This document shows, one piece after another, positions 1 through 64,000 of a DNA stretch of 64,000 nucleotides. The notes under the pieces were generated by a model that was not told the origin of the DNA, searched no databases, and saw nothing but the letters and a program-made list of their open reading frames with translations. This stretch comes from Pseudovirgaria hyperparasitica (Eukaryota): NCBI GenBank assembly GCA_010093815.1, contig ML996572.1. One strand, 5' to 3'. Position 1 is the first letter of the stretch, and each line of letters opens with the position of its first letter. Position numbers and translations under genes: made by a program.

Positions 1-959
1 TTATCTACCCTACTCTATCTCATCTTAACAGAAGTAATCTAACTAACCGGATTGAGATTTTCCCGTCTTGGCAATATTTTTGAGGTGTAAAAACTGTAAA
101 TTGAGCTTGTATTCTCTATTAGAATTTTTGACCAGATTGAGCTTGTATGGATTCGAATTGTAATTATGTGCCAAAGTCTGATTTCTGGCGACAAGCTCAT
201 TGATCAATCTATGATCAATGCTGGTTGAATGAAGACAATGGCTTCGATCTATGTTTAATCTGTTTTGAGTATAGCGATCATCTCTTAGGACATGACCCCT
301 TTCTTACCGAGATGATATATGATCGAATGATTTTTATTCTTCAACGAAAACTCATATCAACATAGAACTCGATTTTGCCATTAAATGTGGCATTTGCCAC
401 ATCCAAAACTACGATAGACCGTCAAGAGTTGCAGCACGTTCTCTTATGCCCATAGATCAAGGTAATGAACAATACATGTACAACAGTTCATCGCGTTAAG
501 CGAGGCGAAAATGTAGTTTAATCAGCTGAGCCTGTACACGAACCCAAGATAGTGAGAAAACCATCATTGCGTAATATCGCTCCGCAAGTATGAGGAGCTG
601 TAAGCCACTACCACGAGGTATTCGCCTATCACTCAGCCCTCACGTACATAGGTCGTGTCAATGAGCGCCACAATTCCCCACTACGCAGAGTATAACTGTC
701 CACTACATCTCTACACGAAACAGTGCACACTGAAACATGGTTTGCCTTGTGTCAGTATCTGTTAGGATTCGGGGAATGCATTTAGCTCGTGAATGTTACC
801 AGCATGTTGATCCTTGTAGCGCAGTGGCTGTACAGTCAGCGTCGCAGTGGCCAAATGGAAACATATGATCATACTTATTCAAAGCGAGACTTTAGTTGTT
901 AGTGTCTGCTCTTCATCTTCTCACTTGTAGTAACTTGACACAACTGGAGGGCCATCGTC

Positions 960-2066
960 ATGCGGAACATTACATGCCATACTATACTCGCTCTTGGGGC
1001 ACTGAGTCCTCTATGTCTTGCTCGAACCTGCGAAACCATCATTATTCCTATCAGTGCGACTGCACAGAACAGAGTGCTTCCGGAGTCTCTCACAATTTCG
1101 TCTTTTACATCAGAGCTCCTCTCTTCGATACCCAACATACCGCCGACTACAGTCTCTGCTCCAGTGAACATCAGCGCAGTATACTGCACTCCGTCACCCA
1201 ATCCTCGCTCTTCCACTCTACAGATTCTCGTACATGGAGTCACCTACACGTCTAGCTACTGGGATGGTCTTGACACTGGCGATGGCACCTACTCCTGGAC
1301 ATCTTACGCCAACACCCAGGGTTACGCGACCCTCGCCATCGACCGCCCATGCAACGGAGCGTCCACTCGTCTGCAAAGCATCGCCGAATGCCAGATTCCT
1401 CTGAACGCAGATGTCGTCCACCACCTCGTACAAGCTGCTCGAGGTGGCACTCTCCCTCTGTCTACACCACGCACATTCAACAGCATCATCATCGTTGGTC
1501 ACTCCCTCGGCAGCGTCATTTCAAACTTTCATGGCCAAATATATCCAAACGATGCAGACGCGTATGTCCTCACTGGTTTCTCACCCGTCCTCGTAAATGG
1601 CCTTCCGGCTATACTGGGCATTGGCTTGACACCTGCGTCGGCTGGTCTTCATGTGGGATATGTCAAGATCGGCTTCGAGGCCGGCCAGAGGTTTATGTTT
1701 TATCATGGCCAATACAGCACCTCGCTCCAGCATGCCGACTTTCTTCGTGGCGGTACATTGGCCCTAGGTGAGGCGGCGACGGGGTTATTAGGACAATTGC
1801 CTGTTCCTGCGTACACAGGAGCTGTGTTCGTACTCAATGGGAACGAAGATACGGTGTTTTGTCAGCTTCTGCCTGTCGGCAGTTTGCTGGGAATGATGGG
1901 ACATTGCGATGCTGGGCCGAGTCAGGGAGTGCAAGCTTTATATCCAAACGCAAGGGCTTTCAGTTTGTTCGATGTTCAGAATACCGGGCATTGTTTGAAT
2001 ATGCATCATACTGCGCAGCAGGGGTATGAGAAGGTGCATAAATTTCTTGAGGCACAGGGGCTGTAG
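960..2066 (+). CDS. Secreted alpha/beta-hydrolase fold protein (esterase/lipase-like), 368 aa, single exon
   Basis: Hydrophobic N-terminal signal; oxyanion-type LVHG; nucleophile elbow GHSLG (GxSxG); C-terminal Asp (GNEDTVFC) and His (TGHCLN) consistent with a catalytic triad. Confidence 0.85.
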   Translation: MRNITCHTILALGALSPLCLARTCETIIIPISATAQNRVLPESLTISSFTSELLSSIPNIPPTTVSAPVNISAVYCTPSPNPRSSTLQILVHGVTYTSSYWDGLDTGDGTYSWTSYANTQGYATLAIDRPCNGASTRLQSIAECQIPLNADVVHHLVQAARGGTLPLSTPRTFNSIIIVGHSLGSVISNFHGQIYPNDADAYVLTGFSPVLVNGLPAILGIGLTPASAGLHVGYVKIGFEAGQRFMFYHGQYSTSLQHADFLRGGTLALGEAATGLLGQLPVPAYTGAVFVLNGNEDTVFCQLLPVGSLLGMMGHCDAGPSQGVQALYPNARAFSLFDVQNTGHCLNMHHTAQQGYEKVHKFLEAQGL

Positions 2067-4311
2067 GCTACGGAACCGGACTACGAGTAGTTGCACTAGG
2101 AGTCTGGCATGTACAATGATGGCAAAGCTGCGGTGAGACTATGGCTGTATAGAAGTAAAATGAGAATTGTCTTTCATGTGCAGGTGTTGTAGCTTCGTGT
2201 AGTTGTTAACCACTTGTATATCGATACTCATGGTAGTTTTGGCGCATAGTGTACTCTGTCCAGGCTTTGAACTCGAGGCAGTGTTCAAAAATATCAATTA
2301 GATGTTTTGCAGTGATAACATATGTTTAGAGGCGATACTGAACATCAGCTCAGATTTTTTGTTTTCAAAGACCGAAGCACTATCCAAAAGAATTGCTCAG
2401 CGGGTTTTCGTATTGTTTACAAATGTAGTCGGTTGATTTTTCATCCCTACACAATCTACGACACGAACGATATATAAATCGCTAGTTGGCTAACTTTGCA
2501 AGGACATGTCCCCATGCTGATTTTGCTGGGTTCGAACGCGTGTAATGGGGTATTTTGTCCTATTGCTGGCTATGTGACACATAAGACTATTTACCTGAGA
2601 AGGAACAGGGTTGTCAGAGTATACGTAATAGTCTCAGAGCGTCAGCTACGAGGAAAGAAAAGCCTAAGATAGAGATTTACATTCAACTACTAATCTACCA
2701 TTGATAACAAAGCTTGGTCTCATTATTCATATTGAAGAACGTCACCTTAGTCAAGTAATTTCTCATAGGGGGTGTCAATAGTTCTGCATGGCAAACGCAT
2801 GCCGACTGAAACTCTAACTTCTATGGATGTCTGATGTGATATGAATGACTGCAACTATCGATTGACAGCCATCACTATATGGCTGAGGATTCATTCATGT
2901 GTATTATACTAGTCCGTCCTACGATCGATCTTGGTATGATAGGGGAAGATTGAACACAGATAGCACAGAGAAGTGGAACAAAACCTCATGCCGTTTCGCG
3001 AGGAATTAAAAAGATCATTCAAACTCATTTTAATAGCGAGAGTTGAAGAGTAGACCTTTGTTTATGAATCGCTTTGTTAGTGAGCTTTGTTTGTCTGCCT
3101 CATTCGAAGAGAGCTAAGATCTTTGTCTCTGTAACATTTATCTTTCGTCCTTCTTTGTAGATTCGTTAAGGTAATCAAACAATGACCTCTTAACCGCTCA
3201 AGTATACTAAGTTCACTAACTCGAATACTCGAACCCCCTGACGGCTTTTGATCTGGGAGATTCCTCCCAAGTGGCTTACGGTGACACTGAAACTGTCAAG
3301 ACGCTTGCGTCATTGGTAAGTATAGGTTAAAAACAATAGGATGTGCAGCAAGTCTGTATCTTGACAAGGGATCAATCGATGGCGAGATTTGAGTCTGTCG
3401 AAGCAAATACTATCACATGGACCTCTGGAGATAAGTAGAGAAAGGATCGAATCGAGAATGCTCAGTACAATCTTCGTTATCTGCGGGAATTCTTCCACGC
3501 CGCAACTTGCTCGATTAGATCTCCAATTTTCGTATTACACTCACTAAGAGCAAACACAAACAGCTACATTAAAGTTTCGTTTCTGGTATGTTGTTATGCG
3601 GAAACCTTGAAACATGATGAGGTCCAGTCACATTCGCAAGTTACCCTGGCTCAAAGCGATGTGCCACATTGGATACACCGCTTTTGTCAGTTATGTTTCA
3701 AGCAATATAACGTTGATTGCTCACTTTGTACGCCGAGGTACGCTCCCACAAGGATTGAGCAGCCCCGTTTGCCGGATTTGCTGCATCACGATACTACTGT
3801 TACCGGATTGGGGAGATCTCGTGGAGATTCGATGTCATTATTCTCGACAACTGGTCGTGAACCATGTCCATTATCACATTTATAACAACATACGTAATAC
3901 ATTCAAAACATTTAACCATCCTCTTCACGACTGCTTCTTCCCAAATCAACACAAGCTCCACCTCTTAGTACAAGAACAATCCAAGATTCCCCAACAGAGT
4001 AAGACACCATCGGTCTGATGTTCCCAATACCAAATCGCACCAAGTTCATTTAAACTAAGTTCCTCAAGCGTGTGCCGTCCTGGCGTAGGTCAGATCTAAC
4101 TTCACCTCTGATCTAGCTATGCAGTGACCTGCAAAGACTACTGGCACCATCTTTCTGAAGTCTTGTATGTTAGCAAGGATGAAGGCTGGATCTGTTTGAG
4201 AAGTCTTTCCATGTTCTTGAGAACTCTATCAGACTAGGCATCGTCAGTTTTTGCCGTTACGAAGAGACTCAACTACTACGGCGTCCGAGATATCGTTGCG
4301 GTAACTGGTGG

Positions 4312-5541
4312 TCACTCATATTTCGATCGTAACCACCATTCTATGAGCGTCTCATCAATTTCTTCAGACTCATCGATCTTGAGTATATCTAGTGGTGCTT
4401 CGTCTTGCGGTATGCCTTTCTCTCCATCTATACCATCGAACTGAGGGAAGAGTTCCGGGTCATATATCTCATTACAGTATTGGGTCCAAAAGGCGTCAAT
4501 TTCAGGATCTGTTTCAAGACGGGCAACATTGGTAAAGGTGTCGTCAACACCAACATTTTCATCCATATGGTTCCAGTCGTACCACATGAAGTCAGGCTCT
4601 TGAAATGGCTTTGCTGGATACCTTTCTTGTGTGGATTCAGTCGATATATGTGGATACATGTCACTGATATCCACATCTGCCTCTGGGAACGAAGCAACAT
4701 GCATAGGGTTGCTCTCAAGCTGACACCCCGCTGCATCGACCCAGGCCCATTCCTGCCATGGATCATTCATGTTAGATCGTGCAGTCCTCGATTCAGTCCC
4801 GATATCGGTGGTCCAATTGTTCATGGCTTTCCAGTCAGGGTCCGCTGTATGCCCAATCGATGGCAATGTTTGATAGCACAAACAGTCAAGATATATGTTC
4901 TGGCCACAAGCCACGCAGCTCTCAAGTATCATATTTCCTTGGTCTGTGTGGTCTGTCCGTCTTGTGACATATGGATCTTTGGTCTCTAGTGGCTGTGCGG
5001 TCCACTGGCAGTCGTTGTGGACGGGATACCAGTTCCAAGATTCGACTTCGGCGTCGGACAACCCGTTATTGCGCACATCGTTCTGGTGAGATGTGAAAGC
5101 GCTGTTATATGGTTCGGAGATACTATTGTGCTCATATTGCTCTTCTGCCTGCGAAAAATTGCTGTAATCCATCTGCAGGAGGTCATAATGAGGCTGCCGG
5201 TCGGTGTGCTGCTCGGGGAGCAAGAATGCGGAATGAGGTGGAATATGGGGTCTTGTCATTCTTGAAGGAGTGGGCTGTGTAACTTTTCGTGGTGTGTCTG
5301 ACCTCCTAGCAAGTGTCGCGAACGGATCTTCCGTATCTACCGGTGCAAAGCCTTGCTTCTTCGGCCTGTAGACCCTTGTACTTTGCTCCTTTGTCGACGC
5401 TCTTTTCGCCTTCGACCTTGACCTTTCTTGGTCCACCCTGTCTGGCCCATGGCGCTTTCGTATGCGCGATTTTGCAGCAAAGGTATGTTCGTTCGTGTTC
5501 CTGAAGTCTGGTCCTCCTTTACTGTTCTCGTGGACCAGCAT
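4312..5541 (-). CDS. Hypothetical protein, 409 aa (basic N-terminus, acidic/Trp-rich C-terminus)
   Basis: Long ATG-initiated uninterrupted ORF; no recognised domain. Confidence 0.55.
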   Translation of the reverse strand: MLVHENSKGGPDFRNTNEHTFAAKSRIRKRHGPDRVDQERSRSKAKRASTKEQSTRVYRPKKQGFAPVDTEDPFATLARRSDTPRKVTQPTPSRMTRPHIPPHSAFLLPEQHTDRQPHYDLLQMDYSNFSQAEEQYEHNSISEPYNSAFTSHQNDVRNNGLSDAEVESWNWYPVHNDCQWTAQPLETKDPYVTRRTDHTDQGNMILESCVACGQNIYLDCLCYQTLPSIGHTADPDWKAMNNWTTDIGTESRTARSNMNDPWQEWAWVDAAGCQLESNPMHVASFPEADVDISDMYPHISTESTQERYPAKPFQEPDFMWYDWNHMDENVGVDDTFTNVARLETDPEIDAFWTQYCNEIYDPELFPQFDGIDGEKGIPQDEAPLDILKIDESEEIDETLIEWWLRSKYE

Positions 5542-6383
5542 GATCCCGGCTGTAATGTTGGTACAAGCTGGCTGATGAACGCAAATGTGAATAAGGGTGT
5601 GATAGACGAGAAAGATACAGAGAGGTAGGAGATCGGACGAGAGTATATGATGCGCTGAACATTGTGCTTACTGGAATGTTAAGAAGCAGAATAATGCCCA
5701 CTCTTTGTAGGTGGGATGTGACAATGTTATTGGGTGACATTATGAGAGAGGAACAGTGGTGATGCTTTGCTAGACACAATGGTTCAATGAGATGGTTTGT
5801 TCAGAGGATTCGGTGGATGAGTCCTGCGTGGTTCGGTGGAGATACCGGGTGCCTACGTACGGTGTGCGGGTCCACGAGCTCGATGGCTGTTTGGTATATG
5901 CGGACTTGCACACACACCTCACAAAATACAAAATGGTTATGCAGCAACTATCGCGAATGAATTACTTTAATAAAGATCGAGTTCGTACATTCAGCGTTCG
6001 AACTTTATGCTGTCTTTGTCAGACGGTGGACTACATGTTTCCCCTACTCTAGAGGGACCAAATCTCGTCTGTTCAGCAGAACTACTCGGTGTTTCTACCT
6101 ACTAGATTCCATCATTTGTGTCTACCAGGGGACGCATTTGCTGAATTTCGCTGCGAGGAATACCACTGTCGAATGTCCGACACTCTCTATATATTTGTGA
6201 TTGTAGCGTCAATGCCTAAACTTTATGATATAGAATGTCAATTAATCATGTAAATCATTCTGGTTTAAGTAGACATTACACGTAGGTATCAAAGAGCCCG
6301 ATTCTCTTACCCATACCCATATTTCATCACTCGTACACTGCCGTCTTAACGTTGTCCCCGACACTCAAATTGGTGGCAATTCT

Positions 6384-6690
6384 TCAAATGGTATCAAGAA
6401 AGCTTTTCTCCTGACCTTCAGCTTTGTAGCTAGCGCCAGGGAAACCATTGAACAGTGCCGAGTTGAAGTCTGCCAGTTGAGGGCATCCAAGCTTGCTCAT
6501 CAGTGGCTCGATCTGCTCAGTGACAAAACCCACCAACGACCATACGGCACCAAGAAGTGGGTCAGAGATGTCTGGTGTAACGGCTATACTCGCCTGCATG
6601 AAGAAACATGCTGCGTTGTTGCCCTCCGCCAAGGTCTCGAGGTTGAAAACACCCCCTGTCAAATCAGTGACATCGACACCGGCAAATGAG
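6384..6690 (-). pseudogene. 3' fragment of a heme-thiolate peroxidase (chloroperoxidase/peroxygenase family)
   Basis: Reads SFAGVDVTDLTGGVFNLETLAEGNNAACF...LGCPQL...FPG, typical of the C-terminus of long fungal heme-thiolate peroxidases; it abuts TpA-rich decayed DNA and no N-terminal PCP heme motif is seen upstream. Confidence 0.65.
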
Positions 6691-7800
6691 TGACCTACTT
6701 ATTTAATCTAATATAAGTAATCTTAATCCCTTAGTATAGATTATAATCTTAATCCGTACTTTTAGGGTAACTAATTATATAATCCTAATCCAGGACCTTG
6801 GATTGTATCCGATTGTATATGCTTACGTCTGGGCCTGGTTATTAGTAAGAAGGATCGAAATGCTATAATGATTGCCGGAAATCTCATCGTAATCTGCATT
6901 CATGAACTCCGGAGAATGCTCTTGGATGTGTGAACTCCATGCCCTCTTATCATTTATGGGAGGCAGACCACGGAAACTTGGAGGTCCGTTGGCTGTGTGG
7001 ACGCCGGATCGTAGAAGTTTATCGCACCACCAGTAGATATTCTCGTCAGCGATGTCGTTGTGAAGGTCTGATTCGACTGTTTGCCGACGACGGTCTGGGG
7101 CAAGATACGACCTCCTGCGGTTACCGTGTGCTCGATCTCCGTCACCCAATGGGTCGTTATCAGAGCCCTTGCTTAGGTTGTCGTCACTTCTAGACGTCAC
7201 CCTTACTATTCTTTAGACATACTCGGTTCTTCTACGTCTATTAATTTCAGACTAACGTTCCCAGTACCTATCCTCCTCCTCTATATACTGTGTTTCGTAA
7301 CTGTTACGGTTTTAATTCTTACGGGAGGACAGGTCCTAAACCGCTCTCCTGGAGTTTTTACCTTTTCTCCGCTGATTAGGAGCGGTGGACACTACTATTA
7401 CTATTTAGGTAATCATATCGGCGCTCATAACCGTAGGTAGAGCTCGAACCGGAGGGTTTAGGCTTTGCGAAATTCTTATCTCTTCTCCGCCTTCTCTCCT
7501 TTTGTCGTTCTGGTGTTATCGGACTGGCCGGTTTCCCTTTTCAGATCTTAGAGAGTTGTTTCGCCTGTGAGGCTCAAACTAGGCTTGCCGTCCTCGAACA
7601 GCACGACTTCATTACCCACGATGTATAATACCGTAGGACCCTTTGGTCTGTCCATCATTCGAAGGACCACCTTGGAACAACCGGGGTGGTTACTTGGCCT
7701 TTTAGGCCATAGGTGGTACGGCTCATCTCATACAGAGATGGCCCGGACGGCGAGGATATTTGGGATCCTTAATCTCGACAGCGGCTAAGAGAAGGAGGGA
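6691..7800. other. Decayed, RIP-like TpA-rich segment (degenerate gene or repeat)
   Basis: Very AT/TpA-rich 6691-6800 with three TAATC(T/C)TAATCC copies; TpA-rich 7200-7480; broken minus-strand ORF 6823-7200. Confidence 0.45.
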
Positions 7801-8635
7801 AGAATTGTTTATGATGATTAAGAAACCCTCAATCTTGACTGTAGGTGAGAGAATGGCAGCCGGGATGAGGAGAGGGGATGTGGTTGACGTTCTTGAAGTG
7901 AGATGCAAAGACTGCCGAGGTCGACAAATGCGCCCCGGCTGGTAATGTTACGTCATTATGGGTGTGTGTTTGTTGCTGTTGTTGAACATGGGCTACATTC
8001 ACCTGGCATCTGAAACAGTGACAAGTACGGCACTGTTCAAGATAAAGTCGTTAACGAGGCTAGGGATTGTTTCTCGGGTAGCCACATCAATATTAGGAAT
8101 TACCGTTTACGAAAAAGGAGGTAAGTGACTTAGGGGCAAGATCGCCTGCTGTTTGTACGAGTGAAGTGAAAGAACTACAGTACCACTGACTTTCCCATAG
8201 CAGCGGACGAATCGCATCATTACCATCTCTCCGTAGCATCAAAAGAATTGCATTATCTCTTTCCTTGTTTCCTTCACAGAATCGACCTTGTAACAATTCT
8301 TTTCCCTCGTACATGTAGGCAGTAGCTACGTCATCCACTCTCGTTGAATCGTGTCCAAAGTCCACACATACCATAGGATAATAAATCCCATGATAGTTAT
8401 AGCATATATCATGAACCCCAGCCTCAAAAGAAGCAAACAAAATCACCAGTGAAGCACCACCAGTGTTGAATATTCAATGATCCGCCCTCTCGGCCCTCAA
8501 TACCCCGAACCCCCGACCCAGCCCGCAGTCCACCTCCCAAGCACTCCCAAAACAACCACAGACCCTCACCTTCCCTTCCCTTCCAAATCCAAAACCAAGA
8601 TCCGACCATCAACATACACGGATACTCTTCGCAAA

Positions 8636-9836
8636 ATGCCTCCTCCTCCACCTCCTCCCCCAAAGATCCTAGATTCCCACATCCATCTCTGGCCCGCCAG
8701 CGCCGCCAACCCGCAGAGCCACACCTGGATGCAGACACAGCCGGGCCACACCCACCCACTCGCACACGAGCACAGCATATCCGACTACCTCGCCTCCTGC
8801 GGCACGCCCGCCCCGTCCGGCTTCGTCTACGTCGAGACTGACCGCGCGCTCCCTACGTCCCCACCCCCCGACTCCGACTCCGACTCCGACATATCCGACG
8901 CAGAACTCCGCCGCTACGCCGCCCAACCGCTCGAGGAAATCCGGTTCTTGAGACGGATCGTCGAGGGCGAGGGAGTATCCGAGGGCAACGGGGCCGAGCA
9001 CAAGGCGCTGCTAAAGGGGATTGTGCTGTGGGCGCCGGTGCATCTGGGTCCGAAGACACTGCGGCGGTATCTTGTGGTGGCGGAGCAGACTGCGGGAGCG
9101 GAGACGTGGGGCTTGGTGAAGGGGTTCCGGGTCCTGCTGCAGGGATGGCGGGACCGGGAGGGGTTTCTGCGGCTTGTGACTGGGGAGGCGTGGATTGGGG
9201 GGTTGGCGGAGCTGGGGGCGCGTGGGTTCGCGTTTGATGTTGGGGTTGATCAGCGGGGTGGGGGGGTTTGGCAGCTTGAGGGGGTGGTTGAGATGGTTGT
9301 GAGGTTGGGGAGGGTTGGGACGCGGCCGAGGTTGATACTGAGTGAGTTTGGAAGGGGGGGGCGCGGATTTCCTGGGATGTTGGTTGCTGATGAGGGGTGT
9401 AGATCATCTTTGCAAGCCGGATGTTAGGGGCCGGTTGCGGACTGCGGAGCAGTTGCGTGATTATGCTCGTTGGGTTAAAGTCATGGAGGTCTTGGCTGGG
9501 TTTCCGGATTATCCGGGCATATACGTGAAGCTTTCCGGAGCTTTCTCCGAGATGGAGGACCAGGACGAGTCGGATCCGCTGTCGACAGACGATATTGCTG
9601 AACAACTCAAACCTTGGGTCGATGTTGTTCTGAATGCATTTGGCCCTGATCGAGTCATGTTTGGGAGCGACTGGCCGGTGTGTAATGTTGGAGGACCGGG
9701 AGAAGGGAAATCCTGGAAGAGCTGGCAGGCGTATGTGGCAAAGGTTATTGCTGATCGAGGCTTGGAGTCTGACGACGAGACTGGGGCGTCGAAGATATGG
9801 GGAGGTACAGCATGCGAAGCGTACGGAATTACGTGA
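8636..9836 (+). CDS. LRA2: Amidohydrolase_2 family, probable L-rhamnono-gamma-lactonase; exons 8636-9341, 9403-9836
   Basis: Motifs ILDSHIHLWP, YVETDR, NHLCKP (formed across intron 9342-9402, GTGAGT..GCTGAT..TAG), YVKLSG, FGSDWPVC. Confidence 0.8.
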
Positions 9837-12800
9837 ACCTTCTCATGAAGAAGTATGTCACACTATGACTCCTGAGATCAGGCTGTTGCTGCAAACGAAT
9901 AGTAGAGAATGGGCCTCTAGACGAGATAGTTAGCAATGCTCGTGAAGATCAGCTGTTGAAATGCACATCACAACTCACAAAATCTAGGCCTTGGAAGACC
10001 ACCCTCTCTTATCACCCCTCTGATATTCTGCCAAACGTCGTCTGCAGAGATGATCACATCCCACCCAACAAAGACACCGCCATCCGACCAAAGCCATCAT
10101 ACTCTCCCCGTACGCCATATCAAAAACAGAGATACGTATACTCACCCCAAAGAAGCCCCCCCCCAACCAATCTTGCTCCACACAATCACCCTCTCCAGTC
10201 CCAACAACACAAACATCCAAGAACCCACAACACATTCCCACTACACACCATCATGACAACCTAGCACTCACCTCAACTCACAAACCCAACCCCACGGTCC
10301 ACCCGCCTCGGAACCAAGCACTCGATAATTATCCCAGCCAGACCCAGCCAGAGTCCTCGTCTACAACCCCACCTCTGCTCACATCACGCCATACCTAAAT
10401 ACAAACACACACAAACCATCACGCCCACACACACATACACAGACCATCACGCCCATGCCTACCAACCCACACGAGTATCAACAGCCCCAGAGGCCCTAAT
10501 ACACAACCCAAGAAACCAACAATGCTGCGCACTACCAGCGTGCTCATATCACACCCCTGACACTCATCTGTGAAACTCCATGTCCATCGCGGGATTTTAT
10601 ACAGTAAGTATACCGCACACAAACGGCGGATAAGACGGTACGTAGTACGTACTACGTGCTACGTATGCTAGGGGAGGAGGAGGAAGAAGAAGAAGTAGAA
10701 GAAGAAGAAGAGGATAGGATAGTAAGTACGGTTTGGCGCTAGATGCCAAGTTGGCACAGACGCAAGAGAGCAAGACCCGGGAAAAATAAAAACAGTAGTG
10801 TAGATTATCTATTCATGCCCGAGCGAGCGTCTGTCAAAAGCATGGATGGCTATGTTGCGCGAACAGTAAGTAGCTCGTTCGTCTGCTTGCCTCGAAAGAA
10901 AGAAAAGTGGTTGATGTGATTGATTGTTTGATAGGTTGATGGATGGGATGGGATGGATGGATGGATGGACGACTCGTGCGAAACGACAAAAAATCTCTCG
11001 AGGTAATTGATTCAATCAGAATATCCGAGTCTGACACCTAATTGATTACCAGACCTTAGTTACTTAAAACCCCAACCAACCAACCAACCAACCCTACCTA
11101 CTTCAAAGAACCAAGGAGCTAATTATTATATCTAGCTAGCAAGGATCACAAAACGTGTCTTAATTATCAACCGAACTAATACATACCACCAGTCCCTCTC
11201 CCCAAAAATCGAAAAAACCAACCAATAAGAACACAGCAGTCAGTCACCGATGACGACTTTTTCCAATCCCATCAACTTTTTTTTCTTTTTCCCTCTACTA
11301 TTTTTTGAATCTTGAAAAGAAAATCGAAACATATCTGACCATAAAGACAATCAGGCTTCCGCGGATTCGTCAGAATTCTTTTTTTAGCGTACTTAAGTCG
11401 TGTTTTGGATAATACGCATGCATAATTATAGATGATGATGATAGTGATGATATCAGTAGCACTGGGTATTAGTGTGTGTGTGTGTGTCGCAGCATGTCAT
11501 GCCATCGCATGATGAACGGTGACACCTTGACAAGAACATTCCACGAAAGCCTGTTAATAAGATGCGCAGTGGTATAGGCATAGGAATTACTTTGTTTATA
11601 AAAGCATCAACACCGAGGAGTAATGCCTCCTGTGCATGGCGCAAAGGTGTTGTTGCATGCAAGAATCTGCGAATGCTCCTGAAGGCGAAATGGCAGGCAA
11701 ACATTTCGCGTGGAATGACGCGTTGAGTCACACCTCCGACCAGGCACCAGGTCTGAGCTCTCCATCCAGAAGATGTCGTTCCACAGACACAGTGAAGGGC
11801 CCCCCCCACCCCTGGTCGATAATATTATATATGGACTGCGGATTATAAGAGAACAGTGTCAGGGTCCGATGAGAGAGAGAGCAGGCTGCAGCGCAGATTG
11901 ACATTCTTGAAACCTTTTTGTTCCCCAGTGCAGTCCTCCTGCAAGACGAGAACCGAGATTTCTACATCTGAAACGAAGAATGGAGAAAAGAATTGGTTGT
12001 GTATCGATAAGGCAGATGAGTAGGCCCCCGAGGAGGACGGCGGCGGTGGACCTAGACCCAGCAAAGCGCAGGCAAGGTGCAGATGAGGCTCAACGGCTCA
12101 TGATCCGGGAAGCTAATAATTAGTCGAACGGGCAAAGGAAATAACGTTGGGCAGCCACAATTAGAGCCGTCTGGGTAGCTGGAACTGACTCGTACGGAGG
12201 AAAAGTGTTCCTCCAGTGAGGGCGAATTGATAGTGATCGCCGACGATCGACAGGGGCAATCCAGCAGGGCTTGGCATCCCAGGGCAGCGGCATCGGTGGG
12301 GGGGTGAGAACCGAACTGTACGCGGTGTATGAGTGTACCAGTTCCAGAAGATGAGACGGTGCAACGGTGCGAGGCCAGGTCACAGAACTTGAGGAGCGGG
12401 TTCCGGATGCTTAGCCATGTCCATGAGAGAGCAGTGCGGCTCGGCGCGCGAGTAGATGACCCAGAATGGTGCTCAGTTGTGTGTGTGGCACATGTACCTT
12501 GTGCAGCAGAAGAAAGTCTCCATCGGTATAGAATTCACGGCAGTATTACAAGGATATACAGCTTATGTTCCCAATTTGATAGCACACACCGGGTACAACA
12601 GTCGACCAGGAGAAGGTTGGTGATGCTGATGATACTGCCTCGGCAAAGACGTTTTGTGGAGACATACCTAACAGCGACGGCGATGCTTCTGCGCAGTCGA
12701 CACGAGGGAGGAAAAAGCCATGTCTTGGAACGGTGACTCTTTTCGAACATCCTGCTCCACATTCCACGTGTGAGCGGAGATGCATGGAGAGAGGAGGGAG

Positions 12801-13888
12801 GAGTCCGGTCGACGATCCGTCAAAAAGAAGGAGATTCTGTTGGGAACGCTTCCACCGGAATGGTAGGGCCGATGCACCTTTCTGCAGTGCCGCTGCAGCT
12901 AAAGCCAGCCAAACATAGCCCGTCCGCCCGCCCACAATCCACATTCCCGCCTCCCCGGCCCCCGAAATCGATGTACTATTATGTACTCTCTCGTAAATAA
13001 ATAAAAAAACAAAAGAGGAGGGACGCACGAGAGTTTGTGCTGCCTTGCCATTCAAATAGAGTTTGATTGTGGACTGACGGCCTTATCCTTGCCCGTACGA
13101 CTTTTTCTTCTGGAATATGTCTGTACACTGAACATGGATGGCAGATGGGCTCTGGGTTGCATGTATTGCGGTCACATGATCGAGTACAAATAGCAAGCCA
13201 TCAGCAGCCTGACTGGCTGGCTTAATCTTGACTCTTGAGTGGATAGAAGTGGGCGATGTGTCGGTTTCATTAATGAGAACATTGATTATCAGTCTCCACT
13301 GCGAATCTGTGTATACCTTGCTGATTACGTTGGTGTTTCGGTAGCCAGTAGACCTTCAAGTCGCGCATGTTACCGGGACTGATGTGGGTGGTTGAGATGA
13401 TCGATTATGCAGTCTAACAAAACTGCGTGTCCGCAGGTGGACTCTGGACTGCGGATGCGTTCGTGAAGGCCAAATAAAGGTAAGGCTGCATGCCGATGGG
13501 GCGTCAAGGATCTTGACACCTGCACGCTGTAATAGCACCCAAGCTTGAGAATCTCTTTCGACCGTAAAGCCAGAAGAATCGAGCAACTGATGCGTCAAAA
13601 AGAATGAGTAAGCCCTTACGTTCCGTGAAAGCTCGCTCATGAAACCAACACAGGTCTTCCCATCGGAGCTGGTGTCGCGTTTAGCAGTTCGCCACGAGCA
13701 AGTGACGCGTCGGGGGAAAAGAACATCCATGTTTGTTACCACATGACACGAGTGTGTGCAGCATGCAACCCTGGTAGGCTTATTGGTATAATCCGGTGTC
13801 GTGAGACATTTGTATTACTGGAAGTCGTATACCGTAACCTGATACTGCCGAGAAATATTGGCCTGGCTCGCTCAGATAGAGTCTGACA

Positions 13889-13889
<1 letters not shown>

Positions 13890-13927
<38 letters not shown>
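13890..13927. repeat. (CA)n microsatellite
   Basis: About 19 CA units read directly. Confidence 0.95.
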
Positions 13928-13930
<3 letters not shown>

Positions 13931-16900
13931 GATTTTTTGTCTGAGCGGATCAAGCCGCTGAGTATGCCTGCCTCTTCATGTGCTTCCATGATCATAGTGC
14001 TAGCCAGACTATACATGCGCTGGAGAGCAGCACCGCCCTGCCGTAGTTACTGTTGTTTGACTGAAGCTGTGCCTTTGTCCAATCTCTTCCACGTTACAAG
14101 CTGCCTGAACAGGCGTCGCCAGATAAATGGCCCGATCGCAAATTCATGACAGGTGAGATCCCTGGGCCACACAAAAGAATATGCTGCAAGCTTCCAGAAG
14201 AGATAGTCAAGCCAGTAACAAGAGCAGGGGAGGGGTGCAGGTCATGAGTGTAATGAAAGAATTATACGGATGCACGATAGCGCCGAGCGAGACGATCATC
14301 CCCCTTTTTCAGTGGTCGGGGGGAAGGGCAGGGCCGTTTGCGCCTCTTTCCGAGTGCCAGCCACCATCCAGCCAACCAGCCAAGGCAAGAAGTCGAATCT
14401 AAAACCACAGAAGCGGCATACCGTGCGAGATAATAGCTGTGAACACCTTGATACCGTTCTCAGCAAATATAAAATTCCGGCAGGGTATGGTCGATTGATT
14501 ACCATCCCACGTGGGTAGATGCAGAGAGCAGCTCGTCCAATACCATGTGGACCATGTGGGATCAACGGCCAACCGGGTCCACTTTGCGAGATTGTTTGGG
14601 ATTGGGCAATGAAAAAAAGCACAAGAAGAATGTTGTTCTATAACCAGTAACGGCTTCTTTTGTTCTGTGATCCGTTGAGACCCACAACACGCAGCTTGTA
14701 GGCTGGCTGGTGGTGAAGAGAGAGAGAGTGTGTGTGCATTGGGTACCGGCGTATTGGGAAAATGCAGTGAGTGTGAGAAATGAGTGTGGAGCATGGGTGG
14801 AGTCTAGAGCCCGCAACGCTGGGTTAGCAATCGGGGATAACGACCCGCAGCGACGACTAGGAGTTGTAGGAGGATGATGGTCGTGTTCTTTCTTATGATC
14901 CAAACCTTCTAGCTCCCTCCCTGCCCATGAGCAAGATAGCCGTTTATGGGGCCAGATGGAGTGGAAGGAACAGCCACGAAGCTATTCCACAACTTAAATT
15001 CAATCTAGATGACACTCTACCAGGTCCGAGCCAAGGATGTCTACAGGATGAGATTGGATAGCGGCGTACGGGGGCGAGAATGCAAGGTACAACCTGACAG
15101 GAGTGAGAGAAGTGAGAGTTGTCTGGAGGCGAGACGTATGATTTCACAATCCTTTTTCGACCAGCATCGTGGGCTGACAGCGGATGCTTGAAGGACGGCC
15201 GGCAGACAGTGGCAGTAGCAGGAGGGAGGTGTGGAAGAACTGATATCATCAAGGCTTATTTTTGGCTCATGATGCATTCGGCTGGAGTAACGCGACGGAT
15301 GCAAGGTGATCGTGGCCGTGGCCCGCAGCAGCATGGCAGGCTGGTATACATGGAAAAAAGCATCATCGGCATCATGAACAGGCAAACAACGCGCCAGCTT
15401 CGATGCAGGCGCATGGATAGGAAAAAAAGGTAGATGAGGATGCATAAATTATGATGATAATGAGTTTTGTTGGTGGTGGTGGTGGTGGACGAAGTGAATT
15501 GTGGGTGGCCCGTTAGCGGCACTCAGGACAGGGTGAGACGGGTTCTGCAGCAGTTCTGGGGGGTTGCCTCATTTGGGCTCAATTTGGGGGAAGCGGGCCT
15601 ATGTTGGCTACTTTCTTGGACAAACGGGCTGACACGACGACCATCATGACGCCCTGGGCTGTAGGCTGCATAGTAGTAGTAGTAGTAGTCAGGTACCAGT
15701 GGACAGCCAGTACCGGTGTAGTATAGTGAGTATACTACTACTAAACAACAGATATGCTGTGGAACCGGACAGGACAGACACAGGCTGCCGCTGCGGGCTG
15801 CAAGGAGCCGCCAGTCTGTTGCTTCATTGGAAGTTAGAACACCCATTAGCCTGAACTTTGAGCTACTGTACAATCCGACTAAACTCCAACATCAACGCCT
15901 TGAAACATGCCTCCGGTTCCTGGACCCCCCCTGGAATTGTCCGAGAGCAGTCTTGCTCGCACTTTTTGCTAAACTTCCTGAGCAATCAAACTGCTTCTGC
16001 TGCCTGGAGGGCTCATCATCATCATCACCATAATCATCATCGTTTCTGCTTAGTGCCCATGCCGCGGCCGTCCATCGTCGCAGCTTGGATCTTTTGCACA
16101 TCATCACCTATACTGCAAATTGATAGTCCAAACATTCCAAGACACTTACTTGCTTGGACGAAGCACTACAACTGTCTGTCGACTAGTATGCATGCGTCCG
16201 GCTCTCTTGCCGCATCTTCCAATGTTCCAATGCCGGCAAGCTAGATTACTACTACTGTACTACTACTAATACTGCTACGACCATCTCCTGGGATGGCCAA
16301 CGTCAAGCCGGAATTGTTGTTGCCCAACGGCTCACCCTTGAAATGAAAATAAAACAAAAAGGCTGTGGTGGTGATGACGACGACGCCCAAGGTATAATAA
16401 GCTGTACAGTGACAGTCATCGTAAAGCGGGAACAACACGACGAGGCCTTGGGAGTGCTAAAGCGACCAGTGACGGGTGGAATGCGACGTCTCTCAATCTC
16501 ATTTGACTCTCTCTATTATGGGCTTTGTGGTAAGGTGGGAGGGGGGAGGGGGGGGGTTAGACAAAGGATGGTGGTACGCTCGGTGCAGGGCGCGGACTGA
16601 TCGCACAGGCACCGCCGCTTGGGGACACGTCCACGCCCTGACGGGAAATTTTAAAACAAAAAAAAAGCAGAGGCCTTCCAACGGACACAGAGTCAAATGT
16701 CATCTAATCCGGACCATGGGAAAGGGGCCCCTAGGACATATATTCTTTCCGTGCCCACGCCTATCCCATGAACTCTTCTAACTTTTGATATCCTTCCTGT
16801 ACCATCATCTCCTCACCTCGATACCTCCGTCGTGCGCTGGTTTAGCATTTCTTCCTGCCTCGCTTCCATACCTCAAAACCTCGACCTTCAACGTTACCTC

Positions 16901-17306
16901 CACGACAACAATACTGTCGACGCCGCCATCTCCGTCGTCTGTAATATAACAAGATCCAAAAGAGGCACCTTGCACTACCGCGCTCTGCCATAATACGTCG
17001 ATTCTACCTCTCACAAGCAGTTTCGCTTCTGCAACCGCATCCTCAAACGAGCTACCAATCTCACAGCTCACATCCGATTTGGTAATTTCACGCGCTCATC
17101 CGACGACCACCACCACTACTACTACAACAACAACGAAGCTTTGATCCTGTGTCCGCGACGCGCTTGGATTTCGCATTGCACCCAGTGAGTCAATTCTACA
17201 GCTATAATAAGCTGACTGCGCCGATGCGGTTGCTGAGTGGGGTGCGATTACTGACAATCTATAAATCCAGGCTTCCTCCACGCCTCAAACACACTTCATT
17301 CCAACA

Positions 17307-17405
17307 ATGATTGTCAGGGTAGAACTCGCAATGCCAATGGGACGCGGCGCTTACGATACTACGGGCACGCCGAAACCACCTCCGCCTCCTCCGAAAAGGC
17401 GATGA
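17307..17405 (+). CDS. Candidate 32-aa microprotein MIVRVELAMPMGRGAYDTTGTPKPPPPPPKRR (alternative in-frame starts 17331, 17337)
   Basis: First ATG after a canonical intron (17185-17270, GTGAGT..TACTGAC..CAG); good context CAACAATG; no exonic ATG seen from 16771 to 17306; second canonical intron downstream at 17607-17666. Confidence 0.65.
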   Translation: MIVRVELAMPMGRGAYDTTGTPKPPPPPPKRR

Positions 17406-20216
17406 CAAGCTTCAAGCTACCGCACACACCTTTTGAGCTCTCTCACTGGTCGCGCCAAACCTTTTCCTACCCACATCTATTCGTCTCCTTTTCATACCAT
17501 CCTATTCAGCTTGCGACTTTATGGAGAATACTGGGTCCGGCACGACTGCTCTTTCCGCCACATTGAAACGTTCCACACTGACAGCGGGAATGGCTCGTCT
17601 CGCATCGTAAGTCGCTACCCTTGATTCTTACAACGTGGGCAGCCTCGCTAACATTGTCCTTGACAGTCAATCTCCCCGCGTCGCAAATAACCCTGAACCC
17701 TTTCATCCTCCTCGGCACGACTCCCTGACCTGCCTGTCTCATTTGAATCCACACTTGCAACAATTTCCGTCCGCCTCGCCAGTATCGTCCTTTTAATCCC
17801 AGCGTCTTATTTTCCGTTCAGCGATTAATACCCTTGCGAGCGTCCGTTCAGCATCTCATTCGTCCTTTTCGGCTTTTGTATCACTACTAGATCGTCCTCC
17901 CGTCACTTCAACACTGCTGCGACATCTGCTTTTTCAGCACTTGTATATGGGGAAATCTTTCTCTCAAAAAGTTGGTTCTCTTTTGTTTTCGGCGTTTACA
18001 CTATAGACTGGGAAGCTCAAGCTGCAACAATCAAAATCGGGGTCTCTTTTTTCTATATTTTCCTTTCGGCTTACATTTTCCTTTTGCCATTTGTTTTCTG
18101 GATAGACAAACTGGGATCGGCCAGAACATTTCCCCCAGCTCGCGGCTCGCGCTGCATATGAGTCTGTGGAGGGGAGCAACATTTTGTACAATAGCTCTCA
18201 GAGCAAAGAGAAAAGCGCAGAACAGGCTGGCCCCAAATGAAGCTTGCGCTTGGGAGGGAAAAAGAGAAAACTCGCGTACGGCATGTTGTTACGATGTTCA
18301 GTTTTCTTCCTACCACGGTTGGTGGAGCTACTCCTGTCTATCACGGCACCATGAGGATCGCGCTGAACACTACGGGGCTGTTCAGTCCGTGTATCGTTGC
18401 ACACATACACACACAATACACACTTGTACAAATATCACGGTGGCCAGCCACACACACACCAGGGGGAGCAGGAGCAGGAGTATTTTTCACTACGTAACTA
18501 GCTTTCACGAATATAGACTATACCATCAACTTCTTTCCACGCTGTATAATGACTGTCGTCTAGCATAGCTGACAGACGGCAGAGCATAAATTTAATCACG
18601 AGACCAGCAGTGCTCACAACACAGTCAGCCGTCTCACCATGCCGTCGTTGTCGTTGTTGCTGTTGTGTCATCCCACGCAAACCAACTCCCAGGGCTGCAG
18701 CTTAGCTTAGCTAGGTAGAGCTACCTAGCTATGGTCGAATATGGTATCATTATCCCCACGAACTATTACTCCTGCCCCTCACCTCCGCTCCCGGCTCGTG
18801 CCCCAGCTGCGGCCGCGGCCACCGTTCCACCTTATTTCCCCCAAACCTGGTAGACCGATTGACCGACCGACCGACCGGCTGACTGACTGACTGAACAAAC
18901 ACTCTTCCATTAATTAGCTGCAGAACGTGCAGACTGCGCTTCTTTTCATCCTTCTTCAAAGAAGATAAGCTGGGATTACAGTCTGCATGAACTCATCATG
19001 TCTTGGTGCCGCGTGGAGACTGCGTTTGTGCATGCATGTCTTGTTCCTTGTCTTGTTCTATCGTGGTTTTTTTCTCTTACAGACTCTCTACCGTTTTTCT
19101 GGATTAATTATTACTTCTTCGTGCATGGCTAAATTAGTACATGGTACAGCATAGCACGGCACGGCACGTATGGCACAGCATAGTTCTTGTTCACGGGCAA
19201 TTCTATTTTGCATTCTATTTGTATGCAGGCATGCAGCCTTGTCCTGATATAATAGCCTGTTTTTTTGCAAATAGCTTGGTTAGGGAGGGAGGTAGAGGGA
19301 TGGCATGTGTGACGAACTACTCTGTAGTACCGTGTAGGCAGTAGGTAGGTATGTAAATGTCAGCATCCACGTGCCTGGTGCTCGGTGCCCGTCTGGTGCG
19401 GCGTAGCATGGATGGGTGGATGGACGGATGGAATGATGGAGTGATGGAGTGATGGAGTGATGGAGTGACTGAAAGACTGAGTGAGTGCGTGAGTGAGTGC
19501 GCAACGGGCAGATTATATTATCTTATATCATCCACACACACACACACACACAGCATTTCCCAGGTACAGCAAAGCAAGGCAAAGCAAGGTAAGCCAAGCC
19601 AGTCGATAATTATCAGCATTAGCATGCCTGGCACCGCAATCCCATCGTCTCACCTCATTTCCACAACAACAACACACACACCCACTCTCTCTCTCTCTCT
19701 CTCGCGCGCTCTGGCTCTGCCTCCTCCCTTCCGCTCCTGCTCACATCACCTCACTTTTCCTCGACGCTCGTCCGTTCGGTCTTCCGCACGATGCCGCGCG
19801 CGGGCTGGGATGGGGTGTTGTTCTGCGTGTGTTGTGATGGTGGGCGACCCGGTGGTGTGGAGTTGTGGAGGGATGTGGGAGGGTGGGAGATATACAATTC
19901 GATGGATGGTTATACTTGTTTCGTTGCTTGCTTGCCTGCCTTGTGTTGCTGGGCGTGACCATACACTCTACACGCTACATAATTAGTATGTACGCGTGAG
20001 ACGACCATCGCAGCACCAAGACCGCACGCCGCTGGAGAATTCATGAGGGTTTCTCAAGCGTCCAGTGTATTTTAGTGTTCTAAACGTTTAAAACAAAGAC
20101 TTACTGAGTAATCATGTAGTCAATAGTTTAGCCGAAGTAATATCCGCTACCCTTCTATCCGCCTCTTCTTCTTCTCTCTCTCTCTCCCTCTCTCTCCCTC
20201 TCTTCCTCCCTCCCCC

Positions 20217-20421
20217 NNNNNNNNNNNNNNNNNNNNNNNNNNNNNNNNNNNNNNNNNNNNNNNNNNNNNNNNNNNNNNNNNNNNNNNNNNNNNNNNNNNN
20301 NNNNNNNNNNNNNNNNNNNNNNNNNNNNNNNNNNNNNNNNNNNNNNNNNNNNNNNNNNNNNNNNNNNNNNNNNNNNNNNNNNNNNNNNNNNNNNNNNNNN
20401 NNNNNNNNNNNNNNNNNNNNN
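20217..20421. other. Assembly gap (205 N)
   Basis: Run of N. Confidence 1.
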
Positions 20422-20537
20422 AAAACAACACTGATTACACGTGTTTTTTGACTGATTTTGACTGATTTTGACCTCGCAGGCTTCAAAACAACACTGATTA
20501 CACGTGTTTTTGATTGATTTTGACTGATTTTGACCTC
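20422..20537 (+). repeat. Tandem ~63-bp repeat (2 visible copies) inside the transposon
   Basis: AAAACAACACTGATTACACGTGTTTTT..GA(C/T)TGATTTTGACTGATTTTGACCTC starts at 20422 and 20485. Confidence 0.9.
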
Positions 20538-23018
20538 ACGGGTGACGGATATACACGTGCTTTAAGTTTGTTCTATATTACTTAGTAAGACGGCTTCGAT
20601 ATATGGTATAATAGCCGACTCGTATAGTACATATAATACAGCTGGACGCTTGAGAAACCCTCGAATTCATTCATCCGTTCATACCACTAGCACCACCATC
20701 CACCATCCACCACCCTCCTCATCACCACCGTGATTCAGAAACTATAACACATTCCAATCCGCCCTACAAACACCCCGTGCCGCCGCGCACACACATACCC
20801 ACCCTTCCATACACACAACACACCACAGCACAACACACAACACACACGCCACAAAAAGCATACTTCCAGCCGTATTCCAGCACCCTCACACAAGCTCCAT
20901 CCCTGCCTTCGAGCGTGGTGCGCGGCTAGGCTTGCTGCTGCTACTGCTGCTGCTGCTGCTGCGAGGTCCTTACATATCGTAAGACTATTCCGGGGTTTGA
21001 TGGTGCGGGTTGGGACTGGGGGAAGGGAACAGGGGAGGTATTAGGGGCAGGAGAGTAGGGCTGCATATGTGTGTGGTGTGTGGTGTGGTGTGTGGTGTGG
21101 ATGTATGGTGTTGTGTTGGTGTTGGTGTGGGGTGCGGTTGGGTGGGGTGTTCGTGTGAGGTGCCGAAGGAGGGAGGGCATGGATGGATTCATGGATGCTA
21201 GAAAGCTTACACGCATGCATGCATGCATACCTTGGTAGGAACGGGCGCGAACGTGTAACTTGGCCAAGCCGGGATGGATAAGTAAAGAAATATTAAAGAA
21301 AGAAAAAAAGGAGCCTGTCTTGGTAACTACAAAGCCAAAGCGGCATGCGTTCTTCGCACCGATGATTTACGTGTTTCAACACGGCTAGCTGGCTGTACCT
21401 ACCTACCTACCTACCTACCTACAGTCGAGGAACTGATTAATTATATCCCTGGCTCTGGCTCTAGCTCTGGCCCTAGGCAACGCAGTGCCTCACGGCTCAT
21501 ACATGAATACATATCATGCAACCCGTACAGGACTAGAGGTCGGACTATGCTGTGTTCTAAAACGGAATAGAAGATTTACCTTACCTTACCCCGTGATTGT
21601 GATTTTTGGGACATATTGCGTTTTCTTTCGCGCAGTGTGGGTTTCCTTGACTATCTGGGAAACTACTCGCCGACCTAGGTGTCGTGCCTGGCATGCATGC
21701 ATGAGCGAGAACGGTTTCGTGCCGGTCGGTTCCCAGGAGGAGCGGGGAGAGGCGAGGGGGTGGTGTGTGTTTGCGTATGTGTGTGCGTGTGTGTAACACC
21801 GGGAAGGGAAGGGAAGGGAAGGGGGCGCATAGTGCTACTAGGTGGAAAGGACATGTTTACGGATGGATGTAAGGCATATGTATATACCTATATATATATA
21901 CTGTGACGAGTCTGTGTGGATGTGTGTGACTCCCTTCGTGACCTGGTGCAACAAGGAAGGCCGTAGGAGGAAAAAGGAACGGGTGTAGGTGTTTGGGGGA
22001 CTTGGCGACTGTTATACCTTTTGACGAGACTTTTGTCTCACGACGACGCACGAGGACATCAGGAAATTGAAATTAGAAGGAGACACTCGGGAGGCTTTAT
22101 GCTGGGGTCTGGCTTGGTTGAGTGTGTTGCGGCGGTCTGATGCTGCTGCGCAAGTGACATGCCTTGGATGAGAAGGCGACAGGCTATGATGCGAGAAAAA
22201 GCGCTCGTCCATTGGAATTGAGGGATATTACAAGGGGGAAGATGTGTATCTTTTTTTTTCTTTCCTGATCGGATGCGACGTCCGGGAAGTGTTATTGCGC
22301 ACGTGTCGAGGACATGGAGCGTCGCAAAAGGCATTCCAGAACAAAGCGGGACTTACTTTATACTAAAGAATTCTTCTGCGAGTTTAGAGCGGTGGAGCAG
22401 GAATCTGCTTAAATCACTCTACTAATCTCCTTTTGGTTTAACCTGCGAGTGAGGATGTCGTATGAGCCTATCGCATGGTTTCTCGTGCCATTCATGCTAG
22501 ATACCCTTAGTGCCTAGCCTCCCCGCTGGAAAACTACCATGTTTCTTTAAATACACATCCAAACGGCCCGTCACCGTTTCAACTCGACAAACGTCATGCT
22601 ACCCTCGTGTTATTCGAGCGGACATCGTCCGAGCACCACGATGGCACTGCGGGACTGCGACTATAGGAATAGAGCAACTTTCACAGGGCTGGGTCGCGGC
22701 CCCATCGCTGGTGACCTTTCTTATAAAGAGGGATGAAATTCTGTCCAAGACTTGCCACGGATCCTATACGGTCTCTCTTCGTCTGGGCAGTTCACCCTGC
22801 GCTGCACAATAACAGCCTCCTCTACATATCAGCTTCCGATTCGAGTCGACCTCCGATACAAACCGATCTCCGCTTCAGGTTGACCTACAAGCCATATCAA
22901 CCCCTCAATACATATCGACTACCAATACACATCAACCTTCAATACGATTCAACCTCCGATGCAGCTATACCTCCGATAAAATTCAAACGCCATCTGAGCC
23001 CCAAACCTTGTCCTCATT

Positions 23019-23600
23019 ATGCGTCTTTTGAACGTACTTGCTGCTTTGGTGGCCTTCACCAGTAATTTCGTGGCCGTCACCAGTATACGCGTCCCCTTCA
23101 AGACGAGTCCTCACCAAACAAACGCGAAAGTCGCAAGCAAAGTCATTTCAGCTGAAGAATTATCACATTGGCGTGAGGGCCGAGAATTTCATGACGATTT
23201 ACTTGGCGGAATTGTCGTATGCGAACATAGCAATGGCATAGCAGTGCACGAGGAAGATGTTAAGCAAGCCAGAGACGACCTACGTGAGTGGGCCAAAGAC
23301 CCCGAGACCGGAGATCCGTACATCAAGGAATTTGGTAGGAGAACCTCAAAGAAATACAGGATCCCCACTGAGAAGTCTACTTTTGCCTTCGCCTATGCTT
23401 GTGACTATGGCGAGGGGCAAGAGATTAATTATGATTCTCTCGACCTCATAGGGCGGTTGATCATCGAGTTCTGCGGCGTAAACGGCTTAGGCTATATCTC
23501 GATATATAAATGGAAGGCAAGTTACGGTTGGACCATGCAAACCAGAGACGATTATTGCTATCCGGAGAAGGAACACCTGAAACAGCCCGAACCGAAGTGA
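23019..23600 (+). CDS. Small secreted protein, 193 aa, effector-like
   Basis: Signal peptide MRLLNVLAALVAFTSNFVAVTS; 4 Cys; single intact ORF after a C/A-rich 5' leader. Confidence 0.75.
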   Translation: MRLLNVLAALVAFTSNFVAVTSIRVPFKTSPHQTNAKVASKVISAEELSHWREGREFHDDLLGGIVVCEHSNGIAVHEEDVKQARDDLREWAKDPETGDPYIKEFGRRTSKKYRIPTEKSTFAFAYACDYGEGQEINYDSLDLIGRLIIEFCGVNGLGYISIYKWKASYGWTMQTRDDYCYPEKEHLKQPEPK

Positions 23601-24198
23601 TCTAGGTTCTTCAATAAGAAAACGGCGCTAGTAACAAAGTGCCGAGAAATAAGGGCCAAGAGGGTAAAGACTTGTTATATAGCACTAATAGGTTAGCACG
23701 ATTCTATATCATGTAGCACTACACTATGAGAGTTGATATATTTGTCTGCATGTCGATCGAGTGTGACCAGTGTCCCTATGTGTATTGTCAAGTGTAATCA
23801 TGTGAGGTTGCTCCTCTCCAAGTGCTTACGCATGCGACATGTGACTTCGTATCAACGGGTGTAGTGCAGTAGGTATCAAGTATACTAAGTCAATATACAA
23901 GATTACTATAAATCATTACTCATATATCTAAGAACAGAACATTCACTGAATATTAGACCTAACGTTTGAGAGCCTGAGGCCAACAATCCCTCCCCACATT
24001 CCGGGCAGGGCCAAGATCGACCTCAACCCCCACCAACCTGGCACCACACCTTGAACTTTAAAGCTCAGTCGAAACCACGATAACATACAAAACCTACACA
24101 ACATCATCCTCCGCACACGCGCACGCCCTCCCATCTTCCCAACGTCTCCCCATTCGAAGTCTCGCTGAGGACATCCCTCCGCCGCATCCCAACCCAGA

Positions 24199-25505
24199 AT
24201 GACAACCTCCATCGCCGCCGGCGGCGGCAACTGGCGCACCATCAACATCGACGCCCTAGACCCAGACTCGCCCTACAACTTCGACGTATCCGCACTCGCA
24301 CCGTCCGTTGACCCCGTGAGCGCCGCGGACGTGACAAGCCTGGGCACACAGATACGGCAGTTGCTGCGCGGAGGAGACGCAGAGGGCGCGCTGAGGGGCG
24401 CATTGGAAAGTGTGCCGTACGGGGCCGACGCAAAGGGGAAGGTCAGTAAAGCCCTTCTCTTTGTTTTCCCCCCCCCCTTCAGCCACTATTGGATCTCGAA
24501 AACCTGCCATGTCGGTGCAGATGGAGGGGTGGTATGCTGGGGTGCGGCAAGCAACGAAAGAGTGGGCATCGTGGCGGAATCAGGGGGAATGAATCGGGGA
24601 AGATGTTCTGGAAGACTGGCGGCTTCGGGGGGACAGACATCAGGAGGTTCTGGACGGATATGGCACGAGAGAAGAGATTGGACTGTGTGCGACGCTTCTG
24701 GAAATATTGGATGTGTCTTCCACACACGCCCTGGCTCGCGGGTGCGTGTGCGTGTGCTCGACGTCCCAACGCTCGTCGTCCTGCTTTTCCAGAACATCTC
24801 GCACGCGCATGCGCCCTCCGTCGCGGTATCACGAGCTCCGCACGTCCAAATTGCACACTCGCACATCAAGCTAGCACACAAAGCCCACTTCGCTAACACA
24901 CGCATCGCGCAGGAAACCCACCTCGGCACCATCATCGAGATCCTACAGAGCATCCGCCAGGCCGAAATGAGTCCGATCCTGCAACGCATCTATGCCTCGG
25001 ACGGCGGCGTCGAGCTGCTGGATGTGTTGATGAAGTACATGTACGTGTCCGCTAGAATCCCTCCTTTTCCCTCTCTTCACCCGCTTCCTCCTTTTCCCTT
25101 CCCCTCTCCTCACCCCCTTACCACCAACCCTCGAGCAAAGCAAACACACTGACCTCCCACAACCAGCTACAAAGGCATGGCCCAACACACGTCCGTCGCC
25201 GCCAAGCCAGCCATCCAGCCCCAACCAACCGGCTTCTCCCAGATCAGCGGACGAAGCGGAGGCGAGGGAGGCGGACAAGCTATGAGTGTGTTGTTGAGTT
25301 GGCATGAAAAGGTAATTTTGCTACATATGACGCGCCCTTTACCCCCCGCCCGTCCCAGGGCTTTGGCTCAAATGCATCTTTTATCTTTTCTTCCAAAAAA
25401 AAAAAGTTCATGGGCTAACCTGGAGAATTAACAAAATCGCAGTTGGTAGAAATCGCTGGTACAGGAAGTATCGTGCGCGTCTTGACGGATCGACGGACTG
25501 TTTGA
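24199..25505 (+). CDS. ARC15: Arp2/3 complex subunit 5 (ARPC5); exons 24199-24441, 24913-25040, 25167-25311, 25443-25505
   Basis: [52 protein letters not shown]; three GT-AG introns restore the frame. Confidence 0.95.
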
Positions 25506-25976
25506 AAGTCCAGTGGTTTATAGGTTTTTTGGCGGGCGTCGTCGGGAAACGACTCCCCTGGACTGTTGTTACCAGCGTCTTGACCAGCAGTCGTCGCGAA
25601 CATGAATTAAAAGCAGTAGAAGACTCATTTGACACGGAGACTTCTGCATTCAGTAAGGTCATATACCTCAAAGTGTTCAAAATAAAGTGCACGCATAACC
25701 GCAGTGCACGCAAGACGATACACGAATCAGCAAAATCACAATGGTGTGAAACAAGTGATACTGTCATACCTACTTGCTTACAAACATCAATACATTGAGG
25801 GTATCAACCAATCCAGTGGAAAGAAACAACGCAATTAACGCACACGTGAGCATCACCCAACGCCGATTGTGCAGCACACGCGCGGATATTGTATCACAGC
25901 CGCCCAAATCCAATGATACAGTGAATTCCGAGAACTTTATTCCCTATGCAATGCCTCATTGATCCGATCTGACGTC

Positions 25977-26993
25977 TCAGAGAACATACTTTGTTCCGTT
26001 TAGTGTACTAGCGGTTGCAACGTTGTAAGGCTCAGCCTGACGATCCGATTGAACAACACTGTCAAGTGTTGCTGGAGGCCCGAAACTTGAGGTCTCAGAG
26101 GCGACCGTGTGTGCTGGCGCGGGCTCTTCGATGCCTGCGGGTATATAAGCGGAATCGGCAATTGTAGGTTCCGAGTTGGCCTTCTCACTGGTTCCAGGCT
26201 CGACATCTTCGTTCTTGCGGATGTGATCGGCGAGCGGACCATGAACGTCGTTGTGAGCGTAACATTTCCACATTACAACACAGCTGGATTACCAATTAGT
26301 TGAGAGATGGGATGGCAAGGGCCGAGAAATGCATACCTGACAACAATGAAGACCAGTCCCAGCCAGCTAAATACAACCCCAGCCACTGCCCTAGCATTCT
26401 TCTTGTAGGACAGTGGACTTGTCTTCCACACGCTGAGGACATTGCGCTGCTCGCCATCCGGTCCTACGAAAACAGCTTCACGAGTCGAGACAATCACGGT
26501 GGTCCAGAGCACAGCGGCGAGCTGAAACACAGCTGAGGCAATAGCACAATACTTCCATGCCAATTTGATGCCACGATCCTCGTGTCTCTCGGGCCAGAAC
26601 AGATCGAAGAAGAATGCAGCACCAAAGACAAACGCGACGAAGACGCCAGCGAAAATGTTGAATGCGAAAGCGCCGACAATATCGTTGTTCTTAATCGTCG
26701 TTCCAGGGTGGCCAGCGGAGGCATACGACTGTTCATCGAGGTAGTCTGCATATTCCGTCAGTCTCGTACTCGAGTGTTTGGGTTGGAGCCTGAGATTGAG
26801 GTAAGGGCTGGGTGGTAATACCGGACAGGACAGCAGTCCCAAGACTCTCACCGACGACGGAGAAGATCATGGCCAGTTGGTAGACGATGAACTTTGTGCG
26901 GCGAAGGTGGTACCGATTGTTCCACATGTACGAGCTCTTGAACTTGCCCCATTTGATCTCGTCCAGCGGCAGACCCCATATGACTGGTGCCAT
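25977..26993 (-). CDS. Fungal 4-TM membrane protein of unknown function; exons 26993-26822, 26745-26337, 26283-25977
   Basis: Spliced product MAPVIWGL...LRRTKFIVYQLAMIFSVVGESLGTAVLSDY...FGAAFFFDLFWPER... with four hydrophobic segments; two GT-AG introns keep the frame. Confidence 0.85.
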
Positions 26994-28583
26994 CTCGATC
27001 GATGAATGCAGTTGCTGAGTAGAGTATACAGGGATACGAATCGAATCGACGAGCACGAACGATGAAACAAGGCCGAGCCTCGAATTTGAAGAACTCGTGT
27101 GTCGTCAAGCTCCGACAAAAGGCTGGGTAAACAACAGAGAAGGCTAGCACAATAAAGTCCGACAGCGATAAAAAGATCCGACGATAGAGATACCGCACAG
27201 ACTATTTCCGAATAGTCGTAATAGCAGCGCCCTCTGATAGAGCAGCGAAGCCTGTTCGACGCAAAGGATATCTGTGGGAAACGAGATGGGATGTTGATGA
27301 TGAGGAGAGGAAGAAGAAAAGGAAGAAGAAAACCAAGCCTGCCTGCATGGGAGATTCGGATGCGTGTGACATGGGAAAGTGGACCAGGGGACTAGGATTG
27401 TCGTGTGAGAGTGAGAGAGAAGGCGCGTTTTGCATGATTAACTCCGTGTGAGTATCGAGATCTGCAGGCGCTGGTGATGGCACGAGCACGATTATGCACG
27501 TTTTTTTGATGCCGCTTACCCCGTCAGTCTCCCAATCACAGGCTCGCTTGTTGGCGGCTCTCTCAAACATTCGAATCTGGAGACCTAGCAAAGACATTCA
27601 TCATTGAACGTCGATTGCTAGTAGTAATACCTAAGAAGATCCCGGCACATCTGCGATCCGGCCGACCTAGCGATTCTTGCGGTCGTCCTGGGTTTCGAAC
27701 TCAGACGTCTTGATATTTTCTTTTTTAGCTAGAGACGCTTGATTTGGCGCCAAGACCGGAGAGATTGCTTGTCTAACTCTTGTTGTCAAGCCTCCATCGC
27801 TGTAGCTGGCCGCCACGTCGGTTCCGGCAAAGGCTGCCGGGAGGTGACGTAGCGGGCGCCAGGGCAGTCTGGGATGTCAAGGGAACGTCATCGTGCATAT
27901 TTGTGATGCTGGCCCATATCAACACTGTGCTATTCACTCCGATCACTCGAGACGCGTGGCATATGATACGTAAGGGTATACATCGCGTACTTGCTACCTG
28001 AGCTCGATAACTTTGCGAAGTACCAAGGTTCTTGTAGAGTTGCAAGGAGCGAAACAACTTTGTTTCGATATCTAGGTTTCAAGAAATCCTTGCAGCGATC
28101 GGCGCCTCTGTTGAGCAGGGATAGATACATGGTAGTAGCATGGCTGTAGCATATAGTTTCAGGGTTAAAGTTCGTACCCGAGCTTCCCTGGTGCTGAAAG
28201 ACAAAATGATCATATGTTTGCTATAATTGGGCTTTTGTTCCAATGTATTACTTGAGATGCATCGTACAGTATTATCCTATTCTCTCAAATAGTTATCGTT
28301 CCATCTTGATCTTTTGACAACATCGCAAGTATGTTTCATGCGTTCGTGTGTCACTTCGACTCCACTGTCTACAGATCTCCAATATTCATCCTCTCACATG
28401 AATAGCACGCTATCAGAGTAATACAATCATAGCAATTACATAAGTGTACATTCTACGCAGTAATCAGCACTAAGCTAGTTATTTACAGTATACGGTAAGT
28501 ACATACTTGTTTCAGAATGTGATCTATCATCATCTCACACCATATCACTATCATTTATGACCCCCTTTTGCGTACCATCGCCT

Positions 28584-28700
28584 CTAGTACAGCCACTGCG
28601 AATAATGCGCTTTCGCTGCTTTGCATACGTACCGGGTTGCGCGCACTATTTTACCTGACCAATCCTTCCCTCCACACTGCCCATAGCGTGCGACAGTCAG
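28584..28700 (-). pseudogene. Degenerate CBM1 (cellulose-binding module) relic
   Basis: VARYGQCGGKDWSGKIVRATRYVCKAAKAHYSQWLY matches the CBM1 pattern YGQCGGxxWxG..C..YSQCL but two of the four core Cys are lost; no catalytic domain upstream. Confidence 0.7.
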
Positions 28701-29026
28701 GAGTGAGATGATTGGCGACTTTGGTAGTGGTAAGCCGTTGGTGTATGTTGTATCATTAGGCGCAGGGAACCGGGCGCGTTGCATGAGAAGCATAGTGCCA
28801 ACCAAGATAACCATACAAGAGTCTGTCTGTGGTCATATAAAACACATAAGATTAGGCTGATCAGTATAGATTATCCAGAATGACCTTTGTCTATATAGAT
28901 GAGAATTCTTTCAAGAGCGCGCACGGCTTCCGGAACGACGATGCTGAATTACCAACATAACTTTCTGGTGTAGTAAAGGGAAGGGGTCTTTGTGTGTCGT
29001 GTGATCCATGGCGGCAATCAGGCTGA

Positions 29027-30352
<1,326 letters not shown>

Positions 30353-30496
30353 GATCTACGCGCGAGATCACGATGACGATGGGGCGAATCGAGATTGTTG
30401 CTGCATCTCCTGCGTGTGTGTGTGTGTGCTTCCGAGGACGCTAAGACTGCTCTTTCAGTCTGTATTTGATAGGATGTAATTGGTCTCCAGCTTGAT

Positions 30497-31537
30497 CTAC
30501 TTCTCACCCACAAGCACCCCATCTTTCATAAGCAATACGTTCTTCTTGCGATCCTCGACCTTCTGGAAGAAATCCACGCTCACTACTCCGTGCTCATTGC
30601 CCCCGCTCAAAACCACGCCATTCTCACTGATCCCAAACTTCACCCCTGCCGCCATCGCTTTCTCCAGATCCAGGTATACGAGCACCGTGCTACTCGTCCT
30701 CATTCCCGATACCACGACTGGTGCCGTGTCATCTGATTGACTGTCCTTTGCGCTCGTCCCATCGTCATGCAGCTCTGTGAATCCCTTTGGTAAGCCCGTC
30801 GCAAAGTGCACGTGGTTGCGCCCCATCGGCTTCAATCCACCGCTCGTCAGGATCTGCGTCCATGCACGGTGATCTGTGCCATGAACAACGAGACCGGGCA
30901 TGTTTTCAGGGGTGATGGGCGTGATTAGATCCTCCAGGTCAAACTTGATCGTGTGGCCCTGGGTTGCGCGGATAAGATAGTCGGCAGGGTCAGCATCAGG
31001 GGAGATTGCGGCGGCGAAGGCGGAAGGTTCCGTCGAAGCTTGGTCGGCTGAAGTGGAGGAAGAGGCGGGATCAAGGGGCTTCAGGGCGAATCGTTGTTTG
31101 TCGGAGGATGTTACTTGCGTTATGATTTCGGGGAGAGTGATTTTGAGGGGTTTGAGAGGTCGTGACGAGAGCTGCGAGGCATTAATATTTTTTTCTTTCT
31201 ACTCATTTGTATGGCCTAGAACATGATCATATTCAGGATTCTGCTAGTTCACATAGGGAGGCAAGAAGGGGAACCCGAGGACAATCATGCTCGCCGCCCT
31301 AGCTCTTATATGTCGGTGATATCATGCCCCACCAGAAGGATTCGCAAAATTTGCAAACACAAACAATCACACAGAGCATGTAGATAGACTTACAACCATG
31401 TCCAGCCTAATCCATCCACCCCCCAGAACCTCCAACTTCTCCTGATGCGCATTGTGCCGTAACAGCTTACTCAGCGCTCTAGAGATCTGTTCGTCACGAG
31501 ACTGCTCTCGGCCACCGCGACGGCCACCACGAGCCAT
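30497..31537 (-). CDS. TPT1: tRNA 2'-phosphotransferase; exons 31537-31394, 31171-30497
   Basis: SKLLRH, DKQRF, IRATQGH, HGT, RNHVHFA and SGMR motifs of Tpt1/KptA; intron 31172-31393. Confidence 0.93.
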
Positions 31538-32295
31538 ATCTGGAGAATACGAAATCCTCTTACTAGCGCTGTAATTTCTGATGACTTTCCTTGCAAGAGG
31601 CCAATTTTGCAAGTTCAGGTTGCGCCAAGAACGAAGCGGGGTGGCAGTAAGCCCGTGGATGTTCGACGAAGAGCGTAAAATCGGAATGAAATGCGAATGC
31701 AGGAGTCTGTTGCAGAAAATGCTGATTAGGCGTGTGGGAGATGTGGTTGTTCTGGTAGTGACGAGACGAAGTTCTGGACATGCGTCTAGCACGTTGTCTC
31801 GGTTCTTATCAAAGGTACCCAGAATGAATCACGTCGCGTGAGTCAGAAGATAGGCTTGGTAGATGTGAGTAAGAGACTGCTCTTGGTAGTATTCGACACG
31901 GCGGGACGGTATTGCAATGATATTGAATGGATGTCGTTGAAGTACGTCGTGTTGTGGACCACTGCGGTGTCTCAAAGCTTCCACCTAACAACGTTGAACC
32001 GAAGAGCACCCGCAGCTCTGATTGGCTGAGCGCAAGGTAACGGTATATGATTGATCATGATCTCAGGCTGCTCACCGACGAGTGATCTTTAGAGCAAAGG
32101 AAGCACTGAAGAGCAGAGGTACCAACTTCCATGGTCGCCTTATCACTTGTTCTTAGGTCATCTATCGTACATCATGCCCAGGACTCCAGCATTCAACAAA
32201 CGAATTGGGTATCAAAACCTTGCCCGACAGGAGTAGGATACCGCCAACAAAGTTCCCAAAGTCAAGCACATACCAGATGGGCTCGCCAAATTACG

Positions 32296-34146
32296 TCAAG
32301 CGCCCTCATCGTCTTTCTCGTCATCGTCGTCTTGTGTGCCGGGAATGGTCTGCATTTCGATAGAGCCTGATACATTGCCTTTCTTGTCCTTGGTAGTGAT
32401 CTCGTACTTTCCTTGGTTCCAAAGGTCCTTGATTGTGAGCTCACGGGTACGACCAAGCGACTCGATGGCACTGATCCGGTCTAGTGTCTCCTCTAGATAC
32501 TTGTCGAACCCAGGTTCGGCACAAATCTGGCGGAATGCCATCTGCATGGGAACAGAATCTGATGTCGTTAGAATGCGATGGTATGAGGCGGTATGGCTTG
32601 TTATACATACCTGCTCTTACGTTGGCTTTGGAATCTATCGTGAATAGATTTCGATGATCGTAGTCTTGGATGAAATCTGCTCGAGTCATGATCTGTCGCG
32701 CTTTAAACAAAGGTATTTCTGGCAGACGGTGCCCCTTTTGAGGGTCGTAAGCGGCGTCGCCCATCTCCTTTTCTTTGTCTACAAGAGCCTTCGCCAAGAC
32801 CATTGCGGCCGATGCATATTTCTGTTGGTCCATGACATCGTCGTCCATCTCCTCACCCAGTATCCAGCACTGATTGAGGAACCATGTTTTCTCCGCCTCA
32901 CAAATCTTCTCGGCCATGTCCACCATATCGTCTCGCTTGGCAATACGGTTTAGATATGTCAGGCGGCCACCTACCAAGTCGTAGACGCGTTCGAGAAGCT
33001 CTTCCGGAGGATCCTGGCCACGATAGCGGACACGGTAACTTCTCAGAGCTTGAAGAGCCTGGTCCTTTGGCAGATCCTTGATAGGATGGATCTCCATGCG
33101 GGTAGCATTCTGCTTTAGCCGCTCGTAGACCCAGTAGTCGTCGCTGTTGAAGACGACAGTTGCCAGACTCGCCGCAGCCCATTGCTCTGCACGCTGTTGG
33201 ATCAATTCAAGAAGATCCTTGCCGTCTTCGTCGTCGCGTAATAGATGTGCACTGTTGATGATCAGCACCAAAGGATTTTTGCCCGACTTGCGACGTTTCA
33301 GGGCCACTTTTTCTAGCTTGTTAAAGGCGCGTTCGATATCCAGCAGTGCCGAGGCATCGCGGGGTCCACGTATGGAGAAGAGAGATCCGATGTTGTCTTC
33401 ATGGTATTCAAAGTCGAGGGCCTTGCCCAGCCGGACCCGGAAGATCTCAAGATCTGCATGAGCGTCGAACATCGCGACGCCTTCGCCGTCAATCTTGCGC
33501 ATAGCTTCTATGAGTGCAGACGACTTTCCTGTGCCTTTCTCACCAATGAGAAGATGATACTGGCCATGCGTTCTACCCGAGACGATGTCGTCGATCTTGG
33601 TTTGCTCTGTTCTAGGAATCCAGTGTTCGACAGTCTCAACCTCGCTTTGAACGCCGCCATTGAATTGCTTACTGCGAGCCGCAAGATCCAGCACGGGATC
33701 ACCAGGCTCGAACGCATTCTCCATCTTGCTGAGAACATGTGACTTGTAGTACCGTGTGTATGAAAAGCCCACCAGACTATGGCATGATCAGTGAACCTGG
33801 TGATAATTTTGGAATACAAGATCACGTGTAGGCATACGCACCCTAAGATCAAGATACTGGCAGCAGTTGTAGCTGCGGATTCAAACATCTTGAATGATGT
33901 TCCACGCCAGTCATGCCCGCGACCGTGGTCACCTGCTGTGGCTTGCTCGACGGCATCGTCAACAGGCTGAGTCTGTGGTGCTGGACTAGGAGGTCCCGAC
34001 TGGCCGGTCAAAGAGCGCGTATGTTGTTGTGAGGTGAAAGTTGCGGACACTGGTCTTGATAGTTGATATGATGGGCGACAGGATTGAGCTTTCGTTCTAC
34101 GACCAGCGCAAGAAGTCAATTGACGACGCACGCCATGCGCGAACAT
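32296..34146 (-). CDS. P-loop ATPase-domain protein, probably mitochondrial membrane-anchored; exons 34146-33842, 33776-32611, 32558-32296
   Basis: Arg/Ser-rich presequence-like N-terminus, one TM segment, Walker A GEKGTGKS; two GT-AG introns join the three ORF-track pieces in frame. Confidence 0.85.
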
Positions 34147-35040
34147 CTCCCGCGCTCGCGCTGGACGATGGACGGTTCGTACACTCGCAAAGATAGGACT
34201 CGAAATACGAATATGTGAGGGTGAGGATATATGGTCGCGTGACGCGTGATAAGGTGGTTGGTACTCGCTACTCGCGTGTGGACTGGCGCGTCAAGCTCCA
34301 GGGTGGCAGAACGGAACTGGGAGCTGTCAAACTCGACGGTAATGTTTGCGCATGAACACGGACCGTAACTTAAAGCGACCAATGATGGGAAATCTGATGA
34401 GATAGAATGGATCGTGACGAGGTTCTAGGGAAGAAGTCCTTGTAGAAGCGTGAAGACAGCTAATTACGCCGCAACGGCTCGTGCCTTTCGGGGGGCAATG
34501 TCATGGGCATGCTGGCTACAGTCCTCTCATTCTGTGCCTATGTTGCCAAGAATGCCGGACAGCAATCGACATGATTCCTTTGTGGCGTATTAATAGGTGA
34601 TACACGACGACGAGAAAGACGTTTGTAGTTGAAACAAAGGGACGACAGCACATAAGGCTGAGCGGGTCATCATGCATAGCCAGTCCATCTGATGATAGAA
34701 TCCCCCAAGAATCCCCCAATCCGTATCCCCGTTTCAAGCCGCCCATGTTCATGCGGGCGCCGCCGCCAACAGAGCGACTTCTGGCAAAACGAAGCTACTG
34801 CAGCCGCTTGCGCTCGGACCTACTCATCCATGACACCGGACTGAGAGAGCTCGAAAAGTTTTTGCCCGCTTCCATCAAGCTATTCATTCCGTGACAGTCT
34901 TCTCAATTGCACCCTCTTAATTGATGATTTGTATACTACTACTATCTATTATTTCTTAGTTTGAGACCTTTTACTTCCCCCCTGGCTGCATTTGGTCGTA
35001 ATTCGCTGCCTGCATCCTACCTGACACAGCTATCCTCACC

Positions 35041-38000
35041 ATGGCTGCTATCGACACTAATGACGCTTCGACATCTCGTATGCCTCCCATCTATCCAACC
35101 GCGGATGACTCCTTTGACAACGGATGTCTTCTTCGTTTGAAACATGCTAACGATGTGTTATACTAGAGACCGTCCCAGCATCCGACGGTGATAGCAAACA
35201 GAATGGCGAGCGGGCCGATGGAGACCAGAATGGCGACAATGCCCAGAATGGCGCACAAGAAGAGAGTCAGTCAATGACTATTACGTCAATAGTCCATCTC
35301 CAAACTGACTGGTATATCAGACTACTTCGAGGTCACCATTCACCTGCCGCATAAGCCAACCAAAATACAAATTATGGTGCGTGTCCACTCTGTCCCTGAG
35401 CACGCTTGGTCTAATGCAAAATAGCTTTCCACCTCCGAACAGGTACAAGATTTGAGACAGACCATCATCGAACAGCCGAATACTCTGCAATACTCTTGCT
35501 TCCACTTGGAGCATAATGGTACACGAATCAACGATTTCGTCGAGCTGTCCGAGGTCTCGGGACTGAAGACCGATCCGAACCTCAAACTCGTCGAGGATCC
35601 ATATACCGAGAAAGAGGCGCGTTTTCACGTCATCAGGATACGAGAGCTTATCGGTGCTGCCGGAGATCGTATTGATTCTATACATGGAGTCATGTCTGGA
35701 CTTTCTGTTCATGACGACATCGCTCAGAACGAAGTCCTGACGCCAGTGACCAATGGCTCAGCGGATGGGGCAAAGCTTCCCAATATCTCGGCGTACGACT
35801 TCAATGCTCCGGCATCGTTGAAGACCATTATACCATCACCACGTTCACCGCCGCCCAAGACTGTCAAGAACGTGTCCGTCTCACCCTGGAACCCTCCTCC
35901 GTACCACCTCCGCTCCAAAGGACACCTCCTATATTTACAGGTTACAAATAACGAGGGTGAACAACATCAAATTACCGCACATGTTGGAGGATTCTTCGTG
36001 AACAAATCCTCAAGCAACAAGTTTGATCCATCTCCCAGGGCCGCCCCCAAGGACTTCTCGGCGCACTCGCTCTTGACGTTGCTGTCAAAGATTTCACCAT
36101 CGTTTGACACCTCCTTTACATCGCTTCAAGAACATAATAGTGAACGTGAGATGCTTTCTTACCTACCATTGCCAAATGCCATGCCCGCCAACCCATGGCT
36201 CGTGCCTGCACCCACTGCTGAGGCTCTTGCGCACTCGGCAGACATTACGCGAACACAGGAAACCTATCTCATCGCAGGCGTTGATAATACTGACTCTCTA
36301 AGAGACTGGAATGAAGAGTTTCAGTCCACGAGAGAAATGCCAAAAGATACTGTGCAAGACCGTGTGTTCAGGGAACGTCTGACATCAAAACTCTTTGCCG
36401 ATTACAACGAGGCTGCCACCCGAGGCGCACTGTTGGTAGCGCGTGGGGAAGTTCAGCCCTTGAATCCTACAGAAGCCAAGGATGCGCAGATCTTTGTATA
36501 CAACAACATCTTCTTTTCTTTCGGTGCTGATGGTGTCGGAACCTTTACAACCGACGGTGGCGACGAGGCTGCACGTGTCGCTACTGGAAAAGACGTAGCT
36601 GGTGTCCGTGCAGTCAACAATCTCGATATCGACGGCCTATTTACGCCTGGTACAGTGATAGTGGACTACATGGGAAAACGAATTGTATGTCAGAGCATTG
36701 TTCCTGGTATATTCAAGCAGCGAGAGCCGGGAGAGCATCAAATCGATTACGGTGGTGTTGAAGGAAAGGACATTGTCGCAGTGCACGAGTCGTTTGTGCC
36801 ACTATTTGAAAAAGTCTCAAAGGCATTAAAGGTCAAGAAGCACCCTGTCTGGGACAAAGAATTAGTGCGACACGAACTGGAGGGCAGTGTTGAGACCAAG
36901 GGTCTCATTGGAACAGATGCCAGAAAATACGCCCTCGATTTGTATCGCATAACGCCTATCGACGTTGACTGGATTGAGCAACACTGGAGTGAAAGATCAA
37001 AAGAAGGCGAAATCCAAGATCAGGAAAAGGACTACCCCCATCGTATGGCTGTCTTGCGTCCAGAGCTAGTCGAATCCTACGGTCGCGTCAAGCTGTCTAA
37101 ATTCGTGGAGAAGAAGAGAGACGAACTGAGGAACAAGCCTACCGAAAAAGAGACTGCCCCAGAATCTGAAACCGCAACCGAAACTGAAGGCGGTCAAGTG
37201 GAGAAAAAAGACAAGCCCGAGGAAAAACTCCAGGAGCGTATCGATATCAGCGACTTTCAGTTTGCATTGAACCCAGACGTGTTTTGTGGCCAGGCACCTC
37301 AGTCTGAAGAGGATAAAGCAGAATGGGCACTCGACGAAGCTGAGGTCAGGTCTGCTTGTAACCATCTTCTGAATGAAGTCATCCCGGGCTTGATCAAAGA
37401 ACTCCAAGATGGCGAAGTCGGCTTTCCCATGGATGGACAGTCGTTGAGTGCGCTGTTGCACAAGCGTGGTATCAACATCCGCTATCTTGGTAAGCTGGCG
37501 TCGTCGGCAGACAAGGAAGATTCCCGTCTTCAGGCCTTGAAGCTGCTTGTAGTACAAGAGATGATTGCTCGTGGCTTCAAGCATGTCGCCAACCGGCTGC
37601 TGCGTAATGTTGCTTCGCCGTGCGCCACAGCGTGCCTTGCACACCTACTGAACTGCGCAATTGGAACAGGTCTCAATGCGAACCCACACGCCGAGACTGA
37701 TCCCTCCCTCAAATCTATTTATTCTGACGCTGACTTCAGTTACGAAGCTTATACGCCAGAAAGACTTCAAACTGAAATTATCAAAGAGATTTCCACTCGA
37801 TTCCGCTACAATCTCGGTGACTCTTGGATAGATTCGGGCAAACATCTTCAAGTGCTTCGTGAAATAGCTCTCAAGATGGGTTTGCAGTTGGAAGCCAAAG
37901 ACTATGCTTTCGCCCCTGTTGCCAAAACTGCTTCGCCAGAGCTTACCAACGGTCACACCAACGGTACAAGCAAGAAGAAGAAGAAGGGCGGTGATACTTC

Positions 38001-39045
38001 ATCCCCAACCCGCGCTTCGGCTCAGGTTGGCCCGGCTCAGACTTTCCGACCCGATGACATTCTAAATGTGGTTCCCGTAATCAAGGAAGCATCACCCAAG
38101 AGCGTCTTGGCTGAGGAGGCTCTGGAAGCCGGTCGTGTGTCGCTAGCCTCCGATCAGAAGGAGCTTGGACGAGAGCTCTTGCTCGAATCCCTATCACTTC
38201 ACGAGACAATCTATGGTCCTCTCCACCCTGAAGTTGCGAGATTGTACCACCAGTTGTCTAATCTTTTGTACACATTAGACGAGAAGGCGCCTGCCGTCGA
38301 ACTTGCACACAAGGCAGTGGTTGTTTCGGAGCGCACCTTAGGTGTTGACCACGCCGAGACTGTTCTGAACTACCTGAATCTAGGCTTGTTCGAACATTGG
38401 AGCGGAAACACCAAAGCTGCTCTGACATATGTGCTTCATGCGCTCAATTTATGGAAGATCATCTACGGTCCAAAGCATCCTGACTCTGTAACCACCATCA
38501 ATAACGCTGCAGTTATGCTTCAAACATCCAAGATGTATCATGAGTCACGACTTTGGTTCGAGGAGTCGCTCGCCATCTGCGAAGAGGTATCAGGCAAGCA
38601 GTCGATCAATGCAGCGACTCTACTGTTCCAGCTGTCGCAAGCCCTTGCTCTCGACAAGGACATGCACCAAGCAGTCAACAAGATGCGTGATTCATACAAC
38701 ATCTTCAACAACGTACTGGGTGCCGAAGATCGTAACACAAAAGAGGCCGAGTCATGGCTTAGCCAGCTTACGTCGAATGCCGTTGCGCATGCCAAACATG
38801 CGAAAGACTTGCAGGAGAGAAAGATCAGACGCGTCCATATCGGCGGCGCCATGCGGCCTCAGCCTCAAGTCGGACAGACATCTGACGCCGCGTCCAATAT
38901 CGCGACCCCCGGTCGGACGACTGGGAACCTCGATCAGCGTAGCATCGAGGAGCTTCTCAAATATATCGAGGGCGACAGTCCCAAGAAGACGCCGAAGAAG
39001 CGGGCTGCCAACCCAAAGCGACGCGCGCAGCAATCCACCGCATAG
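35041..39045 (+). CDS. CLU1: Clustered mitochondria protein Clu1/Tif31; exons 35041-35077, 35167-35265, 35321-35376, 35425-39045
   Basis: SPWNPPP, RDWNEEFQ, QSIVPGIF, LHKRGINIRYLG and a TPR-like C-terminus; three short 5' introns give an in-frame start. Confidence 0.96.
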
Positions 39046-39686
39046 TCACTTGCAAACTCAACGGCCGAACCATTCTTATTCTTCCTGTATAATACTACGC
39101 ATCTTGTTTCGCATCACCCGTACATACACCTCGTCTCCAATCCTCAGCTGCGTTGTGGCGCTGTCACGCTCCATAGTGTAATTGGGCGCTTGTCCGTAAG
39201 CGTGCCCTTCCTCGTCTTGCCGACTCTTCGATATTGTCACATCTGGTCTCGTCGGTGCCAAAAAATTCTTTACATTGTTAGCGGATACGTGGAATATGTC
39301 TGAGTAGCTTGTACTTCTACCATCGATGGCAAACGTGTTGTGGAATAGATGGAAATGATTGAATCTCTACTACCTTGTATGTTACTCGTCTACGTCATTT
39401 CGTGATAGAACCTTGGGACCTTCGCCCGGAAGGAGAGCGCCGGAATCTCTCGCATCGCGCGTAAGGGTCCTGATTTCTATTTTCACTTTTGGGTATTAAT
39501 ACTACTCTTCCGTCCTCTCCCACTCTCGTTCAACTATCTTTCCACCACTTCGTTGCTGCGTACTCGTAAGCAACTACAATTACACCAATACACGACTCTG
39601 GGCAAGTACTAAACAAGATAGAGACCTCCCGACGAATTCATCACCATAATAACACAACAATTTCAAAACCACAACAACACGCCAAA

Positions 39687-40439
39687 ATGTCCTCCCCACA
39701 CGTCTCCTTCGACGAAGACTCCCTCCTCATCCCCCGACCCTTCACCTCCTCCAACATTAACACCGTCAACTCCCCAGCCCATCTCTCCCCCATCCCATCA
39801 TCTGCCTCCTCTGCCTCCCCGTCCTACGGCGCCCTCCGCACCGCCACCCACGCCCACGAGCCTCCTCACCACCAACACGGCACCTCCACCCTCTCCCACC
39901 AAAGCATCTACGACCGCGCCGCCATGCTCGCCGAACAACGCTCTCCAACCCCCCGCCGCGATTCTACATCTACGTATCACACCGCTTGCAGCGAGCCCCC
40001 GGTACTTCCATTGTCGCTGTCGCAAGTCACGCATTCTCCTCCTCGGTCTCGTCTGGACGCTATTCCACAAGAAGCACATACACAGAGACAAAAAGTCCAA
40101 AGACAAGAAACCCAAGAGTCCCAAGACGCCCAAGAGTCCCAAGCAATGCACAAGGCACAACTTGAAACGCGCGCGCTGCTGCGCTGCTTGTTGCCGCCGT
40201 CTGAGCGCCGCGGGAGTCGGGTTGCGTGCTGGCCGCATGAAGTTGCGGATTTGGAAAGGCAGAGGGGTGCTGGGGATGGGAGGCGGATGCAGCGGGTGGG
40301 CTGCTGGGGGGTTGTGGTGGGTGTAGCGAGGGCGGTGGCGGTGGGCGTGCTGGTGCTGGTGCTGTTGGCTGTTGGGCTGGGGGTTGGGGTTTTTGGGGGA
40401 GGGGGGCGTTGGAGGGGGAGAGGGCATGGGGGTGGGTAG
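39687..40439 (+). CDS. Hypothetical low-complexity protein with C-terminal TM segment, 250 aa
   Basis: ATG in good context (CCAAAATG); S/P-rich N-terminus; hydrophobic VAVGVLVLVLLAVGLGVGV near the end. Confidence 0.55.
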   Translation: MSSPHVSFDEDSLLIPRPFTSSNINTVNSPAHLSPIPSSASSASPSYGALRTATHAHEPPHHQHGTSTLSHQSIYDRAAMLAEQRSPTPRRDSTSTYHTACSEPPVLPLSLSQVTHSPPRSRLDAIPQEAHTQRQKVQRQETQESQDAQESQAMHKAQLETRALLRCLLPPSERRGSRVACWPHEVADLERQRGAGDGRRMQRVGCWGVVVGVARAVAVGVLVLVLLAVGLGVGVFGGGGRWRGRGHGGG

Positions 40440-40905
40440 TGAGGGGGTAAGCGAGGGGATTGAGGAAAGGAGAAGAGGGAGGGAGAAGGGGAGGAGGAGG
40501 AGGACAACGAAAAGGGGAATGAGGACGAGGATATGCAAGGGGATCACACAGACGAAAACACGAACGACTGAATCACCACATCCTACACACCCCAACCAGT
40601 AAATATCCCAGCCTATAATCTGATTCCCATTCCTCTTCAAAAAATTATGAAAACTCGAGACAAAGAGCCTGCTTCACCACACCATCATTCATCCCGCCCT
40701 AACAACAACAACTATACATCCCCCAAAGCCCTACGGCGGCAGTGACCGGGGGCACATCAAGTATCCTCCCCACCACCACCAGGGCTTTTCGCTTTCCTCT
40801 CCTCCTGAATCGCCAGAGCTGCAGACGTTATTCTGTGTCTTTGGACTGTTTGGACTGTAGGGTGGATGCTGTTGGTTCTTCTGCTATGCTGACGTCTAAG
40901 ATTTG

Positions 40906-40915
40906 NNNNNNNNNN
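40906..40915. other. Assembly gap (10 N)
   Basis: Run of N. Confidence 1.
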
Positions 40916-41360
40916 GACTTGGATCTAGACTTGGTAGGTTGTAGAGAAGGTGGTGGTGGTGTTGTTGCTCGACATTTTCATTGGAGATATATCAAACACA
41001 GGCTCAGAAATGGAATATAGACTTGATATGCCCACTTCTGTTGAGTAATACTGAGAAGACAAATACCGAAGCGTTGATAAGTGTATTGTAGAATTATAAA
41101 ATTGTTGTCGTTATAATTTTTGCTGATTTCTATCACACCTTCCTCCTCAAGCCTTGTCGTAGAAGAAAGGTATAATCTCACTTTGCATATATGGCAGAGG
41201 AGTACTATCTCGCTCAAAAATAGTTGTAGGCCATGAAGAAGACCTGAAATGACCAGTTCTGGACCACGGCAATACTACCGAACTTCTACTCTGCGATGGG
41301 TATCACGTTTCTTGTCGTAGACTGGACATGCTGACTGATCTGGATAATGTCATTGTGTCA

Positions 41361-41448
41361 CTGTGAACTGGCATCGAACCATTCCTTTTGACGTACACTG
41401 CACGCTGTGAACCGACATCGAACCATTCCTTTTGACATACACTGCACG
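41361..41448 (+). repeat. 44-bp tandem duplication (2 copies)
   Basis: CTGTGAAC(T/C)G(G/A)CATCGAACCATTCCTTTTGAC(G/A)TACACTGCACG at 41361 and 41405; three transition differences. Confidence 0.9.
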
Positions 41449-42387
41449 CCATGAACGCTGCTGAAAAAAGCAAAGTCTACAGCATCCAAGCATCCAAGCA
41501 ATACACGCAGCTATAGAGAGGTTTACGAGACATTCCGTCGTTCATCGCCCTGAAGCGGAAAAGTTGTCGTAAAATTCTCCGAGTACCACACCATGATCGA
41601 CAGCGGACTTAGACCCGGACATGCACATAGGCATATCATCAGATCACGCCTCTGACCCGGTCCATCGCAGTCCCTCGTGTTGGCTCGAGAACGTTGCAAA
41701 CTCTAGCTTCGCAGTGAAAGCATTCATCGTGATGCCTTCTTATCACTGTGAGGAGAGTATCTATGTCGCTAGGATATGTGATCAGACTGGCGAATGCTAC
41801 GGTGCTTCCCGAGGCTGCTATGTGTATCGGCCATGCTGCAGAAAAAATGAAGACAGTGAGTTGGATAGAGATAAACTTGAAGAAGTAAAGCAGCATGAGC
41901 CCCTGGGAACCCCGAACATGGAATTGTGAGCCTAGGGTTGATGCCTAAGGCATATATAAGAAAGACTGTCTGGCGACGGCGTTTCAACATCTTGAACCCT
42001 ATTATCGTTATAGAATACATTTATCCTTCTTTCGGAGAAGTCCGGAGCATTGGAAACACGGTACCGCCTCGCAAACTATACCATGTTTGACCCAGCGCTG
42101 CAAGGACTGCACTAAGTGCACTAAATGATGAACCTCGGCAGCTTTCAAAACAAGCTTTATGCGAGAACTACAATGGATCGACTATGCATACATATAATCG
42201 AGCATACGGACCGGACCTCCTTTCAAGTCCAGTTCTGTCCGACACGGAATTTAACTAGGTAATCAGTCCGTCCACGATTGAAACATACAACTCCTGTCCA
42301 AGCACATGAATGACATGCTGAAAAGCAGATAAGGCGTGGTAATTAAGTGAAGATCTCGCCGTGCTCTTCTATATTTAATTACACAAG

Positions 42388-44047
42388 ATGACGACTCGAA
42401 ATGCGACAGTCTACATGACACTTCTGGCCTTCAGCCCTCCAGCAACAACTCTCGCGTGCCATCTCGCAGGTATCAATGTCATATCAGGAACATCCCTAGC
42501 GACAAAGACAATATGCCTGGTTGCGTATGCATTCATCCAATACAGCCTGGTGCTTCCCTACTTCACATCTCCCTTACGACACCTTCCAACGCCCCAAACA
42601 GACCGCTTTATCTGGGGCCATGGCGAAATCATGCTCGACCGGCCACCGGGCGCGAAGCTACTGCGTTGGATGAAGGAGATCCCAAATGACGGCCTGATCA
42701 CTTTCCGAACGTTCTTCCATATTGGTCCGATCGTGCTTCTTACTCGACCGGATACGCTGATGCAGGTGCTTAATACGCATTCGTATGACTATGAGAAGCC
42801 TGCTCCGGCGCGCAAGTTTCTACGGAGAGTCCTTGGTGATGGCCTAATCAACGTGGAGGGTAACGAGCATAAGCGGCAACGAAAGACCATAACGCCGGCT
42901 TTCACGGGGCGACATATCAAGGATCTCGTGCCCTTGTTCTGGAGTAAATCCCTTATGCTTGGTGATGCAGTCGTAAAGACTGCAGCATCAAATGGAGGCA
43001 TCATCGAAGTCTCAGCGCTGGCTTCGCGTGTAACGCTGGACATCATCGGCGCCGCAGGGATAGGCAAGGACTTCTCCACCACGGAAAACGCGGATCATGA
43101 GCTTGCGCAGAAATACGATATCATCACCGATACCAAGGGCAAAGGAAACCTAGTCCTGTACTTCGCCGTCAACCTTGTCTTCCCGCAATGGCTGATCCGG
43201 AAACTGCCGCTGAAAGCAAACGCACGAGTCGCGAATGCGCTCTTCGATCTGCGCAGGATCAGCAAAGACCTGCTCGCCGAGAAGAACAGAGATATGGAAG
43301 AGAAGACTGTCCAGGAGAAGGACATCATCGCCATCCTCATGCGTTCCGGCGTGTTCAACGACGACGGCCTCACAGACCAACTCCTAACCTTTCTCGCCGC
43401 AGGGTAAGTCCCCCCACTCATCATCATCAACTATATATACTCACCCACCCCCAAGCCACGAAACAACCGCATCCGCCCTGACATGGGCCACCTACCTCCT
43501 CGGCCGCCACCAAGCCGTCCAAGCCCGCCTCCGCACCGAAGTCCACCAAACCATCCCCGCTCTCGACCCCAACACCCCCGCAACCGCAGACCTAATCGAC
43601 TCAATGCCCTACCTCGACGCCGTCTGCAACGAAGTCCTCCGCATCTACCCCACCGTCCCCGTCACCGCGCGCATCGCCGTGCGCCCGACGCAGATCAACA
43701 ACACCCCGATCCCCACCGGCACATCCGTCATGATCTCGCCGTGGGCAACGAACCGCCTGCCCAGTCTGTGGGGCGAGGACGCGGAGGTCTTCCGGCCGGA
43801 GCGCTGGCTGGGCGAGGAGGGCAAGTGGGGCGGGGCGACGAGTGGGTATGCGTTTGTGACGTTTTTGCATGGGCCGAGGAGTTGTATTGGGCAGGGGTTT
43901 GCGCGGTATGAGTTGAAGTGTATGTTGGCGGTGTTGGTGGCGCGGGTGCGGTGGGAGTTGAGGGAGAGGGATGTGGAGCCGATGCCGGAGGGGACGTTGA
44001 CGATTAAGCCGAAGGGGGGCATGGAGATTGTTGTTGAGGAGTTGTAG
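42388..44047 (+). CDS. Cytochrome P450; exons 42388-43403, 43456-44047
   Basis: I-helix AAGHETT formed across intron 43404-43455 (AAG acceptor), EVLR, PERW, heme motif FLHGPRSCIG. Confidence 0.95.
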
Positions 44048-44670
44048 GGGGGAGGTTGGGCCTTGGATGGTCTCTTTGTAGGTTGGAGAAAGGGGATGCT
44101 GGAGATTAAGAACCTCGGGTGCGCAAGTTGCCTCTGGTGAAAAGCTGAGCTGATGGAGTATGCGGCTTGAAAAATTTCGATTGCGACATTGGCAATATTC
44201 TGGAAGCCAGATGTTGGACGATTAGTGATCAATATAAAAAGGGGTACGACACTTATCGCCACCAGCATTGAGTAGATGCAAAACGGTCAAGATATGACCT
44301 AGATGAGGATATGTATATTATATATGAATATGAATCAGCTAAAAGATTTTCACTATTTTCTGGCAGGAGCTTGCGTACTATATACTCACAAATTGATTGC
44401 AGAATTGCAGGTCTGCTAATAGAGGGTCTAATCTTACCAGCGACTAAATTGCCCACTATGTCAATAATTGAAAAATCGGCACAAGTATATATGTGCTGGA
44501 ATACGGGTTGCTTGTTGGTTAAATGGACGTTATTATGATGATATTTTACTGTATAGCCTATACGAACAGAACAAGGGAAACGAGCAGTTAGTTAGAGAGG
44601 CGATTTATGGGTGCACATCCAGGACAATATATTTCTTTCAACTGTTTCCGTGCGCTGCATGAAAATTCCA

Positions 44671-47244
44671 TCAGCGCCGGGTCCCTGAAAACTCACTATT
44701 CCGCCTCACAGCTAAGAAGGTCAAGCTCCACAGCTGTCGGATGTTACTTTCCGGTCTCGTCCCATCAGGAGGCGGCGGCAGACTGCCCAACGGCGTCGTC
44801 TCGAATCGGCCATCCGTATAAGTCCAACCCCATACCTCGCCGCTCAATTGATCTTCGTTATCCTCAATCAAGTCCCAAAGATGGTTATACGCGTCCATAA
44901 TCTTCACATGCAGCATCTCATTCGCACAAAATTCCGGCTGCGAGTCAGAATTACAGCGATCAAGTTGTCGTTCCAGTCCGGCCGCCATCATGGCGAGCTG
45001 CCAGGACCAAATAACCGTGCCGTGATACGCGGAATTTGTAAAGTTCGTTGAGTACACCGGGTCTCCGCCGAATGCTGGGTTCGCAACTAGCAGGCCTGCA
45101 TCGGTGCTCAAGCCAACGGGATAGGGCGCGAGGATGTGTGTCGATACTTGATCCATGAAAGCGGTGAGTTGGGCCTGGTTCGTGGAGTTGAGAAGGAAGA
45201 GCCGGAAGCAGTCGTCGGTGTTCATGACGCGGACTAGGTCTTGGTTGTTGTTGCCCTCGAGGGCGAGGGCGTAGAAGTTGATGGGGGACGTGAGTGTTTC
45301 TGCCTGTGACGGGAAGGAGAATTGATTGTCTGTGACGTAATCGGATACGAGGGACGCAGCTTCTTCAGTGTTGATAGTAATAGAAAAGAAATCTAGGGTT
45401 GATTCCTCCCAGATGTCTGCGTATCGACTAGCTAAGGTGCTCCATTCAGGGTGTTCCGGGAAGAAACCTGCAGTCGATAGCTGGGACAATGAGCGAAGAG
45501 CAGCTGGGACCAGCGCAGTGTTGACATCGTACGGAATGCGTCCACCTCCTATGCCATAAGTGGAATCACGCCACTGGCCGACAATCTGGTCTTCTTTGAG
45601 ACGTATCAAATTATCACGAGTTTGACCGCCTGGCTGAGCAAAAGCTGCCGTTAGATCCATGATACGCTCGGCCGTGACCAAGGCCAGATCGCGGTAGGAC
45701 ATTCCTGCATTGTTGGGGTCTACAGTGGCCTTCGTCTCTAGGAAGTCGGCCATGCGTGCTCGTCCGATGGGACTACGGAGAAAGTAGTATTCCATCGTGA
45801 TTGGAAGGAAGTAATCTGTGTCGATCATCTTGTAGTCGTACTGCGGGTCTGTTGACGTAATGTTGTTTTGAATATTCAAGTAGGTTGCATAATCACCAAT
45901 CGTCTCTTCGTGGCAGACACTGCCGTCAGTCGAGTTGACACGCTCCAATACAGCTCCAATGACTGCTTCGACGGCACTGTCTTTTCCTTCGCTTAGTACT
46001 GGTTGCAATAAGAGCATTGCTATCATTGTGTCTCGACCGAAGTACGTAAGGAACCGCCATGTCCCTGCCAAGAGCTTGTCCGTATAGGACAGAAACGATA
46101 GAGAAACAGCCTGATCTGTAGCTTGAGAGAGCAAAGCATAGGACGAAGGATTGAGAACCGCGTCAGGGCTGATCCGCTCGAGCTGTGGATAGTCGAAAGT
46201 TGCATTAAATTGATAAGTACCGGACTCGAAAAATAAGGTCCCGTTGTCAGTTTTAATCCCAGCATCCCCGACTGGTGTGAACGATAACTGTGTAGTTGTG
46301 ACATTGTCGAGCCATGTCCTACTGATGGATACTCCAGAGTTTGCAATCTCCTCAATTATCAGGGCATCTTGAATGATAGGGTACAGGAGACTTGGACCTT
46401 CGGTAAAGTCTCGCATTGTCCGTATACTTCCAAGGATAGGAATGGTCAACACAGCAGACGAGTTCAATCTCACATATCCGGCTACCCCAACGACCGGATT
46501 CCTGGAAGAGCCTGACTCGTACACACCCTCGATCGTATTTCCTGATGGCATTTCCTCCAGTTGAATCGTCAAACTACCATTTACGCCATCTTGGGGTTGG
46601 AAGAATGCAAGAAGGCCACTATTGCCAGAGGCCCAAGCAACCTGATGGAATCAGAAATTGACAGGATAACACATGCCCTTGAAGCTTACCAGAAGCCGTG
46701 GACTAATAAAAGTCAAATTGCTATCATCAAGTGGGCTCGTCACTACCACGTGAGAGCTGGAGTGACAATCCCCGTAGAAATAGTTCTCGTAAGGTCCGTC
46801 ACTAAGATGCAATCTTGTTGGCTCTTCTATACATTCTACACCGCCATTTGGAAGTATTGGTGTGCCTGTCGGGTTTGGGGAGTCGGTCGTAGATGTTGTC
46901 GGGTAAACGAGCTGGTTGTTCACACATCTATACGCCATGAGTCCATATTTTGCTCAGAAAATCTGCGTTACCATACGAATACATGCTAGGTAAGTAACAG
47001 TCCTCATCGCATCGCAGTGTTGGCTGTCCCTCGATGACCGGGCATAGAAAGCCGCCATCATAGCAAGTATACTACCCATTACTAACATCAGCACGAGGCT
47101 TCATTACTCTCACTCATATATACTCACTAACGATGTGTAATAGCGAGCTGGACCACAGTCAAGAAGTTGCTCTACTGCCTGTGGGCTTGCTGCGATTAAT
47201 GAAAGCTGGGATACAGCTAGTAATGCTATAATTGAGAGGCTCAT
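44671..47244 (-). CDS. Secreted protein: signal peptide + CBM52-like Cys-rich module + glycogen-debranching-enzyme-like six-hairpin glycosidase; exons 47244-47128, 47071-46977, 46927-46690, 46641-44671
   Basis: MSLSIIALLAVSQLSLIAA signal; CGPARYYTSLYTCYDGGFLCPVIEGQPTLRCDEDCYLPSMYSC; KLLAGTWRFLTYFGRD, CHEETIGD, GQWRDS, YHGTVIWSWQ; three in-frame GT-AG introns. Confidence 0.88.
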
Positions 47245-47847
47245 CTTGACTATCAGTATGGATGAGGAAATATATGAATCTTATGGAATAGGAGAAGTCG
47301 AAGCTCATCGACCTAGAAACTGTGCTGAGCGTATGCTTCTAGAAGTAGAGGAGCACACCGCAGCTATGTGACAGCGGTTGGTTACCATCGAGCACAATAT
47401 GTCGGCAAACAATGATTATAGTCACTTATAGCACGCATCCTGCCGCCTCTTACGTACATGTCCAAGATCTGCTTAACGGCACTGGAAGAATCGAGGCGAG
47501 CTAGAGCCTTGGAAGGTCAACTTATTTCGGATCAAGAATGAAAAGTGCGGGGTACAACTGATGATCGAATAATATGTATCCATTTCAGAGTTCTGATTTG
47601 CATGCAATCCCACGATAGATCGGGCTGAATGATCGATTCTAGTGCGACGACAAAATGGAATTGAGATGCTTGAAACAATGCAGTTCAGATGGATATGCGG
47701 CGTGCTTGAAGCTTCCGTGATTGACCAATCACAAGTCTGCTTGGCGCTGTCACCAACAAGGCTCGACCGGGTGTTGCACAAGATCAACAGGAGTTGCTCG
47801 CCGCATCTTTGATATTGCAAAGCTCTCAATACTAGCACGTAGCCAAG

Positions 47848-48537
47848 ATGAGTGCGTACGCAGCCAGGCCGATGCCATCGTCGGTGAAGGTAGTACAGTG
47901 CATTGGAATCACGTCTGCCGCGTACCTGCTAGGTAAGAGTGTAACGGATTCCATCCTCAAGAGTCTTCGCGACGAATAGACTGATGATTGAAGGATAGGC
48001 CAAGTTGTGACTCTCAGTACTTGCGCGATACCAGCAATTCTGCAAGCTCCAGCGCCCCTGGCTGCCAGACAATGGGTGACCATGTTCGTGCGCGCAAGAG
48101 CTCTCGGCATCGCCGTTACTGCGATCCCCGTAGTCGCCTTCTCATGGTTGGCTTGGAAAGGCGAGTGCGTTTGTCTCATAGAGTGATTAATTCTGACCTT
48201 TTCAGACGGCTTGCAGCCTAGAAACTTCAAGCTCTACTTGACTGCCGCCCTTATGCACTTTCTCGTCTTCCCATACACTATGCTCGTCATCCTTCCTACG
48301 AACAACAAGCTTGAAGAGAAGGCTCAAACTATGTCAGATAATGAAGTCGAACCTTCAGCTGCGGAGGCTGGTATTCAAAAGGAAGAGACGGTTCATGCCT
48401 TGGTTGACAAATGGGGCTTGGTTGCGATAGGCAGAGCGGTCCTCGCTGGAGTCGGAACTGTATGTGGACTCATGGCCACTGTAAAACAGTACGATGTGGT
48501 CATAGTTGACCTTGCCTCCCTGGCCAAGCCCGAGTGA
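47848..48537 (+). CDS. DUF1772 / anthrone-oxygenase-like membrane protein; exons 47848-47932, 47999-48160, 48206-48537
   Basis: APLAARQW, PYTMLVILPTNNKL and LVDKWG..R motifs with four hydrophobic helices; the second intron needs a GC donor. Confidence 0.82.
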
Positions 48538-50435
48538 TTCATATGAAAGGCAAGCCAAAGGACTCGCGCGAACGACTGTCAACGACTGTGAAATGAACAG
48601 ATTGATACCAGGATTTGAACTGTAAGATAAGGAGAGAGTATTACAGCCAGTAGTGGTTGCTATTGAGATAGCGCATTCAAGCGCGGCGATGCCAAACGGA
48701 GTCGTCCGACCTGAAGTCGAAGTGCTAGTATTATAGTAGTGCAACCCGTAAGTTTGGCCTTGTAGTAAATCCACGAGCATATGCCACGCGAGCAAGAATC
48801 ACATACAAGATAACATATGTAGTGCTTACAAACGTCATATTCAGTGCATATTTAATCTCTAATATTTCCCAGCTAGAGACATGCATGGATATCTAGTTAT
48901 TCACGATTGTTTCAATCAAATACAGACAAATACTAAGACTAAGTATTACGGATATTTACTTAATGTTCGATTGCATACTATTGCACGATATGAGGTGCAA
49001 GTGCGGCTACACAGAGACGGACTCACCGTCCCGTTTCGAGTCATCCGCACCAGGTAGAGAGTACATCACTGCTAGTGGTAGATAAGCTGGCCATCAAGTG
49101 AGCACGAGGGCAGCCAAGTACGACATAAGAGCAGCTCATGATCATCAGGCCGTGATGATAGCCCACGTTGAGGTTAAGACATGATGAGATAGCGACCTGC
49201 AACAAAGTTCAGCTGCTTCATGATCAGGGCGAGACTTATCTCCAGCCGAAAGATGGATGGTGGCGCTTTCGCGTGCCACCGTTGCACCTGTGGTATTTAG
49301 GCCATCTGACGGGCCCAAAGTAGCAGGCTTCTAGAACTATTTGGTCTCTTTACTGGTCGACCAGCGTCTGACACTGACAGCCCCTGACAGCCCATGTGGC
49401 AAAGGGTGCAGTCCCTTAAAAGTGTCCCAAAGATGCATCATTGCTTCTTGAGGTAGTTACAGTTGCAGTCCTACAGCTAACGTAAATCTCCTGTCTAGAA
49501 CCCTTGGTAAGAGTTCGAAAGAGCAGTAGTGGATAACAAACTCAGTGACTCCGTGGATGCCCTGGTCTAGAGACATGTCTGACTACAGCTACCCAACCAT
49601 ATCTGATCTTTCTAGGCGACTCTCCGATATGAGCTGGCTGTAAACTGAATCCAAGTAGCATGAATCTTCGTTAGTGGTCCTTGGCTGCACTGGCCATTGG
49701 TGCCAGTAATAGTAAGCGACCGAAAATGTCCAAAATGGCTCACGAGGCTGGCGAGGATGTAGCATGTGCCCAAGATACGATATGCGATATGTGAGTTATC
49801 GCAAGATGGCGAGATAGATCATCATCATTTTCAAGGACAGAAGAAGTCATGCTCCCCCATTGCGTTATCAGACCTTCAAGGACTCTGTTCACAACACCAC
49901 TGTCCTCCTCCTTGTCTCGTTTGCCGGGCGGAAGACCGTGCACCTATCGGCTTATCTTAGTGTCAGCCTGGTGTTGTGGCTGGCCCCGCCCCCGGCCGCC
50001 AGGACCATTGAATGTTCGTTCCTTGGGATTCAATCAGCATTCATTTGTCCACTCCGTACCAACATCTCTTACTTCTCGGCCACTCTATACCTATGTGTTG
50101 TACCTCTCCAGCTCCCTGATTCTCCGCTTGCATAATATCTTCCGGTAAGCTTTCTTAAGCCCAGGAACAGCATTAGGACCCTTAAACATCCTGCTACCCC
50201 CCATATAAGCATTCACGCAGGTGCTGAGAAACAACAGTACTCCACACTTCTTGGTCCTCGAGCCTCTACAGCCTGTCCCACGTCCTTCTACATGCGTGCT
50301 TGGAAGGCTCTTCGCTGAGCCGCATTCAGCTTTGGCTTCGACTCTCTTACAGCAATTACCTATCGACCCCTCGAAACCCTCCCAAGCCTCGTCCGAGACA
50401 TCGGGTGATCAAAAGCCGCAATACACATACTCAAG

Positions 50436-52556
50436 ATGCAAGCCATATCCTTCACTCCTGTCATGGAGGAGCCTTCCGAAGAGGCAGCCCCAGAATCTCC
50501 TCAAAACGGTTCGGCACCAGGCACTCCCATGGACGAGCAACCGAAGCCCAAACACCGGCATCGCCTCATGAGAGGTCTATCGCGAATGTCCTCGTCACCG
50601 TCTCTGGCGAAGCTCACGCGATCACGAAGCTCTTCCAATCCGATATACAGAGCAGGTGACAGGGGCTCAATGTCATGCGTATCTTTGGCATCTGCCTCGC
50701 CATTCGGATCGTATGGCAGCTATGCCTCAGAACTGTCTGCCGGTTATTCTACTGCTCCGACTTCAGTACCAGGGACGCCTGGTCCAGAGCTCCCGCTGTC
50801 CACAAAACCCAGACTACATCTCTTTGCCGCAGATCGACCAAGAACCGCTACTATGCCGTCCGACATAATCGCCTCGGCTCGTATGAACGCCTTCGACGAA
50901 GCGGACTACTTTAACCTGCCGGTACAAAAAGCTTCAAAACCTTTTCCTCGTCGACCGAACTTCAACTTCTGGGAAGACATGCCGTTCGAAGTGCGTCTGG
51001 AAATCTTTCGCTTCCTGCGACCGAGAGAGATAGTCCAGTGTTCCGCAGTCTCCAAGTCCTGGCACAAGATGTGCTACGATGGTCAACTTTGGAGCAGACT
51101 AGACGCATCTGAATACTACCGTGATATCCCAGCCGACTCTTTGGTGAAAATAATAACTAATGCTGGACCGTTCGTACGAGACCTCAACCTGCGAGGCTGT
51201 GTACAACTTCGCGAACGATGGAACTCCAAAGGTCTAGCAGATGCCTGCAGAAATCTAGAAAATTTCTCTCTGGAGGGCTGTAAGATTGACCGGGCGTCTG
51301 TGCATTGTTTCCTACTTCAAAACACTCGTCTTGTCAGCATTAACTTATCCGGCCTTCAAGCTGCGACAAATGCCGGACTAAAGATTGTTGCCCAACACTG
51401 CCCCAAGCTCGAGGAGCTGAATGTCTCATGGTGCCAGAACATAGATGGCAAAGGCATCAAGAAGGTCGTCGAGTCATGCGCCAACTTGAAAGAGCTCCGA
51501 GCCGGCGAGACTGGTGGATGGGATGATGTCGACCTCACGCACGAGATATTCAAGCGCAATACACTGGAGCGACTGGTGCTCAATAATTGCGACTCTCTTA
51601 CTGATGACTCGCTCTCTGCGCTCATGATTGGTATCGATAGCGAGATTGATGTATTGACGGAGAGAGCGATTGTACCTCCTCGCAAGCTCAAATACCTGGA
51701 CTTGAGCCGATGCCGCCCAATCACAGACAAAGGTGTCAAGACCATGGCTCATAATCTCCCATTCCTTGAAAGTCTCCTGTTGAGCAAGTGCTCCTCTCTG
51801 ACTGACGATTCTGTATCCGAGGTTCTCTCGACACTACCAAGCCTCGTCAACCTCGACCTCGAAGAACTCGAGGAACTGACAAGTGCCTCGCTTCAAGCTC
51901 TTGCTGCTGCACCCGGCCGTGAGCAGCTTTCTCATCTCTGCATCTCATATTGCGAGAACATCAGCGACACTGGCGTTCTCCCAATTCTTCAGCATTGCCC
52001 ACGTTTAGCATCAATCGAGATGGACAACACCCGTATCACCGATCTCGTGCTCATCGAAGCTGCAGCGACCATGGCTTCGCGGAATAGGGTCGCTCGGGGA
52101 CTGTATAGTGGTGATATCCCAACGATTGGAATGCGCCTAGTTGCATATGATTGTGCCAATATCACGTGGTCCGGCATCAACTGCATCCTAACATGCAATG
52201 CTCAAGAGACACGCGCTACTACTCAAGGTGGCAAATCGACCTTCCCGAGCCAGATCATTGGACTCAAGTGTTTCTATAATTGGCAGCCAACAGTGGACGA
52301 ACATACCAAAAGGGTGATGCGCGGAGATTTTGTCGCGGCCACAAGGCTCTGGAGAAAATGGCATGACTGGATGTTATACCAGGAAGAAGCAGCGGCTGGT
52401 GGGAATACTCGAGCACGTCGACGAAGGGCCCGACGTGCGGAGGCAGCACATGCAGAGGAAGAAGAAGCTGCAGGCTCTGGAACTGGACCTGGTGCTGGAC
52501 GCCGGAGGAGAGCGAGAAGTGGACCTGCGGCCAGCAGTGGCTGCTCTATGATGTGA
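50436..52556 (+). CDS. F-box/leucine-rich-repeat protein (FBXL2-like), 706 aa, C-terminal CaaX
   Basis: F-box MPFEVRLEIFRFL..CSAVSKSWH; multiple Cys-containing LRRs; ends CSMM; probable 5'UTR intron 50145-50220. Confidence 0.92.
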   Translation: MQAISFTPVMEEPSEEAAPESPQNGSAPGTPMDEQPKPKHRHRLMRGLSRMSSSPSLAKLTRSRSSSNPIYRAGDRGSMSCVSLASASPFGSYGSYASELSAGYSTAPTSVPGTPGPELPLSTKPRLHLFAADRPRTATMPSDIIASARMNAFDEADYFNLPVQKASKPFPRRPNFNFWEDMPFEVRLEIFRFLRPREIVQCSAVSKSWHKMCYDGQLWSRLDASEYYRDIPADSLVKIITNAGPFVRDLNLRGCVQLRERWNSKGLADACRNLENFSLEGCKIDRASVHCFLLQNTRLVSINLSGLQAATNAGLKIVAQHCPKLEELNVSWCQNIDGKGIKKVVESCANLKELRAGETGGWDDVDLTHEIFKRNTLERLVLNNCDSLTDDSLSALMIGIDSEIDVLTERAIVPPRKLKYLDLSRCRPITDKGVKTMAHNLPFLESLLLSKCSSLTDDSVSEVLSTLPSLVNLDLEELEELTSASLQALAAAPGREQLSHLCISYCENISDTGVLPILQHCPRLASIEMDNTRITDLVLIEAAATMASRNRVARGLYSGDIPTIGMRLVAYDCANITWSGINCILTCNAQETRATTQGGKSTFPSQIIGLKCFYNWQPTVDEHTKRVMRGDFVAATRLWRKWHDWMLYQEEAAAGGNTRARRRRARRAEAAHAEEEEAAGSGTGPGAGRRRRARSGPAASSGCSMM

Positions 52557-53055
52557 GGGACATCACGGTGTGTTTTCTCGACACATATATTTTCTTTGGT
52601 TATCCCTCCTGTCCTTCCAGCGATCCCGTCGGTCTGTATTAGACGCAGACTCCCTACGCACATGGCTACAAACATGTCGCATTTTCTTTCTCAACATTTT
52701 CTTGAGTATGGTTGGCATGAACGAAGAGCACAACGGGCGTTTAGATCTGATAAGGAGGATCACAATGGCGGCGCTGGGCTGGCGCTTACGGATACGGCAT
52801 TCTTTTCGTTGTATAGGCGCCTGGCGAATGCAGCTTGGCGTGCCATCTTTCGGGTATCTGTATCTACGGTCTAGTAGATAGATAAATTGCATACGGACTT
52901 GTACATCCATTTAATCGCACATGACTGAATCGAGCGCAACATGCGAATGATGCAACGTCCATTACAAGTCAGACCAGACCCCCCGATCCTTTGTATAGAT
53001 AGAAAGGTTTGGGCGAAGTCGAGACCGTAACAATTCATTTATGGAAGCTTCTCCT

Positions 53056-53650
53056 CTACCTTGCATCGACCTTGATGATATGATACCCTTCCTTCGACTT
53101 GGCCGTCCCAATCCACATATTCCCGCCCTGACTAACCGGCAACCACAGCGCAACATCGGTGAACTCGGCCATATTGCCCACCTTGGATATCACGCCCAAC
53201 GCACCACCTGCAACACACCATATAAGCACTCACTACAAAACCTCTACCTACGTACTGTAGACCCTAATGAAATAAAATCCCAAAATGCCCCCCCTCCCCC
53301 TTTCCCAAAGAAAAACAACATCAGAAGAGCGAAGGAGACATACCATTCTTCTTCTTCTCCTCCGAGTACTTCTCCACCACAGCCGCCCAGTCGGTCCCAG
53401 CACGTAGCTCCTCAAGTGCGCTGCGCATGGGTCCTTCCTTGGACGTGAAGATGCCGCTGCATTTGGCGGATTGGACGCCTTTGAGCGCGCTGATCTCCGG
53501 GTATTCGTCGTGCCAGAGTTTGGGCGCTTTGGCGTATTTGGCGTCGAGGGTGTCGATTATTGTTAGGCCTTTGTTGCTGGATTTGGGATTGGTGGTGGTG
53601 GTGGTTGTTCTGGATTTGGTGTCTTTGGGCTGGGGCTTGGGTTTGGGCAT
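53056..53650 (-). CDS. Divergent parvulin-type PPIase (Par14/Pin4-like), ~152 aa; exons 53650-53344, 53207-53056
   Basis: Basic N-terminus, ALEELRAG..W..V..KYSEEK..NGGALG.., C-terminal AKSKEGYHIIKVDAR; intron 53208-53343 (GTATGT..CAG). Confidence 0.8.
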
Positions 53651-53943
53651 TTTGGAGAGGATTTTGGGGGGGGGTTTGGGTTGGGGGTTTGATATAGATG
53701 GTTGGAGGGTTGGAGATGGAAGTGTATGGAGTGGGGTTAGGAGGGAGGAGTGGGGATACAAGGCGGACATGGCAGGGATGTGTGATGGTGCTGCGCCAGG
53801 CATCAAGGCAGCACTTCGTCATTGAGGGCTATAAAAAGGGTATTATCCATTTTGACGACTTCATAAACCAAGTAAAACACACACAACGCAAACCACAAAA
53901 CACCACATCACCATCTACATAGAAACACCACCACCCTCCCAAA

Positions 53944-54681
53944 ATGCCCTCTCCCCCTCCCACTCCCTCCACCCCCCTACCCCTCCCCACCCTCCCCAAA
54001 ACCATAACCTACCACCCAACCTTCCTCACTCCCACCGAACAATCCACCCTCCTCTCCTCCCTCCCCCAAACCCACTGGATCCCCCTCTCCAACCGCCGCC
54101 TCCAAGCCTGGCCCTCCCCCCTCACACCCACCACATCCACCCTCCTCACCACCACCCGCCTCCCCCCCTTCCTCACAGACCCAATCCTCCCCCGTCTAGC
54201 CCAACTAGGCATCTTCAGAAACACAGCCCACGGCGCACCAAATCACGTCCTGGTCAACGAATACGCACCAGGCCAAGGCATCATGCCACATGAAGACGGG
54301 CCGGCGTACGCGGGCGTTGTGGCGACGGTTAGTCTGGGGGGCGCGGTCGTGCTTGAGATTTGGGGCAAGGGGGATGGCGAAGGGAGTGCAGACGAAACCA
54401 GCATAGTAGAAGGAGAGAGGAAACCCCTCTACCGCATCCTCCAGGAACCTGGCTCCCTGCTCGTCACCACGGGGGAGGCATACACGGACTACCTGCACGG
54501 CATCGCGGCTGTCGAGGTCGACGAGGATGTAAATGAGGCGTCGATTGCGAATTGGCATGTTTTGGGGGATCGGGGGGCGTATGCGGGGGGCAGGAATGTG
54601 AGGGGTACGAGGACGAGTTTGACGTATCGGGATGTGCTGAGGGTGAGGGATGGGAGGCGGATTTTGGGGTTGAGGGGGTGA
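53944..54681 (+). CDS. AlkB-family 2OG-Fe(II) dioxygenase, ALKBH6-like, 245 aa
   Basis: PNHVLVNEYAPGQGIMPHEDGP (HxD), YLHGI, RGTRTSLTYR. Confidence 0.92.
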   Translation: MPSPPPTPSTPLPLPTLPKTITYHPTFLTPTEQSTLLSSLPQTHWIPLSNRRLQAWPSPLTPTTSTLLTTTRLPPFLTDPILPRLAQLGIFRNTAHGAPNHVLVNEYAPGQGIMPHEDGPAYAGVVATVSLGGAVVLEIWGKGDGEGSADETSIVEGERKPLYRILQEPGSLLVTTGEAYTDYLHGIAAVEVDEDVNEASIANWHVLGDRGAYAGGRNVRGTRTSLTYRDVLRVRDGRRILGLRG

Positions 54682-55741
54682 GCGAGGATGGATAATCTGG
54701 TGCTGAGGATGTGGAGAGAGTGTTTCTGGGATGGGCGTCGCTCGATGCGCTCGAACTCGACGACTACTGAGCCTCACGACACTCCACACCACACACGACG
54801 AACCAGACATCCAACATCCAAGCACAACATCCAACCCCTTCCACGACCCAAAGACCCATACGCCCTTGAAAAACATCTATAAAACCACACCAGAGCACAT
54901 CTCACACCCAAAACAGGCGTTCTCGTCAAACGCATTCCGACCTCGCCATACATACATACCTACCTGCCTCCCTACCTCCTCCAAGCCCCAATCTAATCCA
55001 CTCCAACACCCAAACCCAACAACGAAGAAACGGGAATCTCACTCACTCACTCACTCACTCACCCATCCCCAAAACCAACAATCCCATCAACACCCAACAT
55101 CCGCGGCCAACATCGAAACCCCGTACTAACCCCCATGCCAAGCACGCGGAGCTCTACTGATACCTTATACAACGAAAACAGTCCATCATCTACGAACCTT
55201 GACATGAGGTCGAGGGTCGATATATACCATCGAGAATAAATGGCGATACGTAGTAATAGCGGGAGATGACTGATGACTTATGATTACGGTTGCGGCGCAC
55301 GGTATGATATATGGCTGATAAGGTGGATGTATATCTGGTTAGGTGGACGTATGATATCTGGCCGAGGGAGTGTGTTTGGCTCTTTATAAAATTGGATTGA
55401 ATTGAGTGGGAGGGAGGACAGAATGGGATGTGATGTACGGCGATGAGATGGGATGGGTTGTAATGCGATATGCAGCAACATACCCCAACACACCGTATCG
55501 AGCGCCCTGACTACACATAGAAGAAGAAGAAGAAGAAGACGACGCAGTGCAAAGACAAAAAGCTCCAGACAGAAGACAGCAGAAAGTCACACGACGACGC
55601 AACACTCTCTCATTGCCCATTCTACACCTAATATAAACATGTTCCCACACACACACCGAGACCACAACGCTAACCATTCACTGCCCCTTCCCAAGTTCAA
55701 TACAACGGCACGGCATCACATCACATCATATCTCATCCTCA

Positions 55742-58690
55742 TCATCTGGGCTGCTCGTCATGAACGGGCGTCGCACCAAGCACCCACCCCAACCCACTCG
55801 CCAGCGCGCGCGACCCGCCCGTCACCGTACTCGCAAGCATATCCCGCTTCCTCACCCTCATCTCCTCGCTGCCCTCCATATCCACACTGTCCGTCGACAT
55901 ATCTCTCTCATGTGCCTGTTGCTGCTGCTGTTGCTGCTGCTGCTGTCCAGCCGCCCGCTTCGCGCCCATGCCCGCCGTGCGCGAAAACGCGGCCGCGGCA
56001 CCCCTGGCCACATCAAAGAGGCCCATTGGCGCCTCTTCGACGGCGCCTCTGCCCACCTCTCTGCGCGGCTGGATGTGCACGCTCTCGGCAAAGGCGCCGG
56101 GGAGCCGGTGGTCAGCGTGGTCGTCCCAGCTCTCTTCCTCGGCCTGCTCGCGGGCGAGGCATTCGTTCATTTCGGCTTCGACTTCCATGTAGACGGATAG
56201 GATTTCGGCTAGGGCGGAGGGTGGTGCGGCTAGGAGGGATTGCGAGAGGAGGTCCATGCGTTGTTCAAGGCGGCGGAGGTGGGCTGAGGATGTGAGGGTG
56301 GCTGAGGAGGATGGGGTGGAGTGGCGGCCGGCTATGAAGGCGGCGCGCCAGGAGGATGTGTCTTTGGTGGATCCGGTGTTTGTGTCTGCGTTTGTGGGGT
56401 CGGGGGTGGAGACGCCGGGCATGCGGTTGACGACATAGGAGTAGGCGGTTTCGAAGTCGTCTTCGCGAAGGGATGCCTCGATTGTCATGCCGAGAACCCG
56501 CTGCTCGGTGGCTTCTTTTTGTGCGGATATTGAGGAGGATTGAGATGGAGAGAGAGAATCAGGGGCTGCACCAACACCAGCGGCGATGAGGTTGCAGCCG
56601 ATCTCCATAAGGTCGTCTAGCTTGGTGTACGATGAGGGATTCTGCTCGAGGAGGTCGTTGATGAGGGACAGGGGGTCACTTCGAATGCGTATGCTAACTG
56701 GCTGGAAAGGAACGCCTCGCTGTTGGGTCAAGGAGTAAAAGGACAGGGAGTGTGTCGCAGAGAGGAGAGCTTCTGTCCGTTTGAAGGCATCTGATCTTGG
56801 GAAGTGGGGCTGGAAGGTAGCGATTCTATGCAGCAATTAGATTTAACCCTTTATATGCCAAGTAGATCTAGGACTCACATTGTAGAGACTTTCTTCATGT
56901 TGCCTCTCGTGCGATTTCCATTGCTGGCGGTGTCGTAGTACTGCAGAGCGACTTCTAAGATGACATTTTCAACGTCGCCCAACGAAAGTGTCTGTTCTCG
57001 GGGTTGTTTGACATATGTCGTAAGCACAAGCTCATATTCTTTTAGTCACAGTCAGCATTCATTCGCCCCTAGATTGCTGCCTGAATCAAGCAATATTCGG
57101 AAGTGGCAGGGGTCACTTACGTCCTCCATTCAGAAAGGCCCTCAGGATCTCCCGTTCGAAATTCTCCCGTTTGATCTTCCCAAAGATGCCGAATCCTTCT
57201 TGTATTGCATCCTTCTGACCGACCAGACCCCAGTTCCAGAGCCAGATCAGCTGTTTCCTCAGGACTTCCCACTTGTGACTCCACTTGTGGCTCTCTTTGC
57301 CCACAATCTCGCCCGCGCCGTGCAGGATCTTCTGCAGCATTTGAGTTTGCTCATCTTCTTCACTGTGGAAACGCATATGGGCGACATTCTTGATGGACAT
57401 ACTATAGCCGAGATTGGCCAGGGTGTATGCCGAGTAGATGAAAATCTGCAGGAGCGCAAAGGTCTTGATATTGGGAGAAGTGAGCGGGTGCTCCTTATCC
57501 AACAAGGAATCAGGCGAAAGCGCCTTTGGTGACGTGTTGTGCATGATAGAGGTGGCGTCTTCGATTTTGGGCAGCATTTCAACACTTGTGGCAAGATCAG
57601 GCGGGGGCTCAAAGTCCATCAGACTTGCCAGTCGCACGAGCAGTGAATGTGCGCCAGAGATGGTGTCGGCAGTGTCGGCTTCGACAGCATACGCGGTTGC
57701 AAAGGCAGCCTGCGCATACCGCTGTTCCAGTTGTCTCTGTGAGTCTTCGGTCAAGTAATGCGGGGACTGCTCGTAGCCCCCTAGGTCCACGTCTCCCGGG
57801 CCGTCCCACTCTTCTATGCCCGCTATGACGACAGTGAAGTTCGCTGCAGCCTGCTCGACCAGCCACTTGAATGCGTAGTCCCAATCTTGAGCTTGCGCGG
57901 TGTCAAGACTGGACGAATCGCCGTCGTCTCTGCCTGCAGAAATGGCATGACGATGCTGGTCGTTGGTAATCTTCCGCCGTTTACGGTCCGATGATCCATA
58001 CACCCATGGACCGACGAGGCCACGGATATCTCTTGCGATGTTGTTCGGAGCTTCGGCACGGGTGGGCCCAGGCTTAGGCTTGAGAGCGCGCGAAAGCAAG
58101 AGGTTGATAGCTTTGGTGCCTCCAAGGGTCACAAACGAGTCGAGGGAGGATTCGACCGCGTGATCTGGGTAGTATTCGTACTCCTGGCGAAGGAGAGGGA
58201 GGCAGGCGGATATGAACCATGTTTTCAGGTACTGTGAGTACTCGAGGAAGGGCGCAACGAGCTTCGGGACGAGGTCGAAGAGGCCGGTTTCTGAGTGAAT
58301 GCGATGCGCGCGATGGATGAGGAAGTTTGTCAAGTCATCCGTGCCCTCGTGTGTATATGCATAATGTGGTAGTGGAAGCAGTTGAGCCTTGTTAACCTTG
58401 GATCGTGCTTTTTTGTCGGAGACGCCATTCAACGCCGAGAAGTCAAGGTCCCCGGCGGTGGAGTCGGTGTCGAACTGGCCGGATATCAACTCTGAGCAGA
58501 GCGGGACATAGGCGGAGGGATCAATGCTCTCGGGGAGGTATGTGAGGATGATGCGCAGGACGAGGGGGGTACTCAGGTCGGTATGACGTGCGCGAACGAC
58601 GGCTCGAAGGGCAGGTATGTTGGCATCGGAGGCATAGCGTATGGCGAGGAGCACACACTTGGGCGGAGAGAGGTGCTGGAGTGTATCCAT
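55742..58690 (-). CDS. SEC39: Sec39-domain protein (Dsl1 tethering complex); exons 58690-57121, 57038-56879, 56825-55742
   Basis: LRIILTYLPE near the N-terminus; YYDTASNGNRTRGNMKK in exon 2; SWRAAF; C-terminal LASGLGWVLGA. Confidence 0.88.
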
Positions 58691-59917
58691 GATCGAGCAG
58701 TTGGGCGGGTGAGAGAGTGCGAGGCCATTCCAATGTTTGGTTTTGCATCGTCGAAGACTTGGATGCCACGATTTGTGGTATCAACATCGGGCGCAAGCCA
58801 CATGCTTCAGCCACATGCTTCAGCCACAGCTACAAGCCACAAGTCAATGTCAACCTCCGGTCCAGACAGTACTGTGAGCAGCGTATTTCTCAGTCCATGA
58901 AGTCAACATCGCATGTATCTTGTAGAGTCCAGACCACAATCACAACCACAACATCAACTCCACTGACACCCCAGACTTCCAGTAGTGCAGCCAAAACCCC
59001 CACCCCAGATCATGCACATCAGACACGGCACACGATACTCAGACGGTACAAGTCAACAACAAATGCATCGAATGTTCAGCGTCACCGCCACGAATCGGCC
59101 CGTTCCCCGCACCATTTGCCGACACAATGGCCGTCCGCGGTGTTTGAATCTCATCGTAAATCCCTCGTATTATCTCGAGTCAGGGGCAGCTCAGTGACTA
59201 CTTGTTTCGGCACAGGAAGAACTATTCGAGGAAAGTCATGTCAAAAGTTGTGGTTGAAAGCTGTCAAAACTACTGTGGATGGACGGTGACACGTGCAAAA
59301 CGCAACAACCGCAAGCTCGGCCGGGAAATCCGGGTCGAAGGGCCCACACGGCGGGTCACGGTCACGGGTCACGGGTCACGCGACGCCGCCTCTGCCCGGA
59401 AGCGAAATTGACGTCTGACGAGACGAGACGAGGTACAACTTGAAGACGAGAGACAAGAAACGCAGAGTCGACAGTCGAGCATTCAGTTTCATCTTTCAAT
59501 CCAATAAGGCCGTCTTAAGCATCGTCTTCCATGCTAAGCAAGGAGGAGCCGACTACCACTCAATTGCCGAACATCACCACCTTTTGCACCCCACCACCGA
59601 ACAAAACACCACCTACGTCTCGTCAGGCTTCTGATAAGCGCCCATCCCAGGCTTCTAGACTCCAAGTCTCCTCCCCTAGACTCCCGTCTTACGCCGTCGG
59701 CAATTGGGACGCTCGCGACTCGTTGTCCCAGGGCAAAGAGCGACAAGGCTGCGCTTCCCCGTGGGTTCCCCCCGCATTCAGGATCTGCAACTCTGCATTC
59801 GCTCTATAAATCCTACCTGACGCCCCCCCACCAACAGGTCCTGCTCAAAGGTCCTGCGCTGGCCCTGGACTGTACCTCAGCCCTTCAAGTCAAGCCGCCG
59901 TTGCAAGCAGCCTCAGC

Positions 59918-61712
59918 ATGGCGACGACAACAACGACGACGACCAAGACTGGAGAGGCCATTGTGCCCCAGGAGCATCCCGTCACTTCCAATGACAAGGC
60001 CAGGGACCTCATGGTCGACGGCGCCCGCGCCGCCACCGACAACGAGCACAACATGACGCTCATGCAGGGCATCAAGCTGTATCCCAAGGCCGTCGCGTGG
60101 AGCATGCTCATCTCAACCTGCATCGCCATGGAAGCCTACGACCTCTGCCTCCTCAACAACTTCTTCGCGCTCGACCCGTTCAAGCGGCAGTTCGGGCAGC
60201 CGCTCACCTCCGGCCCGGACGCGGGCAAGTACGAAATCACGGCGCCGTGGCAGGCCGGCCTGACCAACGGCGTCGTGGCCGGCGAAATCATCGGCCTGCT
60301 CATCAACGGCTACGTCTCCGAGCGCTTCGGATACCGCTACACCGTCATGGCCTGCCTCACCCTCATCCTCGCCTTCACCGCCATCTTCTTCACCGCCACC
60401 ACCATCGAGCAGCTGCTCGTTGCCGAAATCATCGCCGGCATCCCCTGGGGCGTCTTCCAGGCCCTCACCATCACCTACGCCTCCGAGGTCTGCCCCGTCG
60501 CCCTCCGCGGCTACCTCACCACCTACGTCAACTTCTGCTGGGGCCTCGGCCAGGTCATCGGCGTAGGCGTCATCAAATCCCTCTCCACCCGCGACGACGA
60601 GTGGTCCTACCGCATCCCATACGTAAGTCCCCCCTTTCTTTTCCCACCCCCTTTCCTCTTCTCAAACCCAACACTAAACCTCCTCCCCCCAAACACAGGC
60701 CCTCCAATGGATGTGGCCCATCCCGCTCCTCATAGGCGTCTTCTTCGCCCCCGAATCCCCCTGGTGGCTCGTCCGCAAGCACCGCCTCGCCGACGCCAAA
60801 GCCGCCCTCCTCCGCCTCACCAGCCCGGCGCGCCTCCCCTCCTTCAACCCCGACGAAACAATCGCCATGATGGCCCACACCACCGCGCTCGAAGCCCGCC
60901 TCACCGCCGGCGCCTCCTACACAGACTGCTTCCGCGGCACCGACCTGCGCCGCACCGAAATCATCGCCATGTGCTGGGCCATCCAGAACCTCTCCGGCAA
61001 CTCCTTCTCCGGCTTCTCAACCTACTTCCTCCTCCAGTCCGGCCTCGACCAATCCACTTCCTACTCCTTCGCCCTCGGCCAGTACGCCATCAACATGGCC
61101 GGCGTCTTCGCGGCTTGGGCCCTCATGAGCCGCGGCATCGGCCGTCGAACGCTCTACATCGCCGGTCTCGCAGGCCTCACCACCATCCTAACAACAATCG
61201 GCTTCCTAGCCCTCATCCCCTCTGCCCACCGCCCCCGCGCCTCCCTAGCAACAGGCTCCCTAATGATCCTCTGGGCCGCAATCTACCAACTCACAGTCGG
61301 CACAGTCTGCTACTCCCTCGTCGCAGAGCTCTCCACCCGCCGCCTCGCCATCAAGACCGTCGCGCTCGGCCGCGCAGCCTACAACGTCATCTCCATCATC
61401 TGCAACATTCTGACCCCCTATATGCTCAACCCCGGCGCCTGGAACTGGCGCAACTATGCGGGCTTTTTCTGGGCGGGGTCCTGCGCGCTTTGTGTGGTTT
61501 ATGCGTATTTTCGCATTCCGGAGCCGAGTGGACGGTCGTTTGCTGAGTTGGATTTGCTTTTTGAAAAGGGGGTTAGTGCGAGGGGGTTTAGGGGGGCGGT
61601 GGTGGATGTTTTTGAGGAGGGGGGGTTGGATGAGGGGGTTGTGGGGGCGTTTGGGAGGAAGGGTAGTGTTGCTGGTGGGGTGGGGGTGGAGAAGCAGGAG
61701 TTTGCGGTTTAG
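59918..61712 (+). CDS. MFS sugar porter, maltose/alpha-glucoside permease family; exons 59918-60622, 60699-61712
   Basis: YASEVCPVALRGYLTTYVNFCW, RIPYALQW across intron 60623-60698, APESPWWLVR, PEPSGRSFAELDLLFEKGVSAR. Confidence 0.95.
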
Positions 61713-62179
61713 GTTTTGGGGTGGTTGAGAGGGGCATATGTGTGGACTTGGGATGTATGACACTTCGAGTATGCGTCAGACGGGAAGGAAGAGTATGGTA
61801 GTAGCATGGATAGTTGGATACAGAACACACGCATACTACACGGGCACAGCACAAAATGTACACACCTCATGCTGGGAGATGAAAACTTGTGTGAGTTTGT
61901 TCACTATATATATATATACACGCAATCCCGCATGTCGCGGTGCATTCATCCATCCATCCATCCATCCATCGCTATGCTACTGTTTACGCAACACACATCA
62001 CGTTCCCCTATTCATATCATACACCCACAAACCCCCCAATCCATCCGTCCACAAATCCATACATACATGCATACACACACACACGCACGAACGCACGTCC
62101 AAAGCAAGCAAGCCCTCCACTCCCCCCCAAAGAACACCCTAAACACCCCACTACAAGCCCACCCTACTTCAAGCCCACC

Positions 62180-64000
62180 CTACTTCATCCCCTTCAAAAA
62201 CCCATCCAGGTTAAACTCCTCCTCATACTGCCTCTCATCCCACAACTCGCCAATCTCATCGAGAAAGCCCTTCTTGCCCTTCTCGCGCAGCTCGCCCGTG
62301 GCGTCAACGGCGTCTTCGGCGTTGACGAGCGCACCATCACTGTCCTGCTGGTTCTGGTAGGCGGCCGGGCCGTCGGCGGAGGAGTCGGTGGAGATGTTGA
62401 AGAGGTCGAGGATCTGGTCTGTTTCCATGGTGCCGAGGCCGGCGTTTTGCTGGTTGACGACGGTGGAGGCGACGTCGATCTTGAAGCGTTGGAGGCTGCA
62501 TGGGTTGTTAGTGAATGGGGTACGTCATAGGGCAAGCAAGCAGAGGGGACCTACCTCAAAATCTTCTCCTCCAGCGTCCCGCGCGTCACGATCCGGTACA
62601 CGTTCACGACCTTCTTCTGGCCGATGCGATGCGCCCGGTCCATGGCCTGCATGTCCTTCTGCGGATTCCAGTCGTGCTCCACAAAGATAACCGTGTCTGC
62701 CCCCGTCAGGTTCAGCCCCAGCCCACCCACGCTCGTCGTCAGCAGCAACACATCATAGCTCGGGTCGCTGTTGAATTTATTCACAATGTCTTGCCGCTTC
62801 GAGGACTCGACCGAGCCGTCCATGCGCAGGAATTGCACGGATGGCAGCAGTTTGGCGAGCACTTCGCTCTGCACCATGTCGAGCATTTCCTTCATCTGGC
62901 AGAAGATGAGCGCGCGGTGCTGGGACACGGCGGAGCTGGCGGAAGGAATGTCGGTGACGCCGTGCGTGGGGTCGGACGAGGGCGCGCCGATGCCGCAGTC
63001 GACAAGCAAGTCTCGCAGTGCCATCAGCTTGGGTGCGTGCACGGGGTCTTTCAACGTGGTGCCTTGGGCGCGCAGGTATGCTTGTGTTTGGGCATAGTCT
63101 TTGTGGCCCTCCTTCATGACAAAGGCCGGCGAGTTGCAGAGCTTGCGCATGTATTGCAGGGCCTGGAAGATGTGTTTCTTGGCCTCTTTGTCCGACGCGC
63201 TGGCCTGTTCGGCAATAGCCTTGCCTTGTGTCTTGGTGAAGTTTTCGAAGAGGCGCTTTTGCAGGTCAGACAAGTCGCAGTAGTAGTTTTGGAGGATCTT
63301 GGGCGGCAGGTCGTTGAGGACTTCTTCTTTGAGGCGGCGGAGCAGGAACGGGAGGACTTGTTTGTGCAGGGCTTCAATCGCGAGCGCGCCGGCTTCTTGT
63401 TCTTTGGAGGACGACTTGCTGAATCTGCTGGCGGCGATGGGTTTGGCGAAGCGGTCTTGGAACACCTTTTCAGTTCCGAGAAAGCCGGGCATCAGGAAGT
63501 CGAATAGTGACCAGAGCTCCAGCACGTTGTTCTGGATAGGCGTGCCGGAGAGGATCAGCCGATGATTACTGGCGAGTTGCTTGACAGCAACGGTCGTCTT
63601 TGCTTTCGAATTCTTGATCAGATGGCCTTCGTCAAGCACGAGATAGTTCCATTGAAGCGGTCGCAGCACATCGCTATCATTGCGAGCAATCTCGTACGAC
63701 GTAATGACGATATCCACGGATTGCAGTCTTGACCGCACCTTGGCACGCTCAACCGGCGGTCCAACATAAGCAGCCGCAGTGAGGAAGGGCGCATACGTCT
63801 TGATTTCTTGTTGCCAATGCCCGGACAGGGTCGGTGGGCAGATGATGAGGGTGGGCAGACGCCTGGAATCGGGCGACTGTGTTTTGGCGTGCTCTTCCGC
63901 CCGCATGTGATGATCGCTGGCCACCATACAAAGTGTTTGTAGCGTTTTGCCAAGCCCCATGTCATCGCAAAGAATGCCATGTAGGTGATATCTGTTTAGG
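62180..64000 (-). CDS. MOT1: TBP-associated SNF2 ATPase Mot1/BTAF1, 3' part (5' end outside window); exons >64000-62555, 62495-62180
   Basis: GILCDDMGLGKT, DEGH, SGTPIQN, QAMDRAHRIGQ; C-terminal SLQRFKIDVASTVVNQQN and LWDERQYEEEF; intron 62496-62554. Confidence 0.96.

Follow-up and report, generated by a model that had tools for sequence, protein, structure and literature searches.

A conserved three-exon micro-gene upstream of ARC15 in Pseudovirgaria hyperparasitica probably encodes a short, disordered, motif-bearing peptide

The DNA analysed here (the window) is a stretch of 64,000 nucleotides from contig ML996572.1 of Pseudovirgaria hyperparasitica. It contains a gene desert flanked on one side by an Amidohydro_2 gene, which ends at 9833, and on the other by ARC15 (ARPC5, the p16-Arc subunit of Arp2/3). 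The ARC15 query is 100% identical to the annotated P. hyperparasitica ARPC5 over the matched 60% (exon 1). In a Pfam scan of 98 stop-to-stop open reading frames (ORFs) of at least 70 aa, the 96 other ORFs between or beside the flank genes gave no match at the curated cut-off. Within the desert lies a putative spliced gene built around a single micro-ORF (Table 1). The features that the initial annotation described, namely the leader, two introns, ATG 17307 and the 32-codon ORF, are all present where it placed them.

Table 1. Features of the candidate micro-gene and its downstream neighbour in the window
Feature	Position	Strand	Basis and remarks
Inferred exon 1, pyrimidine-rich 5' leader without ATG	16771..17184	+	Predicted start of transcription
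Candidate intron 1, 5'UTR, 86 nt	17185..17270	+	CA|GTGAGT, TACTGAC, CAG
Inferred exon 2	17271..17606	+	Micro-ORF and ~200 nt of 3'UTR; bounded by two conserved introns
Micro-ORF	17307..17405	+	32 codons and TGA; translated sequence and homologues
Candidate intron 2, 3'UTR, 60 nt	17607..17666	+	GTAAGT, GCTAAC, CAG; begins 202 nt past the stop
Inferred exon 3, pyrimidine-rich 3'UTR	17667..18100	+	3' end approximate
ARC15/ARPC5 (p16-Arc, Arp2/3 subunit)	24199..25428	+	Pfam PF04699; synteny

Read from ATG 17307, with A at −3, to the TGA at 17403–17405, the peptide is MIVRVELAMPMGRGAYDTTGTPKPPPPPPKRR. It consists of an M-I-V-R start, a variable spacer, the GRGAYDTTGTPKP core, a P6 tract and KRR. 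AlphaFold2 predicts it to be without secondary structure. The exact peptide is missing from the protein collection, in which the neighbouring ARPC5 from the same genome is present. By itself, an ORF of 32 codons is within chance expectation. The leader is 61% C+T (254 of 414 bases) and contains no ATG, against 3.8 expected from its composition; a TATATT box is found at 16739–16744. The sole ATG in 16771–17306, at 17224, lies within candidate intron 1 and would be spliced out. The same intron carries a TATAAA box directly past its branch site. On the other side of the ORF, the pyrimidine fraction stays at 0.60–0.69 until about 700 nt past the stop and is 0.48 and 0.38 thereafter.

Two classes of peptide precursor were considered and rejected. 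Dikaritin-type RiPP precursors have a signal peptide and repeats flanked by Kex2 sites, with a UstYa/DUF3328 gene close by, and lipopeptide pheromone precursors end in a C-terminal CaaX box. The peptide is without a hydrophobic N-terminal stretch and without Cys, and the Pfam scan detected no UstYa/DUF3328 family in the 9.8–24.2 kb interval.

Comparative data show that the micro-ORF is not a product of chance, since its relatives are spread over four classes of filamentous ascomycetes. In the family layout, M-I-x-R-[E/D] is linked by a short variable spacer to GRGAYDTTG[T/V]PKP, after which come a Pro/Lys tract and the stop; this layout recurs in Dothideo-, Sordario-, Leotio- and Eurotiomycetes and in 43 metagenome loci. 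An exhaustive HMM search returned 199 cluster representatives with E≤1e-3, 68 of them with E≤1e-10, and matches down to E=1e-24; the 46-aa frame used as a query matched 17 small proteins, and the motif was also located in 94 longer, over-extended gene models, for the most part at the very C-terminus with the stop right behind it. Three annotations already contain the micro-ORF as a protein of 31–33 aa: SMACR_12796 of Sordaria macrospora (33 aa), CTA1_1554 of Colletotrichum tanaceti (32 aa) and Vi05172_g7821 of Venturia inaequalis (31 aa). Alternaria arborescens AA0113_g5417 (43 aa) and Neurospora crassa B12F1.170, a 172-aa over-extended model, are further homologues. All five are entered as 'hypothetical protein', and each has the M-I-x-R start, the GRGAYDTTG[T/V]PKP core and a Pro/Lys tail that soon runs into a stop. 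In most genomes the model is absent, as in P. hyperparasitica, or bears a spurious upstream extension. Similar MGRGAY micro-ORFs thus do exist in other filamentous ascomycetes, as the initial annotation had suggested for MGRG-type sequences. A full-text literature search with the motif and the homologue locus tags found no paper, and the S. macrospora proteogenomics paper and three of its supplements do not mention the homologue locus.

The micro-ORF of the window fits this family. Its residues 12–24 match GRG[A/S/G]YDTTG[T/V/L]xKP and precede a Pro/Lys/Arg-rich tail, M-I-x-R lies about 10 codons 5' of the core, and the stop follows soon after the tail, the 32 codons falling within the 29–35 of the family. 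A candidate 5'UTR intron near the start, an AUG-free leader and a candidate 3'UTR intron are likewise present. The core is invariant in 18/18 aligned sequences; among HMM matches, replacement of its A by S or G and of T by S is tolerated. Start and core are kept in all 43 metagenome loci, and because these form 30 distinct sequence groups, contaminant copies of one sequence are excluded. That the peptide core is nearly unchanged across four classes argues for a real gene. The strongest conservation is seen in the last ~20–23 residues, beside the Pro run and near the stop, and the N-terminal M-I-x-R is conserved despite its distance from the stop. A run of at least six Pro is not conserved, many lineages having PKPKPPPK or PPQPPKP instead. 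Beyond the Pro tract, both the residues (K, KRR, KPR, SK, QPQ) and the stop codon (TAA, TAG, TGA) vary. In Xylariales proteins the motif is present twice, and a paralogue family of 177–255 aa carries it at the N-terminus.

These longer forms raise the question of whether the ORF might be the first exon or a fragment of a larger gene, its stop being spliced out, or the decayed remnant of a long-form paralogue. The 177–255 aa family opens with the same motif and runs past it, and an 80-aa gene model of Saccharata proteae continues after KRR. Nevertheless, in all 42 metagenome loci that reach that far (one locus ends earlier), the Pro/Lys tract is followed after a few codons at most by the stop, and 82 of 103 further homologues end at this point as well. 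Moreover, downstream frames are not conserved, ORFs across intron 2 show no conservation among the compared loci, and the window ORF contains no internal 5' splice site. We consider a larger gene very improbable.

The pattern of substitutions points to selection on the peptide rather than on the DNA. Among the metagenome loci, pS is 0.67–0.69 and pN is 0.07–0.13 in flanking codons outside the search pattern; the pN of 0 within the pattern is partly circular for its eight residues, because the loci were retrieved with GAYDTTGT. The codon-level conservation for which the initial annotation had proposed a search was thus found (pS ~0.67, pN 0 to 0.13). All synonymous codons are in use among 33 distinct core DNAs, with Arg encoded by CGN and AGA. 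In a six-frame comparison of window positions 14000–20200, only the micro-ORF frame, of 169 pieces, matched other loci, and DNA-level matches were confined to positions −10..+99. On these sequence comparisons, the peptide is under strong purifying selection across Pezizomycotina, and the ORF of 29–35 codons (32 here) is the sole conserved coding content of the micro-gene. A chance ORF that happens to overlap a conserved element of the DNA or RNA, for instance an enhancer or a structured RNA, could be suggested by the commonness of 30-codon ORFs and by TATA-like and TGAGTCA-like elements nearby. This reading is effectively refuted by third positions that are saturated while the amino acids stay fixed, the opposite of nucleotide-level constraint; in addition, the start and stop codons are both maintained, the 28 representatives (ORF length 29–35 aa) share no second open frame, and Rfam gave no matches. 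We therefore regard a non-coding element as hardly credible, and a translated, selected coding gene as very probable.

The surroundings of the ORF are conserved as architecture. In the homologous stretch from −350 to −125 of 26 loci, ATG occurs 4 times against 47.3 expected, while each of the remaining A/T/G permutations occurs 25–32 times; farther upstream no depletion is seen (84 versus 85.2 expected). As the long AUG-free leader is kept, the first AUG would be that of the micro-ORF. A strict canonical intron ends 14–36 nt 5' of the start codon in 17/29 loci (25/29 with a relaxed pattern), against a background of 0.136 strict matches per kb. In 14/23 representative loci a strict intron begins 121–241 nt past the stop. 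Judging from these sequence patterns, the combination of a 5'UTR intron, an ATG-free leader and a 3'UTR intron is a conserved gene architecture. Together with the relatives and the selection described above, it lends strong support to the earlier proposal of a dedicated spliced small-peptide gene missed by annotation. According to PMC7746235, which cites Zhang and Sachs 2015, 3'UTR introns in Neurospora recruit nonsense-mediated decay (NMD) via the EJC. Given its 3'UTR intron and long 3'UTR, the micro-gene mRNA is likely a target of exon-junction-dependent NMD. Such sensitivity would hold peptide output low and adjustable.

The linkage of the micro-ORF to ARC15, which the initial annotation had put forward as a synteny check, is recurrent. 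ARC15 lies downstream on the same strand in 13/18 informative lineages, at 1.1–2.3 kb (6.8 kb in the window). Upstream of the micro-ORF, a Pfam-free zone of at least 4.7 kb recurs in 7/7 loci; it is the one observation in favour of the initial annotation's speculative view of roughly 7 kb of upstream regulatory DNA and a developmental gene. The linkage to ARC15 could indicate a nascent regulatory peptide acting in cis, whose C-terminal 20 residues and Pro run stall elongation, for example upon a change in eIF5A or polyamine status. The stall would decide what happens to the NMD-prone RNA on which it occurs, or would set ARC15 expression by read-through transcription or interference, and the RNA would be a sensor rather than a message for a functional protein. 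The clustering of conservation in the last 20–23 residues, beside PP(P) and near the stop, is consistent with such a role, as is the conserved 3'UTR intron, which lies over 120 nt beyond the stop and could make decay depend on the result of translation. Yet the same transcript has no conserved downstream ORF, and the ATG density in the gap up to ARC15 is as expected (189 versus 208 in 12 loci); it seems that ARC15 is not co-cistronic with the micro-ORF and has a separate transcript. In 5 lineages the next Pfam-matching gene is convergent (2OG-Fe(II) oxygenase, Glyoxalase_3 or SRP40). The variability of the residues after the Pro tract and of the stop codon also speaks against stalling, and the in-ORF duplication in Xylariales, the fusion to a 180–250 aa protein and the conserved M-I-x-R fit a mature-peptide function better. 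On balance, a cis-acting peptide is rather unlikely.

The locus as a whole is probably best explained as an independently transcribed three-exon micro-gene encoding a disordered, motif-bearing peptide. Its product would be a short, intrinsically disordered peptide working in trans, which offers a conserved partner a short linear motif made up of GRGAYDTTG and the Pro/Lys-rich stretch behind it. We lean slightly towards action in trans as a motif carrier. Motif doubling in Xylariales, paralogues with the motif at the N-terminus, the conserved M-I-x-R and the absence of predicted structure count for a trans-acting module. Against it counts the conserved block of ~20 C-terminal residues beside the Pro run near the stop, which is also the signature of a ribosome-arrest peptide, and a purely trans model leaves the same-strand ARC15 linkage unexplained. 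The Pro-rich tail is a further difficulty. SH3 ligands have PxxP with a flanking basic residue, profilin binds an uninterrupted run of at least six Pro, and EVH1 recognizes FPPPP. The tail here contains K-x-x-P-x-x-P as well as P6; elsewhere in the family it reads PKPKPPPK, PPQPPKPSRR, PPPRPKPR or KKPGAPPPPPK, with no single register and neither P6 nor FPPPP family-wide, so that no one SH3 or profilin consensus appears to fit across lineages. The initial annotation had put forward SH3, WW, EVH1 or profilin binding, eIF5A-dependent stalling and Arg methylation as speculative roles of the peptide; among these, profilin-type poly-Pro binding is disfavoured as a common role because the run of at least six Pro is not conserved. 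One could also imagine, as an improbable combination, a translational sensor and effector common to Pezizomycotina: ribosomes on the GRGAYDTTG-polyPro ORF would report elongation capacity (eIF5A/polyamine status) and, via the 3'UTR intron (EJC/NMD), set the level of the RNA located immediately upstream of ARC15, the released peptide reusing the motif as a protein ligand. Such reuse would account for the motif being found doubled and fused, and translational state would be coupled to actin nucleation and hyphal growth.

If translated, the peptide would be among the most deeply conserved fungal micro-proteins, with a 13-residue core essentially unchanged in Dothideo-, Sordario-, Leotio- and Eurotiomycetes. 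The gene is missing from the P. hyperparasitica annotation and mis-modelled in most other genomes, and it illustrates what is lost to length cut-offs in fungal 'gene deserts'. Homologues in the tractable genera Neurospora, Sordaria, Podospora, Trichoderma and Colletotrichum make its function directly testable. For filamentous fungi it is also a candidate natural reporter, either of EJC-dependent NMD or of polyproline translation.

Several known systems share part of these properties. Neurospora NMD-target mRNAs with spliced 3'UTR introns likewise carry a spliceable intron well past the stop, the position of which is conserved here; the known examples encode normal-sized proteins, whereas the NMD status of the micro-gene is a prediction. 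Fungal and other eukaryotic arrest peptides include the arginine attenuator peptide and polyamine/eIF5A-responsive uORFs. Like these and the conserved-peptide upstream ORFs (CPuORFs, as defined in PMC3426882), the micro-ORF is very short, has a C-terminal part conserved at the peptide level and a Pro run, and is opened by the first AUG of a long leader-like RNA with a likely coupling to mRNA decay. In contrast to them, its transcript has no conserved main ORF downstream, its neighbours differ among lineages, and its motif is also duplicated or fused in longer proteins. A further likeness is to animal and plant smORF micro-proteins on non-coding-looking RNAs, where a stand-alone transcript has a sub-cut-off ORF as its only selected feature; the amino-acid-level purifying selection expected of them is found here too (pS 0.67–0.69 versus pN 0–0.13), and tandem motif copies in some lineages recall repeated-peptide smORFs. 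Unlike those, this family is fungal and Pezizomycotina-wide, with a motif of its own and conserved 5'UTR and 3'UTR introns.

The unannotated 32-codon ORF on the plus strand of the window is very probably a stand-alone, selected coding micro-gene, a reading founded on sequence comparison. A search with the 46-aa stop-to-stop frame around the 32-aa peptide recovered 17 small proteins, the best at E=1.8e-7; NCBI entries from Alternaria, Microthyrium, Saccharata and Venturia, labelled 'hypothetical protein', are among them. They have a common layout consisting of M-I-x-R-[E/D], 5-8 variable residues, (M)GRGAYDTTGTPKP, a Pro/Lys tract, 1-3 basic residues and the stop, and GRGAYDTTGTPKP is unchanged in 18/18 aligned sequences. 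The residue preceding GRG, Met in the window, is Phe in Neurospora and Trichoderma and Gln in Diaporthe, and therefore the true start is the upstream M-I-x-R. A profile search gave 94 matches to longer proteins, most of them with the motif (GRGAYDTTG core and Pro/Lys tract) at the extreme C-terminus; in these gene models the reading frame has been carried too far upstream, through a leader rich in pyrimidines and poor in stops. When 1.84 billion cluster representatives were searched exhaustively by HMM, 199 matched at E<=1e-3, with 68 reaching E<=1e-10, and 82 of the 103 new matches with the motif terminate at most 26 residues from it. The initial annotation had suggested similar micro-ORFs in other filamentous ascomycetes, and relatives were indeed found in Dothideomycetes, Sordariomycetes (Neurospora crassa B12F1.170, Podospora, Trichoderma, Colletotrichum, Diaporthe, Pyricularia), Leotiomycetes (Hymenoscyphus) and Eurotiomycetes (Thermomyces, Microsporum, Arthroderma). 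The exact micro-ORF is annotated in a few cases, namely Sordaria macrospora SMACR_12796 (33 aa) and Colletotrichum CTA1_1554 (32 aa). It is unannotated in the Pseudovirgaria hyperparasitica genome, and a collection of 15 billion proteins contains the neighbouring ARPC5 and lacks the peptide.

Other resources added little. Neither the peptide nor its homologues matched Pfam, the ESM Atlas search gave no usable match and no cluster, and the PDB profile search found no solved relative, only a chance poly-Pro match to Cox6b (E=0.39). A retrotransposon Gag match (Penicillium, E=0.3) has only nine residues in common, probably by chance, and was rejected as a relative. Literature searches yielded nothing on the motif, B12F1.170 or SMAC(R)_12796, though supplementary tables may list them, and nothing on a GRGAYDTTG peptide family was found in the general smORF and uORF literature.

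A scan of metagenome contigs with the pattern GAYDTTGT provided 43 loci, which fall into 30 distinct sequence groups, and the micro-ORF is present in all 43. Among the 33 distinct core DNAs, four codons each are in use for Gly, Ala and Thr, and Arg is encoded by both CGN and AGA, while the residues are fixed. Nei-Gojobori estimates were pS 0.69 and pN 0 for the eight search-pattern codons, whose invariance is partly circular because the loci were picked through GAYDTTGT; for the flanking codons beyond the pattern, pS was 0.66-0.67 and pN 0.07-0.13. The HMM matches show substitutions of A by S or G and of T by S. Each of the other frames is closed in at least one of the 28 representatives, and among 169 six-frame pieces of window 14000-20200 the micro-ORF frame alone matches the loci (43/43). 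DNA-level alignment with the loci is restricted to -10..+99 relative to the ATG. Selection thus acts on the codons rather than on the DNA, and comparative genomics supports the core proposal of the initial annotation, a dedicated small-peptide gene.

Features of the micro-gene and its nearest Pfam-recognisable neighbours in the window
Feature	Position	Strand	Remarks
Amidohydro_2 gene	ends 9833		nearest upstream Pfam-recognisable gene
5' leader / inferred exon 1	~16771-17184	+	61% pyrimidine; start inferred
Candidate intron 1	17185-17270	+	GTGAGT, TACTGAC, CAG
Inferred exon 2	17271-17606	+	from sequence
Micro-ORF	ATG 17307, TGA 17403-17405	+	A at -3; encodes MIVRVELAMPMGRGAYDTTGTPKPPPPPPKRR
Candidate intron 2	17607-17666	+	GTAAGT, GCTAAC, CAG
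Inferred exon 3	17667 to ~18100	+	pyrimidine-rich after intron 2; 3' end inferred
ARC15	starts 24199	+	nearest downstream Pfam-recognisable gene

The leader, the two candidate introns and the ORF described initially are all present in the window at the positions given, and we infer an mRNA of three exons, the position of both ends included. The leader contains no ATG against 3.8 expected, and the sole ATG 5' of the micro-ORF start, at 17224, lies within candidate intron 1. The same depletion is seen beyond the window: in the interval -350..-125, summed over 26 loci, ATG occurs 4 times vs 47.3 expected, and each of the other A/T/G permutations occurs 25-32 times; at -800..-500 ATG is found 84 times vs 85.2 expected. 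The depletion is the signature of a scanned leader, with the micro-ORF start as the first AUG. A strict canonical intron pattern (GT[AG]AGT, CT[AG]A[CT], YAG), which has an overall frequency of 0.136 per kb, ends 14-36 nt 5' of the start codon in 17/29 loci (25/29 with a relaxed pattern) and begins 121-241 nt past the stop in 14/23 representatives (+202 in the window). ORFs spanning intron 2 have nothing in common between loci. A purine occupies -3 in 19/23 representatives, and codon 2 is Ile in all. From these regularities we infer the exon/intron architecture of the family. Of 82 peptides that would span a spliced intron-1 junction, 0 occurred among the homologous proteins, a result that is uninformative, as the unspliced readings likewise gave 0.

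Several short elements accompany the introns. TATAAA follows the TACTGAC branch site of intron 1 (window 17240-17270), and in 22/29 loci the 70 nt before the start codon include a TATA-like box (background 0.9 per kb). The box could serve as an internal promoter that yields a near-leaderless transcript, or it could be linked to splicing. At the 5' splice site of intron 1 (window 17185-17192), 14/29 loci read GTGAGTCA, which includes TGAGTCA (background 0.14 per kb), the consensus site of AP-1/Gcn4-type bZIP factors; the overlap may have arisen by coincidence from the splice-site consensus, or the element may serve both uses. Short conserved blocks surround and enter intron 2 (window 17560-17640; metagenome loci L005-L010, L021 and L036): an exonic block of GGGA(A)TG, 11-13 nt and CGCnTC stands directly 5' of GTAAGT, and CCTTGCATG occurs inside the intron of most loci, with no clear match in the window. 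They are possible splicing-control elements. The Rfam scan found no family at threshold, and the minus-strand match at 16048-16111 to the C/D-box snoRNA family sR2, below threshold at 21.2 bits (gathering score 42, E=0.49), is probably due to chance. The tRNA scan found none.

Other ORFs on or near the putative transcript were rejected. A 54-codon ORF from 17402, whose ATG overlaps the micro-ORF stop as ATGA, is not conserved among the loci, and the overlap is peculiar to the window, given that stop codons differ between loci. The ORF from 17521, in frame across intron 2, is not conserved either. The 225-codon open frame at 17891-18568 matches no Pfam family, and its pyrimidine-rich sequence offers few stops. 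Apart from the Amidohydro_2 gene and ARC15 themselves, none of the 96 stop-to-stop ORFs of at least 70 aa between or next to the two genes gave a Pfam match at the curated cut-off.

The synteny with ARC15, the Arp2/3 subunit gene (ARPC5) downstream, was borne out in part of the family. In 17 loci (13 groups) ARC15 lies on the same strand 1.1-2.3 kb past the micro-ORF stop; the distance in the window is 6.8 kb. Another 6 loci (5 groups), which extend 4.6-6 kb downstream, lack it, and the remaining 20 loci are too short downstream (0-1.7 kb) to judge. The window is fungal DNA, and its ARC15 exon shows 100% identity with the ARPC5 annotated in Pseudovirgaria hyperparasitica (Dothideomycetes, Acrospermales). 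ATG occurs at the expected density between the micro-ORF and ARC15 (189 vs 208 expected in 12 loci; 106 vs 94.5 in the window), and therefore the micro-ORF is not a uORF of ARC15. The convergent orientation of the next Pfam-matched gene in the loci without ARC15 (2OG-Fe(II) oxygenase, Glyoxalase_3 or SRP40) also led to the rejection of that reading. Complex prediction for the peptide with the same-genome ARPC5 scored 0.00, which is no answer and bears neither way on binding. No upstream gene is conserved beyond close relatives. In 7/7 loci with ~6 kb upstream, the nearest upstream Pfam domain is at least 4.7 kb away or absent (128 ORFs scanned of 169 listed, i.e., every ORF of those seven loci), which agrees with the long upstream region noted initially as far as its length is concerned.

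The window interval 18100-24199 holds ~5.7 kb more DNA between micro-gene and ARC15 than is found in the 13 lineages with 1.1-2.3 kb spacing. It contains no Pfam domains; CA, CT and CCGA/CTGA microsatellites are present, together with a MITE-like element at 20045-20662, in which 42-nt terminal inverted repeats (76% complementary) enclose 62-63-nt tandem repeats and a masked N run (20217-20421). Elsewhere the window carries an ordinary GH11 xylanase gene (29027-29992) and alpha/beta-hydrolase gene (939-2066).

The motif also occurs in larger proteins. Unnamed proteins of 177-255 aa (P0100, P0102, P0096, P0108, P0084, P0097, P0074) carry it N-terminally, in the order RLRGG-like stretch, RGAYDTTG-KPKPPPK, conserved QWEEMNRR block and Lys-rich tail. 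At the curated cut-off none of them matches Pfam, and the family resembles a longer paralogue of the micro-protein. Two tandem copies are found in proteins of 58-181 aa (P0124, P0129, P0131, P0143, P0148, P0206); where a source is named (P0124, P0143, P0148), it belongs to the Xylariales: Rostrohypoxylon, Anthostomella and Xylaria.

The favoured mechanism is that the product would be a trans-acting, intrinsically disordered peptide carrying a short linear motif, because no secondary structure is predicted for it, the motif occurs in tandem and fused forms, and the distal M-I-x-R is kept. AlphaFold2 with the family alignment predicted no secondary structure (mean pLDDT 75, pTM 0.25), and the N-terminal M-I-x-R is conserved although distant from the stop. 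The main rival, a peptide arresting its own ribosome in cis, is in our judgement less likely: conservation is highest in the C-terminal ~20 residues, beside the Pro run, and the ARC15 linkage is left unexplained, as might suit such a peptide, but there is no conserved downstream cistron, the C-terminal residues and stop codons vary, and the motif also occurs duplicated and fused. As to possible partners of a trans-acting peptide, the six-proline run is not conserved (PKPKPPPK, PPQPPKPSRR or KKPGAPPPPPK in other lineages), and therefore profilin-type binding, raised in the initial annotation, is unlikely as a common function; for SH3 domains, no single register fits every lineage. At the mRNA level, EJC-dependent NMD elicited by a 3'UTR intron is described for Neurospora in PMC7746235, with reference to Zhang and Sachs 2015. 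Such control of the micro-gene mRNA via its conserved 3'UTR intron is plausible.

In size and conservation pattern the micro-ORF resembles conserved-peptide uORFs, but the conserved main ORF downstream that defines them is missing. Its true relatives are uncharacterised 'hypothetical proteins'. The micro-gene fits the class of smORF-encoded micro-proteins, and we file it there as a putative, uncharacterised addition whose conservation is unusually deep and extends to the arrangement of its UTR introns.
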